This document shows positions 1-64,000 of a DNA stretch of 64,000 nt, piece after piece. Made by a program: the position numbers and the translations under genes. Origin of the DNA: Clostridiales bacterium (GTDB lineage Bacteria > Bacillota > Clostridia > Peptostreptococcales > NVVX01); NCBI GenBank assembly GCA_021129775.1, contig JAJOKP010000067.1:2794-66793 (forward strand). Reading direction: 5' to 3'. The notes below the pieces were generated by a model. That model saw only the letters and a list, made by a program, of their open reading frames with translations, ran no database searches and was not told where the DNA came from. How positions within the stretch are numbered: position 1 is the first letter of the stretch; each line of letters opens with the position of its first letter.

Positions 1-2
1 AC

Positions 3-701
3 AGCCATACACCATTATATGCGCAATTAAAAGATATTATAGTAAAGAAGATAAAAAGCGATTTATTCAAAGTAAAATCGCAAATTCCTACTGAGAAAGA
101 ATTGATGGGAGAGTATAGAGTAGGAAGAGCAACAGTTAGAAAAACTATGTCGATGTTAGAGAATGAAGGATATATCTATAAAAAAAGAGGAATAGGCACC
201 TTTGTAGCGCGTAAACAGCCAGTAGTAGGGTTTGGACCTATTATCAGCTTAACAGCTTCTCTTGAAGCAAGAGGTATTGAAACGGAGAACGTGATAATTA
301 GTAAAGGAATCATTGTGCCTGATGAAAAACTTATTAAAGATATGAAATGGAAAGAAAAAAGAAGTTGTTATCAATTAAAAAGAGTACGCAAAATTGATGA
401 GAAACCTTTAGCAATTGAAAAATCTTATTTTTCTGAAGAATTTAAAATTGTTGATGATAGATATGACTTAACCAAATCAATAGCTATGGTTTTGTTGGAA
501 GATTTAAGGTTAACGATAAAAAAAGTTGAACAAATTATTGTGCCGAGATTGCCTACAATAGAAGAACAAAGAGAACTAAATATTGGCAACGAAACACTAC
601 TTTTGGAAATAGAAAGATGGATATATGTCGAAGGTTTTGAAGAACCATATTACTATTTGAAATTTGTTATTTTAGGTGAGGCGTACAACCTAGCATTTTA
701 G
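3..701 (+). CDS. GntR/HutC-family transcriptional regulator with UTRA domain (5' end outside window)
   Basis: Frame is open from nt 3 (SHTPLYAQLKDII...IPTEKELMGEYRVGRATVRK...RGIGTFV), a typical GntR wHTH, followed by a UTRA-like region (KRVRKIDEKPLAIEKSY). Confidence 0.9.
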   Translation, partial: SHTPLYAQLKDIIVKKIKSDLFKVKSQIPTEKELMGEYRVGRATVRKTMSMLENEGYIYKKRGIGTFVARKQPVVGFGPIISLTASLEARGIETENVIISKGIIVPDEKLIKDMKWKEKRSCYQLKRVRKIDEKPLAIEKSYFSEEFKIVDDRYDLTKSIAMVLLEDLRLTIKKVEQIIVPRLPTIEEQRELNIGNETLLLEIERWIYVEGFEEPYYYLKFVILGEAYNLAF

Positions 702-719
702 AGAGAGTGTGAAATTTTA

Positions 720-747
720 AAAACTACAATATTGTAGTTTTTTTTTG
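720..747 (+). terminator. Rho-independent terminator after gntR
   Basis: aaaactacaa-tat-tgtagtttt hairpin followed by a T-run. Confidence 0.7.
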
Positions 748-835
748 CGAAAAAGAGGATATAAAAAACTAACGGAGAATACTATATTAAAGATGCAGAT
801 GTACGGACAACCGAATAATTAAGGGGCGATAAGAA

Positions 836-2542
836 GTGGAAAAAAGGATGATAAAAATACAGAGAAAAATACAACAGACTGTTTCAAAAAAAATTGTATG
901 CAAAGAGTGGCGCTCTTCAATCATATTAGAAGGTATGGTTGAAGATTGGAGCGACGTAGTAAAAGCAGGCAAAATAGCAGCTAACAAAGGCTACAAAGGT
1001 GTAGTTAACAAGATAGAAGTCAAAAATCTTCATATCCCAGAAATAAACAAACCAATAATTGCTGATAATTCACTTGATAAAACGCAAACAGATGTCTTAA
1101 CAATAGGTGGCGGAGTTATAGGTTGTGCGATAGCGAGAGAGCTTGCAAAGTGGGATGTCTCTATTTTGCTAGTTGACAAGGAAGATGATTTAGCAATGCA
1201 CACTTCTTCAAGGAATGATGGTATAATCCATCCGGGCTTGGCCGCTAATCCCAAAACAAAAAAGGCATATTATAACGTTAAAGGAAATGCAATGTATACA
1301 AAGGTTAGTGAAGAATTAGGTGTTGTATTTAGGAGAAGTGGTTCTTATGTTTTGTTTGAAAAAAGGTGGATGAAATTAGTAGCGCCATTGATAATGAAAA
1401 GAGCTAATCAAAACGGAATTAAGGGAGCTACGGTAATTGGAATGAAACGACTTCAAGAAGAAGAACCCTATCTAAACACATCAATAAAAGGTGCAATTTT
1501 TTTCCCGAGCACTGCTACAGTATCACCATATAAAATGACTATTGCATATGCTGAAAATGCTATAGCGAATGGAATAGTGCTCTCTTTGAATACAATAGTA
1601 ACAGAGATGAAAAAAGAAAGAGGGAAGATAATCTCCGTAAAAACGAATAGAGGAACAATTTATCCTAAAGTAGTAATAAATGCGTCAGGAGTATATGCAG
1701 ATAAAATAGCAAATATGGCAGATGATCAATTCTTCACTATACATCCAAGAAAAGGTGAAATTGCTTTAATGGATAAAAAGAAAGGCTATTTACTAAATTC
1801 AATTGTTGGCAAGTTTAATCTAGGGCATTCAAAATGTATTACAAAAGGCGGGGGATTAGTTAAAACAATAGAAGGAAATATTCTTACTGGACCTAATGCA
1901 TATGAACAGCCTTATAGAGAAGACTTTACAACGAATAGGGATAGTTTTGAGCTGATGGTAAATAAACTTATTGATACAGTTCCTAAACTTTCACCTGGTG
2001 ATATTATTACTTATATGGCAGGGATTAGAGCTGCTACCTATGAAGAAGATTTTATTGTTGAAAAATCAGAGTATGTAAGTAATCTCGTACATGCAGCAGG
2101 AATACAATCACCTGGGCTTGCATCTGCACCAGCAATTGCAGAAGAAATTGAACGATTAGCACTAGAGTCATTAAGTGAAACAAAAGACATTAAGCGTAAA
2201 GAGAAATGGAATGCTAGAAGAAAAAAAGATAAACAGTTGAGTATTATGAGTTTGCCAGAAAGAAAGAGAATAATTAATATTAATTCAGATTATGGAGAAA
2301 TAGTGTGTAGATGTGAAGAAGTTAGTAAAGGCGAAATAATTGATGCAATAAATTCACCTATTGCTGTTAAAACGGTTGATGCAGTAAAAAGACGTACTAG
2401 AGCAGGAATGGGAAGATGTCAAGGAGGATTTTGTATGCCTCTTGTGATTAAAATAATTGAAGAAAATACCGACCTGGAGATGACTGAAATAACAAAAAAA
2501 GGAAAAGACTCTGCAGTGTTAAAAGAAGAAACAAAAACTTAA
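836..2542 (+). CDS. FAD-dependent oxidoreductase (GlpA/LhgO-like) with N-terminal BON-like extension and C-terminal BFD-like [2Fe-2S] domain
   Basis: IGGGVIG dinucleotide motif, TSSRNDGIIH, GIQSPGLASAPAIA; C-terminal CRCE...RAGMGRCQGGFC. Confidence 0.85.
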   Translation: MEKRMIKIQRKIQQTVSKKIVCKEWRSSIILEGMVEDWSDVVKAGKIAANKGYKGVVNKIEVKNLHIPEINKPIIADNSLDKTQTDVLTIGGGVIGCAIARELAKWDVSILLVDKEDDLAMHTSSRNDGIIHPGLAANPKTKKAYYNVKGNAMYTKVSEELGVVFRRSGSYVLFEKRWMKLVAPLIMKRANQNGIKGATVIGMKRLQEEEPYLNTSIKGAIFFPSTATVSPYKMTIAYAENAIANGIVLSLNTIVTEMKKERGKIISVKTNRGTIYPKVVINASGVYADKIANMADDQFFTIHPRKGEIALMDKKKGYLLNSIVGKFNLGHSKCITKGGGLVKTIEGNILTGPNAYEQPYREDFTTNRDSFELMVNKLIDTVPKLSPGDIITYMAGIRAATYEEDFIVEKSEYVSNLVHAAGIQSPGLASAPAIAEEIERLALESLSETKDIKRKEKWNARRKKDKQLSIMSLPERKRIININSDYGEIVCRCEEVSKGEIIDAINSPIAVKTVDAVKRRTRAGMGRCQGGFCMPLVIKIIEENTDLEMTEITKKGKDSAVLKEETKT

Positions 2543-2611
2543 GTCACAGCTTTGTACTGTATATACTACGTGCTAGCGTGAAAGTATTATGAAAAAGTCG
2601 ATACATTGGCT

Positions 2612-2679
2612 CCCTGAGCCCGTTCGACTCGCAAGCTTGCTCTCAGGGTAAACTCTACTGCTGTGAGTCGAGTGGGCCT
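2612..2679. repeat. Palindromic intergenic repeat, GTCA(C/T)CCTGAGCG...GTCGAA family (copy 1)
   Basis: cccgttcgactcgcaagcttgctctcagggt is the near reverse complement of 7325-7355. Confidence 0.7.
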
Positions 2680-2726
2680 CGTATGAGGCTTTATACACTA
2701 CGTACCTAGGGAAGGAGTTTAAAGTA

Positions 2727-3980
2727 ATGTATGATGTAGTAATTCTTGGAGCAGGACCTGCAGGATTAGCAGCAGGGATAGAAGCGCATAAAAAAGGAGC
2801 AAACACATTAATAATAGAAAGAGAAAATCGACTTGGCGGAATTTTAAAGCAGTGTATTCACGATGGGTTTGGCTTAATACGTTTTAAAGAAAGGCTTACT
2901 GGTCCTGAATATGCCAATAGATATATTAAGATGGCAAAAAAAGAAGGACTTGAAACTCTGACTTCAACCTTCGTTTCGCATATCAAAAAAGGAAAAGGGG
3001 TGTTCTACTTAGAAGCTGTCAACTCGGAGTGTGGAATAACTAGCATTGAAGCAAAAACAGTAATCTTGGCGAATGGCTGCAGAGAAAGAACTGCTAAACA
3101 AGTACATATTCACGGTTCAAGACCATCTGGTATCTATACTGCAGGATTGGCTCAGTATTTTGTTAATGTTTTTGGATATTTACCGTGTAAGAAATGTGTT
3201 ATTTTAGGAAGCGGAGATATTGGACTAATTATGGCACGCAGGCTAACGCTTGAAGGAGCAGAAGTAAAGGGTGTATATGAAGTGAAATCAACAGTATCAG
3301 GACTAACTAGAAATGTTGCTCAATGTTTAGATGATTATAATATCCCCCTGCATTTATCACACACTATAACTAAAGTGATAGGTGACGAGAGGGTCGAAGC
3401 AGTAGAAATATGCGAAGTGGATCAAAATATGAACCCGATTAAAGGAACAGAAAAAAAAGTTGAGTGTGACGGCGTGATTTTATCTGTAGGGTTAATACCT
3501 GAGAACGAAGTAGCAGAATCTCTTGATGTATGCTTAGATCCTGCGACAAAAGGTCCTTTAGTAGACCAGAATTTTATGAGTTTGATTGAAGGAGTATACT
3601 CATGTGGTAATGCTTTGCATGTTAATGACTTAGTCGACTATGTGTCAGAGAGCGGAGAGTACACAGGAAATAGTGCTGCTGAATATTCAAAGAGAAGCAT
3701 AAAAAAAGAAAGAAAACTAGTGAGGGTGAAAAAATCAAACGATATTTTATATGTGGTACCGCAGTATATAGATATTAACTCAACTAGCAAAAAAATAGTG
3801 TTGTATTTTAGAGTGAAAGAAAAAAGAGAAAAAGTAGTTATATGTTTTAAACTAAATAGAGAAACAATTTTTACCAAGAAGTATAAGTACTTGAATCCGC
3901 TTGAAATGGAGAGAATCGAGATTGAATTGGAGTTATACGATTTAACGGAGAATGATAAATTTGAGTTTGCAATAGAATAA
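2727..3980 (+). CDS. FAD/NAD(P)-dependent pyridine nucleotide-disulfide oxidoreductase
   Basis: GAGPAGLAA, GGILKQCIHDGFG, GSGDIGLIMARR; usual partner of GlpA-like and DUF1667 genes. Confidence 0.85.
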   Translation: MYDVVILGAGPAGLAAGIEAHKKGANTLIIERENRLGGILKQCIHDGFGLIRFKERLTGPEYANRYIKMAKKEGLETLTSTFVSHIKKGKGVFYLEAVNSECGITSIEAKTVILANGCRERTAKQVHIHGSRPSGIYTAGLAQYFVNVFGYLPCKKCVILGSGDIGLIMARRLTLEGAEVKGVYEVKSTVSGLTRNVAQCLDDYNIPLHLSHTITKVIGDERVEAVEICEVDQNMNPIKGTEKKVECDGVILSVGLIPENEVAESLDVCLDPATKGPLVDQNFMSLIEGVYSCGNALHVNDLVDYVSESGEYTGNSAAEYSKRSIKKERKLVRVKKSNDILYVVPQYIDINSTSKKIVLYFRVKEKREKVVICFKLNRETIFTKKYKYLNPLEMERIEIELELYDLTENDKFEFAIE

Positions 3981-4014
3981 GTAGAGCAAAAAGTTTTATG
4001 AAAAGCTGCTCCCT

Positions 4015-4042
4015 TGTCATCCTGAGCGGAGTCGAAGGATCT
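4015..4042. repeat. Palindromic intergenic repeat, same family (copy 2)
   Basis: tgtcatcctgagcggagtcgaaggatct, enclosed by an imperfect inverted repeat at about 3980-4083. Confidence 0.7.
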
Positions 4043-4098
4043 CGTACTTTAATTCAATACTGAGTTGAAACTTTTGTCGCTACCACAATAATGGAGGA

Positions 4099-4488
4099 GT
4101 GGTCATGAGAGAAATAATATGTATAGCATGTCCAGTTGGTTGTAAGCTGAAAGTGAAGCATAAAGGTGAGTTGAAAGGCCAATGGATAATTGAAGGTAAT
4201 CTATGTGAGAAAGGGATTGAATTTGCCAAGAACGAGCTAACAAATCCCACAAGAGTGATTTGCTCAACAGTAAAAACTACATTTAAAGAATTGCCTAGAT
4301 TACCAGTTAGAACAGATGGCGAGATTGCAAAAGAATTAATCTTTGAAGTTATGAAAGAAATAAATGCAATCGTATTAGACTACCATGTGGAATGTAGCGA
4401 TATTGTTTTAAGGAATGTTTTGAATACAGGAGTTAATATAATTGCAACTATGGATATGTTAGATGCTAAAAATGAGAAAAGGGGATGA
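4099..4488 (+). CDS. DUF1667 family CxxC metal-binding protein
   Basis: CIACPVGC...GNLCEKG...PTRVICSTV...LPVRT. Confidence 0.85.
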   Translation: MVMREIICIACPVGCKLKVKHKGELKGQWIIEGNLCEKGIEFAKNELTNPTRVICSTVKTTFKELPRLPVRTDGEIAKELIFEVMKEINAIVLDYHVECSDIVLRNVLNTGVNIIATMDMLDAKNEKRG

Positions 4489-4493
4489 AATAA

Positions 4494-6221
4494 ATGTCAA
4501 AAGAATATAAGGATTTTAAACCAAACTGGGACAGCGAACAAGCACCTAAAGGTAGTTATAGAAGTATTTACAGATGGGGCGATACTAACGTATCCAAAGA
4601 ACCAAATGAAATGTTATATAAATTGATGAAAAAGACCTTTAACTTGACAGATGAGGATTTTAAACAAAAGAAAAAACTAGGATTAGAGAAAGTTGTAATA
4701 AACGTACCCATTGCGTTAGATGAAAAACAAATAGAAGTATTTAAAGAAATTGTAGGGGACGAAAATGTAAAAACGGATGACTACTCAAGAGTTGAGGTGG
4801 CATACGGGAAGACCCTGTTTGACTCTCTAAGACTAAGAGAAAAGAAAATTGAGAACATTCCTGATGCGGTACTATATCCAAGAAATAGAGAAGATATCAT
4901 TAATATAGTAGAGTACTGCAACAAAGAACTAATCCCAGTATATGTTTTTGGTGGTGGTTCAACAGTTACTCGTGGAACAGAAGCGGTAAAAGGTGGAGTA
5001 ACTATGGATATGCGCGCGCATTTTAATAAAGTTATAAAGTTTAATGAAGTAGACCAGACAATTACTGTAGAGGCTGGGATGGATGGACCAAAACTCGAAG
5101 AAACACTTAACAACGCAAAAAAACTATTTGGCGCAAAACGAGCTTATACTTGTGGGCATTTTCCACAATCATTTGAATTTTCGACAGTTGGGGGTTGGGT
5201 AGTTACAAGAGGGGCAGGGCAAAACTCCACTTATTTCGGCAAAATTGAAGATATAGTTTTGCAACAAGAATACGTGACGCCTATAGGGATTATCAAAAGC
5301 GACCCATTTCCAGCACAAGCGTCAGGACCTTCAATTGACCAAATTATGATTGGAAGTGAAGGTGCATATGGAATACTGACACATGTAACACTTAAAGTGT
5401 TTAGACATATGCCAGAAAACCAAAGAAAATTTAGCTATATTTTTAAAAATTGGACAGATGCACAAAATGCAGCAAGAGAAATTATGCAAGGGCAATTTGG
5501 TTTTCCATCGGTATTTAGATTATCAGACCCCGAGGAAACAGATGTAATGCTTAAACTATACGGCGTTGAAGGCACTATTCTTGATAAAGGAATGTCACTA
5601 AAAGGGTATAAACCTATGGAAAGATGTTTATTCTTAGGCTTTACAGATGGAGAAACAGAATTTACTAAAAACATTAAAAAACAATTGCATAGAGTGTGTA
5701 AAAAATATGGTGCAATGTACCTAACGGGCTATCCAGTGAAAGAGTGGGAAAAAGGAAGGTTCAAAGATCCATACTTAAGAGAAGCACTTGTAGACTTTGG
5801 TATCATGATTGACACACTGGAATGTTCTGTCACTTGGGATACAATGGGGCAAGTTCATAAAGATGTTAGAACGTTTTGCAAGAGTAGACCAAATACAATT
5901 TGCATGACGCATATGTCACATGTGTATCCACAGGGAGCAAATCTCTACTTCATTTTTATTTCAAAAATAGATAATATCAAAGAGTGCGTAGACTATCAGC
6001 AAGGTATTTTAGATAATATCCAAAAAGCTGGTGCATCAATGAGTCACCACCATGGCATAGGCAAAATGTTCGCTCCATGGCTCGAAGATTCAATAGGAAA
6101 GAATCAACTGGATATTTTTAAGGCATTAAAAAAACATTTTGACCCAAATAATATAATGAACCCAGGTGGTACACTGGCACTTGATTTATCTGTTGAGGAC
6201 AAGAGAATAAGAAAGTATTAA
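4494..6221 (+). CDS. FAD-binding oxidoreductase, alkyldihydroxyacetonephosphate synthase-like (VAO/PCMH family)
   Basis: FGGGSTV, GHFPQSFEFSTVGGW, GSEGAYG, HMSHVYPQGANLYF, SHHHGIGK, DPNNIMNPG. Confidence 0.85.
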   Translation: MSKEYKDFKPNWDSEQAPKGSYRSIYRWGDTNVSKEPNEMLYKLMKKTFNLTDEDFKQKKKLGLEKVVINVPIALDEKQIEVFKEIVGDENVKTDDYSRVEVAYGKTLFDSLRLREKKIENIPDAVLYPRNREDIINIVEYCNKELIPVYVFGGGSTVTRGTEAVKGGVTMDMRAHFNKVIKFNEVDQTITVEAGMDGPKLEETLNNAKKLFGAKRAYTCGHFPQSFEFSTVGGWVVTRGAGQNSTYFGKIEDIVLQQEYVTPIGIIKSDPFPAQASGPSIDQIMIGSEGAYGILTHVTLKVFRHMPENQRKFSYIFKNWTDAQNAAREIMQGQFGFPSVFRLSDPEETDVMLKLYGVEGTILDKGMSLKGYKPMERCLFLGFTDGETEFTKNIKKQLHRVCKKYGAMYLTGYPVKEWEKGRFKDPYLREALVDFGIMIDTLECSVTWDTMGQVHKDVRTFCKSRPNTICMTHMSHVYPQGANLYFIFISKIDNIKECVDYQQGILDNIQKAGASMSHHHGIGKMFAPWLEDSIGKNQLDIFKALKKHFDPNNIMNPGGTLALDLSVEDKRIRKY

Positions 6222-6331
6222 GAAGGAAATCAAGTATAAGCATTTGTTGCTGATAAATTAGGTGTTAAAGTGTAGAGGAACACAATAACCGTTAATTTGA
6301 TTGCGCAAAAATTTAAATTTATGAAGATAAA

Positions 6332-6772
6332 TCATATTGTTTTTAAAAACAATACGATTTGTTGGATATATTTCCTAAAATCATCTAGATCATTTTTCAA
6401 AATTTCATACACATCTTCAATCGCTACATCATAGTACAGATGAACAATTCGATTTCTGAATTTAGTCATCAGTATGTATTTATTCGTGCTCTTTTTGTCT
6501 AAAATACTTTCTTCTTGCAATGTTAAAAAAGAATCTCTACTAGTGACTGGGGTTTTTAACCTCAATCTAGCAATGATATGATTTGCTATATCTAACATGG
6601 CTTCAATTGAGACTTGCAAAAGGTGCTTAGCAGTCTCAACATTTCTAAAATCCGTAATAAACACATCAAACTCAATTTTCTTAAGCATCTCTAATTTCCT
6701 GAGATTATCTTCAATTAACTGAATCTTCAATCTAATTTTTTCCTTGTCAAAAATTCCATTATTCACTATCAT
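6332..6772 (-). CDS. hepT: HepT (DUF86, HEPN) RNase toxin
   Basis: FRNRIVHLY matches the RX4HXY HEPN motif. Confidence 0.85.
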   Translation of the reverse strand: MIVNNGIFDKEKIRLKIQLIEDNLRKLEMLKKIEFDVFITDFRNVETAKHLLQVSIEAMLDIANHIIARLRLKTPVTSRDSFLTLQEESILDKKSTNKYILMTKFRNRIVHLYYDVAIEDVYEILKNDLDDFRKYIQQIVLFLKTI

Positions 6773-7193
6773 ATACCTCCTCTAATGCATAGTCATAGTC
6801 TTTATTAAAAATATCTAATGTGATTCTATAATCATTGTAATATTTCAACATATTCTCTACGTAATCGCAAGTTTTAATATAGTTTTTTTCATACAAAAGC
6901 CGCCCTTCGGAAATCGCCTTCATTTGAAGATTTAGAGGAGCTTTATTTAAGTTTACCAAATCTATCTTTTCAACAGTCAATATTTTAGAAATAGCAACTA
7001 AAACTTCGCATTCTTCTAAAATACTTACGCTACAGTTAAAAAGAACAGCAAAATCTATATCACTAATTGCAGTATAGTAAGGTGTTAGATAAGATCCGAA
7101 AAGAAAAACAACTTCTATTTTGTCATTTTCTTTAAAGTAGTTATCTAATTTTTTGATATTATCCTTAATTAAAAATTTCCTCATAAATATCAC
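6759..7193 (-). CDS. mntA: MntA minimal nucleotidyltransferase antitoxin (type VII TA)
   Basis: LFGS...SDIDFAV; overlaps the hepT start. Confidence 0.85.
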   Translation of the reverse strand: MIFMRKFLIKDNIKKLDNYFKENDKIEVVFLFGSYLTPYYTAISDIDFAVLFNCSVSILEECEVLVAISKILTVEKIDLVNLNKAPLNLQMKAISEGRLLYEKNYIKTCDYVENMLKYYNDYRITLDIFNKDYDYALEEVYDSE

Positions 7194-7320
7194 CTAATAC
7201 AATATTATCATATTTCGTTCCTATTATCACCGATTTTTTATAAAATAGCGGTAAATTTTTTTTCTTGCTTCATCTGAATAGCAACTCATTTTGGTTACTG
7301 TTTAGGGGATACCCACTCGC

Positions 7321-7472
7321 TGTCACCCTGAGCGAGCTTTTGCGAGTCGAACGGGTCTGCACCTTCGTCAAACCAATTTAATATTTCTTTTTTTGCTTGA
7401 TTATCTATTTTTGAGACCCATTCGACTCACTGCGTTCGCTCAGGGTGACATGTTGAGGGGCGTTCGCTCAGG
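7321..7472. repeat. Inverted doublet of the GTCACCCTGAGCG...GTCGAA repeat plus a partial extra arm
   Basis: 7321-7358 tgtcaccctgagcgag...gagtcgaacgggtct pairs with 7414-7450 agacccattcgactc...cgctcagggtgaca; gcgttcgctcagg recurs at 7460-7472. Confidence 0.8.
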
Positions 7473-7670
7473 CTATTCGATACATATTTCGCCTCTGAAC
7501 AGTAACAATGCTTTTATTGCGAAATAACAATTTATGATATACAATAATGGTAATGATTACAGGCTTTCTATGGGTGAATCATATTATTGATACTCATAGC
7601 GACATCTATTATTTCAGAAGAAGCGAAATAATAAATTGACTAACAACAAACTGAAAAGGGAGTGTTTTAA

Positions 7671-8150
7671 GTGTTTAAATGGATAATAGGAATAATATCT
7701 GTAGTATTGATTATTGTGATAGGAGTTTTTGGTTATGTTGCATACACAACTATTACTGCAGTACCAACAACAGTAGAAGAATTTCAGATATTGCTTTTTG
7801 AGAAGATTGATGGTCACTTTGAGGAAATTGAAATCCCGCAGTATTTACAATCCGAATTTATTGCAAAATCAACTGCAAAGAGAGTAACTATTACTGCTGA
7901 ACCAGTAGATCTTATTATGCTCGAATTTGATACGAATGTAAACGCAAAGAATGTATTTGATGCAGCAAAAAATGAAACAGCTAGCTTTGGATCGGGTACC
8001 GTACTCGACATCGGTCTTATTGATTTGCATTTTAAATCTCATACGAATGATGGTTATAGATATATTTTGCTAAATAGAGGAAGTAATTTGATATCAATTA
8101 GATCGAAAGACAATAATTTTGTTGGAGATTTGTTGAACTTGTTGTGGTAA
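7671..8150 (+). CDS. Hypothetical membrane-anchored protein
   Basis: RBS aaggggag, N-terminal hydrophobic helix, no recognised motif. Confidence 0.7.
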   Translation: MFKWIIGIISVVLIIVIGVFGYVAYTTITAVPTTVEEFQILLFEKIDGHFEEIEIPQYLQSEFIAKSTAKRVTITAEPVDLIMLEFDTNVNAKNVFDAAKNETASFGSGTVLDIGLIDLHFKSHTNDGYRYILLNRGSNLISIRSKDNNFVGDLLNLLW

Positions 8151-8293
8151 TAATGAGAGTGAGTGGATTTGAAAATTTTGGAGGATTTTAATAATTTTCC
8201 GATAATTTTTTTAATACAATAGCAGGACATGTCACCATTAGAGTAGAAAGTAATTTGGTAATAGGGACTTCAAATTATTACGAAGGAGGATAT

Positions 8294-9034
8294 ATGTTAA
8301 TAATTAAAAACACAGCAAATAGTTTAGGTGTTTCAATTGCAGGTGATTATAATGACTTTGAACAATTATATAATGCATTACATAATATTGTAGGGGAAGA
8401 AGAGTATGGCAATTACGAGGGCTCTAGGCTTAGAGTTCTTGGGCTTTGTCATGATATTAGACATGCAATGCAAGGTGATCGTGAATATGAAATGGTGAGT
8501 AATGGGATTGATGAAGAAATTATGAAATTTAATAGTAGGATTATGCCTATAAACAACGTATACCTAAAAATCAATTCTTTTTGGCCAGAAATTCTCTATA
8601 TTCAGATGGTTTTAAATGATTTTGTTACGCTATATATTCAGGAGCAAGGAGGTTTTAAACGATCAAGTTCTTTCAGGGAGATTTGGGACAGGAACATTTC
8701 AACGGTTAGGAATCTGCAAGCTTCTGTAAATGAATGCATTAAAGAGACAATTCCTAAAGCGAAATATAATCGAATTATCTATAACATGACAAGTATCCAT
8801 AATTCATTTAGGGGTTATGCAACGCAGTATCTTGATGAGTTAAATCTAAAATTTATAAACATGTCACCCCAAAAAAGAAAGGACAATATTTCAATTATGG
8901 CAAAGAGATTGTTTGAACAAGGTGAAGAATACAAAAGACTAAAAAAAGATTTGATTATGGCTTCAAAAAAGCACGATTGTTCAGTTTTGCAGTTAATGAT
9001 AGATCTTAATTATCCCGAAGAGGTGAAATGGTAG
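8294..9034 (+). CDS. Conserved Firmicutes hypothetical protein (DUF6904-like)
   Basis: RBS gaaggagg before ATG 8294; GVSIAGDYNDFEQLY...RVLGLCHDIRHAMQGDRE. Confidence 0.65.
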   Translation: MLIIKNTANSLGVSIAGDYNDFEQLYNALHNIVGEEEYGNYEGSRLRVLGLCHDIRHAMQGDREYEMVSNGIDEEIMKFNSRIMPINNVYLKINSFWPEILYIQMVLNDFVTLYIQEQGGFKRSSSFREIWDRNISTVRNLQASVNECIKETIPKAKYNRIIYNMTSIHNSFRGYATQYLDELNLKFINMSPQKRKDNISIMAKRLFEQGEEYKRLKKDLIMASKKHDCSVLQLMIDLNYPEEVKW

Positions 9035-9099
9035 ATGGGAAAAAAGAATATGAAAAATATTAAGCTGAGGTGATAAGCGGGTTAAAAAATACTAATGTG

Positions 9100-9120
9100 G
9101 CAAACAAAACGTCCCCTTGC
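9100..9120. repeat. GGGGACGGTT-type REP-like palindrome (degenerate)
   Basis: gcaaacaaaacgtccccttgc; related to copies at 20209, 39798, 52087-52166 and 54495-54577. Confidence 0.5.
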
Positions 9121-9143
9121 ACGCTATTTGAAAAATGAATCAG

Positions 9144-9178
9144 TTGACATTTCATGCAATACACTGTACAATGTGTAT
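9144..9178 (+). promoter_or_regulatory. sigmaA promoter of vapBC with overlapping operator palindrome
   Basis: TTGACA-17nt-TACAAT; inverted repeat atacac-N8-gtgtat lies over the -10. Confidence 0.7.
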
Positions 9179-9193
9179 ATGGAGGTGTATAAA

Positions 9194-9394
9194 TTGAGGA
9201 CCAATATTTTAATTGATGATGAAATGATGGAGCAAGCTATGAAACTTTCTGGACTGACTACAAAAAAAGATGTAGTCAACAAAGCACTATATGAGTTTAT
9301 TCAGCGTGCCAAACGTAAGAATTTAGCTGAATTGCAAGGCGAAATTCAGTTTACTGATGACTACAACTACAAAGATATGAGAAGAGGACGTTAA
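9194..9394 (+). CDS. vapB: VapB antitoxin (DUF2191 type)
   Basis: RBS ggaggtg then TTG; RTNILIDDEMMEQAMKLSGLTTKKDVVNKAL. Confidence 0.85.
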   Translation: MRTNILIDDEMMEQAMKLSGLTTKKDVVNKALYEFIQRAKRKNLAELQGEIQFTDDYNYKDMRRGR

Positions 9395-9395
9395 C

Positions 9396-9806
9396 ATGAT
9401 TTTAGTTGATACTTCTGTCCTTATAGATTTTTTAAAAGGACATATAAACGAAAAAACTGAATTATTTAACAAAATTCTCTTTAGGGATGTTCCATTTGGC
9501 ATTTCTACCTATACTTATCAAGAAGTTTTGCAAGGAGCAAAAGATAAAGTGGAGTTGGAAAAACTTAAAGAGTATCTTTCCACGCAATTTATATACTATT
9601 TGAATCAAGAAACTGCTACTTATGAGAGAGCAGCTATGTTGTTTTTTAATTTGAGGCGCAAAGGAATTACTCCTAGAAGCACTATAGATATATTAATTGC
9701 GTTGACAGCAATTGAGAGTAGATTGGTACTGTTGCATAGTGATCGTGACTTTGACATAATGGCTAGACATGTGCCAGAATTAAAAATACTGAATACCTTT
9801 TTTTAG
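9396..9806 (+). CDS. vapC: VapC PIN-domain toxin
   Basis: ILVDTSVLID...EVLQG...STIDILIA...LLHSDRDF. Confidence 0.9.
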   Translation: MILVDTSVLIDFLKGHINEKTELFNKILFRDVPFGISTYTYQEVLQGAKDKVELEKLKEYLSTQFIYYLNQETATYERAAMLFFNLRRKGITPRSTIDILIALTAIESRLVLLHSDRDFDIMARHVPELKILNTFF

Positions 9807-9864
9807 GTGCATAGTATTTTTAAGGCATCTATATTTACATATACATCTTATTACCATGCTACAG

Positions 9865-9894
9865 AAAAGCCTCTGTTCAATCACAGAGGCTTTT
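9865..9894. terminator. Bidirectional terminator between vapC and pdxT
   Basis: aaaagcctctg-N-cagaggctttt hairpin. Confidence 0.7.
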
Positions 9895-9988
9895 GGTAAT
9901 CAATTATTCGCATCATTATAATAGAATCTCCGAATCTAATTTACGGGTATATCTGCTGCAAGAAGCACGTTGGCAGGCATAAAGACCG

Positions 9989-10065
9989 AGTCGTTATATC
10001 AAAATCCAAACTAAAATTTGAAGGAAGATTTTGATGAAACTTTGGGCTTCGCCCAAGTCGTTATA
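9989..10065. repeat. ~77-bp element bounded by AGTCGTTA direct repeats (copy 1)
   Basis: Close second copy at 53221-53298; internal stems atcaaaatc/gattttgat and ttgggc/gcccaa. Confidence 0.75.
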
Positions 10066-10639
10066 ATTGTTCAATCATCCTAACAAAATACCTATGCACC
10101 GACTCATCATCAGTAACTTCAGGATGAAACGAAGTAGCTAACATATTATTTTCTCTTGCCGCAACAATATTATTGTCAACTGTGCAAAGAATTTCAACTT
10201 GCTTACCTACTGACTCAATATAAGGAGCACGTATAAAAGCAAGTGAAATAGGTTTAGGTGATATACTTGGAATAAAAGCAGCAGTTTCAAAACTACAAGC
10301 TTGACTTCCATAGGCATTTCTCTTTACACAAATGTCCATTACTTCTAAATGAGTATGTGCTTCAGGCAGCAACTTTTTTGCAAGCAATATCATACCAGCA
10401 CAAGTACCCCAAACTGGCATGCCGTTTATTATTCTTTTCTTTAGCAAATCATGCAAACTAAAGTCTACAAGAAGTTTGCCTATAGTCGTGCTTTCGCCAC
10501 CAGGGAGAATCAAAGCATCAACTTCATTGATTTGTTCGCTTGTTTTAACTTCAACAGGACATACGTTTTCAATTCTATTAAGCATATCAATATGTTCTGA
10601 AACCGAGCCTTGTAGAGCTAAAACTCCAACTTTAAGCAT
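10061..10639 (-). CDS. pdxT: PLP synthase glutaminase subunit
   Basis: GVLALQG, LPGGESTT, GTCAGMILL, FHPE; start trimmed to ATG 10639. Confidence 0.95.
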   Translation of the reverse strand: MLKVGVLALQGSVSEHIDMLNRIENVCPVEVKTSEQINEVDALILPGGESTTIGKLLVDFSLHDLLKKRIINGMPVWGTCAGMILLAKKLLPEAHTHLEVMDICVKRNAYGSQACSFETAAFIPSISPKPISLAFIRAPYIESVGKQVEILCTVDNNIVAARENNMLATSFHPEVTDDESVHRYFVRMIEQL

Positions 10640-10640
10640 A

Positions 10641-11513
10641 TTACCAACCTCTTTTTGCAAATTCTGTTTCAACTTTACTTATTTCAATGCCTGGCATAGC
10701 CTCGCCTAAGCCCTCTGAAACCTCAGCGATGACTTTAGGGTCGTTATGGAAAGTAACTGCTTTTACAATAGCTTTTGCTCTTTTAGCAGGATTATCTGAC
10801 TTGAAAATTCCAGAACCTACAAATACACCGTCACATCCTAGTTGCATCATTAAAGCTGCATCAGCAGGTGTTGCAATTCCGCCAGCTGCAAAGTTAACTA
10901 CAGGTAGTTTGCCGTGTTCTGCGACGTATTCAACTAAATCAAACGGAGCCATCATTTCTTTAGCATAAGTCATTAACTCTTCTTTAGGAGCAGATTGTAG
11001 TTTTCTCATTTCAGAATTAATTGTACGCATATGGCGTACTGCTTCAACCACATTACCAGTTCCAGCTTCGCCTTTTGTACGCATCATAGAAGCACCTTCA
11101 GCAATTCTTCTTAATGCTTCGCCAAGGTTTTTAGCGCCACATACAAAAGGAATGTCAAATTGTCTTTTTTCGATATGATACATTTCGTCTGCAGGTGTTA
11201 ATACTTCGCTTTCGTCAATAAAATCAACGCCAAGTGCTTGAATAACTTGTGCTTCTACAATATGTCCGATTCTAACTTTTGCCATTACAGGGATTGAAAC
11301 AGCAGCTAAAATTTCTTTGATCATTTTAGGATCTGACATTCTTGCTACTCCGCCGTCTCTTCTAATGTCTGATGGAACTCTTTCAAGAGCCATAACTGCT
11401 ATTGCTCCAGCTTCTTCAGCAATCTCTGCCTCTTTCGCATTTACAACGTCCATTATTACGCCGCCTTTAAACATTTGAGCAAGATTTTTGTTTAATTTCA
11501 ATCTGTTTTCCAT
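10641..11513 (-). CDS. pdxS: PLP synthase lyase subunit
   Basis: [36 protein letters not shown]. Confidence 0.97.
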
Positions 11514-11869
11514 AAAATTTACCTCCTATATTTAATTATATTTTTAAGCACGGTTATTTAAAAGATTTAGTAAAGCATAATCATTGTCGCATACTAAATA
11601 GGTTTCGTCAAGATTATGAAGGCAGTTATTTTCGTAATATTTTTTGTTTTTTAAACATTGTTTTGAGTGAATAAGAATTACCAGTGTGACAGTAGCAAAT
11701 TATATTTTCAGATTGATTGATAGTTATACATGTAGAAAAATGTATGCAATAAATATTTTTTTTTACACAATATTTGTAGTTAGAACTCGAATTTATGGGT
11801 AACTATGTAATAGGTGTCGTAATCTATATGTAATTGTCGAAAAAAACAATTTTGATTGTAGGTGAATAT

Positions 11870-13756
11870 ATGGAAAATAAAATATTTAACAAAGATGATA
11901 TTTATTTATTTCACGAAGGTACGCATTATAAGTCGTATAATATGTTGGGTGCTCATTTAGTGTGTGAAAAAGGGACTACCGGTGTGAGATTTACACTTTG
12001 GGCTCCTAACGCAAAAAGAATTTGCGTAATAGGAGATTTTAACGAATGGAATGGGTCAAAACACCAAATGACGAAATACGTTAATTCAGGGTTGTGGTCG
12101 CTATTCATAGCAGGTTTGAATGTGTGGGATACGTATAAGTATATGATTGTTACTAGAGAAGGCGCGCTTTTAAAAAAATCTGACCCGTTCGCATTTCATT
12201 CTGAGCTAAGACCTAATACAGCATCAAAAGTTTTTGATTTGTCTGGATACGAATGGAATGATGCAAAATGGCAACAAAGGAAAATAGGCGAAATATATGA
12301 TAAGGCAGTGAATATTTACGAGGTACATTTAGGCTCATGGAAACAAAAATTAAATGGCGATTTTTTTTCGTATAGAGAAATGGCTGAGGAATTGGTTAGT
12401 TATGTTTTGGTAATGGGATATACCCATGTTGAAATTATGCCAATTGCTGAATATCCATTTGATGGTTCTTGGGGATATCAAGCGACAGGCTATTATTCAG
12501 TTACGAGTAGATATGGGACACCGCACGATTTTATGTATTTAATTGACAAATTCCACCAGAAAGGAATCGGGGTGATTTTAGATTGGGTGCCTGGCCATTT
12601 TTGTAAAGACGATCATGGCTTAAGAAAGTTTGATGGAACATCTTTATTTGAATATGAAGAGGAAATTAAGGCGGAAAATAGAGGTTGGGGAACAGCACAT
12701 TTTGATTTAGGTAAAAAAGAAGTGCAAAGTTTCTTGATTTCTAACGCAATTTTCTGGTTTGACCTGTTTCATATTGATGGGCTAAGAGTCGATTCAGTGG
12801 CAAACATGCTTTATTTAGATCATGCAAGAGGAGAAGGTGAATGGAAACCAAATAAACATGGGGGCAATGAAAATTTAGAAGCGATAGCATTTATAAAAAA
12901 ACTAAATGAAGTAGTTTTTAAATTTTTTCCAGAAGCACTAATGATAGCGGAAGAATCAACAGATTGGGCATCGGTTACAAAACCTACATATCTAGGTGGA
13001 TTGGGCTTTAATTTTAAATGGAATATGGGATGGATGAATGACATTCTTGAGTATTTGGAGATGGAACCAGTTCACCGTAAATGGCATCATAATTTGCTAA
13101 CTTTTCCAATTATGTATGCATTTTCAGAGGACTTTATTTTGCCAATGTCACATGATGAAGTTGTTCATGGGAAGAAATCATTAATAAGTAAAATGCCAGG
13201 CGACTATTGGAGAAAGTTTGCAAATTTAAGAGCATTTTACGCCTATATGATGGCGCAGCCAGGCAAAAAATTATTGTTTATGGGAGGCGAGTTTGGACAG
13301 TTTGTTGAATGGAAATATTATGAACAGCTTGACTGGCTACTTTTTGAATTCGAAGAACATAGACGACTACATTCGTATGTGAGAGAACTAAATGTGTTTT
13401 ACAAGCAGGAGAAATGTTTTTGGGAGAGAGATTGTAGTAATTCAGGGTTTGAATGGATTGACCCTAATAATTTTAAAGATAGTATAATATCTTTTATTAG
13501 GTACAATAGGAACGCTACAGAATTTACAGTTGTAATTGTAAATTTCACGCCTGAAGTTCGCTATGAGTATAGAGTCGGAGTGCCAAGGTTAGAGGAATAC
13601 AAAGAAGTATTTAATAGTGATAATAAAAAATTTGGTGGTTCGGGAGTATGTAATGAAGGGATTATTTATTCGAATGAAAAAAAATGGAATAATCAACCAA
13701 ACTCGATTTTGATTGCTATACCCCCGCTTTCAACAATATACATAAAATTACGTTAA
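11870..13756 (+). CDS. glgB: 1,4-alpha-glucan branching enzyme
   Basis: WAPNA, IYEVHLGSW, SWGYQ, DGLRVD, AEEST, SHDEVVHGK. Confidence 0.95.
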   Translation: MENKIFNKDDIYLFHEGTHYKSYNMLGAHLVCEKGTTGVRFTLWAPNAKRICVIGDFNEWNGSKHQMTKYVNSGLWSLFIAGLNVWDTYKYMIVTREGALLKKSDPFAFHSELRPNTASKVFDLSGYEWNDAKWQQRKIGEIYDKAVNIYEVHLGSWKQKLNGDFFSYREMAEELVSYVLVMGYTHVEIMPIAEYPFDGSWGYQATGYYSVTSRYGTPHDFMYLIDKFHQKGIGVILDWVPGHFCKDDHGLRKFDGTSLFEYEEEIKAENRGWGTAHFDLGKKEVQSFLISNAIFWFDLFHIDGLRVDSVANMLYLDHARGEGEWKPNKHGGNENLEAIAFIKKLNEVVFKFFPEALMIAEESTDWASVTKPTYLGGLGFNFKWNMGWMNDILEYLEMEPVHRKWHHNLLTFPIMYAFSEDFILPMSHDEVVHGKKSLISKMPGDYWRKFANLRAFYAYMMAQPGKKLLFMGGEFGQFVEWKYYEQLDWLLFEFEEHRRLHSYVRELNVFYKQEKCFWERDCSNSGFEWIDPNNFKDSIISFIRYNRNATEFTVVIVNFTPEVRYEYRVGVPRLEEYKEVFNSDNKKFGGSGVCNEGIIYSNEKKWNNQPNSILIAIPPLSTIYIKLR

Positions 13757-13885
13757 TTGGCATTTCCAATGACAATGAAGCCTTTGTATCACTATGCGGA
13801 CGAGGTGATACCAGCTTGTTTTTGTATCATCTAAAACATGAATTGTAATTTTAAAAGCGAGATTTAGGAAAAAGGAGGAGCGCGA

Positions 13886-15100
13886 ATGAAGAAAAAAGAA
13901 TGCATTGCAATGCTTTTAGCAGGTGGGCAAGGGAGTAGGCTTGGTGTGATAACAAAAAAACTTGCTAAACCAGCTGTTCCATTTGGTGGTAAATATCGAA
14001 TCATAGATTTTACCCTAAGCAATTGCTCACATTCAGGCATTGACACCGTAGGAGTTATGACGCAGTACAAACCATTAGTACTTAATTCGTACATTGGTGT
14101 AGGAAGTCACTGGGATTTAAACAGAAGAAATGGAGGGGTCACTGTCCTACCACCATATGTAAGAGAAGACGGTGGAGAATGGTATAAAGGAACAGCGAAT
14201 GCAGTATTTCAGAATATTGAGTTCATTGAGCAATATAATCCAGAAAATGTTTTAATAGTGTCGGGTGATCATATTTACAAAATGGATTACTCGCAAATGC
14301 TAGGTTTTCATAAAGAGAAAAATGCCGATCTCACCATTGCTGTAATTGAAGTTCCGTGGGAGGAAGCCTCCAGATTCGGAATAATGAATACTAATGATGA
14401 AGGATATATTGAAGAGTTTGACGAAAAACCTCAAAATCCCCAAAACAACTTAGCTTCGATGGGCGTATATATATTCAAATGGGAAATCTTAAAGGAACAA
14501 TTACTGACCGACGAACACGAAGCGCATTCACAGCATGATTTTGGAATAAATATTATTCCTGCAATGTTATGTGAAAAAAAACAATTGTGGGCATATCCTT
14601 TTAAAGGGTATTGGAAGGACGTTGGGACGGTAGATAGTTTGTGGAGAGCAAATATGGATTTGTTAGAAGAGAATCCCAAGCTTGACTTGTATGATGATTT
14701 GTGGAGAATCTACTCAGTAAATCCTACAAAACCAGCGCAATATGTTGCTTCACAAGCAGTTGTTAGGGATGCATTGATAGATGAAGGCTGTCAACTATTC
14801 GGGGAAATTGAAAGATCGGTTCTTTTTCCAGGTGTTATCGTAAATAGTAATTCAAAAATACTTGATTCAGTTGTCCATGCTAACGTAAAAATTGGTCACA
14901 ATGTAAATATTCAAAAAAGCATAATTGGGCAAGAGACTATTATTGAAGATGGGTGCGTCATTGGCAAAAGTGGTGAGGACAATCAAATTACAGTAATAAC
15001 GGGTTCAGTCGTAGTCCCAAGTGGCACAGTAATTGAAAGTGGGACAGTATTAAGTCTAGATAATTGCAACGAGTTTAACTGTGTACCATTGAGGAAATAG
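13886..15100 (+). CDS. glgC: Glucose-1-phosphate adenylyltransferase
   Basis: [39 protein letters not shown]. Confidence 0.95.
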
Positions 15101-15111
15101 GAAGAAATGAG

Positions 15112-16233
15112 GTGGAGAATATGAAAGACGTTATGTCAATAATAAATGATACAGCACATAAAAGCAGTTTGAAGGAACTGACCCTTAATAGATCCCTATT
15201 ATCTGTACCCATTGGTGGAAGGTACAGAGTAGTTGATTTTGCACTATCGAACATGTCAAATTCTGGGGTGAAAAACATTGGAATATTGACACAGAGCAAG
15301 AATAGGTCACTTATAGATCATGTCAGAGCTGGCGAGGAGTGGGACTTAGTAAGTAAGAGGGCAGGTCTATTTATTTTACCCCCTATGAGATTATCTGATT
15401 ATCCTAACACAGAAGATGGCGACATAGGAACTTATTATGAGCATTTAGATTACATTAAAAGAAGTAGGCAAGAATATGTAATAATATATGATAATGATAT
15501 TGTATGTAATATAAATCTTGTAGAATCTGTAGAATTTCATAGAAGTAGCAATGCTGAAATTACTGTGCTCTATACTTTACGCAACAAAAAATATTCAGAA
15601 AAATGCACATTAATTGAAACGGGCGACAATGAGCAAATGACTGATATGGCAATTGACACAGAAAACGCTTTTAGTAACAAAGAGGCTTTAGGAATATACA
15701 TACTGAATAAAAAAACGTTAGTTGAAATTATTGAAAATTGTCATGCGAGAGGGCTTAAGAGCTTAGAAATGGATGGATTTGTAAAAAACATTAGCAAGTA
15801 TAAAATAATGGGATTTGGATGGATTGGCTATTATGCCAAGATAAACTCAATTAGAAATTTCTTTAATCACAATATGGATTTGCTTGAACCAGATATTTGG
15901 AACGAGTTGTTTTTTAAGAATGGGCTAATATATACGAAAGTAAGAGACGAACCACCGACTAAATATACAAAAGAATCGAAAGTTAAAAATTCAATAGTTG
16001 CCAACGGTTGTATTATAGAGGGGATGGTAGAAAATTCCGTGCTATTTAGAGGTGTAAGAGTGGCTAAAGGCGCTATTGTGAGAAATAGTATCATCATGCA
16101 AAAAGGAATAGTTGGAGAAGGTGCATCTTTAAGGTGTGCAATATTAGACAAACAAGCTAAAGTATTTGCGGGCAAACAATTAAGAGGTGATAAGCATTAC
16201 CCAGTGGTAGTAGAAAAAAATTCTAGGATATAG
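15112..16233 (+). CDS. glgD: Glucose-1-phosphate adenylyltransferase subunit GlgD
   Basis: GlgC paralogue lacking the LAGG motif; PIGGRYRVVDF, IYTKVRDEPP. Confidence 0.9.
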   Translation: MENMKDVMSIINDTAHKSSLKELTLNRSLLSVPIGGRYRVVDFALSNMSNSGVKNIGILTQSKNRSLIDHVRAGEEWDLVSKRAGLFILPPMRLSDYPNTEDGDIGTYYEHLDYIKRSRQEYVIIYDNDIVCNINLVESVEFHRSSNAEITVLYTLRNKKYSEKCTLIETGDNEQMTDMAIDTENAFSNKEALGIYILNKKTLVEIIENCHARGLKSLEMDGFVKNISKYKIMGFGWIGYYAKINSIRNFFNHNMDLLEPDIWNELFFKNGLIYTKVRDEPPTKYTKESKVKNSIVANGCIIEGMVENSVLFRGVRVAKGAIVRNSIIMQKGIVGEGASLRCAILDKQAKVFAGKQLRGDKHYPVVVEKNSRI

Positions 16234-16242
16234 GGGGAAAAC

Positions 16243-17688
16243 ATGAAAATTTTGATAGTTGCGTCTGAAGCATACCCCTTTGCTAAAAGTGGGGGATTAG
16301 GCGATGTTATCGGTTCTTTGCCAGTAGCACTAAAAGGTAAAGATATTGATGTACGAGTGGTTATTCCGAAGTATTCAGCTATACCCGAACATTATAGAAA
16401 CGAAACAGAAAAACTGAAAAATATCAGTGTAAAAGTTGGTTGGAGAAATCAATATTGTGGAATAGAGAAGCTTGAATATAAAGGGGTAAATTTCTACCTT
16501 GTTGACAATGAATACTATTTTTATAGAGACAGCCTTTATGGACATTTTGATGAAGCAGAAAGGTATGCTTTTTTTAGTAGAGCAGTACTTGAACTATTAC
16601 CAGCTATAGGCTTTAAGCCTAACGTAATCCATTGTCATGACTGGCATACGGGTATGGTTAGCGTGTTGTTAGATGCCCAATACAAGGAAAACAAATTTTA
16701 TAGAAACATTAAAACAGTGTATACCATACATAATTTAAAATATCAAGGGTTGTTTTCGAAAGAGATTTTAGGAAATCTCTTAGGTCTCAGTGAAAACTAT
16801 TATGCTGAAGACAAACTAAAATTTTACGACGTGATATCTTTTATGAAAGGAGGGATAGTGTATTCAAATGCCGTTACAACTGTAAGCAAAACTTATTCAG
16901 AAGAAATTCAAACACCGTATTTTGGTGAGCATTTAGATGGACTGATAAAAGAAAAAAGAAAAGATTTGTACGGTATTTTAAATGGTATAGATGAAGATAA
17001 GTATAATCCAAGAACTGATGGTTATATCGTGAAATATAATGCGAGAGATATCAAAACAAAATTGCGAAATAAGACCATGCTCCAAGAAGAGTTAGGGCTA
17101 CAAGTAAATCGAGATATGCCTTTAATTGCAATTATTTCAAGGTTGGTTCCTCAAAAAGGGTTGGATTTGATTCTATGTATTTTAGATGAAATAATGAACC
17201 TTGGGGTTCAATTGGTTGTGTTAGGAACTGGGGAAAGAAAATACGAAGATTTTTTTAGGGAAGCAGAAAAGAGTTATAAAGGTAAAATATCTAGTAACAT
17301 TATGTTTAATGATGAACTAGCACACAAAATATATGCTTCTTCGGATATGTTTTTAATGCCTTCACTGTTTGAGCCATGCGGATTAGGACAAATGATTGCA
17401 CTTCGGTATGGCAGTTTGCCAATTGTGAGAGAAACGGGGGGGTTAAAGGATACAATCTCATCATATAATGAGTTTACTGGTAAAGGAAATGGATTTAGCT
17501 TTATTGATTACAATGCACATGATATGCTGTTTACAATAAAGAGAGCAGTAAGATTATACAAAACGAAGAAAGAGTGGAATAGAATTGTGCAAAATGCAAT
17601 GAGGTGCGACAATAGTTGGAGAAGTTCAGCGGGGGAATATATCAACTTGTACGATAATTTGATGCAAGCGAAGTGGTGTAGACGATAA
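16243..17688 (+). CDS. glgA: Glycogen synthase
   Basis: KSGGLGDV, HCHDWHT, PSLFEPCGL. Confidence 0.95.
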   Translation: MKILIVASEAYPFAKSGGLGDVIGSLPVALKGKDIDVRVVIPKYSAIPEHYRNETEKLKNISVKVGWRNQYCGIEKLEYKGVNFYLVDNEYYFYRDSLYGHFDEAERYAFFSRAVLELLPAIGFKPNVIHCHDWHTGMVSVLLDAQYKENKFYRNIKTVYTIHNLKYQGLFSKEILGNLLGLSENYYAEDKLKFYDVISFMKGGIVYSNAVTTVSKTYSEEIQTPYFGEHLDGLIKEKRKDLYGILNGIDEDKYNPRTDGYIVKYNARDIKTKLRNKTMLQEELGLQVNRDMPLIAIISRLVPQKGLDLILCILDEIMNLGVQLVVLGTGERKYEDFFREAEKSYKGKISSNIMFNDELAHKIYASSDMFLMPSLFEPCGLGQMIALRYGSLPIVRETGGLKDTISSYNEFTGKGNGFSFIDYNAHDMLFTIKRAVRLYKTKKEWNRIVQNAMRCDNSWRSSAGEYINLYDNLMQAKWCRR

Positions 17689-17718
17689 TATATGAGTTTA
17701 ACAAAAGGAGGCTTTTAA

Positions 17719-20187
17719 GTGAGTAATTCTGTGTTTGAAAAGAGAAGCAAGGAAGAAGTTAAAGATGCAATTGTATTAAAGTTACAAAACATGTTTGGTA
17801 GAACATTGAAAACGGCATCAAAAGGGCAGATCTATAAGGCAGTTGCCATGACTTTAAGAGATGACATGATGAAAAAATGGGCATACTCGAAAGAAATGGC
17901 AACAGACGAGAACGGAAGAACGTTATATTATTTGTCAATGGAATTTTTGGTGGGGAGAATGCTTGGAAAGAACCTAGTAAATATGTCTGAAGAGATAGAG
18001 TTTTTTGAAGCTTGCAAAGAGTTAGGAATAAACTTAACTCAAGTTAGAGACATTGAGCCAAATGCAGGGCTAGGGAATGGTGGTTTAGGGAGATTAGCTG
18101 CGTGTTTTCTGGATTCAATATCTTCACTAGGATTACCAGGCCATGGTAACGGTATTCGTTATGAATACGGTTTATTTGAGCAAAAAATCATTGATGGATA
18201 CCAAATTGAAGTGCCAGATCCATGGTTAGAAGACGGGAATGTGTGGGAAGTTGCAAAGCACGAAGAACCTGAAATAATTTACTTTGGAGGAACAGTAGAA
18301 AAGCAAATGATTAACGGTGCGGAGAAATACATTCAAAGAAATTGTCATACTGTAAAGGCAATTCCATATGATATGGCGATTACAGGATATAAGACCCCAG
18401 TGGTAAATACTCTGAGGTTATGGGGAGCAAGAGCGGTTAGACCAATGGATATGGCTTTGTTTGGACAAGGACAATATGTAGATGCAATTGCAGAAAAAGA
18501 ACTAGCTGAATCCATATCAAAAGTATTATATCCAGAAGATAATCATGAAGAAGGAAAATCATTAAGACTTAAGCAACAGTATTTTTTTGTAGCAGCTAGT
18601 ATTAAGAGCATTGTTAGAAAATACAAAAAGACAAATGCTCAAATTGAGGATTTCGCAAAGAAATATGTAATCCATATTAATGATACTCACCCAGCATTAG
18701 GGATACCAGAGCTAATGAGAATACTAATAGATCAAGAGGGTCTTAGCTGGGACCTAGCATGGGAAATTACTAGAAATACTTTTGCATATACTAATCATAC
18801 TGTTTTGCAAGAGGCACTCGAAAAATGGCCTATTGAACTGGTGCAGAAGTTATTGCCAAGAATTTATGATATTATTAATGAGATAAACGAAAGATTCTGC
18901 GGGACTTTGTGGGAGAAATATCCTGGGGAATGGGATAAAATTTCGGAAATGGCTATAATATCGAATGGCGAGGTAAGGATGGCTAATCTATGTATAGTGG
19001 GGGCGTTCTCAGTAAATGGAGTAGCTGCTCTACATACGCAAATACTGAAGGATGATGTTTTCAAGGATTTCTATGAACTGTATCCTAATAAGTTTGTTAG
19101 TATAACTAATGGTGTAGATCACAGACGGTTTTTACTAAAAGCAAATAAAAGACTTGCGAAACTTTTGACAGAGAATATAGGAGATGGATGGATCGTTGAT
19201 GCATCTCAGCTTAAAAAATTTGCAAGGTTTTCTGAAGATAGCAACGTACAAGACGAACTAAGAAAGCTTAGGGAGCATAAAAAGAATGCACTAGCGAAGT
19301 ATATATTTGAAAGGAATGCTATTAAAGTCGATCCAAAATCTATTTTTGATGTTCAGATTAAAAGGTTACATGAATATAAAAGACAGTTTATGAATGTGCT
19401 CCATATCATGTATTTGTATAATAAACTTAAAGAGAATCCAGATTTTCCAATGCATCCTAGAACGTTTATTTTTGGCGCGAAGGCGGCACCTGGCTACCAT
19501 AACGCGAAAATGATAATAAAATTAATCCATACTGTTGGCGACAAAATAAACAATGACAAAACTATCAAAGACAAGCTTAAAGTTGCTTTTATTGAAAATT
19601 ATAAGGTTTCGCTTGCAGAAAAAATTATTCCTGCTACAGATGTTAGTGAGCAAATATCGACTGCAGGGAAGGAAGCATCAGGAACTGGGAATATGAAGTT
19701 TATGATGAATGGTGCGATAACTGTAGGAACCTTGGACGGAGCTAATGTGGAAATTAAGGAAGCTGTAGGAGACGACAATATTTTCATTTTTGGACTGACC
19801 GCAGAAGAAACAGACGCCTATTACAAGGGTGGACATTATAGACCTCTTGAAATTTATGGAAGACAACAAGAAATAAAAAGAGTCGTAGAGCAGTTGGTAA
19901 ATGGATTTTATACGGGAGACAATACTGAATTGTTTAGAGGTCTTCATGATGGGCTACTTTATGGGCATGGTGGTATGGCAGACCCATATTTCGTGCTTAA
20001 AGACTTTGAGTCATATTATGTCACGCAGGCACGAGTTGGAGAGTTGTATGAAAAGCCAAGCGAGTGGTGGAAAAAATCTATACTGAATATAGCTATGTCA
20101 GGTGTTTTTTCAAGCGACAGAACGATAAGAGATTATAGCGAGAAAATATGGAGGTTGGACAAACACGACTTTGGGAAGTTAAAATGA
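17719..20187 (+). CDS. glgP: Glycogen phosphorylase
   Basis: LGNGGLGRLAAC, INDTHP, KRLHEYKRQ, EASGTGNMK. Confidence 0.95.
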   Translation: MSNSVFEKRSKEEVKDAIVLKLQNMFGRTLKTASKGQIYKAVAMTLRDDMMKKWAYSKEMATDENGRTLYYLSMEFLVGRMLGKNLVNMSEEIEFFEACKELGINLTQVRDIEPNAGLGNGGLGRLAACFLDSISSLGLPGHGNGIRYEYGLFEQKIIDGYQIEVPDPWLEDGNVWEVAKHEEPEIIYFGGTVEKQMINGAEKYIQRNCHTVKAIPYDMAITGYKTPVVNTLRLWGARAVRPMDMALFGQGQYVDAIAEKELAESISKVLYPEDNHEEGKSLRLKQQYFFVAASIKSIVRKYKKTNAQIEDFAKKYVIHINDTHPALGIPELMRILIDQEGLSWDLAWEITRNTFAYTNHTVLQEALEKWPIELVQKLLPRIYDIINEINERFCGTLWEKYPGEWDKISEMAIISNGEVRMANLCIVGAFSVNGVAALHTQILKDDVFKDFYELYPNKFVSITNGVDHRRFLLKANKRLAKLLTENIGDGWIVDASQLKKFARFSEDSNVQDELRKLREHKKNALAKYIFERNAIKVDPKSIFDVQIKRLHEYKRQFMNVLHIMYLYNKLKENPDFPMHPRTFIFGAKAAPGYHNAKMIIKLIHTVGDKINNDKTIKDKLKVAFIENYKVSLAEKIIPATDVSEQISTAGKEASGTGNMKFMMNGAITVGTLDGANVEIKEAVGDDNIFIFGLTAEETDAYYKGGHYRPLEIYGRQQEIKRVVEQLVNGFYTGDNTELFRGLHDGLLYGHGGMADPYFVLKDFESYYVTQARVGELYEKPSEWWKKSILNIAMSGVFSSDRTIRDYSEKIWRLDKHDFGKLK

Positions 20188-20208
20188 AATATAAAATACA
20201 CACAGGAT

Positions 20209-20247
20209 GGACACAAAAGAACCGTTCCCTTGTGTCCCCTTGTGTCC
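20209..20247. repeat. GGGACGGTTC-type REP-like palindrome with duplicated arm
   Basis: ggacacaa-aagaaccgttccc-ttgtgtcc followed by a repeated ccttgtgtcc. Confidence 0.7.
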
Positions 20248-20269
20248 AAAATTGAAAGGAGAGAGTATT

Positions 20270-22249
20270 TTGTCTAACGTTCATATGCACAATTCGCATG
20301 ATGAGTATTTTAGGAAACCGTTCGGGGCAACAAAAATAAATAGTCGAATCAAACTAAGATTTAAGTTGCGCTCAGAGAAACAACTTGTAGCAGTTAACTT
20401 GATATTATGGAGAGATGGGAAGAATGTCAAAAAAATCGAAATGACTGCAGAAAAAAAAGAAGGGCTTTTGCATACTTATTTTATTGAGATAGGCACTCCT
20501 GATGAGTGTGGCTTAATGTGGTATTATTTTATGATTGAAGAGGAAGATGGTATGTGCTTTTATGGAAACAACGAACAAAAACTAGGAGGGGTAGGGAAAA
20601 CATATCAAATTAATGCAATACCATATCAAATTACAGTATATAATGAAAAGCTCAAGACTCCTAATTGGTTTAAGGAGGCAGTGATTTATCAAATATTTCC
20701 TGATAGGTTTTATAATGGGAATGAAGATGGCGTGGTATTAAATCCTAAAAAGAATAGCTTTATTTATGCTAATTGGGGAGATAAACCTTTATATATCAAG
20801 GATGAAGACGGGAAAATAGTAAGGTGGGAATTTTTCGGTGGAAATTTGCTTGGAATAATTAAAAAGCTTGATTATTTAAAGGATTTAGGCATCAACGCTA
20901 TCTACTTAAACCCAATATTTGAAGCAAGAAGCAATCACAGATATGATACGGCAGATTACAAAAAAATTGATTCTATGCTAGGAGACAACGATACGTTTAA
21001 AGAGCTATGCAAACTAGCAAGCGAGAAGGGAATAAATATCATACTAGATGGTGTTTTCAACCATACAGGATGTGATAGTATTTACTTCAATAGAGAAAAC
21101 ACTTATGATGAGTTAGGAGCTTATCAGTCAAAAGACTCAAAATATTATGACTGGTACAATTTTAAGAGCCATCCTAGCGAATATGAATGTTGGTGGGGCG
21201 TAGACGATTTACCAAATGTGAATGAAGATAATGAGGATTATAAAAATTTTATCATCCATGGGCAAGACAGCATTATAAAAAAATGGATGCGACTTGGAGC
21301 GAAAGGCTGGAGACTAGACGTAGTAGATGAGCTGCCTGAAAAATTTGTAAAGGCAATATGGAATGAAATGAAGGAGCTAGATAATGAGTCAGTGCTTATA
21401 GGTGAAGTGTGGGAAGATGCTTCAAATAAAATGAGCTATGGGAATATGAGGGGATACGCGATGGGTGGTGAGCTTGACTCAGTTATGAACTATCCATTTA
21501 GAGCTGCTATAATTGATTTTCTTGTCGGTAAAATCAATGCACAAGATTTTAGAGCGCAATTAATGAGCTTAAAAGAGAACTATCCAAAACAGTTTTTTTA
21601 TGGCGCAATGAACTTGATTGGAAGTCATGATAGGGTAAGAATTTTGACCTTGCTTGGAGAAGCACCTAAAAGCAAAGATTTGTCTGTAATGAAAAAAACA
21701 AAATACATTTTATCAGATGAGAAAAGACATTTAGCAATTGACAGAATGAAACTAGCAGTAGCAATGCAGATGACCTTGCCAGGGGTTCCCAGTATCTATT
21801 ATGGGGATGAAGTTGGCATGGAAGGATATGAAGATCCATGGAATAGAGGTGCTTTCCCTTGGGGAAATGTGGATAAAGACCTTTTAGAATGGCATAAAAA
21901 GACGATTAGAATGAGAAAAGAAAATGACGTATTCATTTTTGGTGTTTGGGAAATATTGTATGCAGAAGGCGATGTAGTTGTGTACGCAAGAGAGATTATG
22001 GGAAGTAAGGATGTATTTAATGAGGACAAAAAGAATCAGTTAGCTATTGTTGCAGTAAACAGAAACAAAGAAAAAGACTATGAAATTGAGGTAGATGTTT
22101 CAAATTACTCTGTAGAAAAAATGAAGAGCGCCACCTATGATGTGGCGAGCTTCGTAGTAGATGAAGGCAAATTGCAACTGAGTATTGAACGACTTGGGGT
22201 TGTTGTTCTGTTGGACACAAATTATAAATTCAAACCAAAAGCATCATGA
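20270..22249 (+). CDS. GH13 neopullulanase/amylopullulanase-type glycoside hydrolase
   Basis: YQIFPDRF, DGVFNH, GWRLDV, GEVWE, GSHD, YYGDEVG; RBS aaggag before TTG 20270 (the longer ORF start lies in the REP). Confidence 0.9.
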   Translation: MSNVHMHNSHDEYFRKPFGATKINSRIKLRFKLRSEKQLVAVNLILWRDGKNVKKIEMTAEKKEGLLHTYFIEIGTPDECGLMWYYFMIEEEDGMCFYGNNEQKLGGVGKTYQINAIPYQITVYNEKLKTPNWFKEAVIYQIFPDRFYNGNEDGVVLNPKKNSFIYANWGDKPLYIKDEDGKIVRWEFFGGNLLGIIKKLDYLKDLGINAIYLNPIFEARSNHRYDTADYKKIDSMLGDNDTFKELCKLASEKGINIILDGVFNHTGCDSIYFNRENTYDELGAYQSKDSKYYDWYNFKSHPSEYECWWGVDDLPNVNEDNEDYKNFIIHGQDSIIKKWMRLGAKGWRLDVVDELPEKFVKAIWNEMKELDNESVLIGEVWEDASNKMSYGNMRGYAMGGELDSVMNYPFRAAIIDFLVGKINAQDFRAQLMSLKENYPKQFFYGAMNLIGSHDRVRILTLLGEAPKSKDLSVMKKTKYILSDEKRHLAIDRMKLAVAMQMTLPGVPSIYYGDEVGMEGYEDPWNRGAFPWGNVDKDLLEWHKKTIRMRKENDVFIFGVWEILYAEGDVVVYAREIMGSKDVFNEDKKNQLAIVAVNRNKEKDYEIEVDVSNYSVEKMKSATYDVASFVVDEGKLQLSIERLGVVVLLDTNYKFKPKAS

Positions 22250-23454
22250 AGCACATTAACAGCAAGTTTGGAGTTTTTTCTTTGCACCAAGCAAGAGATG
22301 GTAGAATGCGAATCAGAAGTTTGTAATACTTGAATATTATTCTTTGAAAAAGCGCTTAGAATTCTAGCCATAACACCTGGGATACCAGTAATTTTATTTC
22401 CTATTATAGTGACTTTGCTACAATTATTCACAATTTCATATTGCACGTTTAAGTTTGAAAGTGTGTCTTTTAGGAGATTTACTTGATTCTCATCTATTGT
22501 AAAAATCTTCTTTTTAACGAATAAAGTTATCATGTCGAGACTAATGTTTGCATTTGCCAAAGCAGAAAATAAAAGACTTTCTCTTTCGTCATTTTCATCC
22601 ATAGTGATAGTGATTTGTGAAATATTGTCTTTATGAGAAATAGCTGTAAGTAGTGCATCAGCTATTTCGGTTGTATATGGCTTTGAGCTAATTACGGTAT
22701 TTGCAGAGATATAAGTGCCTGGGTGAGAAGACATGGTGTTTTTGATTTTTATTAATAGGTTCCCTTTTTGTGCGATTTCTACAGCTTTTGGATGTATTAC
22801 TTTTGCGCCTGTGTCTGCCATTTGATAAACTTCGTTGTAATTGAGTTCTTCAATTATTTTGGCTGATTTAACTATGTTTGGGTCGGCAGTCATTATTCCA
22901 TCAACATCAGTGAAAATTTCTACGTATTCAGCGTTCAGCGCAACGCCTAAAGCGGCTGCGGTAGTGTCGCTTCCGCCTCTGCCAAGTGTTGTTACTTCAC
23001 CTTTTTTTGTAACGCCTTGAAATCCGCAAACAATAACAATTTCCTCCTTCAATAAATGCGATTTAATTTTTTCCTCGTCGATTGATATTATCTCTGAATT
23101 GCTAAAGTTATCATTTGTTAATATTCCAGCTTGAAAGCCAGTGAGAACTGTGACAGACTGTGAAGCTGATTCTAGCATTGAAGCTAAAACAGTTGCTGAA
23201 ATAATTTCGCCACAAGACATTATTAAATCTATGTTGTTCAAACTGCAATTTTTTTGTTTTTCTAATATCAAATTTTTCAAAGTATCAGTAGCATATGGGT
23301 CTCCATTTCTGCCCATTGCTGAAACAACGACTACTATTAGCTTTGATTTATTTTTTGCTTTTAAAATTTTGAGTACAACTTCTTTACGCCGTTCTTCTGC
23401 CGACAGAGACGTTCCTCCAAATTTTTGTATAATAATTTTTTTCATGTTAACCAC
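22222..23454 (-). CDS. dapG: Aspartate kinase I
   Basis: QKFGGTS, VVVSAMGR..PYATD, TLGRGGSDTTA, MTADP, GAKVIHP; ACT domains. Confidence 0.9.
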   Translation of the reverse strand: MVNMKKIIIQKFGGTSLSAEERRKEVVLKILKAKNKSKLIVVVVSAMGRNGDPYATDTLKNLILEKQKNCSLNNIDLIMSCGEIISATVLASMLESASQSVTVLTGFQAGILTNDNFSNSEIISIDEEKIKSHLLKEEIVIVCGFQGVTKKGEVTTLGRGGSDTTAAALGVALNAEYVEIFTDVDGIMTADPNIVKSAKIIEELNYNEVYQMADTGAKVIHPKAVEIAQKGNLLIKIKNTMSSHPGTYISANTVISSKPYTTEIADALLTAISHKDNISQITITMDENDERESLLFSALANANISLDMITLFVKKKIFTIDENQVNLLKDTLSNLNVQYEIVNNCSKVTIIGNKITGIPGVMARILSAFSKNNIQVLQTSDSHSTISCLVQRKNSKLAVNVLHDAFGLNL

Positions 23455-23656
23455 CTTATCTGCAATTAATATTTGTCTGAATCCACCCTAAAAGAAACAT
23501 ATATATTTAAGATATGCTTTAATAATATAAATGTTCGTTAGTATTGTCAATATATTGTGAAATAGAAGTTTAAAAATGCTGAAATAAACACAATATTTGT
23601 AGTTTTTCATAACATGTAGTGAGAACTAAAAATAAAACAATATGGGAGGTGCCAAA

Positions 23657-23845
23657 ATGGGTGATTGTGGAAAAAGCTCGGGTTTGTTAAGTTGTTTATG
23701 TGGTGATAACAGTGTTTTGTTATTCTTTTTCCTGATACTAGTAATTATATTCTGCCAATGTGGATTGTTCTGCGATTCAGGAGATAGTTTGTTATTCTTC
23801 TTCCTGTTACTAGCAGTGTTGTTTGGGGGAAGGTGCTTGTTTTAG
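23657..23845 (+). CDS. Small Cys-rich hydrophobic protein with internal duplication (possible spore protein)
   Basis: RBS ggaggtg; two units of D(N/S)..LLFFFL(I/L)L; own terminator. Confidence 0.65.
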   Translation: MGDCGKSSGLLSCLCGDNSVLLFFFLILVIIFCQCGLFCDSGDSLLFFFLLLAVLFGGRCLF

Positions 23846-23879
23846 TTATTGATAAATAGATACGTATAATAACAATTTT

Positions 23880-23905
23880 CGAGAGGGATATCCTCTCGTT
23901 TTTTT
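23880..23905 (+). terminator. Rho-independent terminator
   Basis: cgagagg-gatat-cctctcg plus a T-run. Confidence 0.8.
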
Positions 23906-24008
23906 GTCTAAATAAGTACTGATTGTTAACCGTTCGTGGCTTGTATTTGATAATTATTTTGATATAATGTACGAAACGATAAAAGCTACTAAAATTGGAG
24001 GAGTCTTT

Positions 24009-24725
24009 GTGAAATATATACTAGATACACATTGTCATACAATTGCAAGTGGACATGCCTATAGTACAATATATGAAATGGCGAATTAAGCAAGGGAGAT
24101 AAATTATAAACTAATAGCGTTAACGGAACACGGACCTGCAATGCCAGGTGGTGCAAACGAAATCTATTTTCAAAATCTAAGAGTTTTGCCTCGCGAAATT
24201 AATGGAGTAGAGGTACTTAAGGGAGCAGAAGTCAACATTTTAGATTTAGAGGGCAACTTAGATCTTGCACAAAACACACTTGAGCAACTAGATTTTGTTA
24301 TTGCAAGTTTTCATAGACCTTGTATGGCTTCAGGTACTAAAGAAGAAAATACTAGAGCACTAACAAAAGTAATGAGCAACCCATTTGTAAATATGATTGG
24401 ACACCCAGGAAACCCAAATTTTCCAATAGATATTGTGCAAATAGTAAGAATTGCAAAAGAAACAAATATATTAATAGAAATAAACAATAGTTCCCTTAAA
24501 CCAGGAAGTTTTCGAAAAGGGAGTAAAGAAGTTTGCTATGCAATATTAAAGGAATGCAAGAAACAAGAAGTGGCAGTAGCATTAGGAAGCGACGCTCATT
24601 TTATGTATGATATTGGCCGGTTTGAGTTAGCTAGTGAAATGGTCGATAGCTTAGAAATGCCAGAAGAATTGGTTGTAAATACTTCTGTTGCGAGATTCAA
24701 GAAAATTATTAGTAGAAAAGTATAG
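24009..24725 (+). pseudogene. PHP-family phosphatase (YcdX-like) with in-frame TAA at 24087-24089
   Basis: GTG 24009 gives KYILDTHCHTIASGHAYST-EMAN*AREI..TEHGPAMPG, in frame with the 24141 ORF (GAEVNI, GSDAH). Confidence 0.85.
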
Positions 24726-24865
24726 TGGGAACAAACAAAATATTTTGCCTCTTAAAATTTTGTGGTAATATTTATTGAGAATGGGTATATAGATAGTATT
24801 GCATTGAGAGCTCTTTTGATTGCAGAACACCTTTAAACAACATTTTTTTTGAGAAGGGTGATATC

Positions 24866-26308
24866 ATGAAAGAGAAAAAACAACATAAAATTGATTTGTG
24901 TATGGGAAAAGATGTCCAACGCAATGTTTTTTCCTACAAACAAATAATCGAAAATATGATTGATGTAATTATGTGGGTAGATAAAAACGGAGATGTGACT
25001 TTTGTTACCCCCTCTATGGAGAAAGAAATGGGCTACTCTTCTGAAGATGTTTGCGGGGAATCTTTGATGAATTTTGTATATAAAGACGAAGTGGAGATTG
25101 TCGAGAAGAAATTTGAAGAAGCGTACTTGGAGAGGAAACCAGGACGTTTTGAGCTTAGAACTGTCAAAAAGAACGGTGATATTCTTTGGGTTGAAATTAT
25201 TTATAGACCATTATTTGATAAAAGTGGTGAATTTCAAGGGTTTATTATTAATGCGAGAGATATAAATGAAAGAAAAGCAGATGAAAAGCTAATTAGATAT
25301 CTGAGTTTCCACGATAAACTAACAGGGTTATATAATAGAGCTTTTTTTGAAGAAGAGTTAAAGAGACTAGATACAGAAAGACAGCTACCTTTAAGTATTA
25401 TAATGGGAGATGTTAACGCATTAAAGCTGATTAATGATGCTTTTGGACATGAACAGGGCGATTTGTTATTAATTAGAGCTGCACAAGTGCTTAAAAATGC
25501 CTGTAGGCAAGAAGACATGTTAGCAAGGTGGGGCGGAGACGAATTTGTAATTCTACTACCTAATACGTCAGAAAATGATGCAAAAGAGGTAATTAACAGA
25601 GCTAAGGCACTCTCTCAGGACACGCCTAAAGAACCATTTCAGTTATCGATTGCACTTGGCTCAGCTACTAGGGTAAATATGAATAGAGATGTTTGCTGTT
25701 TGTTTAGAGAAGCCGAAGATAGAATGTACCGAAAGAAGCTGTCTGAAGGCAAAAAAGTTAAAATAAGTGTTTTGGAATCTTTAAATAGAAGGTTAGAATT
25801 ATTGTATAAAGGGGAAAAAGAGCATATAGAGAGATTAATGAATATGGCAAGCAGGTTCGGAAAGTACTTAAACCTATCAAATAGGCAAGAAGAACAATTA
25901 ATAGCAAGTGCTAAGTATCATGACATTGGGAAAGTACAAGTCCCTTACAACATTTTGCTTAAACCTAGTATGCTTACCGAAGAAGAATGGGGAAATATTA
26001 TAAGACATTGTGAAGTGGGATATAGAATTATTTTATCTACAATAGGTGATGAAGAAATAGCAGAAGTTATTTTAGAACATCACGAGAGATGGGATGGTAC
26101 TGGATATCCAAGGGAAGTAAAAGGGACCGACATACTATTTCTAGCCAGAATTTTCTCTATCATGGATGCCTACGAGATTATGACATATGGTGCATTGTAT
26201 AAGGAGCCAATTAGTAAAGTGGATGCAATTGAAGAGTTGAAAAGAAATTCAGGAACGCAATTTGACCCTGAACTTGTCAAAAAATTTGTGGATATGCTTT
26301 CTAAATAG
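24866..26308 (+). CDS. PAS-GGDEF-HD-GYP cyclic-di-GMP signalling protein
   Basis: PAS/PAC region, HDKLTGLYNR, RWGGDEF, HDIGK, HHERWDGTGYP. Confidence 0.9.
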   Translation: MKEKKQHKIDLCMGKDVQRNVFSYKQIIENMIDVIMWVDKNGDVTFVTPSMEKEMGYSSEDVCGESLMNFVYKDEVEIVEKKFEEAYLERKPGRFELRTVKKNGDILWVEIIYRPLFDKSGEFQGFIINARDINERKADEKLIRYLSFHDKLTGLYNRAFFEEELKRLDTERQLPLSIIMGDVNALKLINDAFGHEQGDLLLIRAAQVLKNACRQEDMLARWGGDEFVILLPNTSENDAKEVINRAKALSQDTPKEPFQLSIALGSATRVNMNRDVCCLFREAEDRMYRKKLSEGKKVKISVLESLNRRLELLYKGEKEHIERLMNMASRFGKYLNLSNRQEEQLIASAKYHDIGKVQVPYNILLKPSMLTEEEWGNIIRHCEVGYRIILSTIGDEEIAEVILEHHERWDGTGYPREVKGTDILFLARIFSIMDAYEIMTYGALYKEPISKVDAIEELKRNSGTQFDPELVKKFVDMLSK

Positions 26309-26461
26309 TAGCAGGATAATTTAAGTACATATACAAAGAATAAACGAGAATAGTACTGGAGAACATTACTCTGACACTATTCTTTTTTGTGTTGAATTAG
26401 TTTGAAGGATGATGTATTATAGAAGGCATAGGATTAGTTAAGCGAATACGAGGTGGTAAAA

Positions 26462-27853
26462 ATGAAAATCATTATATATGGGGCAGGGAAATTAGGTTCT
26501 AAATTAGCGGAATTGCTTTCGCAAAAAGAAAATTATGTTGCAATAGTAGATACTAGTGAAACAGCGTTGGAGAAAATCAATCAAAAATTGGATGTACTCA
26601 CGCTGAAAGCGAATGGCGCTAAACTTGAAACAATGAACGACCTAGCAGTAAAGAGCGCTGATTTTGTTATTGCTGTAACAAGTAGCGACGAGACAAATAT
26701 TTTAATTGCTACGATGGCGAAAAAACTTGGATGCAAGAAAGTGGTCGCACGAGTGAGAAATCCTGAATATTCAGCGCAGATTTCGTTTATTAAAGAAAAC
26801 ATGAATATAGATTTTATTGTTAACCCAGATTTACTGATGGCTAAAAAAATAATGAAATATTTGCCGCAAGATAACATTATGCACATAGAAGAATTTGCAA
26901 AAGGTTTTGTTAAAATGGCTGATTTTAAAGTTGAAAAAATTGAGGGAATGTCAGGGAAAAAACTAAAAGACTTGAATATCTCGGGATCTATTTTGATAGC
27001 TGCAATTTTAAGGGAAGGCAAAGTTATTATACCTCATGGAGACACAGAATTAATTTCTTCAGATATTGTGTATATGATTGGTAGTAAAGAGAGTATCAAT
27101 GAATATTGTGATACTTATGAGAAAAAACGAAGTAAAAAAGCCATTAAAAGAGTAATGATTTTAGGTGGTGGTAAAGCTGGATTTTACCTTGCAGACAAAC
27201 TGTCTTCTTATAGAAGTAATGTAAAAATAATTGAGAGAAGCAAGAATAGGTGTATGTACCTAGCAGAGCAACTGGAAAATGCAGTAGTAATTCACGGCGA
27301 CGGGACAGATATAAATTTATTAGAGTCAGAAAATGTTAGTGAAATGGACGCACTGATAACTGTTACAGGGTTTGATGAAGATAATTTGTTGCTTGCTTTA
27401 CTTGGAAAGCAGTATGGGGTAAAGAAGGCAATTGCTAAGGTTAGCAGACCAAGTTACATACCAATTATAGAGAGATTAGGAATAGATGTAGCGGTAAACC
27501 CTGTACTCATAACAGTTGCAGAAATTCTTAGATTTATTCAAGGCGGTAGAATTGAGGCGCTATCTATTCTTTTAGATGGGCAAGCAGAAGTCGTAGAAGC
27601 AATAATCGACAAGAAGACGAAAATTACTAATAGAAAAATAGCGGATCTTGCTTTTCCTAAGGGGATTATTATTGGAGCTATTGTGCATGAAGATAAAGTG
27701 ACTATTCCTAGTGGGGAGTCTGTAATTTGTGAGGGAGATCGTGTGGTGGTATTTTGTACTGAATCAGAAATTGCAACTGTAGAAAAATTATTTTACAAAT
27801 CAAAAGGAGGATTACTTGATGAACTATGGCGTAGTTATAAAGATATTAGGTAA
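26462..27853 (+). CDS. trkA: Trk potassium uptake NAD-binding subunit
   Basis: Two RCK repeats with GAGKLG and GGGKAG. Confidence 0.92.
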   Translation: MKIIIYGAGKLGSKLAELLSQKENYVAIVDTSETALEKINQKLDVLTLKANGAKLETMNDLAVKSADFVIAVTSSDETNILIATMAKKLGCKKVVARVRNPEYSAQISFIKENMNIDFIVNPDLLMAKKIMKYLPQDNIMHIEEFAKGFVKMADFKVEKIEGMSGKKLKDLNISGSILIAAILREGKVIIPHGDTELISSDIVYMIGSKESINEYCDTYEKKRSKKAIKRVMILGGGKAGFYLADKLSSYRSNVKIIERSKNRCMYLAEQLENAVVIHGDGTDINLLESENVSEMDALITVTGFDEDNLLLALLGKQYGVKKAIAKVSRPSYIPIIERLGIDVAVNPVLITVAEILRFIQGGRIEALSILLDGQAEVVEAIIDKKTKITNRKIADLAFPKGIIIGAIVHEDKVTIPSGESVICEGDRVVVFCTESEIATVEKLFYKSKGGLLDELWRSYKDIR

Positions 27854-29267
27854 TCTTCTATTATTCAATATAGTTGCGTTAATCCCATCTGTGGGTATAT
27901 CGATTTACTATGGCGAAAGCGACTATACAGCGTTCATTGCGACAATTATGATTATATTATCATTTAGCGTTCCAATGTCGCTAGTAAAGCCAAAATCAAA
28001 AAAAATTAGAGGTAAAGAAGCCTTATTAATTGTGGGGGGAGGATGGCTGTTGTTTTCAGCATTTGGAGCCCTTCCTTTCGTTATATCAGGAAGTATTCCT
28101 TCATATGTTGATGCTTTTTTCGAGAGTGTTTCAGGTTTAACTACAACTGGAGCCACAATATTAACTGAAATTGAAACTTTACCTAGAGGAATATTATTTT
28201 GGAGATCGCTAACACATTGGTTAGGTGGTATGGGAATATTAGTTTTAACATTAGCTATCCTTCCTTTAATTGGTGTGGGGGGAGTACAAATATTTAAAGC
28301 TGAAAGTCCAGGACCTGAAGCCGATAAATTAGCGCCTAGAATGCGAGATACTGCAAAAATATTGTATACTGCTTACTTGGGGATTACAATTGCTCAAGTA
28401 ACCTTGTTGTTTTTCGGTGGAATGAGCTTGTATGAGGCCTTTATTCATACTTTTGGAACAGTAGGAACGGGAGGGTTTTCAACTAGGAACGAAAGCATAG
28501 GCGCATTTAATAGTCTTTATATAGAAATGGTAATTACTTTTTTTATGATTGCTTCTGGAGTTAATTTCTCATTGTATTATGGACTCTATAAAGGAAGATG
28601 GAAAAATATATATAAGAATGCTGAACTAAGGTTATACTTAACGATAATTCTGATAGCTTTTGGGTTGATTTCAATTAACCTATACGGAGAGATTTATAAA
28701 ACTATTGGAGAAACGCTAAGATACTCAATTTTCCAAATAGGTTCAATTATTACCACGACAGGTTATACTACGGCAGATTTTGACCAATGGCCAACTTTTA
28801 GTAAAGGAATTCTATTCACTCTTATGTTTATAGGGGGATGCGCTGGCTCTACTGGAGGAGCCATAAAGAATATTAGGATATTAATCCTGCTCAAACTTGT
28901 GAAACGCGAATTCGATAAAATAATTAGACCGAGAGCGCTAATTCCTGTAAGAATACAAAAGAAATTAGTTTCTACTGATGTGGTTGCAAGCGTTACAAGC
29001 TTTTTTTTCTTATATATTTTGATATTTATTATTGGAACACTTCTAATATCTTTAGAAGGCATAGGTCTTGTAAGCGCAGCAAGTTCAGTTGCAGCAACAT
29101 TAGGAAATATTGGACCAGGGTTTGACTTGGTAGGCGCAACCAGAAATTATAGCTTTTTTAGTGTCCCTAGCAAACTGTTGCTATCTTTATTGATGCTACT
29201 AGGGCGACTTGAATTATTTACGATTCTTGTTATTATGACTCCAAACTTTTGGAGGAAAGAGATATAA
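27819..29267 (+). CDS. trkH: Trk potassium uptake membrane subunit
   Basis: FESVSGLTTTGAT, GTGGFS, GGCAGSTGGAIK, LGNIGPG, LGRLE. Confidence 0.93.
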   Translation: MNYGVVIKILGNLLLFNIVALIPSVGISIYYGESDYTAFIATIMIILSFSVPMSLVKPKSKKIRGKEALLIVGGGWLLFSAFGALPFVISGSIPSYVDAFFESVSGLTTTGATILTEIETLPRGILFWRSLTHWLGGMGILVLTLAILPLIGVGGVQIFKAESPGPEADKLAPRMRDTAKILYTAYLGITIAQVTLLFFGGMSLYEAFIHTFGTVGTGGFSTRNESIGAFNSLYIEMVITFFMIASGVNFSLYYGLYKGRWKNIYKNAELRLYLTIILIAFGLISINLYGEIYKTIGETLRYSIFQIGSIITTTGYTTADFDQWPTFSKGILFTLMFIGGCAGSTGGAIKNIRILILLKLVKREFDKIIRPRALIPVRIQKKLVSTDVVASVTSFFFLYILIFIIGTLLISLEGIGLVSAASSVAATLGNIGPGFDLVGATRNYSFFSVPSKLLLSLLMLLGRLELFTILVIMTPNFWRKEI

Positions 29268-29297
29268 AATACGAGTCATTATGTGTATGGGTGTATG

Positions 29298-29369
29298 GGG
29301 TCAGGGTTGAAAAGTTGAATTGGTCTTAATATTTATTTGATTCTAGCTCAATTCAACTTTTCAACCCTG
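29298..29369. mobile_element. 72-bp non-autonomous miniature copy of the RAYT-like element at 42182-43145
   Basis: gggtcagggttgaaaagttgaatt is identical to 42182-42205; ctcaattcaacttttcaaccctg is identical to 43119-43141. Confidence 0.85.
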
Positions 29370-30049
29370 TGATAGACTTTGTTATAGCAATCTATGCATT
29401 ATTCAGATATCATAAAGATAAAAGACTAGCTAGTAAAAGTCAATAGAAAAAACAAAAAAATATAAAGAAAATTCTTTGATAAAAAAACACAGCAAACAAG
29501 CCAACTCCAAACCCGAACATTAGCAATATACGAATGTATAGATTGATTCAAAATCAAGCGACTAAAGTTAGCATAGAACTATGTTTTTTATAATGTTCAT
29601 CTGGACTCCTAAGAACAAAAGGTTTATTGTCTCTAAGTACAGCAAAAATTATGTTGCAAATCTTGTTCATAACAGCGTCGAGAGCAACCATTTTAGGCTT
29701 AGACAGCTTCTTTTTGTTTTTAGCACAGGATTGTTAGGAGTACCGGTTTTAGAGCCTCTAACAGAAGCTAAAGCGACTATGAAAAGAACTCTCCTAGCCA
29801 GTCTAGAACCACGTTTAGACATGGAAACCTTAGTGCATTTAAACTTGCCAGATTCTTTTACAGCTGGGTCAAGACCAAAGTAAGCATACAACTGTTTAGG
29901 CTTCATAAAGGCTGAAAAATCACTAATCTCGCACATTAGTGTAACAGCGGAAGTGAACTCGTCAAGCTACGCTGAACATCGGGGAATCAGATGGGATTCT
30001 ACCCCACCTGATTGATAGTTCCCACTTAAAGAAGTGGGAGTCTTAACTC

Positions 30050-31963
30050 GTGTGCCTGGCATGGGTGCAATCTATAGGGTGAAAGTCCTGAACGCTGAAG
30101 GTGACGTAAGCGCTAGCCAAGAGCAAGGGTGTCGTGGGCGACTGCGAATCTGAAGGAAGCTTGATGAGCAAATTTCCGGTCTGAGGTACACGAATCACAT
30201 TTGAGGCTACTATGGTTGGATGAGTTTGCGAGTCAAAACGAAGTCCAGTCACACGAAAAGCTATAGGAGTAAATGTGGCAGATATGTGGAAAGAAAGATT
30301 GCAGTCTTACCCGGGGAGATCTAATGGATACGTTGTAGGGATGATAATTCTATATAACAACCTATGCAGTGATGCATAGCTGAATCATCAGAAGTCAGCC
30401 GAAATCATACTACTAGGAGGATTTAATATCTCCTAGGAAGGACTGAACATTAAGGAGGTTAGTAGATTTGAATAATTCAACGAACATGGAAAGAAAACAG
30501 AAAACTTCATACGAAGGCTGTCTTGGTAAAATAGAGTTGGATACTCGAAATAAACAAGAAGTGTTTAGTGATTCGGTGGCATTATCCAAAAAGAAAGCCA
30601 AATCAAAAATCGATACTGAATTTTTACTTGAGAGAATCGTAGCGAGGAGAAATCTCTATGAAGCATACAAGCAAGTAAAAAGAAATAGAGGTAGCCATGG
30701 AGTAGACAAAATGAAAGTAGAAGAACTACTACCTTATTTGAAAAGCCATGCTACTAATCTAATAGAAAGTCTGTTAAATGGAACGTATAAACCTAAACCA
30801 GTACGAAGAATCGAAATACCAAAACCTGATGGTGGAATAAGACTATTAGGAATCCCTACAGTTATTGACAGGATGATACAACAAGCGATTACTAGAGAAT
30901 TAAATGGAATATTTGAGCCAATATTTTCAGAGAATAGCTTTGGATTTAGACCGAAGAGAAGTTGTCATATGGCACTTAAGAAATCCAAAGAATTCATAGA
31001 AAGCGGCTACAAAATAGTGGTTGATATAGACTTAGAAAAATTCTTTGACCGTGTAAATCACGACATCCTTATGAACAGGATTGCTAAAAGAGTAAGAGAT
31101 AAGCGAGTATTAAAACTTATACGACTATATCTTTACTCGGGTATCATGCAAAACGGGATAGTAGTTAAAAGTGAAGAAGGAACAGTCCAAGGCGGACCAA
31201 TAAGTCCACTTCTTAGTAACATACTTTTGGACGGTTTAGATAAAGAACTTGAGAAACGAGGGCATAAATATGTAAGGTACGCGGATGGTTGTAATATCTA
31301 CCTCAAAAGTAGAAGAGCAGGGGAACGTGTACTAAAGAGCATAACTAAATTTCTTGAGAGAAAACTAAAACTAAAAGTAAATGAAAAGAAGAGTGCAGTG
31401 GACGCTCCAACAAAGAGAAAATTCCTAGAGGATAGCTTTTACTACAGTAGAGGTGGTATTAGATTCAGAGTACATAAAGGTAGCTTGGAGAAATTCAAAA
31501 GAAAAATCAAAGGGATTACAAACAGAAATGTTAGTATGCACTTTGACTATCGAATTAAGAAACTAAGTGAAGTTATAATAGGATGGGTAAACTATTACAA
31601 ACTAGCAGACATGAAAACAAGACTCAAGGAATTAGACGAGTGGATTCGCAGGAGACTAAGAGCTTGCATTTGGAAAACTTGGAAGAAGGTTAGAACCAGA
31701 TTTAAAAACCTAAAGAAATTAGGTCTAGACAAATGCCGAGCATGGCAATACGCGAATACCAGAAAAGGCTACTGGAGGATGTCCAACAGCCCAGTCTTAA
31801 ATAGAACCATAACGAATGACAAACTAATTCGGCGTGGTTTTAAGAGTCTATCTTCTCAGTATCAGAAAATAAGATTGTCTTAATGAACCGCCGAGTACGG
31901 AACCGTACGCTCTGGTGGTGTGAGAGGACGGTAATTAAATTAATTAATTACCTCCTACTCGAT
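30050..31963 (+). mobile_element. Group IIC intron
   Basis: 5' GTGTGCCTGGCATGGGTG just after a hairpin (tcccactt/aagtggga). Short DV gaaccgccgagtacggaaccgtacg..ggtggtgtgagagg; DVI ends cctactcgat; RT ORF has no endonuclease domain. Confidence 0.9.
30468..31883 (+). CDS. ltrA: Group II intron reverse transcriptase/maturase, probably RT-dead
   Basis: IPKPDGGIRLLGIP, SFGFRP, DIDLEKFFD, QGGPISPLL, GWVNYY; catalytic motif is YADG instead of YADD. Confidence 0.9.
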   Translation: MNNSTNMERKQKTSYEGCLGKIELDTRNKQEVFSDSVALSKKKAKSKIDTEFLLERIVARRNLYEAYKQVKRNRGSHGVDKMKVEELLPYLKSHATNLIESLLNGTYKPKPVRRIEIPKPDGGIRLLGIPTVIDRMIQQAITRELNGIFEPIFSENSFGFRPKRSCHMALKKSKEFIESGYKIVVDIDLEKFFDRVNHDILMNRIAKRVRDKRVLKLIRLYLYSGIMQNGIVVKSEEGTVQGGPISPLLSNILLDGLDKELEKRGHKYVRYADGCNIYLKSRRAGERVLKSITKFLERKLKLKVNEKKSAVDAPTKRKFLEDSFYYSRGGIRFRVHKGSLEKFKRKIKGITNRNVSMHFDYRIKKLSEVIIGWVNYYKLADMKTRLKELDEWIRRRLRACIWKTWKKVRTRFKNLKKLGLDKCRAWQYANTRKGYWRMSNSPVLNRTITNDKLIRRGFKSLSSQYQKIRLS

Positions 31964-32706
31964 TGAAACACAAAGGACGGATAAAGCCAATACCTTTGAT
32001 TGAATCGAGCAAGTGAATTTGTTTAATGAAAGTATGTTTTTCAAATTTCAGAGTATATTCTTTGATGCTAGTGAGTATAGAATCAATCTTACTACTAAAG
32101 ATTTCAATGAACTCAATATGCATTTGAATGAGCTCAAAAACAGACTCTAAATAGTGCCCAAAAGACTTTGAGAGTTTTGCAGATTCTATTAGCTTAGAAT
32201 ACTTCTCATTAGCATATTTTAGCCCTTTACGTGAAGTTAGAGCAATAAGTGATATTACTTCGCCTTTTGGTGCAGCTAGTATATTGTCGGGCGTTTTAAA
32301 AGTCTTAAGAATTAAAAGAGATGTTTTTCCTGTGAGAGAAGCAAACACTTTGATATAACCAGGAAAAACCAACCTAAGAGCCTTGTGTAGCTTGTTTACA
32401 TACTTGGTTTTAGCATCTGTAAGATTATAATATTCTCTTACAAAAGAACGCAGATTAAGCACAAGATCAGTTGGGATTAAAGAAACCTTTAAAGGCTTCG
32501 CCCTAGGAGATGACCATTTTTCTACTTATTCAGTTATAGAATAAAATAAAAACTGACTGGTGTCTATACCGGATTTTATTATTAAGCTTTTAAGATATGA
32601 ATCCGAACTATGAATATTATTAACAATCAATCGTTCGGACAAGAAACTCAATAACAAAAGAAAAGATGTAACTTTATGTTACAAATATATTGTATTAGGA
32701 GATACC

Positions 32707-34182
32707 ATGGAAGATAAAAAAACAAAATTAGAAGCAGGATGGAAGCTAGAAAACAGTTATTCACGTTTACCGAAATCATTTTTCTCCTCTTTGAAACCAA
32801 CACCAGTACGTTCGCCGAAACTGATTATCCTTAACCACCCATTATCAAAAGATCTTGGTTTAAGCATAGAAGCGCTTAAAAGCGACGATGGTGTATCAGT
32901 ACTTGCTGGCAACCAAATTCCCGAGGGTGCCTTCCCTCTAGCACAAGCTTATGCAGGACATCAGTTTGGATATTTCAATATGTTAGGAGACGGTCGAGCT
33001 ATATTGCTTGGTGAACAGGAAACTCCGCTTGGAGAGCGACTAGATATTCAACTCAAAGGTTCAGGTAAAACACCATACTCTCGAGGAGGAGATGGAAGAG
33101 CAACGCTTGGACCAATGCTTCGTGAATACATCATCAGTGAAGCGATGCACGCTCTTGGTATTGCCAGTAGTCGGAGTCTTGCAGTAGTATCAACTGGGGA
33201 ATCAATAACTAGAGAAACCCTACAACCTGGAGCAGTCCTAACTAGAATAGCTAGTAGCCATCTGCGAGTAGGCACTTTTCAGTACGTTTCTCAATGGGGT
33301 ACGGTTGAGGAACTGCGTACTTTGGCTGATTATACATTGCAAAGGCACTTTCCAGGTGTAGAAGGTTACGAAAATAAATATGTTTTTCTGCTAAGAGAAG
33401 TGATTAAGCGACAAGCTAGTCTGATTGCCAAATGGCAACTTGTTGGTTTTGTTCATGGGGTGATGAACACTGACAACATGGCCATTAGTGGAGAAACAAT
33501 TGATTATGGACCATGTGCTTTCATGGATAGCTATAATGAAGAGACTGTATTTAGTTCTATTGATAAGCATGGTCGATATGCTTATGGGAATCAACCCAAG
33601 ATAGCGGCATGGAATCTTGCAAGGTTTGCCGAAACTGTGTTGCCACTGTTGCATGCAAATCAAACAGAAGCTGTTAAAATGGCACAAAGTGCAATTGAAG
33701 AGTTCACTGATATGTATAATAATTACTGGATTGATGGGATGAGAAAAAAATTGGGAATATTCAATAAAGAAGAGCAAGATAAGTCTATGATTGAAAAACT
33801 CCTAAGCATGATGCAAAAATACAAGGCAGATTATACAAATACTTTCTGTTCATTGACTATTTATGAGCTAAAAGATATCGCTACGTTTAAAACTACAGAA
33901 TTTGCTAAATGGAAGAAATTATGGCAAGCAAGATTAGAGAGACAAAAGGAAACAAAATCGTCGACGCATGAGTTGATGAGAAAAAACAACCCTGCATTAA
34001 TACCACGAAACCATAGAGTAGAAGAAGCATTAGAAGCAGCAGTGAAGCAAGAGGATTATAGTGTTATGGAGAGTCTTCTTGATGTGCTTTCGAATCCATA
34101 CGATCACTCTAAGGAACAATCTGATTATTCAACGGTGGTTGCGCCGTCAAACTTACCTTATCGCACTTTTTGTGGGACATGA
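32707..34182 (+). CDS. selO: SelO/YdiU protein adenylyltransferase
   Basis: [44 protein letters not shown]-terminal TFCGT. Confidence 0.93.
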
Positions 34183-34215
34183 GGTAGAAACATGAATATC
34201 AGTATAAAAAAGACT

Positions 34216-34245
34216 TCGCCCCAAACCAATTGTGGTTTGGGGCGA
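34216..34245. terminator. Bidirectional terminator
   Basis: tcgccccaaacca/tggtttggggcga hairpin between convergent genes. Confidence 0.75.
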
Positions 34246-34248
34246 TTA

Positions 34249-35686
<1,438 letters not shown>

Positions 35687-35896
35687 TTAGCGCCTTTATA
35701 TGATGTAAATGCAAGTTGTGCAAGTAGAAATATCGTAACAAGTTAAAATTATTGGTCGACGATAAATCTAGGATGATATTTGGAATGCAGGAGATGCATG
35801 TTCCCTATCAACATTTAAGAACAAAGAATTGTAAGGTGATTTGTTTTTCTAACAAAAAGAGTTCATTGTATACATTCCTTTTTTAATAATTATAAA

Positions 35897-37490
35897 CTAG
35901 CTCTTAAGCACTAGTCGTGAGAATAAGAAATCACTAAAGGCTAGAATAACAAGACAAATTCCAGCGTTAGCAATAATATTGCTAATTAAGACAAAAGCAA
36001 GTGATTCAGTCTGATATGCAATGACCACTGATATAATTATCGAAGGAAGCAGTACAAGAACTGTTTGAATTAGTTTGATCAGAAAAGTAAGATGCTTAAA
36101 ATCTTTAGAAGGATAAAACATGTTCAGAAGATAGCTTGATAATAGTGAAGCTGAGTATAACAGAAGAGAAACAGGTGGAATAAGCAACAGTTCTAACTTG
36201 AAAATCCCTAGTAAAAGTGAGTAAGGGAGCATTAGAGCAAGAATATTAGCAGAAAATCTGATGATATCGACTCTTGTGATAGCTATAAGCTTTCTAACTG
36301 ATGAATCAGGAATTAGATAGTAATAGTGCATTTTTAGCTCTTTATCTAAGTGGTTTTGTTCTGTCACAAGAAATTTTATATAGAAGTAAAGCGCAGGCAG
36401 GTATGCAACAAAATAAACCTCTTCTCTAGATCCAAAAAAAATGTAAGCACCTATAGATACTAGGAGACATAGAGCAGTTTCTATTCCAACGTATTCACTT
36501 ATATCTTTTTTTTCTAAGGAGTAGCCTTCTTTTCCAATCGAATGCAAAAGAATAGCTGCCAATGGATCTAATATGTATTTCCTTTTGTCTTGTGAAACTC
36601 AAGGTAGGGATAAAATCATAAACGCCTTCTTTTGCATCTGCAATAATTTTTTCGCTTTGTTCAGAAGTTGATATGATGTCTTCATAATAATCATTACCTA
36701 AGAAGTATGTAGCGATAATGAGGATGATGTAGGTAGAAATCATTGCAACCAAAGTGACTACAGTTTGAGTAGAAACACCATGTGCAACAGATAGAATAAG
36801 ATGTCTTCCCCAACCAATAATGGGTATCCAATCTAGGTAGTTAGCATTTACGCCCAAAAGCAACGATTCAAAAGAAAGGCCATTGCGGTAAATAGAAAGG
36901 GAAGCAGATATCAGTACCAGAGCACTTATTGACACAATTGCTAACTTAGCAAAAGAATGAGATAGTGTGCTTTTATTAAGACGCGTACCAATTGCAAAAA
37001 AGAAAAAGCTTAAGGGTTCTAATATTAAAAATATCATTGTAATGCCTAAAAAGAAAAATATGAGTTCAGTGTGTGAAGGATCAAAGTGCCTTTTAGTAAA
37101 TGGGATAGCAAATACTAGCATCAATGCAGATGACAAAAAAGCGGGCGGAATCTTTCTTACAAGATTAAAAAACAAGATTTTTTTAGGATCAACCGGAGCT
37201 GTAAATAGTAAATTGATCTCGCTTATTCTAAATACAACCGAATTCTGTTTAGTAGAGACATAGTATAAAACAGTAAACAGAGCGAAAGTAGCAGCGCTTA
37301 AGTATAGAGCTAAATTATCTATGGAAATAGGAAGTTCTGCAGAATGCTTAAAATTTGAAATAATGCCCCAAGACATAAAAATAAGTACAGCTATGTATGA
37401 AATTATTACTTTAGGTGTAGTTATGATACGCACTAAATTGTTTTTTATGAGCTTTAATTCGGTATTAAAGAGCAAACTAAATTCATTCAT
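35897..37490 (-). pseudogene. Putative ABC exporter permease, split by a frameshift
   Basis: Two overlapping multi-TM ORFs (36495-37490 and 35897-36562); SEINLLFTAP and YYYLIP motifs. Confidence 0.7.
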
Positions 37491-37636
37491 TGCTAGTCAC
37501 CTCAAGGAATATATCTTCTAGCGAAGACTCAACTCCTTTTATCTTTCGTAGTTTATCCATAGCGCTATTGATAATGATTTTACCTTCTTTCATAACTAAA
37601 ACCCTGTTGCAAGTATGTTCAATACTGTTAAGTAGT
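37483..37636 (-). pseudogene. ABC ATP-binding protein C-terminal fragment
   Basis: LLNSIEHTCNRVLVMKEGKII...SLEDIFLEVT*, coupled to the permease start; Walker motifs missing. Confidence 0.7.
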
Positions 37637-37900
37637 TTTATCTGAGTTATCGAAATGATAGCTTAGATAGAAAAACTTTAGTCAAGTATAACATAAAAAC
37701 TAAGAATAGTAAGGAATATTAACATTTATTGAAAACTACATTATAGCATGGGATTATTTGAAAGGCTCTGAAGGAAAGGCAAGAATTGTGATTGAAGGAA
37801 CAATAACAGTTTAATTTAGACAAAGCTATTAGATGCATTAATTATTTATGCACTTGGAAAAACGCTTTAATGAATTCGGATTATTGAAAGGGGACGTAAA

Positions 37901-39018
37901 TTGAGTAAATATGACTTATTAAAGAAACACTTTGGGTATGACTTATTTAGAAAAGGGCAAGAGAGTACAATAGTAATATTATGAGACAGCGCGATGTATT
38001 TGCACTTATGTAAGATCAAGCTGATGCCTTAGTAGAGAACGGAGTAAAGTCAACTTATCTAAACAGCTCATTGTCAGCATCAGAAACAAATATTAGGATT
38101 AATGAGATAATGAGAGACGAACATAAACTAATTTATGTTGCTCCCGAGAGGCTACTACTGACAGTTTTTTTAATCTAATCAAGACAGTTAATATATCCCT
38201 AATTGCAGTTGACGAAGCTCACTGTATAAGCCAATGGGGGACATGATTTTAGGCCTAGCTATAGAAATATTCCTAGGTTTATTTCAAGATTAAAAAAACG
38301 CCCTGTAATAGCAGCGTTTACTGCTACAGCAACTGAACATGTTGTTAATGAGATTAAAGAAATTCTTAAATTGAACAATCCATTTGAACTTGTTACTGGT
38401 TTTGATAGAGAAAACTTATTTTATAAAATAGTTAAACCTAAAGACAAGTATAAATATTTGAAAGATTATATCGATAAAGACTTTGCTGATGGATCTGGAA
38501 TCATTTATTGTTCAACGAGAAAAACTGTCGAATCTTTAAGTAAGAGATTAAAAGAAGATGGATTTTTAGCAGAAGGTTACCACGGTGGAATGGAAACTGA
38601 AATTAGGACTCAAGTAGAGGATTTGTTAGAATGACAGTAGATAATTATCCAGTTTTAAAGTTAAATGAAAGTTCGAGATCTGTAATAAAAGGTGAAGAAA
38701 AAATATTGCCTAGAAGAGAAAGAATTGAAGTCAAAGATAAAAAGAAAAGCAAAGAAATTAGGAAAACGGATTTTGATTTTAATCAGACACTGTATGATCT
38801 TTTATCCTTGAAACGTAAAGAGATTGCAACAGAAAAAAAATGCCACCGTACGTAATTTTTCATAACACTGTGTTAGAGGAGTTAGCATATTCAATGCCGA
38901 CTACGAAAGAAAAACTACTCAAGATTAAGGGCATAGGGGAAAAGAAATTTGATAATTATGGAGAGGCATTTATAAATGTTATTGAAGATTTTAAGGGTAA
39001 GGAACTTATTTTTTACTA
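37901..39018 (+). pseudogene. recQ: RecQ helicase, multiply deleted and frameshifted
   Basis: LKKHFGYDLFRKGQE, LM*DQ, YVAPERL, VDEAHCISQWG, FTATAT, GIIYCSTRK, YHGGM, then a jump to YPVLKLN and an HRDC remnant. Confidence 0.88.
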
Positions 39019-39434
39019 AATACAAATATACCAAGTAATATTATTAAAAGTCCTGCAATCTTAGTTAAAGAAAGCGGGACTTTTTCCATGCCGAATAAAC
39101 CTAATAGATCAATTATGTAAGCTAATAAAAGCTGAGAAGCGACTATAGTCATAACTGCCTGTGCTACTCCTAAAGTTGAAATTGATTTTATAGCACTATA
39201 GACGATAATAACTCCAAATGCTCCGCCAATCAGTTACAATTTGTTAACTTCTGTTACTTTCATAAGGCTTCCTGTACCTATTAGCATCATGGCAGCAATT
39301 GCAGCAACTAACCCAACAACGTGTACGACAACAGAGGCTTCAATAGTCCCGACACTTTCACCTACTCTTGTATTAAATGCACTTTGTATGCTCATAAATA
39401 TTCCACCGATAATTGCAAATAAGACACCTAACAT
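39006..39434 (-). pseudogene. DMT-family (YdcZ/DUF606-like) transporter with in-frame TAA at 39234-39236
   Basis: QSAFNTRVG...NKL*LIGGAFGV...SQLLLAYIIDLLGLFG. Confidence 0.75.
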
Positions 39435-39797
39435 ACAGTTTCCTCCCAAAGTAAAATTGCAAACTGTTTTTCAATATACTTATTCTATCATTCTTTTTGC
39501 GAAGTTAATACCTATTTTTAGACTAGAATTCATGTTTTTCCAGATGAAAGATAATAGCATATAGGATGGCGTAAATATACTACTATTATACTGTTAATGA
39601 CATTTGACTTTAGATAAAAAATAATCTGTGCAAGGTGCGAGCTGCGAAGCAGTACACAAGCGCGTTATGATTCCTATTGGAAATGAAGTAGATAAAAGAA
39701 TTTCTAGGAAAAACAGTGACAAATAGATGAGCAAACGCAGTTTATGCATATAATAATGTACTTAATGGAATATCTTGTTCAAAGATAGATAGAAAAT

Positions 39798-39837
39798 AGA
39801 CAGAAAACCTTCCCTTGTCTAGGACTGTCCCCTGTCT
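39798..39837. repeat. GGGGAC-type REP-like palindrome with extra arm
   Basis: agacagaaaaccttcccttgtct followed by gactgtcccctgtct. Confidence 0.6.
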
Positions 39838-39864
39838 ATATTAAAGATGTATATTTTTTTGCAA

Positions 39865-41415
39865 CTACAAAAGATCAAAGAGATCTGCATTCATTACCTT
39901 GTTCCAAGCAGATATGAAGTCATTTATAAATGTAGGCATAGCATCATCACTGGCATACACTTCAGATAAGGCTCTGAGTCTTGAATTTGAACCGAATGTA
40001 AGATCAACACGTGTTGCCATCCATTTACGTTTGCCAGATGTTCTATCAATTCCTTCGTATATATCTGAGTCGGTTTCTGTAGACTGCCACTGCGTACTCA
40101 TAGCGAGCACATTTATAAAAAAGTCATTGGATAAAGTCTCGGTTTGCTTTGTAAAGACACCAAATGGTGAATGTCCATAATTCGTATTCAATACTCTCAT
40201 ACCACCTATAAGAACCGTCATTTCTGGAGCCGTTAGATTTAATAATTGGGCTTTGTCGACTAGAAGTTCTTCAGCACAAACAGAGGATTTTGTTTTCTGA
40301 TAATTTCTAAATCCATCAGCTTTAGGTTCAATTACGGCAAATGAGTTAATATCTGTTTGTTCTTGAGTAGCATCTGTACGACCGGGATTAAAAGGTACGG
40401 TTAAATCATATCCAGCATTTTTGATAGCTTTTTCAATACCAACATTACCAGCTAAAATAATCATGTCAGCTAAAGAAACTTTTTTATTATTTGTTTGTGA
40501 ATTGTTAAAATCATTCTGAATAACACCAATAATATCTAGAATTTTTTTGAGTTCTTCAGGCTGGTTAACTTTCCAATTTTTTTGTGGTTCTAATCTAATG
40601 CGCGCACCATTTGCACCACCACGAGAATCAGAATCTCTAAATGTTGAAGCTGACGCCCATGCTGTTGATACTAATTGGGATACTGACAATCCAGACTCAA
40701 GAATCTTGATTTTTAATGCATTTATGTCTTCTCTTTTCCCAATATCAAAATCTGGTTTTGATATTGGGTCTTGCCATATCAATTCTTCTTCAGGCACTTC
40801 AGGTCCAAGATAACGAGAACGAGGGCCTAAATCACGATGTGTTAATTTAAACCATGCACGAGCAAAAGCATCTGCAAATTTTTCTGGATTATCATGGAAG
40901 TGTTTTGCAATAGGTTTATACGTTGGATGCATACGTAATGCCAAATCTGCTGTTGTCATAATAGGGGGTTGAGTTTTTGAACTATCTTGTGACATAGGAA
41001 TATTGTGAGTATCAGGATCAGCTGGCACCCATTGCCATGCGCCGGCTGGACTTTTTACAAGATTCCAGTCATTATTAAACAACGTGTCAAAATAACCCAT
41101 ATCCCATTTAGTAGGTGTAGAATTCCATGGTCCTTCTATACCACTAGATATCATATCGTCGCCAGAAGCAGATCCAAAACGATTCTTCCAACCTAGACCC
41201 ATTTCTTCAATACTTGCGGCTTCTGGTTCTGGTCCGACATGCTCTGCGCTGGCAGCGCCATGACATTTTCCAAAGGTATGACCACCTGCAATAAGGGCAA
41301 CTGTTTCTTCGTCATTCATTGCCATTCGTGCAAATGTATCCTTGACATCATCACCTGAAGCAACTGCATCTGGCACGCCTTTGGGCCCTTCTGGATTTAC
41401 ATAGATTAATCCCAA
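39865..41415 (-). pseudogene. katG: Catalase-peroxidase, N-terminally truncated
   Basis: Begins at [10 protein letters not shown] (internal in KatG); [13 protein letters not shown] present, but the distal haem R..WH motif, start and RBS are missing. Confidence 0.9.
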
Positions 41416-41638
41416 AATAATTCAAACAGTAGGTAATGATACTCAAAAATATAGCGAGATTAGCAGAAAAATTAGCGAGATTTCTAACACAGAATTAAAT
41501 AGAAAACTAGCATTACTTGTAGATAGACAAGTAATTGAAAAACAAGATGGTGCTTACATATTGTCTAAGTTTGGCAAAGACTTAGATCATATATTTAATC
41601 ATTTTTTAGAAATGAGCCAAAAGTATCTTCATAAGTAA
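41411..41638 (+). pseudogene. HxlR-like winged-helix regulator, 5'-truncated
   Basis: KYSEISRKISEISNTELNRKLALLV...YILSKFGKDL..IF*; abuts the katG break head-to-head. Confidence 0.6.
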
Positions 41639-41724
41639 ATAATACAATGGAAGTAAATCAAATGGGCTCATTTTTGAAGAGGCGAAACAATCAACAATTA
41701 TCTTATATACAAAGGAATGATAAA

Positions 41725-42160
41725 ATGAGCAAAAGATTAGTCTTAGCAGAGAAACCATCAGTTGGAAAAGAAATAGCTAGAGTATTACAATGTAAAAATG
41801 GTGGTAATGGATATTACGAAGGTAAAGATACGATAGTTACGTGGGCTTTGGGGCATCCCTAGCAGACCCAGAAATATATGATGACAAATATAAGAGCTGG
41901 GTGCTAGAAGATTTACCAATAATACCCAACTCACTTAAACTTGTAACAACTAAAAACACTGTAAAACAATTTCACACAGTAAAAAACTAATGCAACGAGC
42001 AGATGTAAAAGAAATAGTAATTGCAACAGATGCAGGAAGAGAAGGGGAGTTAGCTGCAAGGTGGATTATAGAGAAAATTAGAATTAATAAACCAATAAAA
42101 CGGCTATGGATTTCATCTGTCACAGATAAAGCCATTAAAGATGGGTTTAGGAGGTCATAG
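41725..42160 (+). pseudogene. topB: DNA topoisomerase III TOPRIM fragment
   Basis: [17 protein letters not shown], frameshifts, [27 protein letters not shown], then stops at the RAYT element. Confidence 0.88.
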
Positions 42161-42181
42161 TGTGTGCAGGGTCAGTGTGCA

Positions 42182-43145
42182 GGGTCAGGGTTGAAAAGTT
42201 GAATTAAAGTGATATGCTGAGAGTAGGGGATGAAAGATGCCAAGAAAACCAAGAATTCATTACGAAGGAGCTCTGTATCATGTGATAGTGAGAGGAAATA
42301 ATAGATTTGAAGTGTTTGAAACTAAGGAAAATAAAGCGGAATATTTAAAGCTGATTAAAAAATATAAGAGCAAATATGGTTTTAAACTATATGCATATTG
42401 TGTAATGGATAATCATGCACATCTCCTGATAGAAGTAGATAAAATTCCATTATCAAAAATTATGCAATTAATACAGCAGGTTTATACTCAGCATTACAAT
42501 CTAGATTATAAAAGAACAGGGCATGTTTTTGAACAGAGGTATAAGGCAATTATATGCGATAAGAATAGTTATTTATTAAACCTTATTAGATATATTCATA
42601 TGAATCCTGTTAAAGCCAATATAGGCGAAGGGTTAGAATATAAATGGAGCAGTCATAGTGCATATATTAAGCAAAACAGCGAAATGATTGATTGTGAATT
42701 TCCATTATCTTTGTTTACTGCTAGTAAAAACAAAAGACAAAAGTTATATTTGAGATTTGTAACAGAAGATGAAACTGATGAATTAGAGGATTATGAACTA
42801 TCCGAAGAACAGACTGAGACACGTATTAATTTCGGATGCAAAGAAAGAACATTACAGATGGGTTTAGATGAGATAATTAACAAAACCATAAATTATTTTG
42901 AGTTTACAGAAGAAGCGTTAAAATCGAAAAAGAGAAATAAGGAGATAAGTAGAGCACGAAGGGTAATTATAATACTTGCTAGGAAATATACAAAAGAATC
43001 TAGCATATCGATTGGTAAAGCAATTGGCGTCACAAAATCGTTAGTTAGTAAAGTTGATATACATTTACTTAAGACTGATGAAGAATTAAATATAGTATAC
43101 AATCTAATAGACAACAAACTCAATTCAACTTTTCAACCCTGACCC
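42182..43145 (+). mobile_element. RAYT-like HUH element with perfect 24-bp terminal inverted repeats
   Basis: gggtcagggttgaaaagttgaatt (42182-42205) and aattcaacttttcaaccctgaccc (43122-43145); the ORF stop codon lies inside the right repeat. Confidence 0.8.
42237..43142 (+). CDS. REP-associated tyrosine (Y1 HUH) transposase with C-terminal DnaA/TrpR-like HTH
   Basis: YHVIVRGNNR, YCVMDNHAHLL (HUH), GHVFEQRY, RYIHMNPVKA, YKWSSH; C-terminal SRARRVIIILAR..IGKAIG. Confidence 0.88.
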   Translation: MPRKPRIHYEGALYHVIVRGNNRFEVFETKENKAEYLKLIKKYKSKYGFKLYAYCVMDNHAHLLIEVDKIPLSKIMQLIQQVYTQHYNLDYKRTGHVFEQRYKAIICDKNSYLLNLIRYIHMNPVKANIGEGLEYKWSSHSAYIKQNSEMIDCEFPLSLFTASKNKRQKLYLRFVTEDETDELEDYELSEEQTETRINFGCKERTLQMGLDEIINKTINYFEFTEEALKSKKRNKEISRARRVIIILARKYTKESSISIGKAIGVTKSLVSKVDIHLLKTDEELNIVYNLIDNKLNSTFQP

Positions 43146-43314
43146 CCTCCTGACCCTGACCCCCCTCTTGACCCATATTGCAAAGAAAAACTATGATGAA
43201 GTGCAGGTAGTCCGGCGGGAGTGTGAAGTATCTAGAAGAAGAATAATGAAAACCCATATTTTGTTAGCTAAACTAGGGTAGTCTAAATTGTTATTATGAA
43301 AAGGGGAACGAGAA

Positions 43315-43826
43315 TTGAGAAAAAGAAAAATGGGAATTGTTAGTTTATTGTTGGTGATAACTGTATTGTTTGTTTCATGTATAGGCACAGAACGAAAGAA
43401 CGTTTCAACATTAATGCGCCTGAAACCGAAAGATGGATAACGCCTAAGTGGGATATACAACTTGGGAATAATGATATTGAAGTAGAAAATGAATCTATCA
43501 TAATAGTGCTTATGGATGGGAAGGTAGCATCAGCTGGAGAAGATTTTGTTAAGCTTCTACGGAGATTTAAAAGAGTAATTTTTGTAGGGGAAAATAGTGC
43601 CGGAGCATTATTAATTGGGAATGTAGGTACGTATTTATTACCAAATTCAAATATTAAGGTCACGTTTGGGTTTACAATGTTTGAAGATCCGACAAAAAAG
43701 AACAAAGAGTGGCTAGGACTAAGTCCTGATTTTTGGGTTGCGCCTGAAGACGCACTGGAAAGAGTTATTAAAATGATTCGGAAATATGATCTGGAAAAGA
43801 TGAATAGTACAGACATGGATTCGTAG
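43315..43826 (+). pseudogene. S41-peptidase lipoprotein with large internal deletion
   Basis: Signal peptide and lipobox (LFVSC) in one frame, then ASAGEDF..VGENSAG..GLSPD in another. Confidence 0.6.
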
Positions 43827-43861
43827 AGCGAGTAGCCATTTATTAGTGTTCACAAACAAAA

Positions 43862-43893
43862 AGAGACTGTTTATTATATAACAAACAGTCTCT
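43862..43893. terminator. Terminator hairpin between convergent genes
   Basis: agagactgttt...aaacagtctct. Confidence 0.65.
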
Positions 43894-43900
43894 AACCCAA

Positions 43901-45547
43901 TCACTTACCAAGCAATATAGAAATCGACAAAAGCTCATGCTGCAAATCAAGCAGTTTATTCTTAAGAGCATCATAATTCTTCTTAAGTATTTTATCGTCT
44001 ATAAACTTGTCCGTATTTTGCACTAGTCCTTCAAATTGATCGTAAACTTCTTGTAACTCTTTTAGTATGTTTTCTTTCCTTTGCACTGGCTCTAGCAGTT
44101 CTCCTGAATAAGCTTTTAGAACATCATTTTCAACTTCAAAAGCATATCCCATATTTGGTATTATAGCTTGAATATTCAATTCCTCATTTATTAATCTGGC
44201 AAATGGAATACTAGATTCTTCCTCGCCATGTACAATAAAAATTTTCTTTGGTTTCTTTTTAAAACTACTTATCCAATTGATTAAATCTTGCTGATCTGCG
44301 TGAGCAGAAAAACCATCAATACTATGAATCTCAGCTTTCACTGCAACTTCTTCGCCTAAAAGCTTTACTTTAGTAGCACCATCTTTTAATTTTCTGCCTA
44401 AAGTCCCGTTTGCTTGATATCCTACAAACACGACACTATTCTTAGCTTTCCAAAGATTATGCTTTAAATGATGCCTAATTCTTCCTGCTGTGCACATGCC
44501 GCTTGCTGAAATTACTACTTTGGGGAAGTCAGAAGTATTAAGCCGCTTAGATTCCTTGACGTCTCTGACAAAGAACAAATTGTCAAATTCAAGTGGATTA
44601 TCACCGCTAAGTATTAATTTCTTTGTTTTGTCATCAAACGAATCGACATTCTTTGCAAAAATCTCAGTGGCGGATATTGCCATAGGACTGTCAATATATA
44701 TAGGTACTCTCATAAATGATTCAATATCATCTGCATACTCGTAATATTGATTTAACTCATAAATTAGTTCTTGAGTTCTTCCAACTGCAAAAGATGGGAT
44801 TAAAATAGTTCCTCCGCGCGCTACAGTTTTATCAATAATTCTTGTTAGCTTTTTGACTCTGTCGTCAATATCTTCATGTAATCTATTTCCATAGGTTGAC
44901 TCAATGATTAAATAATCAGCTGACTTTACAATTTGAGGATCCCTAATAATTGGCTTATTAGGTGTACCTAAATCTCCAGAAAAAACGATTTTTACAGTGT
45001 CTTTTTCTTCTTCCACCCAAAGCTCAATTATAGCAGAGCCAAGAATGTGTCCAGCATCTTTAAATCTAATAGATATATGTCCGTTAATATTAAATTTCTG
45101 GTTATACAATACAGGCTTAAAATGACGTAAACTAGTTACTGCATCCTCAGCAGTGTAAAGAGGTTCAAGGGGTGGTTTGGCTGATCTTGCTCTTTTTTTG
45201 TTTTCCCACTGGATATCAGACTCATGAATATGACCACTATCAACTAGCATTATTTGAGACAAATCGTAAGTTGCTTTAGTAGAGTAGATTTTTCCTTTAA
45301 AGCCCTCTTTGACTAGTTTAGGGATTCTCCCAGCATGGTCTATGTGCGCATGGCTGAGCAGAAGGAAATCAATCTCTTTCGGGTCAAACTCAAAATCGTT
45401 GTAATTTAACTTCTCTAGTTCTTCACTTCCTTGGAATAGCCCACAGTCAATTAAAATTTTATATTTATTTGTTGTTATTAAATAATTGGAACCTGTGACT
45501 ACTTTGGCAGCGCCTAAAAATTGGATTTTCAAATTTATCTCCCCCAT
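43901..45547 (-). CDS. MBL-fold beta-CASP ribonuclease
   Basis: SHAHIDH, AGHILGS, FSGDLG, ESTYG, SASGMC, FSAHAD. Confidence 0.9.
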   Translation of the reverse strand: MGEINLKIQFLGAAKVVTGSNYLITTNKYKILIDCGLFQGSEELEKLNYNDFEFDPKEIDFLLLSHAHIDHAGRIPKLVKEGFKGKIYSTKATYDLSQIMLVDSGHIHESDIQWENKKRARSAKPPLEPLYTAEDAVTSLRHFKPVLYNQKFNINGHISIRFKDAGHILGSAIIELWVEEEKDTVKIVFSGDLGTPNKPIIRDPQIVKSADYLIIESTYGNRLHEDIDDRVKKLTRIIDKTVARGGTILIPSFAVGRTQELIYELNQYYEYADDIESFMRVPIYIDSPMAISATEIFAKNVDSFDDKTKKLILSGDNPLEFDNLFFVRDVKESKRLNTSDFPKVVISASGMCTAGRIRHHLKHNLWKAKNSVVFVGYQANGTLGRKLKDGATKVKLLGEEVAVKAEIHSIDGFSAHADQQDLINWISSFKKKPKKIFIVHGEEESSIPFARLINEELNIQAIIPNMGYAFEVENDVLKAYSGELLEPVQRKENILKELQEVYDQFEGLVQNTDKFIDDKILKKNYDALKNKLLDLQHELLSISILLGK

Positions 45548-45621
45548 GTGAGTGTTTTTTATAAAAGATATTGTTAAAACAGCTTGAACTATTTGAATAG
45601 CAGTATTAAGCTATAGGAAAT

Positions 45622-46857
45622 CTATGAAAGCAAGTACTTTTTCTTCAAAACAATACTAAGACCAACACCAACAACAGACATAATTCCTGCAGAAAAAAAA
45701 GTAGGAGTATAACTTCCATTTAAGTCAAAGATCCACGAACCGATAGCAGGAGCAATTGCACCTATTCCTAAAGCGGTTATAACTAATCCGTAGTTAACGC
45801 CGAGGTTCTTAGTGCCAAAACATATAGCTGTAAGTGTAGGGAATACTGCAAGAGTTACAGCAACACCCCATCCAAACATAGCGGAAGATATATATAGTGT
45901 TATAGCGGTTGTTGCAAACAAATGAAAAGTTAAAAAAGCAATTGACTGAAGTGAATAGGTTAAAATCATAACCCAAACAACACCGAACTTATCACTTAAA
46001 TACCCCGCAAGAGGTCGCCCTAATCCGTTAAATCCCGCAAAAATAGATATTGCAATTGATGCTTCAATCGGTGTTAGTCCTAGAATTTTTTCTCCAAAAG
46101 CAGGGAGTAAACCAATACACATCATTCCACCTGCGATAACGAGGAGAAATACAAACCACATAGTGTAAAAAACAGGACTTTTTAGAACTTCTATTGGAGT
46201 TGCTTCATTACGAACTTCAGATGTCTTATTTTTATTTTGTTTAGGAGTCCAGTCTCTAGGTGTCCATCCTACTGGAGGATCTCTAAACAACCAGGAAGCA
46301 AAAAGGCATACAACTGCAGCGAGGATTCCCATGAAAAATAGAGTTTTCTCAATACCAAATCTAGGCAAGAGGAAATCTGCCTTTAATGGCGCAACAAATA
46401 ATGCGGCTAACCCTACACCACTTACTGCTACAGAAATCGCAAACCCTGATTTATCTGGAAACCATTTTCTTGCAGTAGGCGCTGTACAAGCGTATGTTAG
46501 CGCGCTAGCAGTACCACCTAGAACTCCGTATGTAAAGACTAACCACCAAGGAGAGGGGAAATAGCCAACTAAAGATGCAAGTCCATAAGCAACGAAAAAT
46601 AATATAGAACCGATAATTGAGATTTTCTTTGGTCCATATTTGTCCTGAAGTTTGCCAGCAGGAAGCATAATGAAAGCTAAGAACAAAATATATACTGTAA
46701 AAGGTAGAGATGCTTCTGCTGTAGACCAATTGTACTTTTCAGACAATGGGACAATAAAAACCCCCCAAGCATAGGAAAACCCACCCATTAGAGCAACTAA
46801 AAACCCCGCAAAAGGGATACTCCATCGTGTTAAAACATAAGGCTTATTATTGCTCAT
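45622..46857 (-). CDS. OFA-family MFS transporter
   Basis: About 12 TM segments; YAWGVF, GKLQDKYGPK, KWFPDKSGFA, FGTKNLGVNYG. Confidence 0.85.
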   Translation of the reverse strand: MSNNKPYVLTRWSIPFAGFLVALMGGFSYAWGVFIVPLSEKYNWSTAEASLPFTVYILFLAFIMLPAGKLQDKYGPKKISIIGSILFFVAYGLASLVGYFPSPWWLVFTYGVLGGTASALTYACTAPTARKWFPDKSGFAISVAVSGVGLAALFVAPLKADFLLPRFGIEKTLFFMGILAAVVCLFASWLFRDPPVGWTPRDWTPKQNKNKTSEVRNEATPIEVLKSPVFYTMWFVFLLVIAGGMMCIGLLPAFGEKILGLTPIEASIAISIFAGFNGLGRPLAGYLSDKFGVVWVMILTYSLQSIAFLTFHLFATTAITLYISSAMFGWGVAVTLAVFPTLTAICFGTKNLGVNYGLVITALGIGAIAPAIGSWIFDLNGSYTPTFFSAGIMSVVGVGLSIVLKKKYLLS

Positions 46858-46998
46858 ATATCTTCCTCCATATCATCTAAATGCACATAAAAATTATAAC
46901 ATATAATGAACATAAATTATTATAATTCTTTAAAGGAATTTAGTAAAAAAAATAGAATATTAAATTATAAGAATTGAGTGAAAAAGGAGGTATCTGTG

Positions 46999-47871
46999 GT
47001 GAAAGAGTTTGAATATTATAAACCGAGTACATTAAATGAAGCGAGCGAGATTTTGAGTAAGTACAAAGAAGAAGCGTGTATTTTTAACGGGGGAACAGAC
47101 TTAATTGTAAGAATGAGAGATGAGATGACGAAACCCAAAGTTGTAGTAAATATAAAAGAAATTGAAAAGCTTCATGAAATATCATATGAAAAGGAAAAAT
47201 GGATAAGTATCGGAGCATGCGTAACTCTTAATGAATTGTCTAAATGCAAAATGATTAGCGAGAAGTATAAAATACTAACAGATGCAATACATAATATTGG
47301 ATCAATTCAGCTTAGAAATCTCGCTACTATGATAGGGAATATATGCAATGCATCTCCACTTGCAGATTCTGCGACACCTTTATTAGTGCTAGATGCAAAA
47401 GCAGTGATATTCGGGGCGGATGGTGTTAGGAAAGTTCTAGTTAAAGAGTTTATTGCAGGGGTGAGAAGAACTGATTTAAAGATTGGGGAGATAGTCGTCG
47501 CAATCGAAGTACCTATATACGAGAAAAGTATAGTTGGTTCATTTCACAAAATATCAAGAAGAAAAATGGTCGATTTGTCTACAGTATGTGGTACAGTTGC
47601 TAAAGTTAACGGAGAGATTAGAATAGCACTTGGCGCAGTAAGCCCTACACCTGTTAGAGCATTAAGAACAGAGGAGTACTTAAAAGGAAAAATACTAGAA
47701 GCTGAGATTATTAAAGGTGCAGAAGAAAAAGTTGTTGAGGATATTTCACCAATAACTGATATTAGAGCGTCTAAGGAATATAGAATTGATATGGCAAAAT
47801 TGATTGTTAAAAGAGGGTTAATGCATTTGAGAGATAGTGAGTTAAAGTGGGGTGAGCAAAGTGAAGCATAA
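46999..47871 (+). CDS. Xanthine dehydrogenase-family FAD subunit
   Basis: GGTDL, RNLATMIGNICNASPLADS, PITDIRASKEYR. Confidence 0.9.
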   Translation: MKEFEYYKPSTLNEASEILSKYKEEACIFNGGTDLIVRMRDEMTKPKVVVNIKEIEKLHEISYEKEKWISIGACVTLNELSKCKMISEKYKILTDAIHNIGSIQLRNLATMIGNICNASPLADSATPLLVLDAKAVIFGADGVRKVLVKEFIAGVRRTDLKIGEIVVAIEVPIYEKSIVGSFHKISRRKMVDLSTVCGTVAKVNGEIRIALGAVSPTPVRALRTEEYLKGKILEAEIIKGAEEKVVEDISPITDIRASKEYRIDMAKLIVKRGLMHLRDSELKWGEQSEA

Positions 47872-48370
47872 GATAAGTTTTGTATTGAATTATGAGAAAA
47901 CAGAGCATTATGTAAAACCTAACACTACGCTCTTAAACATGCTTAGAGAGGATTTTGACCTAACAGGAGCAAAAGAAGGCTGTGGAGCGGGGGAATGTGG
48001 AGCTTGCACAACACTTTTTAATAACAAAGCAGTCAATGCCTGTTTAGTCTTGGCAATTGAAGTAGACAAAGCTGAAATAATTACGATAGAAGGTCTTTCC
48101 AAAGGACGAGAGCTAGACGAATTACAGGAATCATTTATTGATAATGCTGCACTTCAGTGCGGATACTGTACTCCAGGTATGATAATGTCTGCAAAGGCAC
48201 TTTTAAATAGGAATTCAAAGCCAACAGAAAATGAGATTAAAGAAGCTATAAGTGGGAATTTATGTAGATGTACAGGATACAAAAAAATCGTAGAAGCAAT
48301 TAGTAGCGTAGCTACTAGGAATGATAAAAAAGAGAGCATGAATGCACAAAAAGGTGGTGACACGGAGTGA
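47852..48370 (+). CDS. Xanthine dehydrogenase-family 2Fe-2S subunit
   Basis: GCGAGECGACT, QCGYCTPG, GNLCRCTGY. Confidence 0.92.
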   Translation: MSKVKHKISFVLNYEKTEHYVKPNTTLLNMLREDFDLTGAKEGCGAGECGACTTLFNNKAVNACLVLAIEVDKAEIITIEGLSKGRELDELQESFIDNAALQCGYCTPGMIMSAKALLNRNSKPTENEIKEAISGNLCRCTGYKKIVEAISSVATRNDKKESMNAQKGGDTE

Positions 48371-50691
48371 AATACGTTGGTGAAAGTTTTAAAAGAGTAG
48401 ATGGAGTTAAAAAAGCTACAGGAACGCTAAAGTATGTTGATGATTTAAAGCCGACTAGATTTCTACATGCTTCTGTTAAAAGAAGCCCTCATGCACATGC
48501 TAGAATATTGAATATTAATGTGAACGAGGCAAAAAAATTGAAGGGCGTTAAGGCTGTAATTACAGGGAGAGAGTTTAGTGGTGCAAAATGCTGTAAGCGA
48601 GTGGGATTATACTTGGAGGATAAAACTTTTTTGGCGGTTGAGAAGGTTATATATGTTGGTGAAGCGGTAGCAGCAGTAGCAGCCGAGACTAAAGAAATAG
48701 CAGATGAGGCAGTTAAACTTATTGAGGTAGAATATGAAATATTGCCTAAAGTTATTAATGCCAGAAAAGCATTAGATAAAGATGCGCCATTGGTGCATCC
48801 AAATCTTGCCAATTACAAATATGCACCAATATTTTTTCCAGAGCCGAATACAAATATAAGTAATCATTTTAAATTAAGAAAAGGCGATGTTGAAAAAGGA
48901 TTTGAAGAAGCGGATTTAATTGTGGAAAATGAGTTTTTCGTGCCACATATTCAACATGCGCCAATAGAAAATCACAGTGCAATTGCTCAAATAGATGCTG
49001 ATGGAGCGCTAACTGTTTGGGCAAGTTGTCAATCACCTTATGCTGTTAGGCAAGCCCTGTCAGTAGCATTCGATATTCCGCTAAACAAATTAAGAGTTAT
49101 TTCTCCCGCTATTGGTGGTGGGTTTGGTAGTAAGGCAGGCACGACATTAGAGGGAATAATTATACCGCTAGCGATGCGCACAAATGGTAGAGCAGTAAAG
49201 CTCACTTATTCTAGAGAAGATGAATTTGTAAGTAGTTTTGTTAGGCAAGCATTATTTGCTAAAATGAAAACAGGAGTTAGAAAAGATGGTAAAATTCTGG
49301 CTATGAAGAATGAGTTCATATGGGATGGTGGAGCTTTTACCGAGTACGGCGTAAATATTGTAAAAGCAGGAGGTTATGCATCTACAGGGCCTTATGAAGT
49401 TGGAAATGTGTGGACGGATTCTATATGTGCGTATACAAACCATCCTGTGGGTGGACCATATAGAGGTTTTGGAATGTCAGAAATTCAATTTGGAATTGAG
49501 CAAAATTTAGATATTATCGCTGATAAACTAGGAATAGATAAAATTGAAATAAGAAGAACTAATGCTTTAAAAGCAGGTAGTTACACATCTATGGGTGAAA
49601 AGTTGGATATGTGTGGACTGATTGACTGTTTAGATGTTGTAGTAAATGAAATGGATTTTAACAAAAAAGAAAAGAGTTCCAGTCCTAACAAAGCTAGAGG
49701 TAAAGGGTTGGCTTGCGTATTTAAAGCGCCTTCAATGCCTACAAATGTTGCATCATCTGCTATTATTAAATTAAACGAAGATGGCACGGCTCATTTGTTG
49801 GTTACAGCTCAAGACATGGGACAAGGGTCAGACACTGTGCTTACACAAATCGCTGCTGAAGTATTATCAATTCATCCAGATAAAATTACAATTAAAACTG
49901 GCGATACTGACCATACGCCGTATGAATGGCAAACAGTAGCAAGTAGAACAACTTACTGTGCAGGAAATTCTGTTAAATCTGCATGTGAAGATGTTAAGAA
50001 ACAATTGCTAGAGTTAGCACAGATTAAAATCGGTATGTATAAAAGGGATTTAGAATTAAGAGATGGTTATGTTGTGTCTAAAATTTACCCAGATAAAAAA
50101 TTGCCTATTTCAGAATTGGCTTTAGGGTTAACATTAGAAGATGGTTCAGGAATACACGGTCCAATTATTGGGCGTGGTGTGTTTATCCCACCAAATATTA
50201 GAAATGTAGACAAAGAAACAGGACTAGGCGAAAAACCAGTAGTTTTCTGGACATTTGGGTCGCAAGGAGTGGAAATTGAAGTAGACATTGAAACAGGCCA
50301 AATCAGAGTACTTGAAGTAGTATCTTGTTTTGATGTTGGTAAAGTAGTTAATCCACAATTAATTGAAGGACAGGTTGAAGGTGGAATTGTACAAGGGATT
50401 GGGTCAGCACTATTTGAAGAATTGATTATTGAGGGTGGGGAAGTAAAAAACAAGTCATTTGTCGACTATAAAATACCAACTGCTGACGATATGCCTAAAA
50501 TGACAATAAGGTTTGTCGAAAATCCAGAAGAAACAGGACCTTTTGGAGCAAGAGCAATTGCAGAAGTTTGCATGGTTGCTGCTGCACCGGCCATAGCCAA
50601 TGCGCTTTATGATGCGGTAGGGATTAGAATAAACACCATGCCGTTGACAGCTGAGAGAGTATTGAAGGCGATAAAAGAAAAGAATAAATGA
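48367..50691 (+). CDS. Xanthine dehydrogenase-family molybdopterin subunit
   Basis: RSPHAHA, GGGFGSK, PYRGFG, GQVEGG, GPFGARAIAE (catalytic Glu). Confidence 0.92.
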   Translation: MKYVGESFKRVDGVKKATGTLKYVDDLKPTRFLHASVKRSPHAHARILNINVNEAKKLKGVKAVITGREFSGAKCCKRVGLYLEDKTFLAVEKVIYVGEAVAAVAAETKEIADEAVKLIEVEYEILPKVINARKALDKDAPLVHPNLANYKYAPIFFPEPNTNISNHFKLRKGDVEKGFEEADLIVENEFFVPHIQHAPIENHSAIAQIDADGALTVWASCQSPYAVRQALSVAFDIPLNKLRVISPAIGGGFGSKAGTTLEGIIIPLAMRTNGRAVKLTYSREDEFVSSFVRQALFAKMKTGVRKDGKILAMKNEFIWDGGAFTEYGVNIVKAGGYASTGPYEVGNVWTDSICAYTNHPVGGPYRGFGMSEIQFGIEQNLDIIADKLGIDKIEIRRTNALKAGSYTSMGEKLDMCGLIDCLDVVVNEMDFNKKEKSSSPNKARGKGLACVFKAPSMPTNVASSAIIKLNEDGTAHLLVTAQDMGQGSDTVLTQIAAEVLSIHPDKITIKTGDTDHTPYEWQTVASRTTYCAGNSVKSACEDVKKQLLELAQIKIGMYKRDLELRDGYVVSKIYPDKKLPISELALGLTLEDGSGIHGPIIGRGVFIPPNIRNVDKETGLGEKPVVFWTFGSQGVEIEVDIETGQIRVLEVVSCFDVGKVVNPQLIEGQVEGGIVQGIGSALFEELIIEGGEVKNKSFVDYKIPTADDMPKMTIRFVENPEETGPFGARAIAEVCMVAAAPAIANALYDAVGIRINTMPLTAERVLKAIKEKNK

Positions 50692-50829
50692 ACACCCTAT
50701 TATATGTGTTCAAAATGATTCTAGTAATGTTAAGTTTATCAAACTAATTTATAACGGGCATGAAGTTTTGGAGGATTAAGGCTAATTTGTAAATCTTGCG
50801 AGAGAAAAATATAAGAGAGGTGGTTAGAA

Positions 50830-52044
50830 ATGAGTAAGGAAGAAATGGCAATACGAGACATGAGTGAATTGTCAAAAGGAAAGAACGTGGTTTTAGGATT
50901 ACAACATTTATTTACAATGTTTGGTGCTACAGTTCTAGTGCCGATAATTACTGGTTTAAACATCTCAGTCGCTTTATTTATGGCTGGAGTAGGAACATTA
51001 TTATTTCATTTTGTCACAAAAGGCAAAGTGCCAGTGTTTTTAGGGTCTTCATTTGCATTTATTGCACCTATGATAGCTGTAACAGAGATGTCAAGCTTAC
51101 AGCATGCGCAAGGGGGGATAGTTGTAGCAGGATTGGTATATTTTGTAATAGCAGGGTTAATTCATTTGTTTGGCCCTGAAAAGATAATTAGTTTTTTCCC
51201 ACCTGTTGTGACAGGCTCAATAATTATGGTAATTGGATTAAAACTTGCGCCGATAGCTATTAAAATGGCGAGAAATAATTGGACACTCGCAGTAGTCAGT
51301 TTTGTAATTGTTGCAATAGTCAGCGTGTATATGAAAGGCTTTATTAAAGTTTTGCCTGTAATATTTGGTTTACTAGGTGGGTATGTAGTGGCATTGATAC
51401 TTGGGGTTGTTGATTTTGCACCAGTTATAGAGGCATCATGGTTAGGGATACCTGAATTTACAGTTGCAAGATTTAGTCTGACAACAGTTTTGATGGTTGC
51501 TCCTGTGGCAATAGCAGTTGCAGTCGAGCATATAGGCGATGTGTTAGCAATCCGAGGGATTACAGGAGAGGATTATATAAAAGACCCAGGCTTACATCGT
51601 ACTATGCTAGGTGATGGGCTAGCAACAGCAGTATCAGCTATGTTTGGTGGACCAGCTAATACTACGTATTCAGAAAACACAGGAGTTTTGGCGTTGACAA
51701 AAGTTTATGATCCGTTGGCTATGCGAATTGCAGCTTGCTTTGCTATACTTCTTGCGATTGTTCCAAAACTTGATGCGATATTAGCTACTATACCGACTGG
51801 GGTTATTGGTGGTATATCAATAATTCTATTTGGGATGATAGCTGCAGTAGGTGGTAAAATATTTGTTACAAACAAAGTGGATTTCATGAAGTCTAGAAAT
51901 CTAATTATTACGGCGGCTGTACTTGTTCTTGGGATTGGCGGGGCAGCTATACCAATAAATGTTGGGGCGGTTAGCTTCGCTATAGATGGGATGGCATTAG
52001 CGGCAATCATAGGAATTATCTTAAACAAAATTCTACCTGAATAA
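50830..52044 (+). CDS. NCS2 nucleobase permease (UraA/PyrP-like)
   Basis: QHLFTMFGATVLVP, LGSSFAF, EHIGD, NTTYSENTGV. Confidence 0.88.
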   Translation: MSKEEMAIRDMSELSKGKNVVLGLQHLFTMFGATVLVPIITGLNISVALFMAGVGTLLFHFVTKGKVPVFLGSSFAFIAPMIAVTEMSSLQHAQGGIVVAGLVYFVIAGLIHLFGPEKIISFFPPVVTGSIIMVIGLKLAPIAIKMARNNWTLAVVSFVIVAIVSVYMKGFIKVLPVIFGLLGGYVVALILGVVDFAPVIEASWLGIPEFTVARFSLTTVLMVAPVAIAVAVEHIGDVLAIRGITGEDYIKDPGLHRTMLGDGLATAVSAMFGGPANTTYSENTGVLALTKVYDPLAMRIAACFAILLAIVPKLDAILATIPTGVIGGISIILFGMIAAVGGKIFVTNKVDFMKSRNLIITAAVLVLGIGGAAIPINVGAVSFAIDGMALAAIIGIILNKILPE

Positions 52045-52086
52045 TATTATTTTTAGCTATTCTTTCTCTCGCAATTTTATATAAAG

Positions 52087-52166
52087 GCAAACGGGGGCGA
52101 TTCTTATTTTGCTTTTCAAGTGAAAATAAGGTGGTGAAAAGCAAAGCAAAAACCGTCCTCGTTTGC
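52087..52166. repeat. Inverted doublet of the GGGACGGTT-type REP-like palindrome
   Basis: gcaaacgggggcgattcttattttgc (52087-52112) and gcaaagcaaaaaccgtcctcgtttgc (52141-52166). Confidence 0.65.
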
Positions 52167-52176
52167 TTTGGGCATT

Positions 52177-53199
52177 ATGAGAAAAGACATAATCAAAATT
52201 GAGGATGCTGTGGGAACAGTATTAGCACATGATGTAACAAAAATTGTACCAGGTGTATTTAAAGGCGCTGCCTTTAAAAGAGGGCATATTATCAAGAGGA
52301 AAGATGTTGAAATATTAAGAAATATGGGTAAAAATCATGTAACTATTCTAACCCTTGGAAAAAATGAATTACATGAAGATGAAGCAGCAATTCGTATAGC
52401 TGAAAATGTTGCAGGGACAGGAATAAGAAAAAGTCTGCCTTCTGAAGGCAAAGTGGATATGGTTGCAGAATACAGAGGAATACTGAAAGTAAATACTGAT
52501 TTGCTATTTAAGACAAATGTTAACGAAAAAATTGTTTTAGCTACACTTCATAATAACACTGTAGTAGAAGAAGATACACGTGTTGCAGGCACGAGGATTA
52601 TTCCTTTAGCTATTAGAGAAGATGAAATTGAGAAAGTTGAAAACCTGCTAACGAATGAAAAGATAATCAGAGTAGAAAAGTTATATCCACGAAAAACTGC
52701 AATACTTGTGACAGGAACTGAAGTGTATTCAGGGAGGATTACTGATAAGTTTGGCAGTGTATTAAAGAAGAAGATTATTGATTATGGCGCGGAATTTGTA
52801 GATATAGCATATGCACCAGATGATTCTAAGATTATAGAAACTAAAATATTAAATTTGGTAAGTAAAGGAGCAGAGGTCGTGTTAGTATCGGGAGGAATGT
52901 CTGTTGATGCTGACGACGTGACACCTGCTGCGATAAGGAGCGTTACATCAGAAGTTATCTCTTATGGATCTCCTGTGCTTCCGGGGGCGATGTTTATGTT
53001 AGCATACATAGGAAATGTTGCAATACTAGGAGTTCCAGGGTGTGCTATGTATCATAAAGCAACAGCTCTTGACTTAATTTATCCTAGAGTTCTTTCAAAA
53101 GAAAAAATCACGAGAAAAGATATTATTTCATTAGCACATGGCGGATTGTGTTTGGGATGTAAAGAATGCACTTTTCCAATATGCCCGTTTGGGAAATGA
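52177..53199 (+). CDS. Molybdopterin-binding protein (MoeA-like)
   Basis: HDVTKIVPG, LHEDEAA, GGMSVDADD, PVLPGAMF, C-terminal CxxCxxCxFPxC. Confidence 0.85.
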   Translation: MRKDIIKIEDAVGTVLAHDVTKIVPGVFKGAAFKRGHIIKRKDVEILRNMGKNHVTILTLGKNELHEDEAAIRIAENVAGTGIRKSLPSEGKVDMVAEYRGILKVNTDLLFKTNVNEKIVLATLHNNTVVEEDTRVAGTRIIPLAIREDEIEKVENLLTNEKIIRVEKLYPRKTAILVTGTEVYSGRITDKFGSVLKKKIIDYGAEFVDIAYAPDDSKIIETKILNLVSKGAEVVLVSGGMSVDADDVTPAAIRSVTSEVISYGSPVLPGAMFMLAYIGNVAILGVPGCAMYHKATALDLIYPRVLSKEKITRKDIISLAHGGLCLGCKECTFPICPFGK

Positions 53200-53220
53200 A
53201 AGAATTATCCTTATTTGTGT

Positions 53221-53298
53221 AGTCGTTATATCAAAATCTAAACTAAGGTTTAAAGGTGGATTTTGATGAAACTTTGTCAGACTTCGCCCAAGTCGTTA
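53221..53298. repeat. ~77-bp element bounded by AGTCGTTA direct repeats (copy 2)
   Basis: Homologous to 9989-10065. Confidence 0.75.
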
Positions 53299-53313
53299 GG
53301 GGAAGGTGATTAT

Positions 53314-54096
53314 TTGAAATACATTGACTTATTAAACCTAAATGTAGATAAAAAAAATGTAATTTCTTTCGTAGGCGCTGGTGGGAAAACTACTACAATG
53401 TTTGAGATTGCAAAAGAGATGAAAAGCCTAGGCAAAAAAGTGTTAGTTACGACTACAACAAAACTGTTTTTTCCTAATAAAAATCAATACGATAGTATAA
53501 TCATATCTAAAGATTATGACGAAATTATTAGTACGGTAATTTTTTTTTCTGGTAAAATCATAACAGTGATTTGTAATGAGATTATATATACTAATGAGTA
53601 TGAAAATAAATCCTTCAAAAAAATAAAAGGGATTGAGAAAGACTGGATAAGTAGGTTTTACAATGAGGATATATTTGATGCGATACTAGTTGAAGCTGAT
53701 GGAGCAAAAGGGAAGTTAGTAAAGGCGCCAGCTATTTTTGAACCTGTAATACCTAAAGAAACGAATATAGTTGTTGGGATAATAGGATTTGGATGTTATG
53801 GAAAGCCAATTAATCAAGAGTGGGTCCACAGACCCGAACTATTTGCTAAAATTGCTGGAAAATCTTTAGGTGATGCGATAGATAGTGAATCACTTGTAAA
53901 TCTAATTACTTCAACAACTGGAATATTTAAAGATGCACCTAAAAATAGTAAGTGTATAGTGTTGTTGAATGTAAGGGACACGAATGCTGCTTTGGAAGAG
54001 CAAGCTGAAATCGTAGCTAAATTAGCACTAGCAAAAAGTAGAAGTAGCTTAGTGAAAATTACTGATGTTGTAATAAATACGTATACAAGCATTTAA
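53314..54096 (+). CDS. yqeC: Selenium-dependent hydroxylase accessory protein YqeC
   Basis: FVGAGGKTT, VTTTTK, LVEADGAK, KAP..EPVIP, HRPE. Confidence 0.85.
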   Translation: MKYIDLLNLNVDKKNVISFVGAGGKTTTMFEIAKEMKSLGKKVLVTTTTKLFFPNKNQYDSIIISKDYDEIISTVIFFSGKIITVICNEIIYTNEYENKSFKKIKGIEKDWISRFYNEDIFDAILVEADGAKGKLVKAPAIFEPVIPKETNIVVGIIGFGCYGKPINQEWVHRPELFAKIAGKSLGDAIDSESLVNLITSTTGIFKDAPKNSKCIVLLNVRDTNAALEEQAEIVAKLALAKSRSSLVKITDVVINTYTSI

Positions 54097-54109
54097 ATGG
54101 GGTGGCGCA

Positions 54110-54826
54110 GTGATTACAGCAATAATAATGGCATCAGGATTCTCAAGAAGAATGAATAAAGAAAACAGTGAGATCAATAATAATAGCGGTGAAATATCTA
54201 ATCAGAATAAACTGCTAATGGAGATAAAAGGTGAATCGCTGATTGGAAACATACTTAATATAGTAAATGAAATAGATTTTAGCGAGAAAATACTTGTGTA
54301 TAAAGATGAAACAATTGAAGGAAAAGCAAGAAAAATGGGATTTAAAACTGTTTTTAATAGCGGTGCCGAAAAAGGAATGAGCGCATCTTTAAAGCTCGGA
54401 GTTTTAAATGCAAAAACAACTGATGCGTACATGTTTTTTGTTGCGGATCAACCATTGCTTTCGGTTGAAACAATAAAAAGTCTTATAAAAAAAACAGAAA
54501 GACAGGGGACGGTTCCAGAAAGACAGGGGACGGTTCTCTGTCTGGGCGGGAAAAAGACAGGGGACGGTTCTGTGTCTCAGAACGAAGAAATGCCTAAAAA
54601 AACAATTTTTGTCCCAAGGTATAATAAGAAACATGGAATGCCAACAATCTTCCTAGCAAAATGGAAAGACGAATTGCTTAAAATAAAAGGTGATATAGGT
54701 GGGAGAGAGATAATTAAAAAAAATACGAATGAAGTCTTATTTGTAGACATTAAAAATGCATATGAAGGTTTTGATGTTGACACATGGAAAGATTACGAGG
54801 TGATAAGGAAAAATGAGCATATATAG
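54110..54826 (+). CDS. mocA: Molybdenum cofactor cytidylyltransferase with in-frame REP insertion
   Basis: MASGFSRRM..NKLL, GMSASLKLG, ADQP, GDIGGR, DVDT; extra segment ERQGTVPERQGTVLCLGGKKTGDGSVS. Confidence 0.85.
   Translation: MITAIIMASGFSRRMNKENSEINNNSGEISNQNKLLMEIKGESLIGNILNIVNEIDFSEKILVYKDETIEGKARKMGFKTVFNSGAEKGMSASLKLGVLNAKTTDAYMFFVADQPLLSVETIKSLIKKTERQGTVPERQGTVLCLGGKKTGDGSVSQNEEMPKKTIFVPRYNKKHGMPTIFLAKWKDELLKIKGDIGGREIIKKNTNEVLFVDIKNAYEGFDVDTWKDYEVIRKNEHI
54495..54577. repeat. Three GACAGGGGACGGTTC units inside mocA
   Basis: Perfect 21-bp tandem repeat at 54495-54515 and 54516-54536; third unit at 54553-54577. Confidence 0.9.
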
Positions 54827-55607
54827 TGAAATTATAAAATTAGAGGAGCAAAATATATCTTTCGCGATTGCAACGATAATATCTGCCAAAGGATCAACGC
54901 CTAGAACTTCTGCGAAAATGATAGTGAAAAATGACGGTAGTATTATAGGAACTATTGGCGGAGGAGTTGTGGAATCATACGTAATAGAACAAGCTGTTGA
55001 AGCAATTGATAAAAGAAATTCACGTATAGTTGAATACAAGCTAAACAAAGAAGCGAAAGATGGCATACATATGGATTGCGGTGGAGATATGGCTTTTTTC
55101 ATTGAAGTAGTTTCCACGAAACTAGAAATAGTTATTATTGGAGGTGGGCATGTTGGGCACGCTTTGTACGAGCAAGCATGTCTACTTAATTACAAGACCA
55201 TAATAGTTGATAATAGTAAAGAACATGTAAACAAAGATAGATTTTCAAAAGCTACATTTGTGTTTGTAGATGAAGATATACAAGAGGCGATAAATAATGT
55301 GAACATAAATGAAAATACATATATAGTAGTTGTCACTAGAGATTGCGATGAAAAAGCCTTAAAAGCTGTCCTAGACACACGAGCAACATATATTGGCATG
55401 ATAGGCAGCTCTAAAAAAGTAGCGAAGATAATGGGTAGCATGAAGGAGGAGACAGAGGAGAGGATAGGTTTTGTAAATGCGCCTATTGGCTTAGATATAG
55501 GGGCAGAAACTCCAGAAGAAATTGCTTTAAGCATCATGGCTGAAATTATGAAAATCAAAAATAATAAAACAGGGTTATCGCTTAAGGAGATAAAAAAGAA
55601 TGGATAG
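54813..55607 (+). CDS. xdhC: XdhC/CoxI-family Moco chaperone
   Basis: GSTPR..AKM, GTIGGG, CGG, YIGMIGS, APIGLDIGAETPEEIA. Confidence 0.88.
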   Translation: MSIYSEIIKLEEQNISFAIATIISAKGSTPRTSAKMIVKNDGSIIGTIGGGVVESYVIEQAVEAIDKRNSRIVEYKLNKEAKDGIHMDCGGDMAFFIEVVSTKLEIVIIGGGHVGHALYEQACLLNYKTIIVDNSKEHVNKDRFSKATFVFVDEDIQEAINNVNINENTYIVVVTRDCDEKALKAVLDTRATYIGMIGSSKKVAKIMGSMKEETEERIGFVNAPIGLDIGAETPEEIALSIMAEIMKIKNNKTGLSLKEIKKNG

Positions 55608-56421
55608 AAAATTGGTTTTAATAAGAGGAGGAGGAGATATAGCAACGGGGATTGCCCATAGGCTGTTCAAATGTGGGTACTCCATAGTTGTTACGGAGAT
55701 TGGAAATCCGACAGTGATAAGAAGAACAGTATCATTTGCACAAGCGGTATTTGACAACTTGATAGTAGTGGAAGGTGTTACGGCGGTTAAAGTACGAGAT
55801 GTCGAGCAAATAAAGAAAACGCTAAAACAGAAAAAAATTGTGGTAGTAGTGGATGAAAATGCTAGCTTGATTAATAGGATAAAGCCACATATAGTTATAG
55901 ATTCAATACTAGCTAAAAAAAATCTTGGGACGGATATCAATATGGCTCCAATAGTCATAGGAGTAGGTCCAGGCTTTGAAGCTAGGAAAGATGTGCATGC
56001 TGTAGTTGAAACAAATAGAGGGCATTATTTAGGAAGGGTAATTATAAATGGTGATGCACAACGAAATACTGGGACTCCTGCAAATATTGATGGATACACC
56101 TACGAGAGAGTAGTTTGGGCAAAAAAAGAAGGAAAAGTTAGACATAATGTAGAGATTGGGGAGAGAGTAGATGCAGGACAAGTTATTGCATTTACTGATG
56201 ATTACGAAGTGAAAACGAAAATTGGTGGAGTTTTAAGAGGGTTAATACAATCAGGAATCTATGTTAACGAAGGCACTAAGATTGCAGATGTAGATCCTAG
56301 GGCTGAAAGAGACTATTGTTTTACTATTTCTGACAAGGCTAGAGCAATTGCGGGCGGAGTAATAGAAGCGATTTTATGTTTGGAAGCAATGCAAAATGAG
56401 AATTTAGTGGCGAGGGACTAG
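55600..56421 (+). CDS. yqeB: Selenium-dependent Mo-hydroxylase system protein YqeB
   Basis: IRGGGDIATG, RRTVSF, ILAKKN, GPGF, ETNRGHYLG, DVDPR, ISDKARAIAGG. Confidence 0.9.
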   Translation: MDRKLVLIRGGGDIATGIAHRLFKCGYSIVVTEIGNPTVIRRTVSFAQAVFDNLIVVEGVTAVKVRDVEQIKKTLKQKKIVVVVDENASLINRIKPHIVIDSILAKKNLGTDINMAPIVIGVGPGFEARKDVHAVVETNRGHYLGRVIINGDAQRNTGTPANIDGYTYERVVWAKKEGKVRHNVEIGERVDAGQVIAFTDDYEVKTKIGGVLRGLIQSGIYVNEGTKIADVDPRAERDYCFTISDKARAIAGGVIEAILCLEAMQNENLVARD

Positions 56422-56423
56422 GG

Positions 56424-57377
56424 ATGAAAGCGAAGCAGGTATGCAAAAGGCTAAATAAAGCAATTGAAGAAAACAAATACATTTATGGTTTTGTCCACTC
56501 GGCTCATAAAAGAGCTTTCAATATTATGACCAGTGAATTTAAGCTGATTTCCGTTATGTCTTGTGAACATTCAATGGCACCTTGTTCCATTATGCTAGAA
56601 AGAGTGGAGAATTTTATTTCGTTAGGAATAGAGCAAGGAATGAGAGTTATAATTTTTGAAGAGCTGATTGATATTCCACAAGCTAGCCTTGCAATTGATT
56701 TAATGGAGACTGCTATATGGGATCCAAAGCCTAAATTTATTGTTGATAGAGCAAGTAAGAGCGAATTGTACGATAAAATTGCAACTATTGAGCGGTGTAT
56801 TTATAAGTTTGGTAGACTAGAAGGCATAGCGCCTTTAGCATTAAGAGTGAACATATTAAAGCTGAATGAGGATTTCATATGCTCTCGACCCGAATATAAT
56901 AAGTATTGTAAGTTCATTGAAATGAAATTTTTGAGATTAATTGATGATTTGAAAGAAGGCAGATTAAAGGCGGCAGCGGAGATTGCTAAGAGGATAATGG
57001 GATTTGGACCAGGGCTTACGCCATCTGTTGATGACGCACTAGTTGGAATTTTGCTGTCATCCGTGTATTTCGTAAATTACATAGGAGAAAAAGTGGACGA
57101 GATGAACATATTAAGCAGAGAAGTATTAAAAAATGCAAAAGATGAGACTACTGCAATGAGCCTTAAAATGCTGAGATTTGCGGCGAAAGGGGAAACAAGC
57201 GAAGATATAAGAGAGCTATTAATGGATATTTTTAGCAAGAGCGACAATGGGAAACTACTGGGTAGCATAGAAAGAGTTATAACGTGCGGCGCTTCATCGG
57301 GAACGGATATTCTTTGCGGTATCTATTTAGGATGTAGTATTATGCTGAGTAAGTACAAGGTGAGAGACGGTTTGTAG
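56424..57377 (+). CDS. DUF2877 (YlbF/AllH-like) protein
   Basis: GFGPGLTPSVDD and GASSGTD motifs. Confidence 0.8.
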   Translation: MKAKQVCKRLNKAIEENKYIYGFVHSAHKRAFNIMTSEFKLISVMSCEHSMAPCSIMLERVENFISLGIEQGMRVIIFEELIDIPQASLAIDLMETAIWDPKPKFIVDRASKSELYDKIATIERCIYKFGRLEGIAPLALRVNILKLNEDFICSRPEYNKYCKFIEMKFLRLIDDLKEGRLKAAAEIAKRIMGFGPGLTPSVDDALVGILLSSVYFVNYIGEKVDEMNILSREVLKNAKDETTAMSLKMLRFAAKGETSEDIRELLMDIFSKSDNGKLLGSIERVITCGASSGTDILCGIYLGCSIMLSKYKVRDGL

Positions 57378-57852
57378 CGCATTGCTGGTTAAAAACAAAG
57401 GTTGAGTTTTGTATATTTAGCATAAAAAGGAGACAAGTCAATCAGCAAGCTAATGCCTTATGCAGTAACCCCTAGCATCGCATACCATTCGTGCGAAGCA
57501 TTGAATGGTCTTGCAGCTTCTTATAGAGTGGCAAGGCTATTTTTTAATATACTGGCACGAAGACAATATAGCGTACGCTAAAGCTAGTATTCAAAAAAAG
57601 AACCTAGAGATGCACAGCTATGCTTCTTCGAATAAATAGATAATATAATAAAAATTTACAAATTGAAAGATGGTTTATTAAGCAATTAGTATGTTAGTTA
57701 GTTACAAAACTTGATATTTAGGTAGGAAATAGCATTGATAGATGCACTAGGTGTTAAAAATACAAGTTGTAATGCGAAATAGAAAAGTCAAGGAAATTGT
57801 TGTTTTTTAACCTGTAGTGTGGTAAAGTAATGACACTCTAATTTAGAATAGA

Positions 57853-57869
57853 GTTCTGTTTTTCAGAAA
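57853..57869. promoter_or_regulatory. Candidate IclR operator upstream of iclR
   Basis: GTTCTGTTTTTCAGAAA resembles 58804-58820. Confidence 0.5.
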
Positions 57870-57900
57870 ATTATTATTTAAACCCTTAAGGAGGAAAGCT

Positions 57901-58674
57901 ATGATTAAGAAAGAGGACGAAAATATCAAAGTTAAGTCACTTTATAAAAGTTTGAAGATCCTAGAGTGCTTTAGTGCGACGAGTCCAGAACTGGGCATTT
58001 CAGAGATATCAAATACACTAGGTATTTATAAAAGTAATGTTCACAATATACTTACTACACTTCAGGAGGTAGGATACGTTTACAAAAATGAGTTGACTTC
58101 AAAGTATGGGCTTACAAACAAGATGCTAGAATATTCTTATGTTATTACAAGTCAATTAAGCTACGAAAATGTGATTTGCCATACCTTAAAACGCATTTCT
58201 GAAACGCAGAATGTAATTGCTTACTTTGGTGTGCCACATGGGCAATATGTCCTATATATGTTTAATGCTTATCCAAAAACTTATGAAAATGATTATCCCT
58301 TAAGATCAATTATGGGAGAGAAAGCCTCTATGTATTGTACTGCTTTAGGAAAAGCTATGTTGAGTACAATGCCAAAGAGTGAGGTGTTGTCTAGGATTAA
58401 TATGGAGAGGATTAAATTCACTGAGAACACTTTAGTTAATGAAGATGAAATTTTAGAAGATCTGCGATCATGTTCGGGAAGAGGGTATTCTATTGATAAC
58501 ATTGAGCATGAATACAACGTAAAATGTGTCGGTGTACCTATTCTTAATAGGGCAAATAAACTAATTGGAGGATTGTCTGTCTCAGGGTCAGCTCATACTT
58601 TTGGCAATGAAAAAATAGATAAATACGGTAAACTGCTGACTGATATTGCTTTTGAAATAAAAGGTATGCTCTAA
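57901..58674 (+). CDS. IclR-family regulator
   Basis: VKSLYKSLKILE, KSNVHNIL, CTALGKAML, RGYSIDNIE..CVGVP. Confidence 0.92.
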   Translation: MIKKEDENIKVKSLYKSLKILECFSATSPELGISEISNTLGIYKSNVHNILTTLQEVGYVYKNELTSKYGLTNKMLEYSYVITSQLSYENVICHTLKRISETQNVIAYFGVPHGQYVLYMFNAYPKTYENDYPLRSIMGEKASMYCTALGKAMLSTMPKSEVLSRINMERIKFTENTLVNEDEILEDLRSCSGRGYSIDNIEHEYNVKCVGVPILNRANKLIGGLSVSGSAHTFGNEKIDKYGKLLTDIAFEIKGML

Positions 58675-58752
58675 CTAAAAATTTCTGGTTGTTGATAAAA
58701 CAATCAGAGATTTTTAAGTTAGTTAATTGGCAGATTTTTTAAACATTTAATA

Positions 58753-58820
58753 TTGACAATGAATTTAGATATTATATAATTATGTTACGAGATTATGAGC
58801 GTTGTTCTGTATTATAGAAC
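58753..58820 (+). promoter_or_regulatory. sigmaA promoter and downstream operator for the TRAP operon
   Basis: TTGACA-16nt-TATAAT; palindrome GTTCTGTATTATAGAAC at 58804-58820. Confidence 0.65.
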
Positions 58821-59010
58821 AAGAAATGTATCTGATGGCTACCAATTCTAATGCTCCCTTTTCTACAAGTGGTAGATGAGAATTGTAAAACTCGTAGATA
58901 AGCACAATTAAGATTCGGCTAGTGTGAAAACGTTATCTGAATTAAGGTTCTTTTTTATACTTACTTCTGTTCATAATCCGATGGAATTAATTTTTGAGGA
59001 GGAAGGTAAC

Positions 59011-60042
59011 ATGAAAAAAATGACAGTAATTGCTTTGTTGCTATTTTTAGTAGTATCGATGACTGCATGCGCGCCAGACACACCTGTGGATGGAGACTCA
59101 ACCTCAGAGAGTGCAGCTGATGAAAAGATTAAACTTGTGTTTTCAGTTAATGCGGTTCCTGGAGACGCTCATCATTATGCGATGATGAAGTTTGAGGAGG
59201 TAGTAGAAGCTAAATCGAATGGTTTAATAGAAGTCGAAACTCATCATTCTGGTTCGCTTTTCAAGCAAGACCAAGAACTCGCAGCTGTAAAATCTGGGCA
59301 GGTTGATTTTGTATACCTGTCGGCACCATGGTTAACTGAAGGTTCGCCTTGGATTTCTATGTTTACTGCTGGATACATGTTTAGAAGTTACGAACACATG
59401 ACTAATGTTCTTAACGGATAAGTGGGTAAAGATGTATTCGAAAGAGTAGCACAGGAACAAGGAATTCGCCCACTCAGTGCTTTTTATCTTGGAACTAGAC
59501 AAATCAACCTAGTTGAAGATAAGGAAATCAAAGTGCCTGCAGATTTAAACGGGGTAAACTTAAGGATGCCTAACTCAGAGGCTTGGCTGTTTCTTGGGGA
59601 AGCATTAGGTGCAAATCCCACTCCTATAGCATTTTCTGAATTATACATGGCACTGCAAACAGGGACAGTTGATGGGCAGGATAATCCTTTACCAACAGTA
59701 AAAAGTGCAAAGTTTTATGAAGTAACTAAATCTATCACGATTACAAATCACTTAGTTGATAGTGTGTGGCCGGTTATTAATGAAGCGAGGTGGCAATCTT
59801 TAAGTGACAACCAGAAGAAAATTATTTTAGAAGCACTTGAAGAAGCAAGAATACTTTGTGATGATATGAACATTGAGCGAGAGAGAGTATTGGTGCAGTT
59901 CTTCAGAGACGAAGGTTTAATGGTCTACAATGCTGATATTGACGTATTCAGTAAAGAAGTTTTAGGAGCATATCTTGAAAACGAGAAATTGACGGAGAGT
60001 TGGGACATGGATTTATTTGACAGAGTTCAAGCTTTAGAGTAA
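59011..60042 (+). pseudogene. dctP: TRAP solute-binding lipoprotein DctP with in-frame TAA at 59419-59421
   Basis: Lipobox MTAC; VLNG*VGKD in one frame; DLNGVNLRMP, ELYMALQTGTVDGQDNP. Confidence 0.88.
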
Positions 60043-60445
60043 TCTAATAAAGATTTTATTAAATAAAGCTAAGAAAAAATATTGCTGAGTCTGCTATGTT
60101 TGCGCATTAGGCTCCAGTAAGACCAAATCCAAAGAATTTCATTTAAGTTATGTTGAATCACGCATAGAAGCGTGGTTCAACATAGTGGATAAAGATGAGT
60201 CATAGAGGGAGACATTAGCGCTTACTGTGTAAAGGTGAAATCCATTAAAAAAACGTCCTTCGCAGGTATTTCAACCTTCAGTACTGTGAAAAGCTACTTA
60301 CAAGTAATGGTTAAATTGGAAATTCAGCTTCAATAAAAAGAATTGCCTCTCTAAAATATAGCGTGTGGAGCATAAGTACTTAACAAAAATCCTGAAACCG
60401 CAGGTAGATTATACAGAGGGGCAATTATTATTCAGGAGGTTTCTT

Positions 60446-60973
60446 ATGAAGGCTATTGGGAATGTTATGAACAAAATTCGTAGCTTAATTGAAATTTATG
60501 TACCTGTAGTAACTTTTACAGTTATGTTTATTACATTTATTATACAAATTACAATGCGATATGTTTTTAAAAATCCTTTGACTTGGACATTTGAGATAAC
60601 AGTTATTTGTTTCTCGTGGACAGTTATATTCGGGGCATGTTATGCGATGAGGGATAGATCTCATGTGAAATTTACTTTGATATATGATTCCCTTAGCAAA
60701 CGAAAGGCGGCTATTGCTAGAGCTTTAGGAAATTTAATCATTGTTACTGCTTTCTCATTGTTAATTATCCCATCTTATAGATTTATTGCTTTTATGAGTT
60801 TTCAATCGACAGCAGTTTTTAGTGTGAAATTATCTTGGATTTTTATGCCATTTCTATATTTCTTGGTTTCAATAATATTATATACTTTCGAAGAACTAAT
60901 AGAAGATTATAGTGTTATTCGTGGAAAAAGAGGGCGGGTAAAACATAAAAATTTAGAGGAAAAGGTGAATTGA
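60446..60973 (+). CDS. dctQ: TRAP small permease
   Basis: RBS aggagg; QITMRYVFKNPLTWTFE, RSHV. Confidence 0.88.
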   Translation: MKAIGNVMNKIRSLIEIYVPVVTFTVMFITFIIQITMRYVFKNPLTWTFEITVICFSWTVIFGACYAMRDRSHVKFTLIYDSLSKRKAAIARALGNLIIVTAFSLLIIPSYRFIAFMSFQSTAVFSVKLSWIFMPFLYFLVSIILYTFEELIEDYSVIRGKRGRVKHKNLEEKVN

Positions 60974-60974
60974 T

Positions 60975-62264
60975 ATGAGCCTAGCAATGTTTGTTTTGTT
61001 GATTGTGTTTGTTTTAATATTTTTGCTAAGAATGCCAATATCATTGGGAATGATTGCCTCGGGGGCTTTTTATTTTGTAGTAGGGGGTACTGATCTAGGT
61101 TCGGTTGCCAATCATGTTATGAGCACATATTATTCGAATTATGTTCTTATATCAGTGCCACTTTTTATTTTCACTGCAAATGCAATGAATTCAGGAAATG
61201 TCACTGAGATGGTTTTTAAATTTGCAACTGGGCTTGCAGGTGGAGCACGAGGTACTCTAGGGCATGTAAATGTGATTGCATCTTTAGTTTTCTCTGGTAT
61301 GACTGGATCTGCAATTGCAGATGCTTCTGGTCTTGGAAAAACGGAAATTGAGGCTATGAAAGAGGCTGGTTATGATGATGGATTTTCATGCGCAATTACA
61401 GCGGCTTCTGCAACCGTAGGACCAATTTTTCCGCCAAGTATACCTCTTGTAATCTATGCAATGTTATCAGGTGCTTCTGTAGGAGCTTTGTTTCTAGGCG
61501 GTATGTTTCCAGCTGTACTAGTATGTGTAGGGCTGATGATTTATATTAGCGTAGTTGCAAAAGTTAGAGATTACCCAGTAGGAAAAAAGATTCCGTTCCG
61601 CCAGTTTCTGCTGTTTAGCATAAATGCATTGCCAGCTATACTTACTCCTGCCATTTTGCTAACTGGAATATATACGGGTATTATGACACCGACAGAGTCA
61701 GGAGCTGTTGCAGCGGTTTATGTAATTTTGGTGTCATGGTTAGTTTATAAAGCGATGTCATTTAAGGCGCTCCTTCGAATTATTAAAGGCACAGTTCGCG
61801 ACACTGGTGCTATTAGTTTGATGATCGGGGCAGCTTCTATTATTTCATATATTGTAGCTAGAGAGCAAATTGCTAATAGTCTAGCATCTCTTGTTTTAGA
61901 CATTACAGATAACAAATATGTATTCTTACTTATTGTTAATTTGGTAATTTTATTCTTAGGTATGATTATGGATACATCTACTATTCTATTAGTATTTGTA
62001 CCAATATTAATTCCAATGGCGAGAATGCTAGAGATTGATTTAATACACTTTGGTTTAATCACAACACTTAATATGATGATTGGTCTGTCAACACCTCCCT
62101 TTAGAATGTTGCTATTTATCACATCTAGCATATCAAACACGCCTCTTAAAGACGTAATGAAAGAAATTAAGTGGCCTATAGTAGCGATGCTTATTGTTCA
62201 GGCTATAATTACTTTTGTGCCCCAAACAGTTTTGTTTTTACCAAGATTGTTTGGCATGATTTAA
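60975..62264 (+). CDS. dctM: TRAP large permease
   Basis: SGMTGSAIADA, PIFPPSIP, TPTESGA, IGLSTPP. Confidence 0.92.
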   Translation: MSLAMFVLLIVFVLIFLLRMPISLGMIASGAFYFVVGGTDLGSVANHVMSTYYSNYVLISVPLFIFTANAMNSGNVTEMVFKFATGLAGGARGTLGHVNVIASLVFSGMTGSAIADASGLGKTEIEAMKEAGYDDGFSCAITAASATVGPIFPPSIPLVIYAMLSGASVGALFLGGMFPAVLVCVGLMIYISVVAKVRDYPVGKKIPFRQFLLFSINALPAILTPAILLTGIYTGIMTPTESGAVAAVYVILVSWLVYKAMSFKALLRIIKGTVRDTGAISLMIGAASIISYIVAREQIANSLASLVLDITDNKYVFLLIVNLVILFLGMIMDTSTILLVFVPILIPMARMLEIDLIHFGLITTLNMMIGLSTPPFRMLLFITSSISNTPLKDVMKEIKWPIVAMLIVQAIITFVPQTVLFLPRLFGMI

Positions 62265-62287
62265 AATCAATTTATTAGAATAAGGGG

Positions 62288-63205
62288 ATGCGTATGAAAA
62301 AGTATGGTGGAGCTTGGCCAACGATGGTAACTGCATTCGACAATGCAGGAAAGTTGGACTTAGAAGGAAATGCAAGGATCACGAAATATCTTATTGAGAT
62401 GGGAAGCGATGGATTATTTGTAGTTTGTCAATCTAGTGAGATGTTTTTTTTGAGCTTAAAAGAGAAAGCTGATTTAGCGAAGACAGTTGTAGAAGCTGCT
62501 AATGGTAGGGTGCCAGTTATTGCTTCTGGGCATACTTCTGATAAGCTTGAAAATCAAATTGAGGAAATTAGAGAGATTTCTAAAACTGGAATCGATGCAG
62601 TAATTTTAGTTAGTAATCGTCTAGCAAAAAAAAATGATGGTTCGGAAGTGTTTATTAGTAATCTTCAAACTATCTTCGATGAAATCCCCAATGTTGACTT
62701 TGGGATATATGAATGCCCTTACCCATATAGAAGACTATTAACTGACGAAGAGTTGAAATATTGTGTTGATTCTGGACGAATTGTTTTTCTAAAAGATGTT
62801 AGTTGTAACATTGAGATAGAAAAGAAGAGAGTTAGAATAGCAAAAGGCAGTAGTTTACACTTATTTAATGCTAATACTGAAACGTTATTAGACTCTTTAA
62901 TAGCAGGTTATGATGGGTATAATGGTGTAATGGGTAATTTTCATATAGATATTTACAAATGGATATTCGAAAATTACAAGAATCAGCCACTTGAAGCTAA
63001 AAGACTTCAAAAAGAATTAACAGAAGTTGGGACAATTGAGAACTTTCATTATCCTATGAACGCGAAATATCATATGAGAAACAAGGGTGTTGAGATAGAG
63101 ATTGACTCTAGAGTGCTAGATAAAGAAAAATTTACTGCGGAATTTAAAGAGAAAGTACACAAGTTAATAGAGTGGGAAGACGAAACTAGAAAAGGGCTAT
63201 ACTGA
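62288..63205 (+). CDS. DHDPS/NAL-family aldolase
   Basis: PTMVTAF, CQSSE (variant of GTTGE), IYECP, FLKD Schiff-base Lys. Confidence 0.85.
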   Translation: MRMKKYGGAWPTMVTAFDNAGKLDLEGNARITKYLIEMGSDGLFVVCQSSEMFFLSLKEKADLAKTVVEAANGRVPVIASGHTSDKLENQIEEIREISKTGIDAVILVSNRLAKKNDGSEVFISNLQTIFDEIPNVDFGIYECPYPYRRLLTDEELKYCVDSGRIVFLKDVSCNIEIEKKRVRIAKGSSLHLFNANTETLLDSLIAGYDGYNGVMGNFHIDIYKWIFENYKNQPLEAKRLQKELTEVGTIENFHYPMNAKYHMRNKGVEIEIDSRVLDKEKFTAEFKEKVHKLIEWEDETRKGLY

Positions 63206-63219
63206 AAAGGAGGTACGCT

Positions 63220-63807
63220 ATGTATTTAGATATTTTAAAGACTACTGTTAAAGCAGAAATGAGCGCAATACAAACACTTCTTAACAATATGGATGACGAG
63301 TATGAATTGGTTTGTAAAAAACTCCATGAATCCATGGGAAAAGTCGTCTTCATGGGAGTTGGAAAGTCTGGTCACGTAGCGCAAAAATTAGCAGCAACTT
63401 TTGCTAGCACAGGGACACCTAGTTTCTTTATCCATGGGACAGAAGCTTTACATGGTGATTTGGGTATGATAGAAAAAAAAGATATGGTAGTTTTGCTTTC
63501 AAATAGTGGGGATACGCCTGAGATAGTAGCTGCTTTAACAAATCTGGAAAAGATAGGGTGTAAGACGGTTGGGTTTACAGCTAATAGAGATTCATTTTTA
63601 GCTAAAAACAGCGACTATAAATTAATTTATCCAATTACACCTGAAGCAGACTACTTAGGATTGGCACCAACGGCTTCTACTACTACGATGCTAGTCCTAG
63701 GAGATGCTATTGCATGTGCTTTATCGAAGGCCAAGGATTTTAAAAGAAAAGATTTCCACAAATTTCATCCTGGTGGTAGGTTGGGCAAATTGCTGGAAGG
63801 AGAATAG
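63220..63807 (+). CDS. SIS-only KpsF/GutQ-type (arabinose-5-phosphate) isomerase
   Basis: GVGKSGH, STGTPSFF, EALHGDLG, SNSGDT, APTAST, FHPGG; no CBS domains. Confidence 0.85.
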   Translation: MYLDILKTTVKAEMSAIQTLLNNMDDEYELVCKKLHESMGKVVFMGVGKSGHVAQKLAATFASTGTPSFFIHGTEALHGDLGMIEKKDMVVLLSNSGDTPEIVAALTNLEKIGCKTVGFTANRDSFLAKNSDYKLIYPITPEADYLGLAPTASTTTMLVLGDAIACALSKAKDFKRKDFHKFHPGGRLGKLLEGE

Positions 63808-63812
63808 AATTT

Positions 63813-64000
63813 ATGAGTAAAATAACTGTAATAGGTTCATTTGTTATGGATTTGATCGGGATTGTAAACGAGTTTCCATTAGCAGGACAGACTGTTATAG
63901 GGAAAAGCATGAAGACTTTTCATGGTGGGAAAGGAGCTAACCAAGCTGTAAGTGCTGCTCGTTTAGGTGGAAAAGTCAGCATGGTTGGCATGGTGGGCAA
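63813..64000 (+). CDS. Ribokinase/PfkB-family kinase (runs off the window)
   Basis: ITVIGSFVMD..P..GQTV..GGKGANQAV.AARLG. Confidence 0.85.
   Translation, partial: MSKITVIGSFVMDLIGIVNEFPLAGQTVIGKSMKTFHGGKGANQAVSAARLGGKVSMVGMVG

Follow-up and report, generated by a model that had tools for sequence, protein, structure and literature searches.

A group IIC intron behind the left-end hairpin of an IS200/IS605-type mini-element nested in an IS110-family element: probably a single retrohoming event

How did a group II intron come to lie inside a short mobile element that itself interrupts a transposase gene, and could the transposase of that element carry such an intron along as cargo? Both questions are raised by a locus in the window, a stretch of 64,000 nucleotides from a Clostridiales bacterium (contig JAJOKP010000067.1; the genome is called G000 here), in which a sequence-only reading had described a group IIC intron in an IS605-type mini-element in an IS110 transposase gene (Table 1). 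We found that excision of positions 29953-31980 leaves an open IS110 transposase frame, KGIGFISAVTLMCEI, with the junction GIGFISAVTLMCEI and zero duplicated bases. The insert of 2,028 bp is made up of the 1,914-bp intron (30050-31963), which starts with GTGTG and finishes with CTCGAT, and of flanks of 97 bp and 17 bp. When the flanks are joined and read on the minus strand, they form a unit of 114 bp that stands directly behind TTTAT (31985-31981) and terminates with GAGTTCAC at 29953. The boundaries drawn in the sequence-only reading (a break at 29952/31981, an excess of 97 and 17 bp, no duplication) are therefore correct, as the deletion restores the IS110 frame. The three-level nest is real as well, with empty copies of the mini-element and an empty IS110 site both existing. 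The length of 114 bp applies to the window copy but not to the family, whose empty copies measure 115-116 bp, one base being missing from the window copy. The IS110 element, first thought to stop at 32497, extends to about 32700 (~29423-32701).

Table 1. Positions of the features of the nested locus in the window.
Feature	Position	Strand	Remarks
IS110-family element, 3' part, Transposase_20 region	29423..29952	-	stop codon ends 29554; Pfam PF02371; alignment to intact G001 copy
Right end of mini-element	29953..29980	-	predicted guide GATG 29980-29977; hairpin 29976-29962; terminal TTCAC 29957-29953
Inner hairpin of mini-element	29987..30011	-	
Left-end hairpin, inferred landing stem-loop	30020..30039		on the + strand, ends 10 nt before intron
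Predicted left guide AAGA, foot of left-end hairpin	30041..30044	-	fits IS608 pairing pattern (PMC5934647)
IBS1 ACTC, final four bases of 5' exon	30046..30049	+	
Group IIC intron, 1,914 bp	30050..31963	+	Rfam RF02001, RF01998; CGC triad in short domain V; domain VI folded
EBS1 GAGT, loop of Id3 stem	30230..30233	+	
RT/maturase ORF, 471 aa	30468..31883	+	Pfam RVT_1, GIIM; YADG at 31278-31289; likely inactive
Mini-element, outer 17 bp of left-end linker = intron 3' exon	31964..31980	-	
Target motif TTTAT = left cleavage site, belongs to IS110	31981..31985	-	
IS110-family element, 5' part	31981..32701	-	538-bp deletion at repeat 32483-32493

An intact IS110 element in a genome of the same genus (G001), 88% identical to the window copy, is uninterrupted at the insertion site; it does not already contain the flanking bases, a possibility that had been raised against the nest. 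Moreover, a contig of sequencing run X1, about 90% alike, joins 29952 straight to 31981 and represents the empty IS110 site. The window copy has lost 538 bp between two 11-bp repeats, a loss that covers the DEDD-domain coding region and part of the non-coding end, and it carries a 10-bp frameshifting deletion near 29715. Only Transposase_20 is recognized in it, whereas the G001 copy has both DEDD_Tnp_IS110 and Transposase_20. Because of these two deletions, the window IS110 is dead independently of the nested insertion. Decay has reached all three layers, the IS110 element, the mini-element and the intron. An IS110 allele with an empty mini-element was not seen in the sequencing runs examined, and for this reason the order of the insertions is one that we only infer.

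Judged from its sequence, the 114-bp unit is a gene-less mini-element of the IS200/IS605 type (PATE). When the joined unit was compared by BLAST with the 161 contigs of G000, three full-length and intron-free copies were obtained (97.4, 96.6 and 95.7% identical), which are flanked by TTTAT, CTTAT and TTTAT, respectively. A search with the right-end pattern brought the family to 16 copies in G000, and the window copy is the only one of the 16 that is filled. Among the other 15 copies, one is without a left end and 14 are preceded by TTTAT (10), TTGAT (2), CTTAT (1) or TTAAT (1), the flank motifs and subfamily boundaries of these 14 copies being read by eye. The claim that the unit is a dispersed IS200/IS605-type mini-element, for which a count of empty against filled copies and a conserved TTTAT-like flank had been named as tests, is thus borne out by the intron-free copies, the TTAT-type flank, the TTCAC terminus and the lack of duplication. 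Since many of the dispersed copies are nearly identical, past movement of the mini-elements is implied, and the mover of the empty copies was probably TnpA.

The base that follows the element is T in 35 of the 36 catalogued copies, and this T belongs to the target, because the empty IS110 site shows it. AAGA is present in 33 of the 36 catalogued copies, which were collected with a pattern that itself required a guide-like word there. In IS608, position 4 of a guide pairs with the last base of its cleavage site, which is consistent with both pairs of that element. In the same element, TTAC is read by the guide AAAG and TCAA by GAAT, with crosswise pairing of guide positions 1 and 2 (PMC5934647). 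Applied here, the rule needs AAxA for TTAT and GAxG for TCAC, and AAGA and GATG sit at the feet of the left and right hairpins; AAGA/TTAT and GATG/TCAC thus fit the IS608 pattern as predicted pairs of guide and cleavage site.

PATEs are an already known kind of element (PMC7290912), and the IS605 elements of Geobacillus, among which gene-less PATEs were reported, have the motifs TTTAT and TTCAC (bioRxiv 10.1101/2023.03.14.532601). The mini-element shares with known PATEs its ends made of hairpins only, the TTTAT target, the TTCAC terminus, the lack of duplication and the many dispersed copies. It differs from them in its length of about 115 bp, in having no Rfam match, which includes no omega-RNA match within the unit, in the intron in the left end of the window copy, and in that no tnpB-bearing parent with the same right end was found. 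Its distribution is narrow: the right-end pattern occurs in four of 401 genomes of the order (G000, both same-genus genomes and G541), and the joined unit has matches in two others among the 399 scored genomes of the class. Genome G344 carries a variant of the family with a different right hairpin in which the GATG guide is kept. Some family members have 50-330 bp extra in the loop of the left hairpin, at several sites. In the window copy, one pair of the right-end hairpin is broken by a private change. The G-rich strand is the top strand of the mini-element in 11 of the 16 copies in G000 and in 9 of 21 in short loci of relatives, and the family thus has no clear strand bias.

The sequence-only reading had suggested looking for a tnpA/tnpB element with the same ends, and such an element was found for one end only. 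At its left end, a TTTAT-flanked tnpB element in G541 has 22 of 23 bases of the left hairpin, and a tnpA-tnpB element in G344 matches this hairpin with its own left end over 18 bases. No coding element with the right end of the mini-element was found, with 0 in viral contigs and 0 in plasmids, and tnpB stood upstream of the right-end matches at 0 of the 12 loci inspected. One locus in G344 (L159) was considered as an autonomous parent and rejected, as its content proved to be tRNAs between two mini-elements. G000 itself has six Y1_Tnp matches: one is an IS200/IS605-type tnpA with a hairpin unlike that of the mini-element, and the longer ones look like RAYT types. Neither tnpB nor a cognate tnpA was detected in G000, an assembly that is 86.8% complete, and repeats assemble poorly.

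By its ribozyme, ORF and insertion site, the intron belongs to group IIC. Rfam matched domain I-IV pieces of a group II ribozyme (D1-D4 matches), and domains V and VI fold, domain V being short with a CGC triad, which we take to be a mark of the IIC class. In addition, the intron has a GUGYG start, an AY end, a stem-loop followed by a 4-bp EBS1-IBS1 pairing, and an RT/maturase ORF in which Pfam identified RVT_1 and GIIM and no endonuclease domain. Its sense strand is antisense to IS110. The RT catalytic motif reads YADG where most aligned relatives have (Y/F)ADD, and FLEDSFY is found where relatives mostly have FLG(Y/F)SFY. All five of the strain variants listed for the RT ORF change the amino acid. 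The RT had been described as looking dead, and the YADG motif and the amino-acid-changing variants agree with this in making it likely that the enzyme is inactive. Relatives of the RT were not found in viral contigs.

IIC introns have been reported at terminators and attC sites (PMC4424553, PMC3898094, PMC7923331, PMC8643678, PMC10190682), and their target is laid out as a stem, a short spacer, a 4-bp IBS1 and IBS3 (PMC10190682). The plus strand of the window has this layout, with the left-end hairpin ending 10 nt upstream of the intron. EBS1 GAGT (GAGU) pairs with IBS1 ACTC at 4 of 4 positions. A 311-bp fragment of a second intron copy, situated on C4, is 94.5% identical and lies behind a terminator-like hairpin that ends with TTTA; its EBS1 is TAAA, which again pairs at 4 of 4 positions. 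When the EBS1 and IBS1 of the window and C4 copies were crossed, only 1 of 4 positions paired. An intron copy in G001, 91% identical, has EBS1 TATT against the exon GATA. At 26 distinct intron sites taken together, pairing is seen at 80 of 104 positions, compared with a mean of 43 and a maximum of 61 in 10,000 shuffles, a statistic that overstates the support as the sites are related by kinship. The proposal that a hairpin of the mini-element served as the landing pad is supported: the intron follows the left-end hairpin, occupies the bottom strand and pairs its EBS1 exactly with IBS1, a match that had gone unnoticed.

The window intron shares with the IIC introns at terminators and attC sites a short ribozyme, an endonuclease-free RT/maturase, a 4-bp EBS1-IBS1 pairing and a position a few bases 3' of a stem-loop. 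Like the IIC-attC introns, it also targets a recombination hairpin that belongs to a different element, on the bottom strand. It differs from both in having the left-end hairpin of an IS200/IS605-type element as its target, no T tract, and GAGU as EBS1. No description of IIC introns in IS200/IS605 ends was found in a literature search of mostly open-access main text; supplementary target tables could hold a precedent.

The strand occupied by the intron was also compared with the local strand composition. In G000, each of the four copies or fragments of the intron that were checked has its sense strand on the G-rich strand, presumably the lagging-strand template by the replication-strand rule. 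The bottom strand of the mini-element lies on the G-rich strand in 5 of its 16 copies, and only the filled copy among these five has an uninterrupted hairpin together with ACTC, whereas in the other four the left end is of another kind, the hairpin loop carries 54 inserted nt, or IBS1 is altered. Orientation and site match are, in these small numbers, those that retrohoming predicts.

We consider it probable, at roughly 0.78, that the nest arose by a single ordinary IIC retrohoming event, in which an intron with a GAGU EBS1 entered behind the left-end hairpin of the mini-element, and that the whole nest is now stranded. TnpA acting in trans would have pasted the mini-element after TTTAT in IS110. 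Later, the intron RNP would have recognized the hairpin on the lagging-strand template, EBS1 would have paired with ACTC, and the intron would have reverse-spliced. Because the intron landed in the linker that separates the left cleavage site from the guide, the left end is predicted to be crippled, and an insertion at this place would leave the intron no role as cargo. If so, the locus is a natural case of a IIC intron in which four changed EBS1 bases led to a hairpin other than a terminator, the left end of an IS200/IS605-type element. This would add a further kind of target to the terminators and attC sites used by IIC introns, and it suggests that IIC introns can disable substrates of HUH transposases.

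An improbable alternative is that the GAGU introns were a lineage specialised on this family of mini-elements, in which they passed from copy to copy, and that the intron in the window is the last survivor. The hairpin and the ACTC/T site are indeed kept in several family members (10 matches with a relaxed site pattern), and a relative of the intron in genome G493 provides a second dispersed hairpin with a matched EBS1. The insertion point of this relative coincides with the tip of a repeat present in 10 copies in G493, which we take to be a GTAG-type REP, with EBS1 GTAG against CTAC. However, there is one filled copy only, and the 5' exon is T-rich and terminator-like in 43 of 48 related introns (with one row misplaced), that of the window being the only IS605 end. 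Of seven GAGU-loop matches in metagenomes, four are due to chance and three are IIC introns that are unrelated; the only readable flank of those introns ends with ATTC and is just 9 nt long. The pattern of the junction between intron and mini-element gave 0 matches in the metagenome collection, and its relaxed form, searched in 401 genomes of the phylum, found the window and terminator-like sites in 3 of the 400 others, with no second filled element. These results indicate that the clade can reach dispersed non-terminator hairpins through changes in EBS1, in two unrelated single cases rather than as a specialised lineage.

The sequence-only reading had instead proposed that TnpA in trans moves the intron and the mini-element as one unit of 2,028 bp, which as such jumped into IS110; we regard this as quite unlikely. 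TnpA would then peel off and paste intron and mini-element as a single strand, reaching TTTAT across 1.9 kb, and an intron with a dead RT would spread as DNA, an idea that is just as doubtful. Such movement would, if real, open a new route by which group II introns spread and be the group II counterpart of the IStrons. As a joint move would have it, there is no duplication, and the two outer ends, the two predicted guides and the TTTAT flank have all stayed intact; the unseen IS110 allele with an empty mini-element and the family members with extra DNA in the left hairpin loop are also on its side. Moreover, the Geobacillus TnpA accepted an alternative right boundary, the spacing being called flexible by the authors (bioRxiv 10.1101/2023.03.14.532601), and since shifted boundaries were tolerated at that right end, a long linker is not proven fatal. 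Against this, the intron occupies the left-end linker and not the space between the end hairpins. Since 17 nt separate it from the cleavage site and 5 nt from the guide, the distance from cleavage site to guide is 22 nt in the empty and 1,936 nt in the filled element, with 15 TTAT (5 of them TTTAT) in between and thus nearer to the guide, the nearest of them at 30344 and 30354. The IS608 linker is 19 nt long, works at 27 nt, the upper limit of the lengths tested, and fails at 4-11 nt, and the linker tests in the available sections of that report hold no example near 2 kb (PMC3597680). The locus lends itself to measuring what distance TnpA can span from guide to cleavage site.

Copy numbers and transposase content also speak against joint transport. 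No second filled copy was found in G000, in three sequencing runs, in the metagenome collection or in the 401 phylum genomes, and the one IS200/IS605-type tnpA of G000 has a different hairpin, with no tnpB detected there. In each of the runs X1, X2 and X3, one unbranched contig spans the 3' end of the intron, the outer 17 bp and the adjoining IS110 sequence, and the depth of the intron against its flanks is 27.7 vs 24-26, 8.7 vs 7-8.6 and 16.6 vs 14.6-16.6, respectively; this single-copy result is no proof, as contigs drop rare variants. The stretch or a part of it occurs in 10 of the 16 runs listed (four studies), of which six were examined, X9 being too shallow and the best-matching run possibly being the window's own sample. 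A contig of G001 that holds both an IS110 and the intron was tried as a second nest and rejected, the two being separate insertions. Taken together, joint transport is disfavoured by an intron that splits the left end, by a single filled copy, by the lack of a tnpA with matching ends, and by splicing, which would leave the mini-element behind.

The likeness to IStrons does not hold either. IStrons combine a group I intron with an IS200/IS605 or IS607 element (PMC4227781), and the nest shares with them a self-splicing type of intron and IS605-type ends after a T-rich pentanucleotide without duplication. In the IStrons described in that source, the IS component is carried with the intron, the splice sites coincide with the ends so that splicing removes the insertion, and families of mobile elements are formed. 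In contrast, the splice sites of the nest are set back from the ends by 17 and 97 bp, the intron runs antisense to IS110 on the other strand, no IS gene is present, and there is one copy.

Under the single retrohoming event that we favour, the match between EBS1 and IBS1 existed at the time of insertion. In four runs the flanks of C4 are present and no contig has the TAAA form of EBS1, and the contig shared over 30140-30285 has roughly the summed depth, which may reflect gene conversion or the removal of a bubble by the assembler. It is very improbable that EBS1 paired poorly with its target at insertion and came to match it only afterwards, through mutation or through exchange between copies of the intron. 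About 8 of the 17 differences from the C4 copy cluster in 35 nt around EBS1, and the runs hint that the C4 fragment has the window's sequence over 30140-30285, which makes exchange possible. Drift, however, is unlikely to yield a 4/4 match (1 in 256 for a random 4-mer), and an antisense intron inside a dead IS shows no apparent selection for splicing.

The 5′ fragment of the group IIC intron on contig C4 of this genome lies after a terminator-like hairpin, and its EBS1 form was absent from the assembled contigs of four sequencing runs, in which the C4 flanks were present. The copy in the same-genus genome G001 is preceded by a non-terminator hairpin and is broken at the RT catalytic motif by an apparent second group II intron. 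Among the other genomes compared, G493 carries a related intron whose EBS1 (GTAG) pairs with IBS1 (CTAC), and the hairpin hosting it, present in 10 copies in that genome, is a GTAG-type REP.

In genome G344, an ORF for a SpoIVB peptidase with the Pfam domains S55 and PDZ gains 37 codons and no stop from a variant of the mini-element. In several mini-element family members, which were found at differing sites, the left-hairpin loop holds about 50-330 bp of extra, mutually related sequence. The left hairpin of the C37 tnpA element is unlike that of the mini-element.

The REP-like repeat beside the IS110 has a core that occurs 11 times in this genome. Further along the window this repeat also borders a long Y1_Tnp gene, which we read as a RAYT-type gene. 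Gene fragments were also observed elsewhere in the window.

Locations of the features described (G000, genome of the window)
Feature	Location	Extracted locus	Details
Intron fragment	G000:C4:20156-20466	L049	5′ part of window intron, 311 bp; EBS1 TAAA
Intron copy	G001:C36	L060:1-810	91% identical; internal deletion
Related IIC intron	G493:C35:56798-56830	L169:1450-1510	precisely at REP hairpin tip
Mini-element variant	G344:C1	L082:1492-1602	111 bp; in frame, 5′ part of SpoIVB peptidase ORF
Members with extra left-loop sequence	G000 C9, C13, C17:22967, C23, C31, C107	also L063, L094	
IS200/IS605-type tnpA	G000:C37:14960-16300	L001	open frame, then tnpB-like remnant with frameshift
REP-like inverted repeat	window 29290-29380		adjoins IS110
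Long Y1_Tnp gene with flanking repeat	window ~42190-43150		
Split ABC-F	window 34249-35686 (-)		fragments, ABC_tran and Xtn pieces; with RF3 C-terminal fragment
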